Shown here in pieces: positions 1 through 64,000 of a DNA stretch of 64,000 bases. Numbering within the stretch: position 1 is the first letter of the stretch; every line of letters starts with the position of its first letter. Source of the DNA: Isurus oxyrinchus. Lineage: Eukaryota. Both the position numbers and the translations under genes were made by a program. The notes under the pieces are model-generated. The model ran no database searches. It had not been told where the DNA came from and was given only the letters and a program-made list of their open reading frames with translations. The stretch spans positions 2,666,001 to 2,730,000 of the forward strand of contig JANJGN010000041.1 of the NCBI GenBank assembly GCA_026770705.1, in the 5' to 3' direction.

Positions 1-1173
1 AGCTAGAGCATTGAGAATGTTTTCACAACTTACCCAAGGTACTCTTGAAGGGCGGGTTACAGAGATGTTCAGAGATTTTACGTGGAAAGGGAACAGAGAT
101 TCCATGTCAAGATGGTAAGCGACAAGAGAGCTAGCCCTTACAAAATATTCTGGAAGAATGTCATATGTTCTCCAGGAGGTTTATTGCAGGTTCGGGTTAT
201 TTTGTGGGATTGTTCGAGCATTAAAAACTATTTCATTGTGCTAAGTAACTACAAAAAAAATCAAATGCAATCAGGAGAGGTGAATTTCGGGTTCGTAGAG
301 AAATTGCTCATGCAGGGTTCATTTTAATCTCGGGAATTATGTCCCCGGGTGACAGGTATTCACAATGCCTTGACATGAAGAGATTAATATTGACAATGTT
401 ATAGGATTTTTTTTTAAACTGGAATTGTAATACTGTTGGTGTCTCTGTTTGTGTCTGTGTATCTTAGCTGGATGAAAGCCAGCTTGGCTGGGTGACTTGA
501 AGTATAGTAGTTTGCGACATTAATTAGATAATTAGAAGCAGTAAAAGGTGAAACGGAATGCATATTTGTTGAATACACCTTTCAGAAGAATGGGTAAAAT
601 CTTGCTCCTAGCTAGCCGACACCAACCAATTGCATATAAAATTAGTGAAATTACTGTTAGGAGAGGTAAACAAAAAATTTAAAAATAGTAATGCAATTTG
701 AAAACTTGCATTCAAAGGGTTAGCTTGATTTAATCAGAAATTAGTTTGTACATACGAGTCATTGGCAGCTACGATCAAACAATGCTGTCAGTCTGGAACT
801 GTTTCTGCAAAAGAAAACAATTGAAATAAACCACAATTTGAATTCTTAAGGTCAATTGTGCTTTCCCTTGTGTCTATTCAAAGTCTGTTAGTTAATGGTT
901 CCTTGGTGAAGGTTAACCTGGAAGGAATTAATTTGAGAATTTGTTTAAATTGTGTTATGTTAATAATTTGTAGACATGTGTGTACAGTAACATTTCTTGT
1001 TAAATTAATAAATGTTTACTTTAGTTTTGTATGAAAAACCTCGTGATGATTGGTAGTTTTATTTCTGAATTCAGCGCTGTCTCTCAAGCATACCAGTGTA
1101 GGCTAAGACAGTTGTTCAATTTTCCCTTTTGAATTTAAACAACTGAGCCTTTATCAACTGCTGTGTCATAATA
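1..1173 (+). mobile_element. Probable LTR (3' part) of a Gypsy/Gmr1-type retrotransposon
   Basis: Non-coding AT-rich stretch with an AATAAA near 1006. It ends in ...TGTGTCATAATA (a decayed ...CA terminus) directly before degenerate Gypsy pol sequence. The left end is outside the window. Confidence 0.4.
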
Positions 1174-1229
1174 ACCTTTTGTAGTTGAACAGCCTGTTGA
1201 AGCACAATCAGCTTAGTTTGTACAGAAAG

Positions 1230-3255
1230 AGAATCATGGTTTGTTTCCAGATTGTGTGGTGACTAAACCACAGGTGTACCAGTTTAAACAAGAAGTGGAA
1301 TAGTCTAACAGACAGGCAGACATACTGAAATTTATTTAGCTGATAAATCCTTGAAAATATTGCTTAGGACCAGAGGGTTGAAGAGGATGAGAGTGAAACA
1401 TTTAGTTCATTAGTGGAGCTAAATTTGCAGTGTCCAGTCCTAACGCAGATAAACAGCACAGTTTATTCTGAAGCAGAAGCAGTATGCATTACAGAGTTTA
1501 ATTACATTCAGAACAATGTGTTAATGAAGAAAATGAGGCATCGACTTGTTCCAGTAGATGGAAATTGGACAGTAGTGCACGAAGTAGTGATAAGATGTTT
1601 GCACTGGAATTAAATTTTGAGAGTGCCTCATAAAATTTCAATCGCTGTATATTTGGGAATTAGGAAAACCCAACTAATTACAACGGAGAAAATATTGGAC
1701 TTGATTACATAAAGATGTCGCCAAATTCTGTCAAACATGTCACACATGTCAGGTGAAAGGAAAACCACAAGCATCAGTTGAACCTTCACATTTAATTCAA
1801 ATGCCAGTGTTTGTGGAAACATTTAACAGTGTCCTGATTGATTGTGTAGGGCACTTCCCTAAGATTAAAAACGAGAATCAGTACTTACTGACAAAGATAT
1901 ATGTGTCCACGAGATTTCCAGAAGCTTGCCTTGAAGGGAAAGAGCAGCAAAGTTGATTCTAGTGCAGTAAATCATTATTCATTACAAAATATGGATTACC
2001 AAACGAAATGCAGTCGGATCAAGGTGCGAATTTCATCTGTTAAGGACAGCCTAGGAATAAAACTATTTAGGACGACAGCGGATCACCCTGACTCACAGAG
2101 TGGCTTAGAAAGTTGATAACAGTGCATAAAGACCATAATTAGTGTATCTGATCTGGATTATCAACATGCTTCTTTTCGAGGGATTCCATAATTGTTGTTT
2201 TCCATTATGGAGATCATTAACTTGTCAACAGGGTCAGTCCTTATGATTTAATTTATGGTCATGAAGTGTGGGGAAAGTTCAGAATTAGTCCAGAGAACTC
2301 AGTGAGTCAAAATTCAGAAACTATTCGGCTAAATTGAGAGAAAGATTGCGGAAAACATCTGAGGTAACCAGGAAACTGTTCATTATACCTCAGCAAGTAA
2401 CGAAGGCAAATACAGCTGAAAGAGTAACGGGTCTTAGTTTGTAGGCTGTGGACAAAGTCTTAGTGTTTTTGCTAGTGTCAGGTGAACATTTGAAGGCAAT
2501 GTTTTGTGGGCCTTAGCAGGTTGAAACGGGACGGAAGGTGGAAAACTATGTGGTAAAGAAGCCAATGTGAAAGGAAGAGCAGGCCAGTGCTCCATGTAAA
2601 TATGCGTACAGATATTTTAACCGACAGGATAAACAGGAAGAGTTACAGGCATTTGTAAGTCAGGAGACAGAGATAAAGGGTAAGGATTCTGAAACTGACC
2701 AACCACTGTTTTAATTGCATAATGAGGAAGTACAGAGGAACGTAAATGTGCGGTTAGGTTACCTTCAAGGAAAGCGTCAGAATGATTGAAAAGAGCAATA
2801 TTATTCATACAAAGCAATTATTGGAAATAAATTGGGGAATGGATTTTTTCTGTACATGTTACTGTGGTGAGGAATTGAGCTTCAATAAGGCAACACGGAT
2901 AGAGATAAACACGAGTAGAATTACCTAAATTGCGGGAAAAAATTGCATTTCTGCTTCAAAATGACATGATAGCGCCTAGATACACTGATTGGAGTTCAGC
3001 CATTGTTATGGCTCGGAAACCAGATGGGTTACAAGCTCTATGTATTAATTACCGAAAAATGTACGCTACAACAAAAGCAGATTCATATCACAGGTTATGA
3101 TTCGATGAACATATCAAGAAAGTCGGACACTCAGCACCTACCACAAAAATTGACTTGATGTGAGGATATCGACAAGGACCCTTATGTGAAAGGACATCAG
3201 CTTTTCAGACACTGGATGGTCTACATCAATGCCCGTTACTGAATGCCAATTGGCA
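1230..3255 (+). mobile_element. Degenerate Gmr1-type Gypsy LTR retrotransposon internal region (integrase followed by reverse transcriptase)
   Basis: Integrase zinc finger remnants (LGIRKT ~1650, CQTCHTCQ ~1730) and core motifs (DCVGHFPK..NQYLLT..STRFPEA in ORF 1753..1956; QSDQG ~2010; HPDSQSGLE ~2085). RT motifs follow at ~2880-3255 (WSSAIVMARKPDG, TKADSYP, TKIDL, AFQTLDGL). Many stops and frameshifts. Confidence 0.85.
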
Positions 3256-3650
3256 TGAAGAATAAATGCAGCAGCAGTGCATCCTGGAAGGATAATGGGA
3301 AGATGATGCAGTTGCTGAAATGATTGAATTAGAAAAAAAAATTACAGAGCTATGGAGGATGAGAAGATATCGAGTTGGCAGAATTCGGTAGCTTTGGCCA
3401 AGCGCCAACTGAGGCTCAATAGCCAAAATGGCTTTATTTTGTTTAGAATGATTCTTAGTTCAAACACAGTGACGTTTTCTATTAAACCTTCAGCAGTTCG
3501 ATCATTACACAGACCTGTCTCCCTATTAATTACCACAAATCCGGCTTGGGATAGTTAGTGCCTCATCATCACTCTTAAAATGGAATCAATCCCCATTGTG
3601 TGCATGTTATTATTAATTAGTGAGCAGTCGCTCAATTCCTTTAAAGAACA

Positions 3651-3849
3651 AAAATAAAAACAAAAAACTGCGGATGCTGGAAATCAAAAGCAAAAACAGA
3701 ATTACCTGGAAAACCCAGAACGTCTGGCACCATCGGGGGAGAAGAAAAGAGTTGACGTTTCGAGTCCTCATGAACCTTCAACAGAACTCTTTCCTTCACT
3801 GCCGATGTTGCCAGACCTGCTGAATTTATCCAGGTAATTCTGTTTTTCT
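3651..3849 (-). mobile_element. Short Penelope-derived fold-back element carrying a hammerhead motif, flanked by a TSD
   Basis: Matches the 3' end of the Penelope element at 61661-61800. Inverted arms 3692..3753 and 3785..3847. Flanked by TTCCT(T/C)TAAAGAACA at 3636..3650 and 3850..3864. Confidence 0.85.
3749..3789 (-). ncRNA. Minimal type I hammerhead ribozyme motif (A6U variant)
   Basis: Minus strand reads GAGUU-CUGUUGA-A-GGUUC-AUGAG-GACUC-GAAAC-GUC-AACUC: stem I, core box, stem II (one mismatch), GAAA and GUC cleavage triplet. Confidence 0.7.
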
Positions 3850-4129
3850 TTCCTCTAAAGAACATCTGTGCTCTGCTTATCTCCCTGTGACTTTCAGGAG
3901 CTCAACAGAGGAAGTTGACAGCTCTGTTGTTGGTAGTTGGATTCCTGTTGCTGGGAAAGACTTTCTATCTCACTCCAAATTATTATGAAATTGGGAGGTG
4001 AGTGCATCTTTCAATAGTGATTCCTGAACAATATTGATAGGAACAGGAGTCCATTCAACGACTCAATCCTGTACTGTCACTGAATTGGTGCAGGGCAGAT
4101 ATGTGTTGTCTTCACATCGAGGAATCATT

Positions 4130-4400
4130 CCATCGTGTTGAGCGTCACTCCCACTGTGTCAGAACTGAACTAGCAGCGCCAGACTGTGCGTATTTGTGGC
4201 ACTGTGTGCCATTAGCAGCAGCAGAATTGAGTCACAACCACAATCACCAATCACGGACTGGCATATCCCACAAACCACCATAACCGCCAAATCAAGAGTG
4301 CAAACATGGCTCAATGCAGAATGCAGGAGGCAATGTCGGAACCCAAAGCAGCAATGCCGCAACGTCGACGTTCTCAGCTGTAACACAAACATCAGTGGCA
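4130..4400 (+). mobile_element. Shark CR1/L2-group LINE ORF2 fragment (region between endonuclease and RT)
   Basis: HIPQTTITAKSRVQTWLNAECRRQC in ORF 4196..4456 resembles the HIPHSTITIKPGDQPWFNEECRRAC motif of this family. Confidence 0.6.
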
Positions 4401-4417
4401 TGTATATTAGGAGGAGG

Positions 4418-4725
4418 AGAAGGTATAGTGGCATTGTCACTGAGCTACTGATCTAGCGACCCAGAGTAATTCGCTGGTGGCTTGAGTTTGAATACTACCC
4501 CAGCATATGAACGAATTCAATGAAAAACAGAATATCTGGAATTAAAATTCTAATGGTAACCATGGCACCATTGTCCCTTGTTGGAACAACCATACTTTCT
4601 GGGCTTAGAAGTGGGTCCTTACCTGCCCTGTTCTACTGTGAATACACAACCACAGCAATTTGTAGTTGACTGAAATGCCCCAGGAACTGTCCGAGGCAAT
4701 AAATCCTCGCCATGAATTAAATAAT
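4418..4725 (+). mobile_element. Degenerate shark tRNA-derived SINE
   Basis: Head with A/B-box-like GGTATAGTGG...GAGTTTGAATAC, body ATCTGGAATTAAAA..TAATGGTAACCATGG, and tail GGCAATAAATCC shared with local LINE 3' ends. Confidence 0.6.
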
Positions 4726-5239
4726 AATGTTAAATTAATTCAGGCAGATGAGCTAGACTGATGCCCGAGTTTCCACAACCAACGGCTCAGGTTAGTTCAA
4801 AGCTGTGCAAATCAGCCATATCTAACTGTGTCCAACATTTAATAAAAACGAAGGAGTAGTGCTATACAACTGCCCCCGTTTTGAATAGTGTGGGCCGGGA
4901 GTCCAGTCACTAATTACCTCCAACCTGAAATGACAAGGTCCATCATGTCTGCTGAGCTCTCGAAAAAAAAATCATGGATGCCAATATTTAGTTTTCTGTC
5001 CACGGGATGGCACCTAAGGGCTGAAAGATCTGGGTACAGCATCCTGAGAATAATGTGCATAATGTCCATTCAGACTGACAGCTCATTGCGCACTCCTTGC
5101 TGAAGTGTGTTGCGTAGGATTGCCTCATTGCTTCATACCTTCCAGAAATCGCTTCCGATCCCCACCACTCAAATACACGTTGTAAGGTGCCAGACAAACG
5201 TTGGAAGTTTTAGAAGTTTTGACATCAAATTGTGTGACC

Positions 5240-8200
5240 CTCGTCATGTATGGTTCTCCAAATACTCACATCTTCTGTAGTAGGGATCACAACCGGAACT
5301 TTTTGCTCAGAGGGGGCACCAACACGTGCCTCCTTGAATATGTTAACACCCCTTTGTTTACATTTAAGAACATTGCCTCTGATTAGAACACAGCACATTG
5401 AAACTTAATGTAACATTCTTACATATTATGCTCAATCTTTCCTAAGGGCTCCTTCACATCATGGTTTTTGATTGTCAACTTTCAGTTACATTCCTAACTG
5501 AGGCACATCTTCTGTCAGACGGTTTAACAATGACCGATTTCAATATTTTACAACCCACAATCGGTTAAACTATGAAATGTTTATCTATCTGGGCAGAGTT
5601 CTGTGGAGGCCTGAGAGAAACCACGAGAGACACCACGAAGGAAGGAAAGAGAAGGTGCTGGAGGGAAGATCGAATACAAGTCAAGTGCAGTGCAAGCAGA
5701 TTGGCAATGGAAAGAAGAAACTGGTGATGTGAGGGAATATAAATAATATTACAAAGATAAATTTTAGAATTTCGGAGGAATTGTTTGATAGTGAGGGTGG
5801 GAAAATTCCATCATGGTTCTCAAAAGAGAATTTGATCATCATCTGAAGGGAGGCATATGTACGGTTACGCTGAAAGGGAGTTTGAACTGTTTGGTGACTG
5901 CCGCCAACCCATGAGCTCTAATTTTGCTTACTAACTGTTTTGTATGTGTCTTTATATAAAGCTTACCAAACAATCTAAAGATACCACATCGACCAGCTCC
6001 CCGTATCAATTTGCATAATTGTATACACAACATGTACCATCAGATTGTTTAAACATGATTTCCCTTTCCTAAATCCTTGTTGCCTTTTCTAAATCCTACC
6101 ATTTTTATCGAGATATCCTGTTATCACATCCTTTCTTATAGATTCGAACATCTTTCCTAGTAGTTATGCAAATATGAAAGGCTTGTCGTATTCCCTTTAG
6201 TCTCTAACTCCTTTCTTAAATAGTAGGGTTAAGTTTGACACTTTTCAATCTCTACATCTTCCTGAGAATTTTGAATGGTTGTCACAAATGCATTTGACAT
6301 CTCGACTGCCACCTTTTATCAGCCCTGCTGCTTAAGGATCATTAGGCCCAGTGTGATAATGCACTTTAAGTGCCATTAATTTCCCGAATGCTTTTTTTCT
6401 CACTTGAATTAAAATCCAACAGATCCTTTTTTTATCTAGCGCTCTGCTTGTCAATCATTTTTGGGATTGGTTAGTATTTTTCTCCATGATGACAGACACA
6501 AAGTATTTTTTAAATTTGATATGTCATTTCTTTACTACATGAAATACATTCTCCTGACTCTGCCATTGAACATACATTTATTTTTGGTAATCTTTTCATT
6601 TAATTTACATTGAGGAGCATTTCAGAAATTTATTTTGTTTCTCGCTGGTTTATTTGTATGTTCCCTTTCTTATTATTTTTATTGGTCCTCCTTAGCAGAA
6701 TTCTAAAATGCTCCCAAATCTCAGATTTACTATTTATCATATAGGCCACGTAACCCCCAACTGCCCTCCCCCACGGTTTGAAGAGTTTCCTTGCCAGACT
6801 TCTGTGCACTAAAGAAATGTCTTCCTGTTGTAAACTATGTATTCATTGCTTAAATGTTAGCCATTGCTTGTCAAACTCCATACCTTTAGCAAAATTTTCC
6901 AATCTATCATAGCCAATCATTCTCCCGCCCCGTCCCCCTGAATTCCTTAACAGTCTCTTTGTTTATATTAGGACCCTTGTCTCTGATTGGAAAACAGCAC
7001 ATTGAAACATTATAACATATTATGCTCACTCTTTCCTATTGGCCTGTTAACATCATGAGTACCAATGAACAATGTTCAGTTGCACAAGTCTTGATTTGAA
7101 ATAAAACGTGCACTATTTGAATGATCAACGTGCTGCTCTAGAAAATAATCCTGCAACTTTCCTAATAACTCATTCCCTAAAACATTAGAAGGAATCAGTT
7201 TTACCCACTCTGTACGTAGAGAGAAATCCCCCACAGTTAGATTTCTGTGCTTCATACCAGCATCTCTAATGTAATGATATTTTCAGAGACTGACATTTCC
7301 ACCGCAATTTGTTGCAATATAAACAACTCACTGCAATATTTTCTGCTCCCTGCTTTCCGATAGTTGCACACAAACTGATGCTACATTTTAACACTTAAAA
7401 CACCGGTCATTTCTCAGCACAGTACAATGTCCTCTTTGATAACGAGAGCTATCCCAATAACTTTTCCCAGCTTCTTGTCCTTTCAGAATGTCACATGCCC
7501 GAGGATATTCAGTTCCTGCATTGGTTTGCTTGTAGCCACGTCTCCACAATGTCTATCAGATCAGAAATATCAAGTTATATTTGAGATTAGAATTCACTTG
7601 TTTTCATGCGAATGATGCTGGCATTCAAAATTAGAGCCATTAATTCATTGTTTTATTACCGTTTTTGCAAACACCGCCCCTTCCTGCTAGCACACTGCTA
7701 AGCTTGCAATTACTTCTCCTTACTTCCATTACCTGATTACCTTCACCTTTATACCTTTAATGATATATTTTCTTGCCATTTCCATTTTACTTATTCCAAA
7801 TGCACGAGATGATCTCTTCACCCTCTGGTCATTTTGAAACCATCTCTTCTCCAATTGAACTTTATCCCGCTGTTAATCTGCGGGTTTAAGTTTAGACTGC
7901 CCCAATGGCAAAACTCCCACTTTCAAAGTACTGGTGCCAGGGTGACTGAATCGGCACTCATTTCTCCTACAGTATTCTTTGAGACACGTATTAACCTTCC
8001 TAATTTCATTCACGTTACAGCAATTTTTATATCACACTGGTCATAGGCATAAATTGTTAACGTTTATCTTCTGCTGTTTAACCTCGTGCCTTTCTACCCC
8101 CAATCGCTATGCGGAAATTAATTCCTTCTTGTTCCAATCATTTTTGTACTTACATGGACAACGACCCACTGAATTCACTCCGTACAACATGAAGCTCCTC

Positions 8201-8900
8201 TCCAGCCCGAGCAGGTCTCTGAGAAGCTACAAGCTTGGTGGTAACCCAGCAGCCTGGACTCATGTTTTCAATTGCAGTGAACACAACATGACTGTTGCCT
8301 ATCACTACTATATTCCTCTTCGCTCCACCCATTCGAAACACATTCCTCACTATTGTGTCATGATCAGTGCATTCATCTACCTTGCAGTCCTCCCCATTCG
8401 CAAAGCTTGCACGCACTTCATACCTTTTGAAAACGTCATGGACCAAGGTTCCTTGAAGTCTCATTGCTGGGTCCACTTAACCGGCAGACGCGCAGTCACC
8501 CTCCAGCTTCTGACTCCCGACCAATCCGAAGATCTCTCTAATGTAGGGGGAATGACTGCTTACTGGGGCAAATTGTCCAAGCAACATTTGCCCTCATTGC
8601 CTCCCCACAAATGCCTGACCATTTCCACAACTCATAAGCCCACTCAATGTATTCCATCGATAAGTACATTCTGCTAAAATTGGCCCACCAGCAGCCTGCA
8701 AATGCTGACACTGACGCTCATTTATTTAGCCAATTAGTTAATACTTTACAGAGATAAGTTCCCAGAATGTTGCACTCAGCTATATTGGAGACGAGGAGGA
8801 AAACTGTCCAATGACCGGATGCTCATGAAAATAGGAAAAGAAACACGTCTTGACCTCACTTTCCCAAATTCCCATCTGATTCAAATTATCAACTGCTAAA
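5240..8900 (-). mobile_element. Degenerate CR1 LINE(s), including an ORF1 SGNH/GDSL esterase remnant
   Basis: CR1 RT signature (AAACATGATTTCCCTTTCCTAAATCC ~6050) and endonuclease-region remnants to ~7900. ORF 8150..8476 (-) has RNIVVIGNSH, matching the VVIGDS esterase motif of CR1 ORF1. Segment 5376-5490 repeats 6981-7085, so at least two copies or fragments. Confidence 0.7.
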
Positions 8901-9649
8901 GCAATCTAGATCTGTCTCAGATGTAGCCGCGTGCCTACACTGCCTTTTTGATGTGCACATTGAATAACCCTGTGTTGTTATAGTACATCTAATGACTCAC
9001 CAGCTAGCTCAGCATTCCCTTACGGCAATTAACATCTATTAGGAGAATCTATTTCAGGGACCTGGTGCCTATTTGCTGATGTGTTGCCCCAGAAAGAAGT
9101 CACCATGCTTAGGATTCGCACATTACCACAGGATGGTTTGGACATGCTGAATAATTGATAGCGGCGTCATTTCTGCACCAGTTCTTCAGCTTGGTCTGAA
9201 ATGCTTGATGCTTGTACACTTCTCAATAAATCTTCCAAAAAGATACCACGTTGCCACCATGTTGTGCTCTCATTTTCAACATGAACACACCAAGCACAGG
9301 ACAGGAATTGGTAAAAAGATTTTCGACTTTTTAAACTTGGAAATGCATGTAATTTGGTGAAAGGTGACCAAGGAAAATTACCGCTGATTAGCGTCTAACA
9401 TCAACAAACAGTGGTTGGATCACTTATCCGCCATGTTTAACATCAGTTGAAGATGGAATAAAGGTATGAACGACAAACAGTAGATTTGCTTGAGAAGTAC
9501 ACAAGCATCAACATTTGCAGATCTTTCCAATTGTATTCCGTATCCCTTTTTTCTTCACCGTGACAACATCTGAAAGACTTGAGAAGCCATTTCTGACCAT
9601 CATTTAATACTTAGCAACGCTGTGAATCAGCAGTCACGTGCACGTTAGA

Positions 9650-10920
9650 CCGAGTTAAGACGGAAAATGTCATTCCTTAAGCGTATCAGATGGTTCGTCC
9701 GTACGATCCAAGAATTCTTGCTGGCCACAAATGATAATTGAGAGGACACGCACAGTGTGGTTGGGGGAGGTGTCTGTCGTACAAAAGGATACTGACCCAG
9801 TGACAGTTAAGGAACACTGATGTTTTTCCAAGCTTGGATGGTCCGTGTCTTGGGGAGGTGATTGAATATTGTCTTGCTCCCATCCACCTGCTGACCTTAT
9901 CCTTCGAGGGGCAATTGGCTGTGGAATTGGAAGGTGCAGCCGAAGGGTCTTCATGCTTTCGTGCAACGTATCTTATAGATGGTACACACTGCTGCTGTGC
10001 ATCGGTGGTGGAGGGAGTGTATGTTTGGTTTGGTATGATCATCAAGCGGGCTCTTTTATACTGGATTGTGATGCATTGCTGGAGCGTCTTTGGAGCTGAC
10101 TTCATCCTTGAAAGTGGAGAGTATTCAGTCAAACTCCCGACTTGTGCCTTATAGTTAGTGGAAAACCTTTGGGGAATCAGGAAGTGCATAATTCCCCAGG
10201 CTATTCCTGGTTTCAGATATGCCATTGTAGCCACAGTAAATGTGAGACTGGTCCAGAACAGTTTGTGTTCAATGCTGGCCTCCTGGATGTTGATATTGTT
10301 GGTGATGATGATGCCATTGATTGTCAGGGCCAATGGTTAGATTGTCTCCTGCTGTAAATTGTCATTGCCTGGCACTTTTATGAAGTGATTTTTCCTTGCA
10401 GCTATTCAGCGACAGGCTGCATATTTTCCAGAGCCAACATTTATTTGCCTAACACGGTGTTTCTCGCGACTTAAAATACAACCCACACCACATGCCCCTC
10501 ACCACACTCCTTGGAGGATGAGAAGAGCTACGTTATTAGCAAGCAGTTCGGCAGGCACGTAATGCCCCGCCGGTTGGGGGAGGCCGCAACATCCTGACCA
10601 GGTCGTGCTGCACATGAACCTGGGCCTCTTCAGTATCTGAGGAATCGTGAATGCTCCTGAACATTGTGCAAACATCAGTGAACATCCCCACTTCTGACGA
10701 TATGATGGATGGACACACATTGATGAAGCAACAGACGCTGGTTGGCACTCTGGAATTAACGTGAGGAAATCCTGCAGTGTGCCCTCTTGCTTTGCACCTA
10801 AGGCGAGTTTCCAATTGGCACCATTTTTGTTCCGGCACCTTGATGCCACATTCGGTCAAATGCTGCCTTTATGTCAAAGGCACTCATTCTCTCCTCACCA
10901 TTGGAAATAGCGTTTTTGTC
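9650..10920 (-). mobile_element. Shark CR1/L2-group LINE, RT C-terminus and 3' end
   Basis: ORF 9686..10333: HKLFWTSL..TVAT..PQRFSTNYKAQVGSLTEYSPLSRMKSAPKTL..IQYKRARL. ORF 10536..10859: SSEVGMFTDVCTMF (FADD region). Interrupted by an unrelated insert of about 170 bp near 10425-10592. Confidence 0.8.
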
Positions 10921-13479
10921 CAATTTTTTCTTACTTTGTTTGGTGATGATTAACCAAAGCACCTCTAAACGTTATATTTAATTCAATATGACATCTGGCT
11001 GTTGTGGAGGTACATGCCAAGCCTGACAGACACCATTGAGAGATTAGGACTGTTCATGGCCCGTACCTTGCAGTGCTTGTGTTGGTGAAATCTCTGAATG
11101 TAACTCTCTGCAGCATGCAATGACACAAATATTCTGCTGAGCTCACCTAAGAAAAAAAGCCAGGAGTTTTATCATGTGCGAGCCAACATTTCATCAAGAT
11201 GTTGAGCAGATTGCGCAGTACGTATATAAAATCATTCTTTGTTTTTATTGCAAGTGGCTCCAATCATATTGAGAGGGTGCTCTGGAGAACAGACCCTTAA
11301 ACCATTACTGTGCCATAATCTCTGCCTTACCACGCTCCCCTCCCATCCTGCACTCAAACAACATTGGATCTTCTCCCCCATGTTACACCAGCTTTTCCTC
11401 AAGCAGTTAACCCATTACAACTCGTCACCAAAACTTCCCACGGCATCCTAGCACCCCGTAATTCTCCTGTTCATACCATCAATCCTAATTTCCCCATTCC
11501 TCCATGATGTCTCACGTACACAATTTTCCCCATCAACCCTGCTATACTTGTGTCCACACCGTCATTCCTAGGTGCCTGCCCATTTATACCCATCAACTCA
11601 TATCTTCGTTCGTGAAAACTTTTGCCTCAATAGCCTCAGCTTCCCCCATCAACACTAGCTCCTCCCTCACCCGTCGCTGTGCCAACATCCCTACTTAGCC
11701 CATAACTTCTGACTTGCTCCCTCAAACCGTTTTTTCTTCTCCAATAATTTCCATTAATGCTTTGTGCCTTCCCGCGTATCATCAGCCGTCTGATCAGTAA
11801 GGTAGAATGATTCTGAAATATTCAATAAGTCCTGACACAAGCTTGCAAGTTTGGTATTGCACATTTCTCTTACACTTAGCTAACAAATTAACGATTATGC
11901 CACATTTGCAGAAAGTGTGGTCTCTCCAAATGTGACATTCAGCAAGTGGTGATTATGACAATGGCAAACCTGGTTTCCTCAGCCTGATATTTCGAAACTT
12001 TCTGATTGTTTTCTAAAAAGCGTTTCGTTTCATGAACTCCAACCCCGTGTTTAATGCCAACACAATCAGCCACTGATTTTTCTGACTGGTACACAGTCAC
12101 ACGCATCATTGAAAGCTCTGTAGCCTTTTGTTGGCAAAATCTGAAGTATGATATTGTGCTGGAGAAACAGCTGCTGAGCCTCGGGTAATAGTCAATTTTT
12201 TGGGGCTGTTTTAGGAACCTTTCCTGATATTTATTTTTAGCACATGAGTATTGGCTGTTGCAATAAACCCGCTCTGTGATGAGGCAATAAATGACCCGCA
12301 TTCTCATTCCTTGAGAATATTGGATTTCCTTAATCACATTCTAACCAGGGAGAGACCGGTTTCCCTGCTTCTACTACTTATTAGTTTCACTGTCAGGCAC
12401 AGGTTACTGACCAGCAGAAGCGGCAGGAGACTCCGGGCTTTCAGGGAGATGGAAAATCGAAGGGAACCCAACATTAAATTTTTGTCCTCTCAATAAAATG
12501 CAGCTAGTTATTGTTAGCATTTATGCTTTATTGTCTGTTTTGGCAGATGTTAGATGCGTTGTCCAATTTAACGCATCCAGACAATTTAGCCAAGTAATTG
12601 ACTTCATTCTGGAGCTCCTGTGTTGATGCACAATGATTTGCATTTGTATTGTGGTTCAGAATATGTTGCGACTGCATTTGAGGAATGCGCTGGGATATGA
12701 TTAAAATAACTGAAACACTGTTCGTGTGCAGCATTGTCCACTGCTACTTCAGGTTTTCAGTGTTTGGAGGGTCTTGCCAGCAAGGCAAATGTGGAATCGT
12801 GGGGCTGGTCGCAAATGGTAACATTGTCTGTTGAGGAATTGGGGTTTACAACATGAAGGTACCTCTCACTGATTAGACATCATATTATTCAGAATAAGCA
12901 CACCTGCATTGGGCAGTCCACTGGTCGAATTCCCTTTCCCTTCGCACCAATTGTACAAGGACCCATCCCAGCAGCATCACCCGCCAAACCCAGCACCCCC
13001 ATCCACCACACCCCCAAAATCCATTTAGCCGGCCCCTGTTTGCAACCTAATGCATTCCACAATTGTCCATTGCAAATATTGCACATATTTTGGGGAGTGG
13101 TGAACTGAGTTAAACAGCGCTCCGAGACATCGGCCTGTTATTATAGCAAAAATAGCAAAGGCTTTACTGATGAACATGAACAATAAATCTCACAAGGAAA
13201 TTGTTATCCTTCAAATTGTTTTATTTGCCACAAGAATCGAATGTCAGCGACCAAATTCCTGGACAACATACCTGATCCGATATTTAGGGGGATTTGTCAG
13301 GCGAAATTCCCAGTTTTATTCGTGTTCAATATTCATCTGTATACATTCATTGCGTTTTTGAGTTTCTTTTTAAATCACAATCACCTTTTTTGCTTCAAGG
13401 TCGCCTTTGTCAATTATCCGCAGGGGACATTTTTTGCAAGAAGCACTTGTATTTCAGCCCTTGATGTTCTTATCTTTCC

Positions 13480-13720
13480 ATGTATCTATCCATCCATCTA
13501 ACTATCTATCCACCTCTATATCTATAAATCTATCCGTTCATCTTGGTCTCACATTCTCTTGCTCTTTCACTTGCAAGTCCATTTGTTGCTCGTTCTGTCT
13601 CACTCTCTCTCTCACTCGCGTAAAATTTTCTCTTCTAATCAGTCTGTCCATTTGACTGTCTGTCTATGTGTGCATCTATGTGTCTGTCTATCTGTCTGTC
13701 GGTATGTCTGTCTAACTATC
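13480..13720. repeat. Degenerate (TCTA/TCTG/TCCA)n and (CT)n microsatellite
   Basis: TATCTATCCATCCATCTA...CTGTCTGTCTATGTGTG...TCTGTCTATCTGTCTGTC. Confidence 0.7.
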
Positions 13721-14399
13721 TTGATAGTTAATTCTCCCTGCCCTTCGATATGCGAGTTTGCTGCAAAAAAATCAGTGTGATATCACGTGTGAGATTAGAT
13801 CAAGTCTATACTTTCACAATCGAGTATCAAATTCTGCATAAGATGTATATTCGGGGGAATAAACTAACCTTGCCCGCGCTTCCTTCTCCTTAAGGTGCTT
13901 GACTCTGTTCTCCACAAAGGCTGATATCACTGGATGATTACTACATTTGGTTGTGCCGAAGGTTTGTTCCCAATCAGCTTTTCAAATATATACTTTCATG
14001 TGCCGAGGATGTTGTTAGATGGGCCACAAGTTACTGTTCTATCCAAATTGCCCTTGAAAATGTGGAGGTGCCCTACCTTCCTGAAATTGTGTATTTCATC
14101 TGACTGATGTCAGTTGCATTCCCTCAGTACCTAGAATGAAGTCCGTTAGGCTCAGTGCGATTTCAGATGACTGAGGAGTCAAAGGCTGGACCTACATTTT
14201 CTTCCACCGTTTTTTGCACTGAGGAGTTGAAATCAAAGTTCCAGATTGGTTCATTTCTCCTTGCTGTGGCTCGGCCTTTCCACGACTCTGTTGAGCCGCT
14301 GAGACTCGAAGCGGTTTTCGAATGGATGGACCGGGTGATACCAGGCCCAGTGATTGGCAGCATTGTCCTCCCGCTCCCTGGTGTTAAGAACTCCGTGCA

Positions 14400-15790
14400 T
14401 TAGGGAGAGCTGGAGAGAATCATTACAACGTGCTATTTGGCTGCCCTTTGGACGAGGACTGCTAAGTGGCAGAAGCAGGTATGGAAAGGCAAACTTTTCC
14501 CGAAAAATGTGCCCCACGACCACCACATATCTGCTGCATTTGTACAGGACTTTGGCTGGGGGCCTCCAGGAATCACAGCCTTGCACCTGAACCCAATCCT
14601 CCATCCCCACAGGGCTTTTCGCCTGAAACAGAATTGTGAACCCATATTTTATTATCAGGATTCTGGTGCACTACCTGTCTGCTTCATGTGGCGCAGGCAC
14701 ACCGCTTAGCTTTTAGTAAGGTAGTGTCAGGGTGCCATGTATTGGGATCCAGCTTGCAATCTCTGAGATTGACTTTGAGATTTCAGGCATCCTGTAGTGG
14801 AGCTTCCTGTGCTCACTGAGTGTGGCTTGTTTGTACGCAGGAATTTTCTGGATGAACGGTCTGACTGACCCAGCCAGCGGGGCTCTACTGAACATATTTT
14901 CGATGTCGGGCATGTTACACTTGGCAAAATCATCGGCTTTGCGGATTTTCCCTTGCTAACAACCGTTGGAAATGGTTCACAGACAGTTACATTTGAAAGT
15001 TTTCATTAGGTATCTACCAGGCCGATAGGTTATGCAAGTCTTGCACTGATATGGAAGTGATATAAGAAACAATGTCTCGCAGACCTTTATCTTCTGTCTG
15101 AGGGCAAATCCATGTTCTTTTTGCAGAAATCAGTGAGTCAATCCTGCCACGTGCCGAGCTTGTTTTGGTCAGGTGGTGGGTAATTTGTCCATCCAGTTAG
15201 TGCCCTTGGAGTGCATGTTGCCAAGTTAACAAAACTTCCATACTGAACAGAGGCATGCGTTGTTCAAAGCGGCTGTGGTATCTTGGAGCAAGTGACTAGC
15301 AACGGTTTGATGCAGCATCTCTATCCTCAGTTATATTGCCAATGGAAAACAATCTGAGTTTGCAGCAAAGTGCTCAGGACGCAACTGAATGTCTCCGGAT
15401 ACTGACGTATGAGAGCGCATTGGTCCAAGAATTTGACTTCTCTCTGTAGCTACCCAGTAGCCTCTGTGCAAGGTTTATTCTTGCCTCTTTGAAAAGGCTG
15501 TCTGTGGTCCTGAAATGAGGGTGTCAAACTCTTGGAGTGCATGCTTTGACAAGTACCGACAAATATATGACAAACTGATCTGGGCACATTATCCAGCCTT
15601 ATTTGGCGAAGCAAGTGGCAGGAAATGGGTTCATACAGCCGAACCACTTTGCAGCCCTCTGATAATGACGTCATCGCCATAGATTGAGTGACACTGAACA
15701 TCTGTTCCGGGCTGTCACATATCCATGGCTGAGTTGGATTGTTTATTGACCAGTAAGGGAGACCAGGTTCATGAGGCTGTATGTTTGCGC
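14400..15790 (-). mobile_element. Degenerate RTE-clade LINE (RT and C-terminus)
   Basis: Minus strand gives LKVNLRDCKLDPNTW (~14740-14785, typical RTE C-terminal motif), a PDIENM..RWLG-like segment (~14870-14910), a TCITYR..KTF..NCL-like segment (~15000) and decayed RT motifs to ~15780. Confidence 0.6.
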
Positions 15791-16964
15791 TGTAAAGGAG
15801 GTGGCAGAAGGGTCCGGCGGAAGATGCTGGTTAGGGGAGAGCAGGCAGGAGAGTGTGCCTGAGGCCAGGATCAGATAAACCATGAATTTTCCGTGTTGCA
15901 GAACAGGCCCAAGTGGTCAAATGATCTACTGATCTTAACTATTCTGTCTTTGGTGTTTGTTTGAAATGCAGCCCACTCCAAAACAGGAGGCGTCGTCGAT
16001 TGTGGTTCATTATAATCAGTGAAAACATCTGCTAATGATTGTCTTCTGAATAGATTTGAGGGCCAACAGTTTCATGTTCAGATTGGATTGCCTTTCCAGT
16101 GATGTGCTCTATATATGACATTAATTTTTAAAAACATTTTTTCATTCATTTCAAGCATCACTCTGCACTATTGCACATCAAGACACCTACAACGCCAAAC
16201 TCGCAGGTCCAACGGTTGTGTTTATAATTTCCAGCCAGAATGGTACAAATTTATGGGCAACAACAGAGAGTGCAGGTCAAGTCACCGGCAGAAGTGTCAG
16301 TGCCAGAGGAAAGATCTGGGCAGCGTATGAGTTCCTTCTGGAAGCTTAAATTTCAAAGATAAACATCACACATATGCAGTGTTGGAACATAGAATGTTTC
16401 CTGAAACACATGACAGTGGTGAGAATCTGAAATTTACTCCACTACCTCTCCTAGCAGTTCAGGCCGATTGAGCTTCCTGGAATCATTTTGATCTAAATTA
16501 GTATTGATTTGATTCCAAACATCGCTGTGTAGGTCAATCATTTCCCGACGTGACTATCCACTATGGAATCTACTGGTTACTCGGTAAAATATAGCCCCTT
16601 CCATTTTATTGACCTCGCACATCATTCCATTGTTTGACGTTTCATTTCGAAACGGTTCCTTTCAGAAGGAGAGTGACTGATGTAACCTGTTTGTTCAATG
16701 ACTGAAACTAATTGATTTCTTCAAGGGACATGAATGCGCTCATGGGGATTTATCTGCTGTCTACATAACAGCTTCTCTGAATGTCACATTTCATATTTTC
16801 CAACAGGCTTGGTGTATGTGTTTCAACAGGAGTTAGCTCCTCTCTCAGTGGATATACTTTGTTGTACTTCATCAGATACGAGCCATTTACAAATCCGTTT
16901 TCGAGCTCTCGTTTTCCAATGTACGTTTATTAACATGACTTCGGACTAACAATATGAATTATTG

Positions 16965-17230
16965 TCCTTCTTTTCATTCGTGTATGAGGGCAATGCTGGC
17001 AAGGCCAGCATTTATTGCAAATCTCTAATTCTCCTTGTGAAGTGGGTGGTAAGCTGCTGCGGTCTTTATGGTGTAGTTACATCAACAGTATTGTCACGGG
17101 CGATCCATTAATTTGACACAGAGACTGTGAAGGACGACGATATTTTTCCAGATCAGAACGATGAGTGTCCTGGAGAGCAATGTTCAGCGAGTGGCGTTCC
17201 CATCTTCATGTTGCCTTTGTCTTTTGATAT
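16965..17230 (-). mobile_element. LINE 3' end fragment (shark CR1/L2-group)
   Basis: GGCAATGCTGGCAAGGCCAGCATTTATTGCAAATCTCTAATTCTCCTTG is the reverse complement of the family 3' tail. Confidence 0.7.
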
Positions 17231-17510
17231 TGTAGCGGTCGTGGGTTTGATTAGTTAACTAAAGGGCTTCATGTTAGGTAAAGGTAACAGCTTTTCTCTG
17301 TTCACTGCTAGGAATCATGTCGTGCTAGTTCTACCCTGATGCTCTAGGTTAATTAATGTAGCATTTGCTTCCGAAATTCCTGTGATTTAAACGTGTTTCT
17401 ATTATTTTCCTGAGCTAAATTTAAATAAGAAGAGTATTTCTAAATTTCAGAACAGACGTTCATTCCACCTTGTGCATACATCTCTGCAGGAAAGGCGCTT
17501 CCTCATAAAG

Positions 17511-17580
17511 ATGGGAGAAAAGATACTTCGCCAGATAGAAGCCATTTTCTATCCTATTCTTGTGGCAATCGGTGTTCCTG
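17511..17580 (+). CDS. gpr139-like: GPR139/GPR142-like GPCR, coding exon 1 (MGEKILRQIEAIFYPILVAIGVP-)
   Basis: AAGATGG start context and the YPxLxxIGVP TM1 motif typical of this family. Canonical donor CTG|GTAAGA at 17581 in phase 1, matching the acceptor at 26302. An upstream TCTCTGCAG acceptor (17481-17489) suggests a further 5' UTR exon. Confidence 0.85.
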
Positions 17581-18959
17581 GTAAGAGCCGAAATACAATC
17601 ATCACACGTATAAATGGATGTGTATGTCCTTCTCAAACGCCACTTCCGATAACATGGAATCGTTTCTTTAATATTGGGGAATCATCAAAGCAGGGAATGT
17701 ATGCTTAACCATAAAGTTAACAGATTTCTTCCTTTTGTTGCATCTTTCTGTCCGTGGTATCCACTGCTGACACCTTGTTCCTGCTTAACGAAATGTCATG
17801 TAACGGGGTGGGCTCTGCAATAATTATCATAATGAAGTGCAAACCGAGTATCTACTTGTAGACAACGCAATCTGTGAAAATCTGTTCAGAGGCAAATTCG
17901 CATTCTGCAAAATTCTGCTTGAAATGCTTGAAGCCGTTGCCAATGTTTTTCATCTAGTTTCCAATATTTCAAGAATGGGATCCCTGTCAAATCACATACT
18001 CATTACGACAGCGATACTTTTACAAATCGGTATGCAGAGAGGATATCTGGAAGCTTGTGTGAAACAGATTACTGTGTGTGCTGAAGATATTCCAATGTCG
18101 TAGTCACTTGTCCATTGAAATACATGCATTTTTGCTGCATCAAATATCGACCACCTTAATGAATTTACATGACGTGTAGTCACTGAAGTAACGCAAAAGT
18201 TGACAGGCAATTTTTGGTTGGGAAGCTTCCACAAGCAGCAAGTTGACAATGACCAGATGATCCTTTATGTGGGCTTTAGCAGAAGTTTAAATAGTGGTCA
18301 GGACAGAAGGGGCTACGACAATGTCGATGTTTGAAATAGGGGCATGGAATCGTTGATGATTACCCTGTGAATCGATTTGAAGTCTGTTCTAAAAGTTATT
18401 AAACCCGATAGTGCAGAACCACTTCACTACAGCAATGGAGCATTAGCAGAGGCTTTTGTTCTCAAGTACTTACGTCAGGATGTCAGTAATGAAACATCCA
18501 TCTTAGCACGCAGATTGCTAACTGAGCCATAAGTGGTCCGATCTTTGAACACCTATGCTCCCCGAATAGTTATCTGGTTCTCATTATTCTGCTCATTTCA
18601 GTTTCTAGCCCTCCACTTCCTGGTGTTGCAAACCTGCTGCCTAATCTAGCTTACTTAAATTCAGAATTGCAATGGATTGATATATAGCATTGTCGCACTC
18701 CCCTTTGGCTTTGGGAAACCCACGTTGTCATATTACATGGTGGCCCTGACAGAAGGATATAGCAGCACAGGGAATACGAGTAGAAGTTGATCTTTTGGCT
18801 GCACAACGGTGCTCCACTACTCCAGTCTATGATGACTGGAGGTATGTCTCCCCGACATTCCACGCACTATCTCATATCTTTGGATGCATTCAATATTGCA
18901 CATTTGGTTCATCAGCACCTGCAAAATACTTAATGACTGCCGATCTTCCGAGGTTGCAG

Positions 18960-19150
18960 TACATAATTTCGAACATTTACCCCTCCCTGAGTGATGAAAT
19001 TCTTCCTGATCTCAGTTCTAAATGCAGACCTCCTTTTTTGATGCTGCTTTTTCTGGTTTTAGACACACCTACCAACGGAATCATCCATCCAAGATCTACA
19101 ACAACGAAACTTATAAGAAGCGTGAATGCTTCAGGGAGATCACTTCTCAT
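18960..19150 (-). mobile_element. CR1 LINE 3' fragment (intronic)
   Basis: CCCTCCCTGAGTGATGAAATTCTTCCTGATCTCAGTTCTAAATG resembles the shark CR1 3' consensus. Confidence 0.55.
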
Positions 19151-19172
19151 TTGCCAATGCTCCAGAAAGCAG

Positions 19173-19214
19173 AGGGGGGTGGGGGGGGGGGGGTGGGGGG
19201 GGGGGGGGGGGGGG
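19173..19214 (+). repeat. Poly-G tract
   Basis: About 40 nt of almost pure G interrupted by two T. Confidence 0.9.
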
Positions 19215-19489
19215 CTCGTCAATGTATCCATAAGGCAATCCCAGTTAAAAACCAGTAATCCAATAAGTGATCTATTGAACATTCCTTATCGCAGAGCTAC
19301 ACAACACCTAATGAAATCTCCACCAAAGGAGCAAAGTAGAATGCTTGACAGGCATCACAAACATCATCATAAACAGACCACATGAAAATTGCAGAGCTGG
19401 GGATACGCTGGACTTGTGGTTACAAATTGTGGTTGTGCACAAATCAGTTCCAGCTAATGGTGCACAGTGCCTCGTGAATGCGCACTTTT

Positions 19490-19950
19490 GAGTTCCTGAT
19501 CAAGGTGAAACCTACCCCATTTAGCACAATGCTTGTCTCACACAATACGATGAATGGAAGCACCAATCTGAAGGCACAATTCGTCTGCACAAGGACCGTG
19601 CGGTGGTCAGTACTATCAATCCTTTAATGGACAGATTCCCCTGTGTTGGCTAGTTTGATGGAGCGAATTCACTTAGAGTTTTGTAACTGGTTGGTTCCCT
19701 GACCACCTGCGAAAGAGCCTGTCTAGCAGTTATCTTTATGAGTCGGCCAGCACGGACATTAGTGGTGCCAAGGATCATTTCTTGCTCACAGACATCGAGG
19801 TCCCCGATGTAAAGCATTCTTTTTTCTTCTCACTCCCCAAAACGTCGGCCATTGATGATCATTGTTTCATCCGCTGAGGGGAACGGGAGCTGGTCAGCAG
19901 GAGGGGACATTCATTGCCGATGTGTTACGTGATGACATGAGATTTCACTT
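19490..19950 (-). mobile_element. LINE apurinic endonuclease fragment (CR1/L2-group)
   Basis: TTGGTTCCCTGACCACCTGCG...GTCTAGCAGTTATC...GACATCGAGGTCCCC corresponds on the minus strand to GDFNVH...LxQVVREPT motifs. Confidence 0.6.
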
Positions 19951-20259
19951 AAGTACCACGTGTAATCAAGGATATGAAAAATGGTGCACAGTGAAAGTGT
20001 TGCAAAATGATATTTAGGAAAGCAGTAATACAATTGAGTGATACCGAGAAATTGGGTGGATACTCCCCATTTTGGATAATGTAATTTCAATCAGATGTTT
20101 GCTGCTGATTCATATGAACTTTAAAAGAAGTACGAGGAATTATTCAGATAAGGATAAGCAGTATGAATCATTAAATTTACGGAATGATTGCAAATACAGC
20201 AGGCTGTTTTTGTCCTGGTTTCAGTCAATATCTTTGAATTCAGTTGGAGCGTAAATCAA

Positions 20260-21800
20260 CCAGACAGCTGTAGTGGATACTTTCACACTGCTGCTTTGTA
20301 CATTTTAGATGGAGGAAAGGTTTTGGAGAGTCAGGGGGTCCGTTGCTCACCACAGCATTCTCAGATCCTGACGTGTCCTTCTAATCACAGTTTCTTGTCA
20401 AGGGCTTGTCCAAGGGTGTTGAAAATGGGGGCTTAAGCGATGGTAATTTCATTAAATCTCAGGGTTATTATGTTGGATATTCTTTTGGTGCAGGTGGTCA
20501 TTGCCTGTTAAGGGGCAAATATTACTTGTCATTATTCAGCTTCACAATTCTGGCTATTGCCCAGGTCTTGATGGGGACGGATTTCATCATCATCTGTTGG
20601 TGCTGAACCTTTAACGATCATCAGTTGGTACAACCTCTTCCCACTACCCAACTCTCTCCCCACCACACCAAACCTCCTTCTGTGTTTCAAATGGAGAGAA
20701 GTTCATTGATGCAGTAGCTTCAGATGGTTGGGCTCAGAACATTGCCATTAGGCTCTCGTCCATTTATGTAATTGTGCTGAGATGATTCACCTGCAAAACA
20801 AAACAAAAAGAAAAATAAATTGTTTTAGCTTGGTGTAAGTTCAAGCAGTGGGGAAGTTGCCCCTTATTCTTATTGACTACAGTTATCATAGCCCACATTG
20901 ATACCACAGTGTGATAACAGCTGTATTGATATAAAACACAGCCCCCCTCTCCTCACCTTATCAGTACAACACATTTGGCCATGTTTGGACCAAGGCCAAT
21001 TCGGGAGCTGGAGCTCGTATGAAGCAAAACGTGAGCGTCAGTGTGCAGTTTACTGCCAAGTACGTAGTGATTAAAAGCATTTTCCATGGTACTTTTCTTC
21101 ACTTTGATCATGATGATGTGTCGGCAGGTGGGGCTGTAAATGTCTTGTTTGGATTTGTCCTTATTTTTTGGCGGATAGGCGTACCTCTGAAAATGCTCAC
21201 AGTTTTGTGTATATGCCAGCACTTTGAAAGCACCATAGGAAGGCTTATTTAGGAGCACTGATCACCAGTAATATTGACAATATCTAAAAGGACACATAGT
21301 CTCTGCATCATCCAGTTCCTTCAGTCAGTCCTTAAATTCGAGTGCGAACAATCCCATTGCATGAAGTCTGGCATCTGTGATGCTTGTCTTCCGTAGGAGG
21401 AGGCCGGGATGATTCATCCACCCGTCACTTCCGGGTGAATGTGGCTGCAAATTCTTCAGCCATGTATATGCACCATTGCACTGCGCTCCAAAATCATTGC
21501 CGATGGGGATATAGGTGGAGAGCCATTCTCCAGTGAGTTGCAGAATATTTCAGCACCATTGAAGGCGAATGTGACAGGACCTCAGAGCTGAGCTATGGAA
21601 ATTCGGAAAAGAGAAGAATGAGCCCTGTCGATCTCAAGGTGAATATGCTGTTTTGCATGCAAGTAACCCGGTCTTGCATTTCACCAGTTTAAGCCGAGTT
21701 GTTAGGTTTGATCGTTGCTGCTGTGGACATCTGCCAGATGTCTGCCATGTTCTGTCGTTTCTGAACTTGACCTCAAAAGCCAGGAAGGACAAGATCAGAA
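20260..21800 (-). mobile_element. Degenerate CR1/L2-group LINE RT region (intronic)
   Basis: Same family as 9650-10920 (e.g. GGTTTTGGAGAGTCAGGGGG, GGTGGTCATTGCCTG, TGTTTTGCATGCAAGTA). Confidence 0.65.
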
Positions 21801-22242
21801 GAGGCATGGCAACACTCTTAGTTACAAAATCCTTTCCAAGTCACACAACAAGATGACTTGGAATTCGATCAACGTTCCATGACGGTCACTGGATCGACAA
21901 CCCGTAAATCCATTGCTAGCAGCATTGTCTCTGCACCCCCTTCATATGGTCAGCAGTAGAAGAAAACGTTTACTTTCAAGAAGACTTAGTGAAGGCGGAA
22001 ATGAAAGTGCTAATCATATCAAAATATAAAAAGAAAATAAAATGCTGCATGATGACGAATATATGAATATTGATTTCCTTTTTGTATTGAAATGACGGCC
22101 CTGGCTGTTTCATTTGTTCCAACTCAACAACTCAACACAATGCATTTTGAAATGTAAATCATTTCAGATAATACTGGCCCCTAACTGCAAACGTATATTT
22201 TGTATTCACTTCTGAATAGCTAATCATTTAACACAAAAGTAT

Positions 22243-22868
22243 TGGCTGAAAATTTATCGGCAAATCGCCCCCCCTCAATGCCATCCCCCCTCATCTCCCA
22301 GAAGGCCCATTCCCCACCCCACACAGAAATGCCAAATCCGCTTGAAGATCAATGATGTGAATCGGGTTTCATGCCATCAGGTACGTGAATCTCCCAGTTG
22401 CAGATGAAGAACGGGCCGGGCAGGAGGAGAGGGAAAAAAATGTTTCTGGACATCTACCATCAGCGATGAATCTTGCCAAAGAGATGTTCTGCCTCTGGGG
22501 CCATGATTAAATGTAGCAACAGATTGTGCTGGGGAAGGTGGTAGCGCCTTCCGGTTTACTTATCATTTTTTTTGTTTCTTGCCTGAGCTTTCAACGAAAA
22601 ATGTTTTTGGAAAAACAGTTTCTGTGAGCAGGTGGACTTGAGCTTGCAGCCATACCGACTTTATGTTCACAGCATTACAATCTGCCACATCATGTTCAGG
22701 CTTTCACTGCCAATTGGATGCGGACCCATTTTGCATCACTCGATGCCTCCTCCCAGTAGGAATTTAACGAATTGTGGAGAGGGAAGTGGTCTTAGAGAGG
22801 GTGAGTAGGAAAGGGCTGATTTTACATTTCTCCAAACTCATGCTGCCGAACAACGTAAATTCAAGGCC
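22243..22868. mobile_element. Possible non-autonomous DNA element (MITE-like) remnant
   Basis: Imperfect inverted ends GGCTGAAAATTTATCGGCA / TGCCGAACAACGTAAATTCAAGGCC around a GC-richer non-coding core. Confidence 0.3.
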
Positions 22869-23002
22869 GCTCTCTACTTTCGGTCATGTTTCTTTATGAT
22901 TTTATGTCACGATTAGTGTTTTGTACCTGCACCGGAGGATTTGTGTCGCTTCTCCAGTGTAACTGCCGCTATGGAGCCTGCAGCAATGGGTCATAACTAC
23001 AA

Positions 23003-23054
23003 ACACAATTCAGTGGATCACACTCGGTACACAATTCAGTGGATCACACTCGGT
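23003..23054. repeat. Perfect 26-bp tandem duplication
   Basis: ACACAATTCAGTGGATCACACTCGGT twice in tandem. Confidence 0.95.
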
Positions 23055-26000
23055 TGTGCGTTCGCAACAACATTCACAAATTCGCTGAAATAAATTATGA
23101 AATGAATATGTCACTGAAAATTGTTATTTTGTACGTACATTGCGAATAGAACATTGCTGTTAAAGTGATATGGATTCGGCACCCTGGTGGAACCTCCTTT
23201 GCTCTGCAGTTCTGCAGACTCGGGTGGTTGCAGTAAGGACACCAATAGGCACATAAGCACTGCTCCTGCTCCATGTTACTCTTCCCAAACAGCAATTAAC
23301 AACAGGCCAGAAGCAGATTGCAGTTGCAGAGAGCAATGGGTAATTCTGTAGCATATATAAATATTCATTTCACTGGTTTATTTAGCAGTGAGTAATGTTG
23401 ATAATATATTTGTTGCCTGTATACTTAATTTGCTAGCAGAATAGTGGACAATGGTTTGGATACGTCATTATTGAATTAGGCAGATAATTGGTAGTTCATT
23501 CCTCCGGCATTTCAACGTTTAATTCTGAGGAAATTTCTGGAAATATACTGATAATTTATTGGATAATAGTATTGATAATTAATTTGTTCATACATTGGCT
23601 GATTCATTATATAATTGTTTAAAATACTGTATTTTTATAACTGTATGCTTTTTTAGATTGCTGGCAAGTACAGTTTCAAGTGCTGATAATTTGTCGACAG
23701 TCTTTGTATAATTCACAATAGCGCACGGAAAATTATGTCTCTCATTTTAAATGCATGTTATTGAAGTAATATATGTATTAGGTTTGCTCAAATAATAGTA
23801 TGTATCGGGTAAAGGAAGGTATATTTTCAGTTTTAACATTTATTTTAAGCTGCAGTTGTGTCAAAATAATGTTGAATTATAATCCTTCCACCTTTAGCAC
23901 TGCATCCTGCATGGTCAAGAGAAGGTCAAACTTTAATTTGTATACATTGCCTGGCGTTTTCAAGGCTGTTTGTGACAGCTCTATTAAGTCAGTCAATGTT
24001 TGCTGCTTGCATTCCAGCTAGAGCATTGTGAATTGGAGGCTGCCAACTGGGCTGTGTATGTAACAGGAATAGATGTTTTTTTTTGTTTGTATGGTCTATG
24101 CTTGCCAACTTGAAATCTGATCCAAAAATATAAAAAGCCTTATCCGACTAATTCGCCATACTTCATTCAAAGTTCATCTGAATCCTTAACCAACAATTTA
24201 CTGAAATAATATGATCCAAATTGTTACTTCACCACCACGTTTATAGTCGTTCAATGCATTGTTGTTTCCCGAAGTTCAAATTTGCGAAAAATCTACGTTC
24301 AGTTTGCACCATGTTGCACAGACATGAAACCAGTTGGTACTTGAAATAACTTTCTATCCACTCATCCCCTTATTTTGACAATGTTCACTATCCATTCACT
24401 AATCTGTGCCTCCCCAATCCGACTGCAGATTCCAATCAGAAAGCTATTCTGCGCCCTTGCAGAGCCGTGACATCCTTTCCCATAGGATCGCCACCAGAAC
24501 TACAAACAAAATTTCGGTAGGGAGCAGATTGCATACTTTCGATAATAGTTCAGTCTGGAGATATTTAACTTGCTTTGAAATGCCGAAAATAATCTAATAA
24601 ACGTGCGCATCAAATTATTACATATCTGGCAGCTACAAATTTGTTCAGTGAGATTCACTTAGAAGATATATTCTACAAAATTCAAATGGACCTTTACTAA
24701 GTAAACAACAGAAATCATAATGCAACCAGGAATATCTGTGGCTCACGTCAATTTTGCTTGATTTATATGGATCATTTAATTCCATCAGTAATCAGCATAA
24801 ATGAAGTTAATCTTCTGTATAATAAGGTAGCATTGAATAACTTTGCTAATTATCTAAAGGTGTTCCTGCATTTTGAAAACAAAAAATATACTTTTTAACA
24901 AATAATGCTAAGTTTTATGGGTTTTATGTACCTGGACAACCTGAAATGAAATAAGGATACAGGATGATATTTTAAAAATGGGTGTGTTATGTCCTAGGTC
25001 TTTATCCCCAGGTAATCGACAATTCGTATTTTCACTTTTCTGAACATATATTATTCGACAGACTCAAATCGATTTGCCAGTTACAGTCATTTTTTACCGC
25101 AATCTTCTGCACGGTGCAATGCAAAAGTTAATTTTCAGCTTTACATTTCAAATCATTTTGCACGGAGGCTGTATATAAGACACAAGCGACTCCCTTCTGC
25201 CCTTTCAGCAGCAAGGTGATTTGTTCTGTAGCCGATCAATTAACAGGAACTCTCTCATGTCTACCTGGAAGCAAAACGATAGTTATGACCTCACTAGAAT
25301 CACATCATCAAATTGCTCTTTCAGTATGTTTTGCAGTAGGTGTGCCCTTGTGGCTTATAAATATTCCCCACTCAATCTGAAAGCAATGCCACTGGTCCAA
25401 GTCAGCCGTTAAACTGCTCGTTTGATCAGCACTGACTGCACCCATTCTGCAGAGCAATTTTGCTTCCCTCTTTTCGCAATGTTTTAGCGATGCATTCACC
25501 TGAAATAATCCTGCACAATGCCCAGACAGCATATCAATCTCACATTACTCAGTCTGCCTTAAAACACATGGCTGATCAGCTCTCATCCCCGAATAAAACT
25601 TCTCCCTGGGAACCTGCATAAGATTTGCACCTTGTCATTGTACCGCCGCTTTGATGAAGCCTGTGTAAACTGGCATTCGGACTCATCTGTGCTGGTCTTT
25701 TAAATAGCTCAGTGACTATTTTCTGTTCCTGTGTCTTAACCCTCAGAAGCGTTTAGAGAATGTTTGTTCCCCTGGGCAATATTTTACTTTCAAGTTGTAA
25801 CTCCTGTAGCACCGTAATCCTTCCCAGTACTTATGACATCTTTAGACCACCCAAAACGCATTGCACCACTAGCTCTTCAAAAGCATATCTCTACTTGGCC
25901 CAGATTTTATTTTGTGCATTCATTTCCAACTTCACATTGCACAAACACACATGAATTGGCACTTTACACCTTCCATTTACCTTTTAATATTCACCATGCT

Positions 26001-26302
26001 CAGACGTTTGTGTGCATTCAAGTTGTCCAGGGCACATTCACCATCAGCAAAATCAATTGTTATTAAACAGTAGTTGTGCAGTCTACGTTGAAGATGTTCC
26101 TTCCAAAAAGCACATTATCAACTGATGTTTCCCGTCCCTATCCGAATTCATTAGGTCCATTTTACATTTAGAACCTGCTCACCTCGGAAAGCAGGCTGTG
26201 CATAATTGGCTCAAAGGCAAGATGCTTTGCTGCAACAGGAAGGAAATTAATCATGTTCATCTGTGCCATCTATCTCCTGCTCTCTCTATCCCTTTCTTAC
26301 AG

Positions 26303-27207
26303 TTAATGTTCTTGCTATTGTGATTCTTTCCCGGGGAAATTGTGGCCTCTCCAAATGTATTACCCACTATATGATCGCCATGGCCACGGTGGATCTCCTG
26401 GTTGTTTGTGCTGAAGTCATTTTGAAGAATACGCTGAATAATTATTTCCCTGCTTCCTTCTTGACCATGAGCACGGTGTGCCAGCTAACTGTGACACTGA
26501 CTTATGTGGTCACATCAGCCTCAGTCTGGTTTACTGTGGTGTTCACCTTTGATCGTTTTGTGGTCATATGTTGTAAGAAACTTCGAAAAAAATATTGCAC
26601 GGAGATAACCGCAGTAGCTGTCATATCAGTGGTGAGCATGTTGTGTTTTTTGATAAACATTCCCTGGTACTTTGCATTTGAACCTGCGTATGTAATGGAC
26701 AATGTAAATCATGGTTGTGTCCTAAAACAGACATTTTTCATTTCTGCTGAATGGGCCGCATTTGACTTGTTTACCATTACCTTGACCCCATGTGTTCCAT
26801 TCATTCTAATTTTGTTGCTAAATGTTTTGACGGCAAGACGTATTTTGGTGGCGAGTAAAGTTCGCAGGAGTCTCTGTAGTTGCAGCAATGGAGAACATCA
26901 CAAAGATTCTGAAATAGAAAACCGAAGAAAGTCCATTATTTTACTGTTCAGTATAACCGGCAGCTTTATACTTCTCTGGACAATTCCAGTTATATACTTT
27001 ATCTCTCTGCGTGTACAAATCATATTGAATTATTGCACAAATGAGCTTGAGGCAGTTGGATCCATGCTTGGGGGCCTCAGTTGCTGCACAAATACATTCA
27101 TTTATGTTCTGACGCAGGCTAAGTTTAGGGAGGAGCTGCAGAGCGGAATGCAGTACCTTGTGAAACTGTGTGTAAAAATAGGCAAATCACAGCTGAAATC
27201 CCATTGA
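26303..27207 (+). CDS. gpr139-like: GPR139/GPR142-like class A orphan GPCR, coding exon 2 (TM1 end to C-terminus); spliced protein 324 aa
   Basis: Polypyrimidine tract plus TTACAG acceptor at 26297-26302. Uninterrupted frame with NVLAIVILSRGNCGLSKC, AMATVDLLVV (TM2), SVWFTVVFTFDRFVVIC (TM3), ENRRKSIILLF (TM6) and SCCTNTFIY..TQAKFREEL (TM7/helix 8). Stop TGA at 27205-27207. Confidence 0.92.
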
Positions 27208-27409
27208 CATTTACAGGAGGACATACGATTTATGCTCTGAATGAACACATGTAAGCAAAACGCCTGTAACAACGTTTAAGCACTCTGGATAGAATAATAT
27301 CCCTACTAAAAGGGTTATTTTATAATATAATTTCAAATTGAACTCCTTTTTACAGTATAATGTAATCAATGGCGAATTGTAAGTTGTGATAACAATAATA
27401 CTAAATAAT

Positions 27410-27415
27410 AATAAA
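27410..27415 (+). terminator. Candidate polyadenylation signal of the GPCR gene
   Basis: AATAAA about 200 nt after the stop codon, in an AT-rich 3' region. Confidence 0.4.
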
Positions 27416-28799
27416 AATACTGATCAGCCCCTGTTAGTGTTGCAGAGTTTGAAAAGGTGAATTGTGATGCCAGGTTTTGACAGCCTTATGTTCATTGGAA
27501 CAGTTGTTCCTTTCAACAAGAGAACACTCCAAGCATCACCAGCAGGATCACGATAACTCGACAAATGTAACGTAGGCAAAAATGTCACAAATTTCCAACA
27601 ACGTCTCTTTTGGGCCAAATAGCACATGGGGGGAATTTACTGTGCAAGTTGCATGAAGTCTGGTACCCTCCAAATACCGGACAGTTGCACAATGAGCTGC
27701 TACTCAGCGTTCCATATACCTCACATGATTAAAAGAAAGAAGGCCTGGTCATCACGTGTTTTATGAAAGGACGGGCATTGTCACAATTGATCACTCATTC
27801 CTAAGATCCACCGTGCTGAGAGACGACTCCAGATATTGGATTCAGAACGTTTAAATCCGATTTCCCTACGATTCATTTGAAAGAGCAAATAGCTAATACT
27901 TATTTTTTTCATGATTAATGGGGTTTCTTCCTCCCAGCATGCTAATTCACAAAACTCTCTGTTTCATGTTATCTGGTCCTTTCACACAAACAGCCACCAA
28001 ATGGCTGTGATCATAATTCTCCAATGTTTTAACATGATTCACTACATATCCACTCATCAAGCGAGTGACACTTCAACTAGTTATCTGAATTCCCAGCCAA
28101 GAAACCTCTGACCACACATCGGCCTACCTTCAACTTCCGTCTTTTTATAGCTGCGCATATTGAATGTGAAAAGTTGTAATATATTTCCTCTCGTCGCATA
28201 TTCTTATAATTTACTGAAATTAAATGCCGTTCGTAGAATGCAACCACAGTTGGGTTACAGCACAGAAACAGATCATTTGGCCTTTCATTTCCTTATTGTC
28301 TCTTTGAAGGAATTTGCAGCCGGCAGCCACTCCTGCGGCTTTTCCCTGTTATCTGGGTCAATCGATTTTCTCAGATATTAATCCAAAATCGTCTTGATGA
28401 TTTCTAATTAACGACTCTAACCGCCCGGTAAAATGATTGGCTAGAACAACTGCCGATTAAATTGAATACTACAATAGCTGTCCTTGAATAAATTCAGGGT
28501 AAAAACAAGACAAATTCGGTGATGGCATGAGGGACATACTTGACAAAACATTCAATTATTACCATTCTTTAATTGCTGTTACAGCAAAGCATACATGATC
28601 AGTGTTTACGAGCATCTACAGTGTTTCTGATGTTTTTGCACTGGCTGCTTAGGCATGAATTACTAATTGCCCAGACCGCCGGATCAGCTAGCCCTCTTTT
28701 CTAAATGTTGGCTCTGGATTTTCGGCCCCTGCACTTTCTCAGTATACACCCCAACTGCTAAGCTCCCTGTCCTTGTAATTCCTGAGGCAACCTGAGTTC

Positions 28800-29755
28800 C
28801 TCAAGGTAGCGTCTGAAGCTCAACCATGTTTAGTTCCCTCATCAATCACCTTCTCTCCAGTTTAAGGTCAGAAATGGGGATGTTCCCTGATGATTACTCA
28901 CTGTTCAACCCAATCCGTGACTCCTGATGTAATGAGGATGACCAGGGCCAAATGCAGCATGTTCAGGCTCTTGATGACAAGTGGGAAAGGACATTCACAC
29001 CATACAAATACCAGGCAATGACTATCTCCAACTGAGAAAAGCAAACCATCTCCCGTTAACATTCAGTGGTATTACTAATGCCGAAGTTTGCACTTTCAGC
29101 ATTGTAACGGTTAATATTGACCAGAAGCAGAACTGGAATAGCCATATAAACACAACATCTACAATTGCAGTTCAGAGGCATAGAATACTGCGGCGATTAA
29201 CACAACTCTTGATTCCCCAATTCCTTTCCACCTTCAATAAGGCACAAGATAGGAATGTGATGGTATACTCTCCACTTTCTTGGGTGCGCGCAGCTCCAGT
29301 AGCAGTCAAGAAGCATGATAGCATTTGGGTAAATCAGCCATTGATTGACAGCAAGGCAATAAACGTTGACCCATCCACCACCGACGAACAATAGCAGCAG
29401 TGTGTGCTATCAGCCAGGCGAACTACATGAATTATCGGAGTCATCTTAGGAATTACAATGCAAAACAACGACCGCAACCATCCAGACGGATAATGGGCAG
29501 CTGGTGCATGGGACCACAACGATCTGGAAGTTCCACTCCAAGCTAGTCACCAGCCTGACTTCAAAATATATCCCTGTTCCATCATTGCCATTGGGTCACA
29601 TTCCAGGTACTCCCTCCCTTTGATCTCTATTTGTGCAGGGTTACCTCCTGCGATTCAAGAACGCAGCTCACCTCCACCTTCTCAAGGGTACCTGAGTCTG
29701 GGCAATAACTGCTGTGCGAGTGCTTGACGCTAAAACCCCCTTAATTTATAATAAT
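28800..29755 (+). mobile_element. CR1/L2-group LINE 3' portion
   Basis: ORF 28981..29394: IDQKQNWNSHINT..HRILRRLTQLLIPQFLSTFNKAQDRNVMVYSPLSWVRAAP. Family tail CTTCTCAAGGG..GGGCAATAAC near 29680-29710. Confidence 0.8.
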
Positions 29756-30279
29756 AAAATGTCAGTGTCTCTGTGGCTGCACAGGTACTGCGCTTCCCAT
29801 TTCTCCAGTCTGACAGCTCTGTTCAACTATCACCAAATCACTTACCTAGATAATACTCACTGCTTCTTACAAAACTATGTTCTAGCTATTTCGTTCCCGT
29901 ATTTTTATGCATCTCTGCTTTGGGATAAGATCTCCTTTTACTTTCCAATCTGTGATTTGATTATGTGGCTCCCACTATTTTTAACTCTCTTATGGCGGAG
30001 CAGCCCCTTTCTATTCCGTGCTTTGAATACCTCGTTGAAGCTCTTTTTAAATCTCTTCTGTGGCAGCTCGTCTCCCGCTCTTTTTCACTTCCTGCCCTGG
30101 TGCATCAAATCCCCCTATTTGAAAATGTCACCTGTTCATGCTCAGCTCCCCGCTCTCTGTAATTCTCTGCTCTCACTATTCAGCTGCAGCCGTAAAGCAA
30201 TAATGAAACCCGCCTTGACTGCCAAGAGTATAGCCAGGAATAGGAGACTGTTGAGGTTAATTAAGAATGATCATTAGTT

Positions 30280-30900
30280 TCTTACACCATGCCTTAAAAT
30301 AAGAAGATTGTTGTACAAACTAGTTGCAATTTGATATTACAAAAGAGAAGATTGTTGAAGAGAATACATGGCAAGTGGATTTTGAGATACTAATTGACAA
30401 CTTATCGCAGATAACGTTGCTTACGAATATTTAGCCTCATTAAAGAGGACAGAGGCACGGGTTGTAGGAGGGAGAGAGGTTGCTTTTCAATTGCATCAAT
30501 TTCGGTAATGCGCAGAAAACGGAAACTGTTTGTTATCGTTTTGTTTCAGTCTGCATGATGGTAGCCAGTAGTGTTCCTTACGAATCTGGGTTTGTTATAT
30601 TTTTGCTCGATGTAAACCAGTTGTATCTTGGAATACAGCACAACGTCTCAAAATGTGTTCGTGCTGCACGCATGGTAGGCTGGAAGTTAACCTGTCAGTA
30701 TGATACGACGCCATTGCAATAGGACATGGAGTGGCGAGCAGACTTGGCAGGGGATTAGCAGAGGCAATTTATCGTATTGCAATGTAATATCATACAATTT
30801 GGTAGAAAGGGTAGTCATGGGAAATAGAAACAGAATGTCACAGTCCTAAAAGATGGGATACAATGGAGGGACCAAGGTGCATACGCTTCAATTTTAGAGT
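30280..30900 (+). mobile_element. Degenerate CR1 RT fragment
   Basis: Remnants of DFQKAFD..H (~30380-30420), SGVPQGS-like GTAGTGTTCCTTACGAATC, and a FN..KC.VIHFG-like segment (~30770-30810). Confidence 0.55.
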
Positions 30901-32199
30901 GTGGTAGACAGAGGCGGGCCTCGGGTATGGAAAATTGTGGTCACCGCACCTGGCAGCGCACTTTGAGGGTGGGATGTGGATTGTGATTGCGGGCGACCTT
31001 TCATTTCTCAGTAAGTTAGAATGTAATTGACACAAATCAGCAGGCTTATTTGTATTTAGTATTCAATGGATGGCACGAGCAGAGATAGGGAATACGGGGG
31101 AAATATTGCTCGCGTTTGAAGAAAATACAGAAAAAATACGAGGGAATGATAAGACCCTGAAATGTTCTCTGGAAAATTAGAAAACGTTTGAAAGGTTTTC
31201 CGCAAATCCGCAAAATATTGAATTAATGCACTCCAGCGAATGTACCACCGAGGCTGAGAGATTGGAAGTTAGTGCAAAACGTACACAGGTTGATGAAATA
31301 GGGAATTCTTCTGACATGCTTCCCACTGAAGAAGTAATATATGGTTCAGAACATTCGTCAGAATTATTCACCAAGAAGAAGATGGACATTGCATTGAGGA
31401 GGGGTTCTGTGAAAATAATTGGCAGTGCCTGTAACTTTCCACCGATGATAAGACCGAATCTTTTCAGAAGACTTAAGCTCACGGGAAATGCCAAACGGGG
31501 AAAGGGTTGAAACAAGTTGCCTGGTGTACACGAAAAAACGCTGATGTGGCTTTTTGATCCTGCTGCAAATTGTATGGCTCAGAAACCGCACGGAGATTAT
31601 GAAATAAATGTTACAGTGCTTGGAAACATCTCAATGCGAGATTACAGTGTCATCGAATTATCAAAGGACCATATTCAAAACGCAACAAATTCGTTGATAT
31701 AAAGTGAATGTTCCCTGACATGAAGGCACTGGATGGGTTAGCACAGAGATAAATAAACAAGGTGAAGTAAAAATAATGACAGACAACGTTGATAGGTATT
31801 ATCGCAGCCATTCAGAGGTAATTGATCATAACTCAGAATAGCGCTGAAGTCATGCAATAGTTTATGAACAGAATAATGAATCCTTTCTAGGCTTATTTGG
31901 CGGTACAGCGAAAATCGACCCTCCAATGCAATGATATGTCCCATGCATCAAAAAACAATACACTCCTGACCATTTAATTGGACCTCATATTCAAATTGAT
32001 CTAATGTCGATGCTGGCATTTCAGGTGAAGAAATTAAACGTTATTGTAAAGGTGAAGGCTGCAATAAACATTGCGCTTTTCTTGACAGGACCCCTGGCCT
32101 GAGTGATGAAGATCAGATATTCTTTGTGCTTCGTTTGGTTGATCTTTTTCTGAAGATGTGAATCAAAGGGAGGTTTTGAATCATTTTCTACTGATCCAA

Positions 32200-33750
32200 G
32201 AGAAAATCTGGCAAGGCCTGTCTGATTCTGTGAATGATGCGCCAGATGGAAGGCGCTGAACCTCTGGATTCTGCAAGACGATGGGTACCGAGAATATTCC
32301 GGCAATTGTGAACCCGATAGTGCCCTGTGTCATAACCATGCTGCTCCAGTACAGATTCTAAACAGGCATCTACCCAAATATGTGAAAAATCGCCTAGGGG
32401 CGTGATACAGAAACACGCAGCACAAACCCAAGCCATTGATTAACAGTCGCATCAGCCAACCTTTCATCATCAGGAAAGTAATGGAAGAGTTCATCAAGCG
32501 GCTTCTAATCAGCAGTACTCTGCTCACTGAGGCTCCATTTGGATTCCACATGGCTCATTCATTTCCCAGTAGCATCACAGCCATCGTCCAATCATGGAGA
32601 CAAGAGCTGAACTCCAGATGTGACATGACAGTGACCGCACTTAATATCCAGTTAGCACGTGATCCGATGTGGCATCAAGGCACCCTGAAATAACTAGAGT
32701 CAATGCGAATCAACGGGAAAACTTTAAGTCGGATGGAGTTTTCTCTGGTACAAATGAATATGGTAGTGTTATTTGAAAGGCATTCATTTCTGTCACTGCA
32801 GGGGATGCTCAGGATTGTGGCTAGTCTTCAGTACCTTCAGCTGCTTCATCTCTCACCTTTCTTCCAACATAAGTTCGGACGTGGGGATGTTCGATGACGA
32901 TTGCTCAATGGAGAGAACATTTGCAACTCTTCAAATACTGAGCCGTCTGTGCCAAAATATAGGAATGTGTGGACATTATCCACGCTTGGGGAGAGAAGTG
33001 TCAAGTAACGTTCACTCCACATGAGTAATAAGCAATGTTTATCTCCAAAAAAAAAATATATATAACCGTTGTCCCTTGGCATTCAATGATATTTTGATTT
33101 CTGAAACCCCCGCTATCTTCATCCTAGGAACAACTGCTGATCAGTACCTGAACTGGACTAGCCATACTAATACTGTGGCTGCAAGAGCAGGCCAGCGGCT
33201 GGGAAAACTGGTTTGAGTAACTCACGCCCTGTCTTCTCAAGGCTTGGCCACCATCTAAAATGCACAAGTCAGGAGTTCCCAGACCAATGCTGTTCGAACA
33301 GCGATCTGGAATCTCAAAAACACCCACGTTTAAGTTTGATTGGCAGTCCTTCAACAAATGTGCGCTCCATCCACCACCGACAGCGACGGCAGTGCGCAGC
33401 AGCTACAATATTTTCCTCAGGAGCTCACCACTCTACCTCAGACAGTCCATCCCAAATCCAGAACAGCTACCATCTAGCAGGACAAGAACAGCAGGTACAT
33501 GGGAACACCAGCACTTGCAAGTTTTTCACCCCGCCACTCGCCATCCAGGCTTGGGGCTATCACCATTCCTTCATTGACACTGGATCAGACTCTGCAGCAA
33601 CCTCCCTAACTGAACTGTGGGTTTATCTGCACCACATACACAGACATGGCTCAAGAATGTAGCTCCCCACCAGCTTCTCATGGGCAATTAGGAGAGGCAG
33701 AAAATGCCTGCCTCGCCAGTGATGCAAATATCCCGTAAAAGAATAATAAC
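32200..33750 (+). mobile_element. CR1/L2-group LINE ORF2 (RT) to 3' end
   Basis: NSRISQPFIIRKVMEEFI, LLTEAPFGF, VTALNIQLARDPMWHQG (DIKAAFDRVWHQG), SDVGMFDDDC (FADDC). Tail GGGCAATTAGG..GCCAGTGATGC..ATCCCGTAAAAGAATAA. Confidence 0.8.
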
Positions 33751-34539
33751 AATAGAGACATGTTCATAAGGTGAGTTTTTTTTTCCAACTTTCTGTCACT
33801 ATGTGGCATTCAGTTAGTGAACAATAAAGGCTATGTCATGGAATTTATTCAATGTAGAGATAGAAAGATCTTTGGTAGAGCAGGGAGTTAAGCGTTATGG
33901 ACTTTGTCGAAAGTTGGAGTACAGAGAGCTTGCAGGTCAATCATGATCTTAATGAATAGTGGAGCAAGACCAAAGTGCCGATTGACCTACTCCAGCTGCT
34001 TAACGCTATATTCAAATCTTACTTTTTCCATCAGTATAAACAATATGTATATTTTTTTACTCCTCTACTCCAATCCTCTTACAAATAATCTCAACGTTTC
34101 ATCTGCCCGCTTAACTGATTTCTTTACACGCAAGCCCTCACGTTTTACACATTTTAATATATTATAATCTGCTTTCATAATATTAGGGCAGAAGTCAACG
34201 ACTTCACACTTCGACAAATGACACTTCATCTAACATCACACAGACAGCTCACTTCATCATTCTGTATTTCTCTGCAACCTTTAATTTCTCCCCCTCAGGT
34301 TACTGTTCTGCATGGATCGATATTATCATCAAAGTTGGATAATGCTTTTTCTCTTGTCTCGTCATTAAGATTGATTTTAAGAGCTATTCCGCACCTTTCA
34401 GCCATTTACACAGGAACAGGAAAAGGTAATTCTGAACGTCCGGCATTTTAAATTGACATGGAGTTGGCATTCAATGTCTTGAGCCAGTTTAGCAGAAATA
34501 GATGAAGGCTATTCATTCCTTCTTGTGTTTACTACAGAC

Positions 34540-35830
34540 GAGAGGTATAACGCATTCAGCCTCTGTCGATCCTATTACACAGCAAATATTTTGCGAAGCA
34601 ATAATCATTCTATCTCCTTATTCAAAATAATCAGCGATAACTCCTCCACCACCACCTGAGGCTGACAGTTGTTTAATCGAACATCCCACTGAGAGAGAAA
34701 AATAATTCTCCACACATCTGTCCTAAAAGTGCGAGCACTAAATTTTAAAACGGTGCTCTCCAGTTCTGGACTCAACACCACCCGCCCCACCACCCACCAC
34801 CCGCCCCCCCCCCCACCCCCCACCCCCGCACCTCGCAAGTTGAAACACCATTTGCACGTCCACCTTGTCAAAACCATTCAACCTCTTGCACACCTCAATG
34901 AAGTCACTACTTAACCTTCAAAACTCCAATAGCAACAAACCTAGCCTTTCCATCCTACACTCAGAAGACAAACCATTCATTCCAGGTATAAATCTAGTGA
35001 AACTCCTTTGAACAGTGTCTAATGCATGAACACCCATCCTTAAATAAGCAGATCAAAACTGCAAACAGTATTCTAGTTGTGATCTTAAAAAGGGCCCGTC
35101 TGACTGAAGCATCGCATTCCAATTCTTATGTTCAATTCGTCCCGTAATCGATGATAGCATTCCAACACCCTTCTTAATTAATAGTTCTACCTGTAAACCA
35201 ACATTTTGCGACTCATGCACTGGAACAACTAGATCCCTCTAAACCTCGGAATTCCGCAGTCCTGATCCATTGAAGTAACGCTCTGCTCTAATATTGTTCC
35301 TGCCAAAGTGAGCAACTTCACATTTTCTCACATTAAACACCAACGTCGAGGTTGTTTTTCCAACTCACTCAGCCTATCTCTCTCCTTCTGCAACCACCTT
35401 GTGTCCACTTCACAACACAGTATACTGCCTACCATCGTGTCACATGCATTTTTATTGCCATCTTTGCTGCCATTTTGTAACTCATTGATATGAATTGTGA
35501 ACGGAAAATGCCAGAGCACCGACTCCTGCGGGACTCCACTCGTTACATCCTGACTATCAGAAAATGTCCCATTTCTGAGTCCTATTTCTTTCTGCCAGCC
35601 AGGCAATATTCTATTCAGCTCAAATACTATCCCCTGAGCCACGGGTTTTCATTTCCTGCAATACGCTTTGAGGTGGAACCTAATCAAATGCCTCCTAGAC
35701 TTCCTAGTACAGCACCTCTACAAGCGTCTTTGTATCCAGGGCACAATTTACCCCTTCAATGAACTCCAATGAATTGGTTAGACATGATTTCCTTTTCATG
35801 AAGCCTTGCTGACACTTCCCCATTAACTTC
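34540..35830 (-). mobile_element. CR1 LINE 3' half (RT to 3' end)
   Basis: ORF 35328..35642 has FSDSQDVTSGVPQESVL...NACDT (FADDT). GACATGATTTCCTTTTCATGAAGCC at ~35780. Paralogous to 52580-53880. Confidence 0.8.
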
Positions 35831-35849
35831 TGATTTTGTAAGACTGAAT

Positions 35850-36450
35850 GTCAGTATTCTGGTTGCTGTTGAAATTATTGTTTTTCCTTTAATTGGCCCT
35901 TTGTTTAAAAAAATCTTTTGCGTTTTTTAACGTTGAAGTCGTCGTTGAATTTGTTTTTGTTTTAGCAGCTTCGTGTTGCTGTATTTGTTAGTGCTTTTAC
36001 AGGTTGAGGCTGTGTGTGTTTTCTTTCAATGTCCAAATTGTTTCTGTTTTTCAACGTTAAGGTAATTGTTGAGGTTGTTGGTGTTTTCAATGTAGAAGCT
36101 GTTCTTGAACTTGTTATTGTATTTCAATGTTGAAGTTGTTAAATTTGAAATCTTGTTTTAATGTTGAGGACGTTGTTTATATTGTTGGTTTGTTAATTAT
36201 TGAGGTTATGTTTGAAAATTTTGGCATTTTTAGTTAATGCCTTTTTTGCTGAACTTGGTGTTTCTCGGGTTTGTTGCTGAATTTGTTGGTGTTGTTCAAT
36301 GCTGAGGTTGTTGCATTTTATGTTTTTATCAATATTGAGGTGGTCCTTGTGATTGTTGTTCATTTTCAATGGCGAGGGTGTTTCCGAATTTGCTGGGTTA
36401 TTTCAATGTTGAACTGGTTGTTGAATTTGTTGATTTAAATTGTTGTAATA
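35850..36450. repeat. G/T-rich degenerate minisatellite (about 35-bp unit, TTTTCAATGTTGAGGTTGTTGTTGAATTTGTTGG)
   Basis: Recurrent TTTTCAATGTTGA(A/G)GTTGTT..GAATTTGTT motif; a longer copy is at 53890-55338. Confidence 0.75.
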
Positions 36451-37272
36451 CTCTAGTAACATGCATGCAGTAACTGAGGGGAGTGGAATATAGTGATTGA
36501 GGAGTGTTGGATGTCGTAACTGAGGATAGTGGGATGAAGTGATTGAGGCGAGTGGGATGCAAAAATCGAGGGGATTGGGATGTAGTAACTGAATGGTGTG
36601 GGATGTAGCGACTGAGTGGAGTGGGTTATAGCTGCTCAGGGTAGTGGGATTATGTGACTGAGGGGAGTGGGATGTAATAACTGAGGGGAGAGTGATGCAT
36701 GACTGAGAGGTGTCGGACGCAGTACCTGAGGGGAGAGGATTGCAGTACTTAAGGGAGTAGGATGTTGAGTCTGTGAAGCTTCGCAATGAGTCAGTTTGGG
36801 TAGTGGAATGTGTTAACTGAAGTTGTAGCCTTTACTTAGGTCACAGTCTGTGTTCACAGGGGAAAGATTCATCAGATAGAAACATATATTACAAACACTG
36901 CTGTGTGACGTTCTCTAGACACTTCTGCCGAATAAGGTTGAGTTGTTCAATAGGATCCCCATATTGCTCCTTTTCTCTCACCCTTTATTTCATATCCAGG
37001 GACATTGACAACTAAGAAACCTGAAGAAAGCTCTATCACAGCATCCACTCAGAGAATATTCTATATCTCACCTGTGTCTCCAGCCTCAGCTATCTGCCCT
37101 GTGGCGTACTTTATAAGCTGATGCTTCACTCATTGTGACTTCAAAATGACTCCGGACCAGAGATTCGCCCTATTGACGATTTGGGATGCAGTGAATTAAG
37201 GCTGCTTGATTTTGAGTAGAGTCGCAGGAGTGAACTGATGAACTTTTAGTGAAATAATAACATGTTTATCTG

Positions 37273-37295
37273 TCTATATATACATATATATATGT

Positions 37296-37325
<30 letters not shown>
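37273..37325. repeat. (TA)n/(GATA)n microsatellite
   Basis: TCTATATATACATATATATATGTATATATATATAGATAGATAGATAGATAGA. Confidence 0.9.
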
Positions 37326-37326
<1 letters not shown>

Positions 37327-38404
37327 TGAAAGGATAACACAAGGTTAAAAACTGTGCCATACTCGAATGTTCACAGTATGTTTACAGTCCATGTAAAAGT
37401 ATGACACCCTGTGATTATGTAATCCACACCTTGACATAAAGTGACAGCTGCCACCTCAAACAGATGCTATAGATTTCTCATTAACTCCTTCAAGACACCT
37501 GTCACACTGGGGCCTACACGTTTGACCACACTCTGTCTTTCACATGAGGAATTTCATTCTCCACTCTCCAAGTCCTCACCTTGGAATCTTCTCCTAAACC
37601 GGTGCTTACTCCCAGGCGCCTTTCACAATGCTTCACCTGCGGGTTTCAAAATCTCTTCCTTATGTTCTTCTTCCCGGAGCCGCCACATGAATCCAAGCTG
37701 CCTTCCATGTGTTCTCTCTCACCAAATCAGCTGTGACAGTACAGTAACTGCACATGTCCTAGCAAAGAGTTGCAGACCTTCAGCCATGTTTTCAGTCATT
37801 GTCGCCTTTTATAAGAACTTCTGGCTGTAAATCTGATTTCTGCAGCTTTTGTGTCATTAACAATGAAGCCTGAATACATTCGCTCTGCCCCTCACCCTTA
37901 CCTTCATTAATATAATCCATTCCAGGTTCCTGCTCTTCATTCACCCAGAAGGTCTTCATTGGAATTTATTCTGTTCCACTTGCCTGGATGTTGTCGTTTT
38001 CACTTTAGCTTTGGGTTGTTTATTTGTTCCCTTTTCACCAATCGATTACCAGAGGGATTTGGGATGCAGCAATTGAGTGGAGTGCGATATGCTCACTGAG
38101 TGGAATGGGATCAAGTGATTGGAAATGTGATATAGTGTCTAATCAGAAGGCAAAGCAGTCAGTGAGGGGAATGGGATTTAGTGACTGAGGTGAGGAGGGT
38201 GTGCAGTGTGAGAGGACTGAGTGTTGTGACTGTGGTGGGTGGGATGTTGTGCCTGAAGAGTTTGGGATGTTGTGATTGAGCGGATTGGGAATTTGTCACT
38301 GTGTTCCTGTGGGATGTAGTGAATGAGGTGAGTGGAGTGGGATGCATTGACTGAGGTGTATGGGATGTAGCGACTGAGTAAGTAGGATGTAGCGCCTGAG
38401 GGGT

Positions 38405-41150
38405 GGAGTGCTAACTTGTATTTTCCCCACCTTTAGTTCACATTCTCGCCTCTTGCAATCTGCTCTCTTTTTAATTTCGCTTTATGTAACTTTTGACTGT
38501 TTAAATCTGAAGCATGTTGCATTTCTCTCTTCCCCTCACTCTTAACATAATTAACATGTCCTGCTTGAGATTTTAAGCTGTTCCTCACGAACAAATTTCG
38601 TTTTATTTTCATTAGTTTGGGACTGGTTATCTGTCTCCTTTACCCCATTCTCTCTCAGAGCCACTTACAAACAAATATAGCTTGGGACTCGCTCTCTGTC
38701 TCTTTTCAGTGACTTCTTTGGCAACATTCTTGAAAGCTAGCTGGACTCCAACAGCTTCCCACACAAGCTGCTGCATTTCATCCTCCGCGTGTGTCTGTGG
38801 GAGATACGTGCCTGCTTGGACCGCTGTTGCTAGGAAACAACGCTATTTTTTCTACACTTGTGTTTGCTTAACGAAAAAAGTCATGAAATTCCCTTACAAA
38901 TGCAAGTAACTGTTTAAACTGAAGCTAAAATTCATTTTGGCGTTCCATGTAACAAAAGTCCAGAAATAAAAATCACAATTAAACTTTAAAGCGTACACTC
39001 ACACCTAACACCTACAAATGCCAATGTAACCTGCTAAAATTATATATACTTGCTAACTTGTATGACGTTTTCTGATGATTCCTGTCAAACAGGTGAAATT
39101 TCCCTGTTCACATCCTCCTTCCCCTCTGATCTCCCACCTCCTTTACACCCAGATCCAGGGACCATCCTAACTCCAGAACCAAGGTAAAAATCTATTACAG
39201 AATCTGTTGATACTTCTCTGTAAGTATCGGAAAAGTCTTCCAGCTCAAGTATCTGCACAGTGGCCTTGTTTCAAAATGGATACTTCACATAATTTGTTCT
39301 TCTCGTTACAAATGTTCCTATGTGGACTATCTGCTCCCAGAATGAGCTCATTCACAGTTCCCCATGGGAACAAAACAGAAATATCAGGGCGATTCATGGG
39401 GCCAGAAGGTGCAAGTGTGAATGATGGACTCGTTCTCAATCAAATGCATTTTTCAATCTCTTACAGATGAGCAAAGAAAGATTTCAAGAGCAAAATAAGA
39501 TGCAATATATCATTAAACTAGACTGGAAAAACTGAGGGAGTGGGGTGTAATTTGAGCAGAGTGGAGTGTGGTGACTGAGGGGAATAGAATGTAGTGATTT
39601 AAGGGAGTGAGCTGTAGTGACGGAGGGCAGTGTGATGTGATGACTTATTGGAATGAGATGTATTGAATTAGTGGAGTGAGATATAGTGACTTAGCAGAGT
39701 GGGATTCAGTGACGGAGATGATTAGTTATGTAGTAAAGGAAAGGAGTGGGATGCAGTGACTAAGGGGAGAGTGATGTAGCAACTGAGTCAGTGGGAAGTA
39801 GCGACTGAGTGGTGGAATCCTAACTTAGATTTTCCTTATCTTTATTTCACATTCTCGCTTCTTGCAATCTGCGATCTCTTTACATGTGCTTCATGCAGCT
39901 TTTGACACTTTCAATCTGGAGCATGTTGCAATTCTCTCTTCCCCTCACTCTTACCTTATTGAACATGACCTGCTTGAGCCTTTGTCCTGTTCCACCCCAT
40001 AGATTTTGTGCTATTTTCTTCAGTTTGCGACTGGTTATCTGTTGCCTTTGCTCCAATTTGTCTGGCAGACATTTACAACCAATTTTAGCTTGCGACTAGC
40101 TATCTGCCTCTTTTCAGTGGCTTCATCTAGCAACATTCTTGAAAGCTGTCTGAGCTCCAACAGCTTCCCACACCAGCTGCTGTCTTTCTTCCTCTATGTG
40201 TGTCTGTGGGAGACACGTGCCTGCCTGGACCCATGTTGCATTATTTCATTGTACACTTGTGTTTGCTTAATGAATAATTTCTAAACGCTCTTTAGAAATG
40301 CAAGTACCTTTTTAAACTTAAAGCAAAATTTCGTTTTAAATTTCTTATCACACAACTACAGAAACACTAATCAAACTTAAACTTTAAAGCGAACACCTAC
40401 AAATACCAATGCAACCTACTTAAACTATATATATTTGCTAACATGTGTGACGTTTACTGAGGCTTCATGTCAACAGGTGAAATTTCCTTTTTCCCCCACT
40501 CCTCCCTTCCTCATCTCCCTCCTCCTTTATACCACGTGCAGGGACCTTCCCGACTCCAGAACCAAGGGAACAATCGATGAAAGAAGCCATTGATATTTCT
40601 CCTTCTGTATCAGCAAAGTCTTCAAGCTCAGGTATCTGCACAGTGAGCTGTTTCATAATAGATACTTCACTTAATTTGTTGTTCAAATCACACGTGCTTC
40701 GAAGTTGACTCTTTGTTCCCAGAATGAGCTCACTCACAGGACTCCATTGAGAGAAAATCTATATATATATCAGGGCAATTAATGGGGCCAGAACGTGGAA
40801 GTGTGAATGCAGGACTTGTTCTCAATCCAATACATTATTCAATTTCTTACAAACGGCAAGTGAAAGATATCTAATATTCCATTAAAATGGATTGCAGTGA
40901 CTGATGAAGTGGGGTGTAATCTCTTAGCAGAGTGGAGTTTGTTGACTGCGGCGAGTAGTATTTAGTGATTAAAGGGAGCAAAATGTACTGCCTGAGGGCA
41001 GTGTGATGTATTTGCTTAGCGGAGTGAGATATATTGACTTAGTGGAGTGATATATAGTGGCTTAATGGAGTGGGATGCAGTGACTGACAGGATTATTTAT
41101 ATAGTGAAGGAGAGGAGTGGGATGCAGTGACGGAGGGGAGTGTGATGTAC
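38405..41150. repeat. Tandem duplication of a ~1.4-kb unit (38405-39790 and 39812-41150)
   Basis: Colinear matches, e.g. CTAACTT(G/A)..TTTTCC..TTCACATTCTCGC.TCTTGCAATCTG at 38411 and 39820, CAACAGCTTCCCACAC at 38749 and 40158, and AACAGGTGAAATTTCC at 39088 and 40472. Confidence 0.85.
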
Positions 41151-42464
41151 TAATTCCTGTGTTGAAACGCATGAGGGAGCGCTGTGGGATGGAATTACTG
41201 ATGGGGTGGGATGCAAGGAATGAGGGGATTGAGATGGAGTAAGTTAGGGGAGCGGAAAGCAATCAGTGATGGGAATGGGAATCAGTCAGTGAGGGGTGTA
41301 AGATTTAGTGACTGAGCGGAGAGGTTTGTCTTTACTGAGGGAAGTGGGATAGAGCGAATGAGGGGATCTGGTAATAATGAGCGGAGATAGTGGGAATAGT
41401 GGGAGGTCAGTGAGGCGTAGGGACTCAGGGGACTGGGAGTTAGTTACTGGGGTACAATCAGGAGTGACAGAGAATAGGAGCATTGATATGTTTAAATTCT
41501 ATCATGAAGAATTGAAGCATTTTCTAAACTTTACTACCAGTTGCATGATCTATTGAGCTGATATGCGTTCTGCAATCTCCCATGTCTCCTATCTACATTT
41601 CTGATCCAGGCATAATACCAACTTTGGAATCTGAGTAGCAATCGACTCGAAATTCCACTCTTCCTGAAGCATCCAGCCCAAAAGGATGTGAAATATCAGG
41701 TATCAGTCTGGAGAGGATATTCTGCAGAAAATCTTCACACAATGTGATCGCTACAATCTGATACTGAGTAGTGTGAGATGTGCTGACTGAGGGGAGTGGA
41801 ATGCTGTGACTAAGGGGAATGGCATCTAGTCAGTAGGGGCAGTGGGCTTTATTCACTGAGGGGATTGGCATGTAGTCAGTGGTATAATCGGATGCATTGA
41901 GGGAGGGCCAAGTGTGTATTTGTTGAGGTGAGTGGGACACAGACTAAGGGGAGTGGGATGCAATGACTGAGGGGTTTGGGGCGCAGTGAGCGAGGGGAGC
42001 CAGCCAGAATGAAAGAGGGGTCTTGGACGTAGTCATTGTGGGGAGTGGGATGCAGTAAATAAGGAGAGTTAGACGCAGTGAATCAGCACATTGGAATTCT
42101 GTGATTGAGGGTATTTTGTATAAATACCCTAATCCAGTCCCTTTTCCCTCTTCCTCTGTTTCCACTCACAACTCTTTACACTCACTCTTGTTTCAATCTC
42201 TCATGGCTTACTTCAGTAGTTTGTCGCTTGTCCTCACACTCCTGTTCCCCGCTCCATGCTGAAGGTTTAGTGTTCCTGGTTTCTCCCACTATTTGGAGAG
42301 TTTGGGCCAGCCGACTTTATTTCTCAGTTGAAATGTAGATGATTCTGCAGCTGAGGATTTCTGACGAATCCCTTGGTGAGTAATGCTAATGAATGATTCG
42401 CTGTGGCAAAACAGTGATAACAGGTTAAATAGGAAGTGAGGATGTCCAGAATGCAAGATCAGAA

Positions 42465-42620
42465 GTAATACGAGCAGAAGTAAACCATTCAACACTACAA
42501 GCATGTTCCACCATTCAATATGATCGTAGCTGATCTTGGGATTTACCACAACTTTCCTGCTCACTCCCCATATCCATTTATTCCTTGAGTCACCAAAACC
42601 TTGTCTATCTCAGTATTGGA
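42465..42620 (-). mobile_element. CR1 3' tail fragment
   Basis: GAGCAGAAGTAAACCATTCAACAC..CCACCATTCAATATGATCGTAGCTGATC..CCCATATCC..TCTATCTCAG. Confidence 0.6.
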
Positions 42621-42689
42621 AAATTTTAGAAAGCCATTCATTGCACTGATTAAGCAGTCCGAATCTCTGTCAAACCCCTGTCTTTCCGG

Positions 42690-42930
42690 AATGTCCCTTT
42701 AGGGAAGGCAATCTGCCATTCTTCCCAGGCCTGGATGCTATGTGACTCCAGTTCCACAATAATGTGACTGGCTCCTAACTGTCCTCTGATATGGCCCAGA
42801 CAGCCATGCAGTTGTATCAGGTCGCTACAGAGAAGGGAGATCGCACGGGCTGCAGCAGTGAAATAACGCACCAACCCACCAAGTTCAGTTATGGGTGGCT
42901 AATAAATGTGACCTTGCCGTGATGCAGACA
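42690..42930 (+). mobile_element. SINE 3' half
   Basis: ATGTCCCTTTAGGGAAGGCAATCTGCC..TGTGACTCCAG..GGCTAATAAATG..GCCGTGATGC. Confidence 0.6.
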
Positions 42931-43599
42931 CAAAACATATTAAAACACAACAAAACAGGGTGTTTGCTTTGTGTGAAATCAATGGAAACACGGCCTGCAG
43001 CTTTGTAAACATTTACTCAGCATCAGTCTCAATTTTCTGTCTCTGTGTCACTTGTGGCTTCATCTCTCTGTCTGCCTCTCCCTCTCTGTCCCTTTCTTTT
43101 TTTCTCTGACAAGACGTAAACATGGGATGAAAATGATATAAGAAGAGGTAACAAGGGGCTGACATTGAAGAGTAAGTATTCCGAACGGTAATACAGGAAG
43201 TGTAGAATTGAGACAAAATGGAGTGTGATGAAGAGATATATGGAGAGAGAAAATGGTAAAAGGGGATGATAAGTTGGATTACAGGAAGAAGATCTTAAAC
43301 GTAAGTGATTTTTCAAAATACAATATGTGCCCCTTTTGAAATTCAGGGTATGCCTAACCTGCTGCGTTTCTAACTGTGTTGTTAGTTAGTAAGTTCAAGA
43401 CCGTCGAGATGAAGGTCACTTCAGTACGAGGGCTCAAGGAAGAGTGAGCGAGCGACATCATTATGGATCGGGTGAGAGACTGCACTGCACGCAGGACAAA
43501 CATAACATAAACCTGTTCGTGCCTTTCAGACTCTGCATTCACTGATCGGGAGCACCCCACTTAGATAACTTTTCCAATTTCCAGTCTGGTTATTCTACT

Positions 43600-44040
43600 G
43601 TCCATTGATCAGAAACTGAACTGGACTCGCCAATAAATACTGTGGCTACAAAAGTCGGTCAGAGGCTGGGAATCGTGCGGCGAGCAACACACCTCCTGAC
43701 CCCACCAAAGGCCATCCACTACGTACAAGGCACATGTCAGGCATGTGAGTGTTTCCTCTCCGTTTGCCTGGGTGACTGCAGCTCAAACAACACTCAAGAA
43801 GCTTAAAACGTTCAAGACAAATCAGCCCCGCTTGTTTTCCCCCCACCAGCTACTATAATGCACACCTTCCATCACTGTCACATAGTAGCAGTGTGTGTAC
43901 CATCTACAAGATGCACTGCATGAATTCACCGAGGCTCCTTAGATAGCACCTTCGAAACTTACGACCACTACCATCTAGAAAGACAAGGGCAGTAGACACT
44001 GGGGAACACCACCACCTGGAAGCCCACATCCCACGTATGA
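43600..44040 (+). mobile_element. CR1/L2-group LINE 3' fragment
   Basis: CCATTGATCAGAAACTGAACTGGACTCGCCAATAAATACTGTGGCTACAAAAGTCGGTCAGAGGCTGGGAATC (IDQKLNWT.HINTVATR.GQRLGI). Confidence 0.8.
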
Positions 44041-44059
44041 ATTTTTTGGAAAATGAGCT

Positions 44060-44600
44060 TTTTTCTCATGATCAATCCACTTCTCTCACATCCAGTCATC
44101 TTGCCCAATGCCTCCCTTGATTGTGCCACTCATTCATCATTTCTTCCGTTTGTGGCAGCTCCAGAAGAATCAATGTATAATCGGTTTTAAGCACAAAGAC
44201 ATTCAATGCTCCTGTCTGCACCATCCAGAATCGTGAAAGATATGGAGAGTGTCACCAAGCAGCCATGACCCTATCTCCTTGTGCTTTACAAACCTGCTCG
44301 ATGACAGCTCTGCTTTACCTTTAGCTTAACACAATGAATCTGTCAGCAAAATGATCATCTAATAGACATGCATGATTCTGATACCACAATTGATTCAGCT
44401 CCACACTGCAAGAGTGGGGGAGTTCTTCAACTGTTGCTTTGTTAAAGATAAAATGAGGACCCTCTGTTAGATCATTGATCTCTGGTCAGATTGAAAGCAG
44501 ACTGACCCGCTGGTTCATGCCCGTTTCAGGGTTGAAGTGATCTCCTGTTTAATGAAGGTTTTCGTTTAAAGATCTCAAAATGTGCACAGGCCCTAAAGTT
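44060..44600 (-). mobile_element. Possible heavily decayed RTE-type RT fragment
   Basis: Minus strand shows LLDD-like and 'EA.G.M..VW'-like remnants with the spacing expected after an RTE YADD motif. Confidence 0.3.
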
Positions 44601-46693
44601 TCATTGAACTGTCAACACTGTGAATGGGCAGAGGGAGAACAGTTAGTCGCTTGTTGATGGACAGCCTCTGGTCTTTACAATGTTTTTTTTATATTCAATG
44701 TTTCTGTAGAATGGGGGAATAACATGATGCTGGGCTTTTCAGAATCAAAAATAGGCTCACAAGTCAAGGTTTTATTAAATGTAAGGGTAATATTGTTTGA
44801 CAATAGCTGAGTTAGTTCTGCTGTAGAAATTTACGATGATATTGGTGTGCCAGTAAGAAAATGTAAGGGGAGCAGCTGAATTAAGCGAAGTGACTGAGAA
44901 GAGGTGGATTCTTTACGGGAATTATATTCATGAGGAAGTGAACAGTAAGGATTTTTGTTTAAATTTTCACTGACGACCATCAATAAGAATATTGTGAAAT
45001 GACGCACTGACCATAATGGGTAATCCTATCAAACAGCCCAGGTCAGCAAGCTGAGCTTCTATTGATGCGCAATCAGAACAGGAAATCTCGCAGCTCGAAA
45101 GGCATTAATAAAGTGGCAGATTGCAATCAGCATTCCAATTGAAAGGGTTTGAGCGTCTGAATACTGAGTTTACAACGAGAACATGTTTGCATCACTGATA
45201 CCCCACTCTGATGTGAAATCTGTCTGAATTTAAACTTTGTGTGTAATTGCTATTGCTTGATTGGTGTGCTCAATCAATTACTGAACGCGTAACTTGAACG
45301 TTTTAGCAAAGTCTTTCAACTTTTCATGGAATGGCTGGATCACCTGGCACCTTTTTCTATAACTTTCTATTTGAAGGCTGCTCACTGTGTGGCGAGGGTC
45401 AGTATCAGGAAGGCATGGGAGTGTCATTGATGAGCTGGTTCCACATTCCCAGCTCCCAGGGTCAAAGACTCTTCTCAAAATCATTTCACTGTTTTCTGAT
45501 TAAAGTGATACAACCCTACCCTTTGCTGGAAGCTCACCACCTCCACAGGCGCTGCTCTTAACCAATTCAGAGATGTTCAATTGCTGCATGGCTGCATCTG
45601 GAAACATATAAATGAAGTATGAATATGGAACAATTTTGAAAGGCATTGAAGTTTGCAGTGGGGTGCAAAATTCACTCGGTTGGTGCATTTGCTATTTTAC
45701 CAGCTGACCCTTGGCACAAGCGCTCTCTTCATTCTCCACTGGAGATAGGGGCTGGAGATGGTACTTGGCGATTATGTCAGACAGCAAAGTGCACATTTGG
45801 TTCAGTAATCAGGCTGTAATCGCGTTCAGAATGGAAGTCGATAAACGTTGCTGTACTCTGTAAATCCTGCACAATACATTGGCAATGTTTAACCCGACAG
45901 CTTGATCTTGTTAAAGGTGTTCATTAAATATGTCTTCAAGGTAATTTTCTCAATTTCCCTCAGATTCTTTGTCAATGGAAAATATATTGAAAACACAAAC
46001 AGAGTATGCGACAAATATTATTGTTACCTGTACATTTATGAGAGCCCTCCAGTCGTGAACCTTTTTTTTCACATCCTATCCCACAATATCCTTGGTTTAT
46101 CTCAGTCTTCCCCATGGAACCTCTAGTAGAATGAGCGTCACGCAGTCTACCTGGCGTGACTGTACCTCATACTGTTCTTATTTCCCTGCAGGGCGACGGT
46201 GGCATTAACCACCCCCTCCACATCTAGGCCCAAATGTATGAGGGCCATAGAGTGTGACAGCTGACTCCAAGTTTGGCGAGTGTCTTTTGGCCACCCCAGT
46301 GGCCATGAGCACGGATATTAGCTTGACACTTTCCCATCGAGAGAGAGCCCTCCCCACCTTTTTTCACCAGAATCACAAAATCCGCTCGTCCCTCTGCCAA
46401 CCAAGCCAGAGGGAATGTCCTGCTCTACCTCCACAGCGACAGACCCTACTCCTCACTGACACTCCAGCGACAAGCCCCATTCCCCCTCTGTTGCCATAGC
46501 AAAAGCACCAGCCTTTCCTCATGGTTTTAGAGACCTGCCCGCTCTATAACCATAGTCAAAGGCACCACTACCCCCTTCTCACCAGAGCATTAGGCGACAG
46601 TGCGGGACTGGACCAATCCCCATTCTGTAGCAACAGCGGCAGCTCACATCCCTGCCGGAAGAAATAAATCAAATGGTAAAATATTGGAAACTC

Positions 46694-47613
46694 TCAGTGA
46701 TTTAATTCTTCAAAGCATTGAAAGCTTCGAAATATTGGAGTACAGGGATATTTCAGCACATTCTTGAAATGCTCCCTGAACATTTTCTGGTCCACGGCGT
46801 AATTACAAGTGTTTGTGCAGCAGCTCAGGAGCTGCAGCATGAAGCCCAATTCCTGCACATAGTCATCCATCCATAGAGATGGTGGCATCATTTAAAGCGT
46901 CCTCCTCCATATAGAAAACACCAGTAACATCACCCACAACAGGATAAAATTGGCCGAGGTAGCAAACAGCAAAATTATGGATATCCTCCAACTCTCCATC
47001 TCTGGGTCTCTGGCACTCTCCCCGCTCTTCTGCGCCCGGACTCTCCTGTAGGCTCTGCTCTTCACTAAAATGCATCTGACTGTGAAAACGCTGAGCATCA
47101 GAATGAGGACAAATGGAGCGCAAGGTGTTAGAATGTGATGGAGGAATTCTATCGTTACCCAGGCCTTAAAGAGCTGAACCTCTCTTATCACAATACAAAA
47201 CCAGAGTTTGTTCATCAGCAAATACCAACATGATAACATGAAATACCAGAAAACATTCAGTAAAAAGCTCAGCACAGTCATGCTTCCCAGGACCCCAGCT
47301 GCCGTTTTCTCACTGCAATATTTACTTTTCAGCTTCTCACAACAAATGGCCACAAACCGATCAAAGGTGAAAGAGAAGGTGATCCAGACAGAACAGTCAA
47401 TGGCTGCATAAAGCAGGACAGCATTGATATTACAGACACTCATGGCCCACAGGAAATTAAAATATTCTGAATAAACAATCGGAATGTGTCTCAATATCAG
47501 GTCCAAAATAATCACCAGGAGATCTGCCGCTGCATTGAACACCAGGTAGCAACTGACACATTTGGAGTGGAAACAATTTCTCCGAGTTAAGATGACAATC
47601 GTCAATAGGTTTA
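46694..47613 (-). pseudogene. GPR139/GPR142-like GPCR exon 2 with an in-frame premature stop
   Basis: Intact acceptor TTCTCTGTTCCTTGCAG (AG at 47615-47614), phase 1. Reads NLLTIVILTRRNC..AAADLLV..DCSVWITFSFTFDRFVAIC..ESWRISIILL, then TAA at 46894-46892 after TM6. The same frame continues with ELGFMLQLLSCCTNTC..FREHFK. Confidence 0.88.
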
Positions 47614-47932
47614 CTGCAAGGAACAGAGAAAATGGTGGAATTATGCAAGAAGCTTAAATAAAAAAAAATGTTTGACTGAAGGCGCTGAAATGTTCTACTA
47701 TGTTGCTGCATCAAGTGACCTATTGAAAGAGCTGTAGATGGACTAGTAAAGTGAAATGACTGTTATATGGTGGAAGAGAGAATAGATGAAATATACTGAA
47801 ATTGCAGAATTCGATGCTACTCATCACCCTGTTGTCTTTGCTTATCTCGAAGCACTTCTAATTTTGATAGAATAGAGTAAATCAGCTAAACATGATTCAT
47901 GGAAGTAACAGTCATATACAGTGAGACTGAGA

Positions 47933-48185
47933 AAGGGACACCAATAATAGCGAGTTTGGGATATTAACCCGCCTGATTAACCGGGAATGCGTAAATGGTC
48001 TGGCGCTCCACTGCAATCCAATTATAATATGTACATAGTTAATAAAGCACCATCAATAAATTCCTGCTCATTGTTGTAACATTCCAATCTAACGTATTAG
48101 ATTCTAATCCATTGTTGTAACATTTCAATCTATTGTTTTCACATCCTGCTCCATTGTAGGGACATTCCATACTATTGTTCTCAGG
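47933..48185 (-). pseudogene. Decayed exon 1 of the GPCR pseudogene, with 21-bp N-terminal repeats
   Basis: Reads LRTIVWNVPTMEQDVKTID*NVTTMD*NL / DWNVTTMSRNLL..*..*YPKLAIIGVP. Several stops, one frameshift, and no GT donor after GVP. Confidence 0.75.
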
Positions 48186-49056
48186 ACTGTGATGTACTCT
48201 CCCCCTCTCTTGGAACAGCACATCCCGGTTAGTAAGGGTTGAATCTTCCAATCACATTGAGCTAACACATTGAAGCGACTCCATTCTTAACATTTTAAGG
48301 CAGGATCCATGGAGGCTGAGATTAATTCCAGCCACTGAACAGACAGATCCAATTAACCCTTTCAATCCAATTCTTTATGCATCACACTCAGTTGGTAGAT
48401 TTACCTGTTCCAAGTGGGATATATGAGAATTTTTGAGTGACGGATTAGCGTAAATAAAGGATGCAGAAGTAGAACACCAGGCAAATTTTGAAGTTGTTCA
48501 ATAAAGGGAAAACTGGAGTGGATATAAGCAATTCATCAAATATAGCTAGGTTCAACTTTTAGATTACTCAAATAATAATATAGAAAATATATCAATCGTT
48601 AAAGTGGCAGTGACCAGGACTGAAAAATCAGAGGCTGCATAAAACATGAGAGTTTGGATATTATTTTTTATATAAATGGCCCAACATTAGATGATGCAGC
48701 AATGCAGAGCTTTAATCTGACCGGTTGATTGAGGGTTGGTTTACTTATTTCAGTGGAAATGGACTCTGCTGTTTGGATTGCTGCAATATTAATGTACATT
48801 TGCCACATTCGTAACTCATTTTGAGGTACGACTTGTATTGGTGGTTTATTGCAAAGCAGATATTAAGAAACATTGAGTAGCCAAAAGTATTGAAAAACAA
48901 CACATTTTTCCAGAGAATAGCGGAGTCATGAGAACAACGGTTTGAAGACATACTTTCATACGACAAGGCGTTTACAAAATTGAACGAAATTATTTTAAAC
49001 TTGTAACTTATTCCTGCCTGAACAATAATTTGTGTGTTTATGACCCTTCCTCACAA

Positions 49057-49952
49057 TTAACATAATGACGATATTGATTCTTTGTCGGGAAAGTCTGGTT
49101 TCTCGAAATGTATCATTTACTAACTTGTGGCTTTGCAAGGGGCAGATCTACAGGTCGTTATCAACGAACTGATAGTGAGGCATCTTCCATTCGTTATAAA
49201 ATCGAATTTATGTTCCTGTTTTTTCTTGTTGTGAGTAATAACCAAGCTGTTCTGCTTTATGCAGTCACAAAGTGCTCTGTCTTGTTCACTGTCACGATTA
49301 CATTCAATGGATTTCTGGCTATTTGATTGTGTAAGTTGAGAGCAAAATGTTACACTGAGAAAAGTGCCTCTGGGGTTCTGGGAACAGACATTTTTTGAGC
49401 TGTTTGAGGAATCTTTTCTGATATTTTATGTATACGGCTCAGTATTGGCTCTTCAATTTCCCCCGATTTAGTGTTCTGACATCGGATGCTCAGAATTCAC
49501 GGGTTTGGGTAGCAATTGACTTTCTTCATTACATTGTGACGCAGGGTGTCACATTTTCCTGATTCTAGCGCTCAATGCTTTAACAGTCAGCTATATTTTC
49601 GTGGTGTGCAGAGCCCGCAGGAAAATCGGGGCTTACAGCTGTAAAGTGTCCCAGAGACCCAGAGCTGGAGAGTAGAAAGAAGTAGATAATTTTACTCTTG
49701 GTTATTTAAAGAAATTGCACTCTGTTATGGGCTGGATTAATGATGTTTTTTATATGGTGGGGAATGGGAGCTTTAGGCTACAGTTCTGCAAATGCACTTC
49801 TTTATATTCGAGAAATATGCTTCATGCTGCAGCTACTGAGCTGCTGCCCAAATATTGGTTTTTATGAAGTGATCTAAACTAATTCAGAGAGCAGCTGAAG
49901 GCTGTGCTGAAATATTTTTTTTCCTACAATTGTAAAACTGATTGAATGCTGA
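49057..49952 (+). pseudogene. Heavily decayed GPR139-like exon 2 on the opposite strand
   Basis: NIMTILILCR..SGFSKCIIY*LVALQGADLQVVI..RHLP, CSVLFTVTITFNGFLAI, RDPELESRKK, CFMLQLLSCCPN, FREQLKAVLKY. Many stops and frameshifts; acceptor AG is mutated to AA (49055-49056). Confidence 0.85.
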
Positions 49953-50699
49953 GCTGAATCGAATGACCTCATAAACAGAACACACACTCCTCATATTCTG
50001 CCGAAACCACTCTCCACAGCAGGCTCAGTGATAGAGGCTAATAATTGGACTCTTACTGAGACAGGCTGAGCATCCTCGGCCACTGTCAGAGAAACATTAT
50101 GATCTGAAAGCACCCCGGCTACCATGTGGATTAGATGTTGGACTTTAAGAGGGCCAGCAACAATACGGTGGAGTCTGGAGTATTGTGTCTCATTCCGAGA
50201 GCCACAGTTTGGCAAAGACTTGGTAAAAATGCAGAGATGATTTTCTGTAATGCTACCGGAGATCCAGGTGTTGTGCAAAAGCAGGGTTTGATCTATTTCG
50301 AGCAGTAAAGATCAGGGGGAGAGATTACAAATCCTTAAGCTCTTTGACAGAGCGGTAAAAGTGACATTTCTTACAGTATCAGTAAGCTGGTTTGCACTTT
50401 TATTCTTTGAAACCAGGTTTCCCTGGAGTTGGCATCAGTGACTGAGGGGAGAGATACAGAGGCAAAGAAAACCAATTTAACAATGCAATTCAATAAGATC
50501 AGAAGGGGAGAAATGGATTGGGATGGAGAAGTATAATTGGACACACTTCGAGTAAGAGACCATTTAGTGGCACCAATGGAATAATGAAAATGTTCACTAT
50601 CGAGCTGCCAGCCCATGTCAATTACTGTGCACACGGATGATGGTTAACTGGGATTTGGTTTCAGTTCCGTTACAGGCTGCGGGATGTTCCATCTGCTGA

Positions 50700-51140
50700 A
50701 ATTTATTAAAGTGTATAACTGGGAGATGGTGTTTGAGCAAAGGGGGGCGGATGCGGGGAGTAGAGTCTGGCTCGAATGACATTTTTATAGAGGAGTAGCT
50801 GGGTCTGCATTTAGATAGCTCTGAAATTGAAAACATGGCCAGATTGCGGGTTTATGTAGGTGCTGGGACGAGGCACGTTTGGAGATAAGTGATATCAGGG
50901 CGTTGATCGTTGGCAGGGTTTCTGAAATGGGGTATATGAGGGCGGAACTCGACTCAGGTCAATCAGCAAACTCTCGGGATGAAAATGAGACAATGGATGG
51001 GGCCACGGGGCAGCGAAGGTGTGGGGTGCGTCTTTATGGAGTGTGTGTGGATGGAGGACAGACTTTATGACGCAGGCCGATAACACTGGCTTCAATCCGA
51101 ACGAGGTTCACCTGTAAAATAATTAAGAGGATCAGCTATT
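50700..51140 (-). mobile_element. L2-type LINE fragment
   Basis: The ATAACACTGGCTTC..CACCTGTAAAATAATT region corresponds to an LQLN..KTEAI-like RT C-terminal motif on the minus strand. Confidence 0.4.
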
Positions 51141-51265
51141 CAGTGAAATGTGGCTTCCAGATCGAATAGCTGGGTACAGAGACATTCAAGGGATATCAAC
51201 TGAACCAAAGGTACCAAAAGTGAATTGGTAGAACAACATTGCAATTGAACAGTTGAGAGAGATAC

Positions 51266-51572
51266 AAGGTACACCAACAATCGTGAGGATGGGATAGTAA
51301 AAGTATTGAATAATCGGAAACATTCTTCTGACCCAATGATCGAATGTGATTTCATCATAAAACGTCAACAGATAGTAAACATCCCAGGACAACTCACTGC
51401 CTCTTGGTATATTATTCCAATCAACTGTTCTCAGATTCTGATCCATTGATTTAACATTCCAATCTGCTATTCTCAGATTTTGGTCCATTCCTTTAGCATT
51501 CAAGTTCATTGTTCTCAGATTCCATTATATTTTTGGAATATTCTAATCTATTGTTCACCGATTCTTATATAT
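51266..51572 (-). pseudogene. Orphan GPR139-like exon 1 with heptad (21-bp) N-terminal repeats; open from ATG 51509
   Basis: ORF MNLNAKG-MDQNLRI-ADWNVKS-MDQNLRT-VDWNNIP...IQYFYYPILTIVGVP, then phase-1 T|GTATCT (GT at 51265-51264). Further repeat units containing stops extend to ~51572. Confidence 0.75.
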
Positions 51573-51929
51573 CTTCTCCCTCTGTTTGTAGCTGCTGATC
51601 CCTGAATGTGCTGCGGTGATGCTACCTCTCTCAGGATGAGATAGTGCATTGGAGGGACACGCAGATTAATTGAAGAGGTGTAACCTCCTTTGACATAAGT
51701 AGGGTCCGTGGAGACTGATATCATGATGTGACAAAAAATAATTTTCTGTTAATCTCTTTCTTTCCTACCCTTTTTGACCTTAATAAAACGGACAATTTCA
51801 CAGCTTTGGTTGGTCTGTGTGAGGGCTCCCGAGCGAAAGAAAGGGTGAAATCGTGGACACACTAACATTAACACTTCAATTCCCCTTGGATATCGGAGTA
51901 TTCCCGAAGTGTTGTGAATGTTGATACCT

Positions 51930-52560
51930 GTTTATCGAAGGGCAGATGGATAAGGGCAAAGAATTGTGATTGAAGGTTTGTGTAATACGTGAGAATCAAT
52001 ATTCTTGGGAAAAATGAGTTTGTTGATTAGAAACCATGGGCTTGTAAATAACAGCCAGAAGAAACACAGAGAGAAACAAATGCCTCAGACAAACTTAATT
52101 GAGTTTTTTCATGAAGTAACAGAGAGGGTTGATAATGATAATCTGTTTTTTTGCTGTCTCCAGGGACAAAATCTGATCACGTTCCACGTAATGGATTTGT
52201 TAGGAAACAGTAAGTGATGGATTGAAAGCGCAGTGAAATTGTGAATATGGCATTGTTGAAAGATTGCTTAGAGAGTGGTGGTGTTTTGAGAGGAGGGTGT
52301 GAATGCAGTGACCGTTTCCATAGGTCACAATGCGGAATTCTATTCCATTTGATAAATGCAAATGAACAAGCATTTCATGTGATGAACTTTCCATGTTTCC
52401 AGACCACAGGAACTCAGGAATGTGATCACTGAGGAGGATATTTGCAAGATTCTTGGAGCAATAGACCGGTAATTGAAATGGAGAAACGAAAGCAAAATAC
52501 AATTTCATGCAAAGCATCGTGAAAGATGCAGTAAAGGAACAATGAGTAGAGACAATGTAA
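51930..52560 (+). mobile_element. CR1 RT fragment
   Basis: ORF 52005..52217 has NNSQ..MPQTNLIEFFHEVTERVD (CLTNLIEFFEEVT motif). Confidence 0.7.
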
Positions 52561-52579
52561 ATTAAATACAGAGATATAA

Positions 52580-53880
52580 AATAGGAGCAGGAGTCCACCA
52601 TTCGGCCGATCGAACCTGCTCCCCATTCAATACGTTCATGGCTGACCTGTTTGTATTAATAATTCCTCATTCCTATCTACCGCGGATAACATTTGACTCA
52701 CTTGCCTAGCAATAATCTCTCCATCTCCCTCTTAAAGATATGCAGTGATCCCACCTCCACCGACACCTGAGGCTGACAGATCCATAGTCAAATATTCCTC
52801 TGAGGGTCCAAAATAATTATCCATATGTCTGACCTAAAAGTGCAAGGACAAATTTTTAAAAAGTGCTCTCTAGTTCTTGACTCACCATCAAAGAGGAAAC
52901 ACGGTTTGCACGCCCACCTTGTCAAGACCATTCAGGGTCTTTTACACGTCAATGAAGTCGCCATGTATTCTTCTGAACTCCAATGGAAACAAGCCCGGCC
53001 TGTCCAACCTGCACTCAGGAGACAACCCATTCATTCCAGCTATAAATCTAGTGAAACTCCTTTGAACAGTGTCTAATGCATGATCACCCTTCCTTAAATA
53101 AGCAGAGCAAAACGGCAAATAGTATACTGGATTTGTTCTCACTTAAAGCCCCGTCTAACTGAAACATAACATTCCTATTCTTATGTTCCATTTGTTCCAC
53201 GATCGAGGAAAGCATTCTACTAGCATTCTTAATTAACTGTTGTACCTGTATACTAACATTTTGTGACTCATGCACAGAAAGTTTTACATCCGTCTGCACC
53301 TTGGAATTCTGCAGTTCTTCACCACTTATGTAACGTTCTGGTCTTTTATTCTTCCTGCCAAAGTGAGCAAATTCACATTTTCTCACATTAAACTCCAACG
53401 TCCAGGTAAATCCATCTCACGCAGCCTATCTATACCCTTCTGCAACCACCTTGTGTCCGCTTGACAACACACTTTCTTACATATCGTTGTGTCATCTGCA
53501 TTTTTATTGCAATCTTTGCTCCCCTCTTGTAACTCATGATATGAATTGTACAAATGTTTGGTCCCGAGCACCAACTCCTGCGGGGCTCCACTCGTTATTT
53601 CCTGCCAATCAGAAAATGTCCCTCTGCATCTTTCTTTTTTCCCTGCCAGACAGGCAATCTTCTATCCAGCTCAAATGCAATCACCTGATCCATGGATTTT
53701 CATTTTCCACAATAAGCTTTGATGTGGCACCTAATCGAAATCCTCTGAGAATTCCTAGTACAGCACCTCTACAGGCTTCTCTGTATCCATGGCACAATTT
53801 ACCCCTTCAAAGTACTCCAAAGAATTGGTAAAACATGATTTCCTTTCACAAAACCATTTTCCTTCCCCATTAACTTGAGA
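52580..53880 (-). mobile_element. CR1 LINE 3' half (paralog of 34540-35830)
   Basis: ORFs with NADDTTI, MEFNVRKCEFAHFGRKN and LDTVQRSFTRFIAGMNGLS..RLDRPGLFPLEFRR. 3' tail AGGAGCAGGAGTCCACCATTCGGCC. Confidence 0.85.
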
Positions 53881-53889
53881 TTTTCTAAT

Positions 53890-55338
53890 TGCAAATTACA
53901 GTATTCCGTTTGCTGTTGATTTTTTTTTAATTGATACCGTTTTTGTTAACATAAACAAAAATACTTGGAAAAACTCAGCAGGTCTGGCAGCATCGGCCGA
54001 GAAGAAAAGAGTTGACGCTTCAAGTCCTCAGGACCGTTCAACTGAACTAGTTGGTGCTTTTTACAGTTTGAGTCTGTGTGTGTTTTGTTCAACGATAACA
54101 TTGTCCAAGTTGCTGGTCGTTTTCAACGGAATTGTTCAAGTTTTTGGAGTTTTCAATGTAGAAGTTGCTTTTGAATTTGTTGTTTTACTTCAATGTTGAA
54201 GTTGTTGTTGAATTTGTTAACGTTTTCAAATGTTGAGGATGTTGTGTAGTTTGTTGGTTTGTTAAAATTGACGTTATGTTTGAAAATTTTGGCATTTTTA
54301 GTTAATGCAATTTTTGCTGAACATGGTGTTTCTCGGGGTTGTTGTTGATTTTGTTGGTGTTGTTGAATGCTGAGGTTGTTGAATTTTATGGTCTTTATCA
54401 ACGTTGAGGTTGTTCTTGCGTTTGTTGTTCATTTTCAATGGCGAGGTTTTTCATGAATTTGCTGGTGTTTTATATTGTTGAGGATGTTGGTGATTTTGTG
54501 CGAGTGTTTCAATGTTGAAGTTGTTGTTGAATATGTTTTTCAATGTTGAGGTAGCCGTTGAATATGTGGCAGTTTTCAATTTTGTGGTTGTTCAACTTGT
54601 TCGTGTTTTTGGTGATAAACTTGTTGTTGGATTTGTTGCTGTTCTTCAATCTTGAGTTTGTTCTGGAATTTGTTCATCAGTTTCAATTGCAAATTTGTTT
54701 GTGAATGGGTTGATGAATTTTCTCCTGTTTTTCAATGACGATGATGTTGCTGAGTTTCTTGGTGTTTTCGCTGTTCAGGTTGTTATTGAATTTGTTGATC
54801 TGTTTTTAATTTTCCGGTTGCTGTTGAATTTGTTGTTTTGTTCTGCACCCTATTCTTCTTGCATTTGTTCATGTTTTTACATGTTGAGGTTTTGTTCTTC
54901 TTTTTCCAATAATATCATTTTGGAAGTTGTTGCTGTTTTTCAATTCAAGGGTGTTTTTTAATTTGTTGACAGTTCCAATATTGGGTTGTTGATAAACTTG
55001 TTGGCGATTTTCCATGGCAAGGTTTTCTTTGAATTTATTTTTTGTTTTTAAATCCTGGTTGTTGAATTTCTTGATGCTTTTCAGTGTTTTGTTTGTCGTT
55101 GGATTTTTTTTGTTGTTGCTGTTTTTCAATGCTGAAGATGTTGCCGAATAGGTTGATATTTTCCAATGGTTATTGTTGAAATTGTTCATATTTCTTTTTA
55201 TTTTGAGTTTGTTATCGAATTTGATGGAGTTGTTCAATATTGATGTTGTTCTTGAATGTGTTGGTGGTTTTCAAAACTGCGGTTCTTTATGATTTTTTTG
55301 GTGATTCCAATGTTGAAGTTATTGTTAAATCTGTTGGT
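53890..55338. repeat. G/T-rich ~35-bp degenerate minisatellite
   Basis: Repeated TTTTCAATGTTGA.GTTGTTG.TGAATTTGTT. It produces spurious N/Q/K-rich ORFs on the minus strand. Confidence 0.8.
53951..54048 (-). mobile_element. Short Penelope 3'-end derivative with a degenerate hammerhead motif
   Basis: GGAAAAACTCAGCAGGTCTGGCAGCATCGG..GAAGAAAAGAGTTGACG matches 61717-61767. Core has decayed to CAGUUGA...GAAGC. Confidence 0.8.
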
Positions 55339-56402
55339 TGTCATGACTCACAGGATCTGGTGCACTGTAATACCAAACCCCGCTGTTCCCACGGGGAGGG
55401 ATGGGGTTGGGGGGGGGCGGGGGTTGGGGATGTGGTGGGCGGGAGTGGATGGACAAGAACAGTGTGGAAAAAGTTTGATTAGACCATCAAATTGTCCAAT
55501 TCTACCTAACTGTTTAATTTAGGTTAACACAATATGAGCAACAGGTTTGTAAACTAAACAAGTAAATTACTGCGTACTAATGAGTGGTACTAACCAGTGG
55601 CAAAACAAAGAAATAAAGAAATATGAGCTGCTAACGTGTAACCCTATAACTGCAGCTTTTATGCGTTCTTAACCCATATATACAAACACAGACACATATA
55701 AATCATACAAACTATGAACTTCAAAGGTGAGATAAAACAGTTCAATATCACCACTCCAGAGTGCGTGGTCAGAAGGGTTCATTTTAATTGACGATTTTGC
55801 AAATTCCTTGCAGTTCATTGTTGATGTCATGATCCGGTCTTCCAGCACTTTCAATCTGTAGTTCAACGGTTGACAAGTTGCATTTCAATGTCTCTTCTTG
55901 TAAATTTCCCCTTTTCCTCTTGACAGGCGTTTTTCAAAGAGAGCAGGTTCCAGAGACTTGAAGAAAAAACAATTAGCTGGCCTTTTTCTATTTACTGGAA
56001 ACTTACACACACAGGAGAAACAAATTTTAGGTCTGTTCTCTTTGATGGCAAGGATTTCTCTGATCACTGATATCACACACAACCTTCGTCACCTGATCAG
56101 GAGCCAATTAAAATGTTGTTTCTAGGCAGTTCCCCTGAGTTCAGGACACCTTTGCAGCACCATGTTGTTCAACCTGGCACACACAGTTCCAAGAGATAGC
56201 CACATGGTATTTTCCTCATCATGCTCCAGTGAATATGCCACTGACCTCAGCCATGCCAGAGTGTAAACCCACTGTCCAATTTCTAGAAACTCAATCCAAC
56301 AAAAATAAATACGAAGAAAATGATACGCTCCTCACATGCCTCTACCCTTTAAAGGGACAGAACAGCACTTCAGAAATGTATTTCATCATAAGTTGTGTGA
56401 CA
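55339..56402 (-). mobile_element. Probable 3' LTR of the Gmr1-type element
   Basis: Bounded by TGTCA (55339) and TGACA (56398-56402) inverted termini. Lies directly downstream of the integrase region on the minus strand and abruptly ends the minisatellite. Confidence 0.55.
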
Positions 56403-58800
56403 CCTAGGCAACAAAACACGAGACATACATTCATTAATTGCTCTTCCCCCTTGTAAAATCTGAAACATTTCATATCCCTTAAAATTATTTCATTATTTTA
56501 CGCCCGGGACAATGCCTATGCAGTCAATTTTTTTTTCCAGCAATATGAAAAATCTTTACATTAGATGGTTGAAACAATAGACACCATTTAAACAGACTCT
56601 TGTTTCGAGTCTTAAACTTTTCACTGAAAGCCAGAGAATTACGGTCAGTGTAGATAAGTCTTTCTTTGTTATCGTCCTCTTTTTTGTCTTCTTTATCTCT
56701 GCTCCTTTCACCTTCTTTGCTCCTACTTCTTTCCCTTTCCTTGCTTTTGGATTTTACACTTGTTTTCCTTCAGCTTTATATTTGCCGTGTTCTGCATCAT
56801 TGCTATTGGATTTAGCATCGTTTTTGTTGTGTTTTCTGTTCCCTGACTGTGCTCCTGGAGTTTGCATGTTTCCTCTTTTAGATTTCGATTCTGGTCCGTT
56901 TTGCTCTCTCGTTGCTTTTAGTCTGTGTACGATCACCAATTCTGGATTTCCCCTCCTGACATTACTCTGCTCTGCATCACGTGCGCTGGAGTTTGATTTG
57001 TTTCTCCAACTCTGTTTCATTAGTCTGCTTTCGTGTGACTTTACATGCTTATCTGACTCTTTCAAGAAGCATGACACGTAATCCAACGGGGAGGATGTAT
57101 CTTTCTGCTTTCGGAGCTTTTCGTCAAAAACTTTAAATGGTTCATCTTATTTCATGACCATAGATCGAATCAAATGAACTAAATCAAGCGGGTTGTTTTG
57201 GAGAATCGCTGGTAGCAAATACTGAGAAATGTAATCCTTTCTCCACATCCTTTTGGTTTTCAGAGCAATAGGTGTTCATCATGGTTTTCAGAATCTGATG
57301 GTGACTCTCTAAATCTCCCTGTGTCTGTGGGTGATGGGTGTAAGACTTTAGTTCTTTATGCTCAAATTGCTGATTATGTCCCGGAAAAATTTGGACATGA
57401 TGTTAGAACCTTGGTTTTTCAATTGTCTTTCAGTTGGTAGGCAATAACGTTTGAAAAACTGAGTTAATGTTTCCACTTCCACTGTAGCTGTAATTGTCCT
57501 TCACTGAACGACTTCTGGAAATCGGGATGTCATATCCATCATTGTAAGGATATAATAATCTCCTGCTTTCATTTTGGGTAATGGTCCCACACAATCTACT
57601 CGTACCCAATTGAGTCTTTGTTCAAAAACTGGTATGGGTGTTAAAGGTGCTGATTTGATTACATGTTGAGGTATACCTGTTACCTGACATGTATGACACA
57701 ATTTTACTAAATTGCACCACGTCCTTAAGATGGCCTTGGTAAGTTAGAATGCCTGTTTATTGGATCTTGGGTTCTCCATATTCCATCATGTCCTGTCATA
57801 GATATTTCATATGGAACTCACAATATTTCCTGACGATAAGTGCGTGGTATGACTACCTGATGAACAGCCATTCATTCCTCTCTGCAGGTCTGTGAGGGTG
57901 TCTCCGCTTCCTCGTTAAAGCTCTGCTTTTAATGTACTAGCAGCCCAGAATTCCATACCCCTCAGCTTGATTTTGAGCAGACTGCACTAACTTGTTTAAC
58001 TCTGGATGCGCCTTCTGAGCCTCAATTAATGGAGGACTGCCCGAAATTCCCTTTGAATTAGCCTCATTATTAAAGAAAGTTTCAGCTACTCCAACATCTG
58101 CTTGTGGCATTAATTTGGCCTCTGGTGAAGGACATTGTTTACCACTGATCTGTTCACCAAACAGAATAGATAAATACCAGGAACTTGTTCTTATATAGAT
58201 TCTGTCCCTTTAGCCTCTCTCAGACGTTTCATAATTCAATCATGCCAAATCGTTCCACAGGACTAAATCAACTCCATCCACGGATAATTTCTAACTGCTC
58301 TTACAACCGCTGATGAGGACAAGAAATCGGGCAAAGAAACCAGGATATATTCTTACTTTCCCAGTTTAATAATACTTTAGCTTTCACTGAGCTCTCTGGA
58401 GGGAAAACTAGGTCTTTTTCCAGAAAAAAAACATTTTGTAGCCCCTGTTTCCTTTAAAAGAGCTATGAGTTTAGCTGTAGCATTTGACAAAAAAAAGTGT
58501 TATCTTTCCTTTCGACAAAAACCCTTTAAATCTCGCGTATACTTTATTCACTTCATCTGCATTCACAGCATTGTTTACCTCCAGGCCCTTATTTGTAATT
58601 TAAGGTACAATTTGACCCGTGGCACTTTCCTTTTCTGTTCCCTTTTCAGGCTGACTCTTGTGAACACCTCTTATTCCTATGGGCTTCCCTAGCAACATCC
58701 AGCAATCTGAAATAATGTGCCCTCCTTTATTACAATGGAAACAGGTGGGCCTTCGTGTTTCACCTCCGTTCTCGGTTTCTCCTTTCTTCATCTGAACGTT
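56403..58800 (-). mobile_element. Degenerate Gmr1-type Gypsy internal region (gag zinc knuckle, protease, integrase; RT not detected)
   Basis: CFHCNKGGHIISDC (ORF 58600..58791), protease-like LKETGAT (~58440-58460), and integrase CHTCQVTG..PLTPIPVFE..VDCVGPLPK..YILTMMDMTSRFPE (57501..57701) plus HPQTQGDLE (~57320). Confidence 0.85.
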
Positions 58801-59204
58801 AAAGATATATGAGGGGAAACGTCCAGCTAGCTATCATTGTTCTTCCACAATAACACCCTCCACGATCAGAGGAATAGTATTTAGGTTTTGTTCCTTTCAG
58901 GCTAGGAGGTATTGTGTTGCACTCCCCTCAAACAAAACCAGTTCAGCTGATCACGAGCAGGTTGAAACGTCGTTCCCAAGCATCTCCCTTGGCTCAGGAA
59001 TCCTTTATGGCACCATCCTGTCCTTCAGGGCACACACGGTTCCAGGACTGCAACACTGTATATATCTCTTATCATAATCCAGTGGACATGCCTTTCAAAC
59101 TGCAGTCATTGTCATGTTCGTCCCCAGGGCAAGAGAAAAAATAATAACATTTTCCTTTAAACTGTCCAACAAAAATAAAATGATGTGTTGTTTCCAGATA
59201 AAAA

Positions 59205-59435
59205 CCTGGAATTGGTAAAGTATGTTGATGACCATGAAAATATTGCGGATTGCTGTAAAAACCTGCCCTTACCAGGTCTGGCCAGCATGTAAATGCAGAT
59301 CCACATCAATGCGCTGCACTCTTAACTGCGCTCTGATTTGTCCAGCAGGCCATTCAGTCCTCAAGGGCAATTACTCTGGAAGGGTGATAAATGCTGGCCA
59401 GGCCAGTGACGCCCCCATCCCGTGAAACATAAGAA
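59205..59435 (+). mobile_element. SINE 3' half sharing its tail with the local LINE family
   Basis: CTGGAATT..GATGACCATGAAA..GATTGCTGTAAAAACC..AAGGGCAATTA..ATAAATGCTGGCCAGGCCAGTGACGCCCCCATCCCGTGAA. Confidence 0.7.
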
Positions 59436-60169
59436 AAACATGTTTCCGTATTTTGTTTCCTTAGCTCATTTCATTAACATTTTCATGGATGCCGCAATGC
59501 ACATCATTGACGGGTAATACTTGCTCAGCCAACCAGAACTGCCAACGGTCACAAGGCAAACTCATGTGATGGACAATATTGTATGTGTTGTCACAGAGAC
59601 TGACAACATTCACAGCAGGTTGTGCTACAGAGCGATGAGGAAGCAGTTGAACTGGGAGCACTGCATCTCAGAAAGCGGCATCTCGTTGGGCTGCCCTGGT
59701 AAGCATTTGGCTTTGAATGGACCTGAAGAAAAAGAAGGGGCAGTTTTCACGTGCTGGGGATTGTCTCGGTGGGGTGAGTATTGCTGTCTTGTCCTGTTAT
59801 AGAGGTCAGTGATGAAGTAGTATTAGAAGGTTAGCAGGGTCTCCGTACAACAGGGCTGGAGCAGGGCCTAGAGAAGAGAATCGGCATTTCATAAATACAT
59901 AGAGTTTAAATCGTTCTGTTTTTGGGATTTGAGCATGGAGAGGAAAAAGATTGAGGTCAAGGAATTGCTGTTTATGAAGAGCTTATAAGGAAGTGCTGAT
60001 CATTTCTGTCTACCAGCCTCCCAAATGTGAGGGTGGGACTGTGAAGAGTTGGGCATGATAGAGCTCGCATGAACTTAGTGAGTTGCTGGTGAGGAAAGGA
60101 GCTAAGGGTCACACTCCCTATTGGGATCCCAGAGGGAGGGAGGTAGAGTTATCTATCTCTGAGAGAGGC

Positions 60170-60715
60170 ATGGTACGAGTTTGAGGGGTCAGTGTTAGTG
60201 GAGTTTGCAGGTACAGTGTTGGTGTGTTTTGGGTGGGTTCATTGTTAGGGAACTTTGAGAGTTCAATTTTAGTGGAGTTTCGGGGATCAGTGTTCATCCG
60301 GTTTCGGGGTTTCAATGCTAATTGAATTTGGGTGTTCAGTGTTAGTGGGATTTGTGTGTTCGGTGGTAGTAGAGTTTTTTTTTGGTGTGGGTGGGGTTTA
60401 GTGTTTGCGGATTTTGGGAGTTCAGTGTTAGTGAGATTTGGGGTGCAGTGTTATTGGGGTTGGGGGTTCAGTCTCAATTAGTGTACTGCCGCCTTTCTCG
60501 GTCTGTGGGTGTCAACAATTCTATAACACAAATTGGCTTTCACCATTCGACTGGGTTCAGTGTTCGTGGTGTTTGGGGGATCAGTATCAGTGGGTTTTGG
60601 GATTTCACTGTTAAAAGTGTTTTGGGGTTCATTGTTTCTGGGGTTCAGTATTATGGAGCTCAGAGTTTTTGTGCTTTGGGGGATTCAGATTTAATGGGAT
60701 TCAGGGGTTCAACAA
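60170..60715. repeat. Degenerate ~23-bp minisatellite (GGGGTTCAGTGTTAGTGGGATTT)n
   Basis: About 20 recurrences of GGG(G/A)TTCAGT(G/A)TT..TGG. Confidence 0.8.
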
Positions 60716-60888
60716 GCGCTTGTTATGAGAAACACTTCCTTGTGCTGTCACACACCCGGATACGTCACAGAACAAGGGATCTGTGTACTCACGACTCCAC
60801 TTCGCATCCATTTTTTGTCAGAGTCGGATGATCAGTCTCAAGTACCTGAATTGTCAACTCAATTTGATGATAACCTTCCCCCAACACA

Positions 60889-60988
60889 AATGTTGTGGAA
60901 GGGTCATGAGGACTCGAAACGTCAACTCTTTTCTTCTCTGCCGATGCTGCCAGACCTGCTGAGTTTTTCCAGGTAATTCTGTTTTTGT
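60889..60988 (+). mobile_element. 100-bp Penelope 3'-end derivative (hammerhead motif plus tail) with a perfect 13-bp TSD
   Basis: TTCCCCCAACACA at 60876..60888 and 60989..61001. The interior is the near-exact reverse complement of 61697-61793. Confidence 0.88.
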
Positions 60989-61660
60989 TTCCCCCAACAC
61001 ATCTCTATCCTGGAGATTCGTTCACTCTGTCAGCGAGGGGATGGGATGGAATGTGACCCTCGAGCCTTGCTCCTCCCCTATTCCCCTAGCCCCCACTTAG
61101 CTCGCACCCATCCAATCCACCTCGATACCCAGTTCTCACTCCCACCTCTAACCCTGCCCAGGGGCTTTGTGTGGGTGTGTCTGAAGCATTGTCCTATCGA
61201 CGTTACTGTGGTCCTGGACCTCAACAACGTTAATTGTGACTGGATCAAAGCCGAAGTCAAAGTGACGTATGTCGTGAAGTACAAACTGGACATTTGTGAG
61301 GAAAAGGAAGCCCATCTTCGTCAGGTCAGGGGCTTCATCCTGCAGTCATTCCCAGGCTGTGGGCATCAGGCAATCAATTACACGAGTGGGCGTTATTTAA
61401 CCATTCCATTGATTCAACATCTGCAGCTGGCATTGAGTCGAGGGCAGGAATAACGTTTCTCTTCCTCACTCTCTGGGAGGGGTTTAATTGAACTGACTGG
61501 GGAGAGGGGAGTGAGTTCCCCAAATGCTGAATGGGCAGAGTGTGAAGTGGTGTGAAGGGGAAAGGGAGTATTCGGGTCTTGGCGAGCAGGGACATGTTTC
61601 CCGCTTATGTTCAGTGATTGAACTTCCCTCGTGCTAAGGGACCAATCGATGTCTCCTGAG

Positions 61661-63396
61661 GTAAAAACAAAGAGAACTGCGGATGCTGGAAATCCAAAAC
61701 AAAAACAGAATTACCTGGAAAAACTCAGCAGGTCTGGCAGCATCGGCGGAGAAGAAAAGAGTTGACGTTTCGAGTCTTCATGACCCTTCGACAGAACTTG
61801 ATTTCGAGTCCAGGAAAGAGTTGAAATATAAGCTGGTTTAAGGTGTGTGTTTGGGGGGGGGGGGGGGGGGGGGCGGAGAGAGAGAGAGAGACAGAGGTGC
61901 TTGTGTAGACAAACAAGCAGTGATAGAAGCAGATCATCAAAAGATGTCAGTGACAATGGGACAAAAGGACACATAGGTGTTAAAGTTAAAGTTGGTGATA
62001 TTATCTAAACGAATGTGCTAATTAAGAATGGATGGTAGGACACTCAAGGTACAGCTCTAGTGGGGGTGGGGGGAGCATAAAAGATTTTAAAATATTTAAA
62101 AATAAGTGGGAAAAGAAAAATCTGTAAAATTTATAGGGAAAAAAAAGGGGGAAAAAAGGGGGAAACAGAAAGGGGGTGGGGATGGGGGAGGGAGCTCACG
62201 ACCTAAAGTTATTGAATTCAATATTCAGACCGGAAGGCTGTAAGGTGCCTAGTCGGAAGATGAGGTGTTGTTCCTCCAGTTTGCGTTGGGCTTCACTGGA
62301 ACAATGCAGTAAGCCAAGGACAGACATGTGGGCAAGAGAGCAGGGTGGAGTGTTAAAATGGCAAGCGACAGGGAGGTTTGGGTCATTCTTGCGGACAGAC
62401 CGCAGGTGTTCTGCAAAGCGGTCGCCCAGTTTACGTTTGGTCTCTCCAATGTAGAGGAGACCACATTGGGAGCAACGAATGCAGTAGACTAAGTTGGGGG
62501 AAATACAAGTGAAATGCTGCTTCACTTGAAAGGAGTGTTTGGGCCCTTGGACGGTGAGGAGAGAGGAAGTGAAGGGGCAGGTGTGACATCTTTTGCGTGG
62601 GCATGGGGTGGTGCCATAGGAGGGGGTTGAGGAGTAGGGAGTGATGGAGGAGTGGACCAGGGTGTCCCGGAGGGAGCGATCCCTACGGAATGCCGATAAG
62701 GGGGGTGAAGGGAAGATGTGTTTGGTGGTGGCATCATGCTGGAGTTGGCGGAAATGGCGGAGGATGATCCTTTGAATGCGGAGGCTGGTGGGGTGATAAG
62801 TGAGGACAAGGGGGACCCTATCATGTTTCTGGGAGGGAGGAGAAGGCGTGAGGGCAGATGCGCGGGAGATGGGCCGGACACGGTTGAGGGCCCTGTCAAC
62901 GACCGTGGGTGGAAAACCTCTGTTAAGGAAGAAGGAGGACATGTCAGAGGAACCGTTTTTGAAGGTAGCATCATCGGAACAGATGCGACGAAGGCGAAGG
63001 AACTGGGAGAATGGGATGGGGGTCCTTACAGGAAGCGGGGTGTGAGGAGCTGTAGTCGAGGTAGCTGTGGGAGTCGGTGGGTTTGTAATGGATATTAGTG
63101 GACAGTCTATCACCAGAGATTGAGACAGAGAGGTCAAGGAAGGGAAGGGAAGTGTCAGAGATGGACCACGTGAAAATGATGGAGGGGTGGAGATTGGAAG
63201 CAAAATTAATAAATTTTTCCAAGTCCCGATGAGAGCATGAAGCGGCACCGAAGTAATCATCGATGTACCGGAGAAAAAGTTGTGGAAGGGGGCCGGGGTA
63301 GGACTGCAACAAGGAATGTTCCACATATCCCATAAAGAGACAGGCATAGCTGGGGCCCATGCGGGTACCCATAGCCACACCTTTTATTTGGAGAAC
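61661..63396 (-). mobile_element. 5'-truncated Penelope-like retroelement (RT C-terminus, GIY-YIG endonuclease, 3' pLTR region)
   Basis: RT motifs GVAMGTRMGPSYACLFMG, FLRYIDD, LPFLDL and YKPTDSHSYLDYSSSHP, continuing after a frameshift (~63020) into IPFSQFLRLRRICS and NLVYCIRCSQCGLLYIGETKRKLGDRFAEH..LGTLQPSGLN (GIY-YIG). TSD TCTCCTGAG at 61652..61660 and 63397..63405. Confidence 0.95.
61760..61798 (-). ncRNA. Minimal type I hammerhead ribozyme motif in the Penelope 3' end (A6U variant)
   Basis: AGUU-CUGUCGA-A-GGGUC-AUGAA-GACUC-GAAAC-GUC-AACU, with a 5-bp stem II and palindromic ACGU in place of stem III, as in known PLE minimal hammerheads. Confidence 0.75.
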
Positions 63397-63784
63397 TCTC
63401 CTGAGTTAACCTTGTTAGTTGCTCAATAACTACATTCGTCGTCAATCCGACCTGACTCCTCACCTGTCCATTCCCAGGTACATGAAATGCTGAAAAAATA
63501 TTCCTCCCAGGAAGAAGCTGGTGCCAAAGTTACAAGGGAGCCCTTGCGAGGAAAAGAAGAAATGCGCTGGAAGATCCGGGTTAATCGGCAAATGGATTGC
63601 AACAGCATTTCTGGACAGTTCAAGGAGCATGAGGGTGTGGGCTCAATGGTGGTGGTGCATGGGGTGGGCTGTTGTCTTTTTGGGTGATTATTTGATTTTG
63701 GGTTTGGTGTGCGCTTGAGACTGAATCATCGTCTGCGATTGGTTTTGATATAACTCAAAAAGTATGTTGTGATTTAAGACCAGA

Positions 63785-64000
63785 ACAGGTAGGAGCAGAA
63801 ATAGGCCATTCCGCCCATAGAATCTGCTCCGTTATTTTTTGAGATCATGCCTGACCTGATAATCCTCAACTCCACTTCCCTGCCTTTGCCCGATACACTT
63901 TGTTTCCCCTACTGATTAAAAGTCTGTCCATTACAGCCTTTAATATACTTCATGACCCAGCCTCTACAGCTCTCTGCAGTAAATAATTCCACAGGTTGAC
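63785..64000 (-). mobile_element. CR1 LINE 3' end (continues beyond the window)
   Basis: AGGAGCAGAAATAGGCCATTCCGCCCATAGAATCTGCTCCG..GATCATGCCTGACCTG..GACCCAGCCTCTACAGCTCTCTGCAGTAAA. Confidence 0.75.

Follow-up and report, generated by a model that had tools for sequence, protein, structure and literature searches.

A family-wide A-to-U change at core position 6 in the hammerhead motif of a Neptune-type Penelope-like element lineage

In the lineage of Penelope-like elements described here, the hammerhead motif has U at core position 6, where the canonical motif has A (the two states are hereafter referred to as U6 and A6). The change, A6U, is real, family-wide and derived, and it affects the core of a motif whose kind is already known; U6 reflects neither chance nor copy decay. 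Among 75,507 exact genomic matches to the young sequence context (CTG-N-N before a 30-mer that lies 3′ of position 7), 73,769 have U at position 6, in agreement with a sequence-only reading of the DNA in which U6 was proposed to be inherited at the level of the family. As to its consequences, we give roughly even chances to the explanation that U6 slows self-cutting in a Neptune-type lineage of more than 100,000 copies, which would be copied from uncut RNA while the hammerhead-shaped sequence is kept.

The motif and its host element

The window, the whole 64-kb stretch of DNA that was analysed, contains the features collected in Table 1. Its motif has type I topology, with a stem I of 4 bp, a stem II of 5 bp and no helix III, the place of stem III being taken by an ACGU palindrome (15.1-16.1). 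The core GAAA is followed by a cleavage triplet of the UH kind (GAAA-C-GUC), which is GUU in older subfamilies. The CUGANGA core is absent from the U6 lineage and present in its older relatives. All four copies in the window have U6, as judged from sequence and alignment. The sequence-only reading had described the minimal type I anatomy (stems I and II, the extra A and the palindrome) and the Penelope setting, both of which we confirm; its coordinates for the other three copies were right, whereas CUGUCGA had been placed at 61787-93 on the minus strand, one nucleotide off its actual position.

Table 1. Positions of the hammerhead motif, the related short copies and the host element in the window
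Feature	Position	Strand	Basis or remark
Minimal type I hammerhead, U6 core CUGUCGA	61760..61798	-	sequence, alignment; anatomy as in PMC4209133 (accessible part)
Core position 6, U (canonical A)	61791	-	sequence and genomic counts
Stem I, AGUU	61798-61795	-	3′ strand AACU, 61763-61760
Core CUGUCGA	61794-61788	-	sequence
Extra A between 9 and 10.1	61787	-	
Stem II, GGGUC and GACUC	61786-61782 and 61776-61772	-	5 bp; loop AUGAA
GAAA, then C-G-U-C	61771-61768, then 61767-61764	-	
Predicted cut site	between 61764 and 61763	-	
Short copy from near stem I, core UUGUGGA (U6)	60894..60990	+	
Short decayed copy from stem I, core CAGUUGA (U6)	53948..54048	-	
Short fold-back insertion, core CUGUUGA (U6)	3657..3851	-	copy 3788-3657 from stem I; inverted arm 3785-3851
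5′-truncated copy of Neptune-type Penelope-like element, youngest subfamily	61658..63395	-	
3′ half of RT + GIY-YIG ORF	62196..63395	-	frame broken by 1-nt insertion at ~63018
3′ pseudo-LTR with hammerhead	61696..62195	-	
TATA-like TATATTT, putative promoter	61824..61830	-	
Conserved sequence 3′ of motif plus tail, where genomic copies end; putative RT-initiation region	61658..61759	-	

The motif is set in the 3′ pseudo-LTR (pLTR) of the element, whose copy in the window is 97.4% identical over 61696-63395 to an intact tandem unit (L112). The tandems have 3.3-kb units with one motif per unit, flanking a 926-codon RT+EN frame, and among the 10 regions examined full open frames of 925-926 codons lie between U6 motifs in two (L112 and L117). 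The single ORF of the intact unit matches RVT_1 (E 7e-8) and, in its C-terminal part, GIY-YIG (E 9e-4, below the cut-off of that model); it has the RT motifs DKG and YIDD and, between RT and EN, a CX2-5CxxC linker, CPRKRCNTC, at residue 792. In the window ORF a CX4CX2C linker precedes the endonuclease. A search of the full ORF against PDB by sequence gave 0 matches. The CX4CX2C linker is described in the accessible part of PMC8557442 as a mark of Neptune and Nematis. From ORF layout and linker, a motif that Nematis also has, we class the element as a Neptune-type EN+ PLE. Features shared with the Neptune clade as described there include one ORF that combines RT with a C-terminal GIY-YIG, the linker, partial tandems, inverted 5′-truncated copies and a tail. 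A non-LTR retrozyme, built of non-coding tandem repeats that each have a hammerhead, was ruled out, since the whole ORF is encoded within the tandem unit and the short copies are solo or fold-back. Comparison of the oldest and youngest U6 groups over 290 codons gave a dS of 0.175 and a dN of 0.030, which places the ORF under purifying selection.

The motif closely resembles the min-HHR that Cervera and De la Peña (2014, PMC4209133) described for Penelope-like elements of metazoans. In the accessible part of that paper the min-HHR likewise sits in the pLTR and lacks helix III, and it shares with our family a palindromic 15.2-16.2, an extra nucleotide between 9 and 10.1, the G10.1-C11.1 pair and the prevalence of solo truncated copies. 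The two differ in that the min-HHR consensus is CUGANGAH, with A6 in the supplementary rows covered here, whereas U6 is fixed in our dominant lineage; the variant reported among min-HHRs is U3-A8, and their dimer activity is low. In the accessible part of PMC11167929, the Anolis Poseidon element PAc likewise has its hammerhead upstream of the tail in which copies terminate, and uncut RNA is its apparent template. PAc belongs to the Poseidon clade and has its ORF start in stem II, and the same part mentions no change at position 6; the family here has the Neptune-type linker, and its long ORF begins ~140 nt downstream of where the core starts. A natural pyrimidine at position 6 is known from the A6C hammerhead of phage Bcep176 (PMC3088659; PMC7151607, in part), a single phage ribozyme outside retroelements, with C rather than U, low activity in Mg2+ and a preference for Mn2+. 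Within the literature covered, which leaves most subscription papers outside, we found neither a natural A6U hammerhead nor shark Penelope hammerheads described. A catalogue by Lünse (2017) reportedly lists Penelope hammerhead variants and may include A6U.

The sequence-only reading had also proposed a check against the Rfam hammerhead models. The Rfam covariance models gave zero hammerhead matches in the 64-kb window (E<=5) and zero in four A6 and two U6 loci (E<=10). Because the four A6 loci were missed as well, A6U is not the cause of the miss, and this check therefore says nothing about A6U. The prediction that CUGANGA pattern searches would miss the U6 motif holds by definition, for instance for the descriptor string 'cuganga' used in PMC8557442 (accessible part).

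Several other features of the motif and the window were recorded. In younger subfamilies an ATG in loop II starts an upstream frame of 18 codons that spans the cut site (61780-61724, minus strand); it is absent at the equivalent place in the A6 consensuses. The flank at 61799-61823 (minus strand) acquired, in the young subfamilies, a stepwise likeness to the motif's own 3′ strands (CAACTCTTT, GGACTCGAAA) and also came to pair with the downstream TCCAGG, with no clear folding trend. The idea that this upstream flank evolved as a decoy blocking the fold was dropped, there being no steady trend across subfamilies, and a permuted hammerhead via the upstream GGACUC-GAAA appeared implausible by eye, without a usable stem III. 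Elsewhere in the window are two intronless rhodopsin-family GPCR frames (PF00001; 26251-27207, plus strand, and 46748-47653, minus strand), 40% identical; a duplicated segment (34591-36430 and 52702-54536), its copies ~18 kb apart and 76-91% identical, that contains a 37-nt degenerate tandem repeat; and a degenerate 23-nt tandem repeat within a higher-order unit of ~1.4 kb (~36448-41836). Positions 128-185 of another locus (L083) have a tRNA-like match that is weak (E 1) and may represent the head of a SINE.

Position 6 across the genome and through the history of the family

In the 4.98-Gb genome searched, the 30-mer had 82,442 exact matches and its reversed-pattern control 0. The 1,738 young-context matches without U at position 6 comprised 1,517 with C and 221 with A or G (64 A and 36 G by hand count in the first 100). 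In the young context A6 stays at background, with ~140 copies dispersed among the subfamilies. With a loose pattern, U6 had 105,660 matches and A6 9,834 (controls, 22 and 29), so that a tabulation of position 6, as the sequence-only reading had suggested, makes U6 dominant and A6 a minority. A set unselected for the core was obtained by choosing copies solely on a 31-mer downstream of the motif: among 99 such copies (from the first 100 of 130,763 matches), position 6 was covered in 80 and was U in 74, C in 4 and A in 2. The family is also present in DNA contigs of a second organism, where, on indirect grounds, U6 is probably common to it as well; the sole T>A place counted among the rows listed lay elsewhere in the stretch. 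Two raw-read runs of other organisms had 4 and 0 family reads, and the runs that hold the family are contigs.

The C6 variant (CUGCUGA), to which the 1,517 exact matches belong (e.g. L070, L071, L074 and L078), has itself been amplified; it bears the substitution known from the Mn2+-preferring phage ribozyme. Its number is ~10 times the T>C level at U4 (~160), and it is tied to U7 in 78 of the first 100 matches. The U4 control gave an unexpected result: G was present in 58 of the first 100 of 987 matches, which extrapolates to ~570 exact matches of a U4G+U6 core (CGGUCGA; e.g. L320, L321, L324, L329, L334, L335 and L337) as compared with ~80 T>G at position 6. We examined 30 G4, 5 A4 and 5 C4 loci; all five A4 loci proved to be junction artefacts. 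G4 was concentrated in one flank type (5/9 versus 3/36, p 0.004) and stood on both arms in six of seven fold-back loci. Amplification of the double core mutant is accordingly likely rather than certain, because the G4 copies do not form a single clade in FastTree and both-arm sharing was also seen for C4 (L352, L354) and for one listed A6 pair. On account of this A6 pair, the idea that A6 revertants never get copied was dropped.

The A6 matches represent older relatives with the same stem II. The subfamily consensuses, drawn largely from core-fixed searches, form a series from A6A7 through A6U7 to U6U7 (with A-U in stem II and GUU), followed by the change to G-U, a new loop together with GUC, U6C7 and the window type. 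Divergence from the subfamily consensus falls along the series, from 5.5% for A6U7 and 4.8% for the oldest U6 to 3.0, 1.1 and, for the window subfamily, 0.6%. A FastTree phylogeny was built from those 109 of the 165 flank-bearing copies that had 330 or more aligned columns, with CpGs and positions 4 and 6 masked. The tree forms a ladder on which A6 is basal and the U6 subfamilies above it become successively younger; the young-context A6 copies appear as tips dispersed over it. A long branch among the young copies bears two A6 copies of the old type (L084 and L300), probably owing to chimeric alignment. These results show that the ancestral state is A6 and that U6 is present in every younger trunk subfamily and in the tandem elements with intact ORFs.

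Constraint on the motif since the substitution

Across the seven U6 consensuses, which come largely from core-selected searches, none of 14 core sites varied as compared with five of eight permissive sites (Fisher p 0.002), and one of 16 other stem sites changed, with pairing kept. The changes since A6U are confined to N7, H17, loop II and one A-U pair that became G-U. Measured against the synonymous rate of the ORF (pS 0.156), core constancy alone was not significant (P ~0.09), while core and stems together, with one change in 30 sites, gave a P of 0.04. The downstream tail is also conserved (7/70 changes), and core constancy relative to the tail had a P of 0.23. In the 99 unselected copies the remaining core sites are conserved save for CpG decay (G12 to A in 9/96). 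Among 21 hand-picked copies across subfamilies of one lineage, a sample of low power, 96.8% of stem cells were paired and G10.1-C11.1 was present in all 21, and two-sided covariation was found in none of nine pairs; within this lineage the result thus goes against the sequence-only reading, which had named lack of stem covariation as counting against it. The monomer folded no better than shuffled sequences (z 0.00), in every subfamily, A6 included, the hammerhead fold was 3.8-11.5 kcal/mol above the ensemble, and unconstrained dimer folding did not yield the hammerhead dimer, the last result being weak evidence in either direction. Taken together, constraint on hammerhead shape is moderately supported by the sequence comparisons, and constraint on catalysis is not shown by them.

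That the U6-era changes track hammerhead rules so closely could mean that cutting still matters, which counts against a weakened ribozyme. U6 might then be a working variant in which ACGU dimers or the element's protein offset the lost A6 contacts, cleavage being needed somewhere, for example in RNA processing or translation control. Such a reading would be in keeping with the restriction of changes to permissive positions and the conserved core of the unselected copies. It would also accord with the Anolis hammerhead, which cleaves only with its own protein (PMC11167929, accessible part), and with natural A6C, which cleaves slowly in general and well in Mn2+ (PMC3088659, PMC7151607, in part). 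We nevertheless consider it unlikely, given that core constancy alone is not significant against either the synonymous rate or the tail, that C6 and probably U4G+U6 sources were amplified and that two-sided covariation was not found.

The shuffled-sequence score, the folding penalty, the conserved tail and the probable amplification of the U4G lineage would be expected, conversely, of a dead relic under no RNA-structure constraint, its sequence conserved through short time or through overlapping promoter or protein-binding DNA. The folding penalty is shared by the A6 ancestors, and the single change in core and stems stands against changes at most permissive sites; we regard a relic as improbable.

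Copy ends, templates and the consequences of a slower ribozyme

Among the 99 unselected copies, 25 had their 5′ junction within a few bases of the 5′ edge of stem I and one had it at the cut site; on the whole, copies start for the most part at the 5′ edge of the motif or farther upstream, and very seldom at the cut site. Junctions at the cut site numbered ~27 in the first 100 of 947 non-C17 matches, a set enriched for them, and many of these are AACU/AGUU microhomology fold-backs. The older, A6-rich group (17 A6 among 27 readable cores) also had 1/100 junctions at the cut site, without a peak, and because of this the junction test cannot separate U6 from A6. Templates look uncut in both states. 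In Anolis, as far as the accessible text of PMC11167929 goes, catalytic mutants of the Penelope hammerhead had no effect on insertion in vitro, zero RNA-seq reads started or ended at the cut site, and RT initiated internally, in the tail.

Known substitutions at position 6 slow hammerheads in Mg2+, although the rates are for A6C and not A6U: natural A6C had a kobs under 0.1 per min (PMC3088659), and in one hammerhead A6C lowered kobs from 0.3 to 3.55e-6 per min at 0.3 mM Mg2+, with 0.18 in Mn2+ (PMC7151607). Low activity is also reported for CUGA-turn mutants other than a C3/G8 swap (PMC9901934). These statements are those of the accessible parts of the three papers.

The explanation to which we give even chances, that of a weakened ribozyme, would run as follows. 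The dominant lineage exchanged A6 for U and went on to make more than 100,000 copies, with A6U likely slowing self-cutting strongly. In each of the ten subfamily consensuses scored for it, a TATA-like box precedes stem I by 28-32 nt, which suggests that transcription starts near stem I; a similar TATA+Inr is described for the Adineta Pen2a pLTR (PMC3846280, accessible part). The ends of genomic copies lie 70-100 nt to the 3′ side of the cut site, and reverse transcription would start in the tail there, so that productive templates would have to be uncut. Weak selection may maintain the motif itself, whether as a structural cis element or as a very slow, protein-assisted cutter. Since the family kept multiplying after A6U, cutting is likely to be slow or unnecessary for jumping. 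The sequence-only reading had left the choice between an active variant and an attenuated ribozyme; the evidence leans to the latter, because the cut site does not bound the copies, because C6 was amplified, as probably was U4G+U6, and because substitution at position 6 is known, from A6C, to slow hammerheads in Mg2+.

An extension of the weakened-ribozyme explanation, which we hold to be improbable as well, is that A6U and later C6 and U4G disarmed stepwise a cut that severs the RT start, a release that would have helped one lineage to reach more than 100,000 copies. In its adaptive form, the hammerhead cut at the 3′ end of a read-through transcript would split the RT-start tail from the ORF body and therefore act as a brake on copying, and its weakening would have let U6 displace A6. 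The geometry fits, with copies ending 3′ of the cut and RT initiating in the tail (PMC11167929, accessible part); U6 outnumbers A6 by ~11 to 1, young-context A6 stays at background, and hammerhead-less Naiads attain high copy numbers (PMC8557442, accessible part). This form seems quite improbable, in that one substitution on a single-trunk lineage is indistinguishable from hitch-hiking, the largest burst followed A6U after a long interval (dS 0.175), decay causes older A6 copies to be undercounted and one A6 pair is shared by both arms.

The role of hammerheads in Penelope elements is still open in the accessible parts of PMC8557442 and PMC11167929. The family provides a natural, dated series within a single backbone (A6, U6, C6 and U4G+U6), together with intact source elements, by which cleavage rate becomes directly comparable with transposition success. 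Surveys of this genome based on CUGANGA would overlook some nine-tenths of the lineage's loosely matched motifs. An active U6 would call for a wider hammerhead core consensus, and an inactive one would make cleavage dispensable for a very successful vertebrate retroelement. Should the stepwise disarming be true, Penelope hammerheads would be self-limiting brakes or structural tags rather than RNA-processing enzymes.
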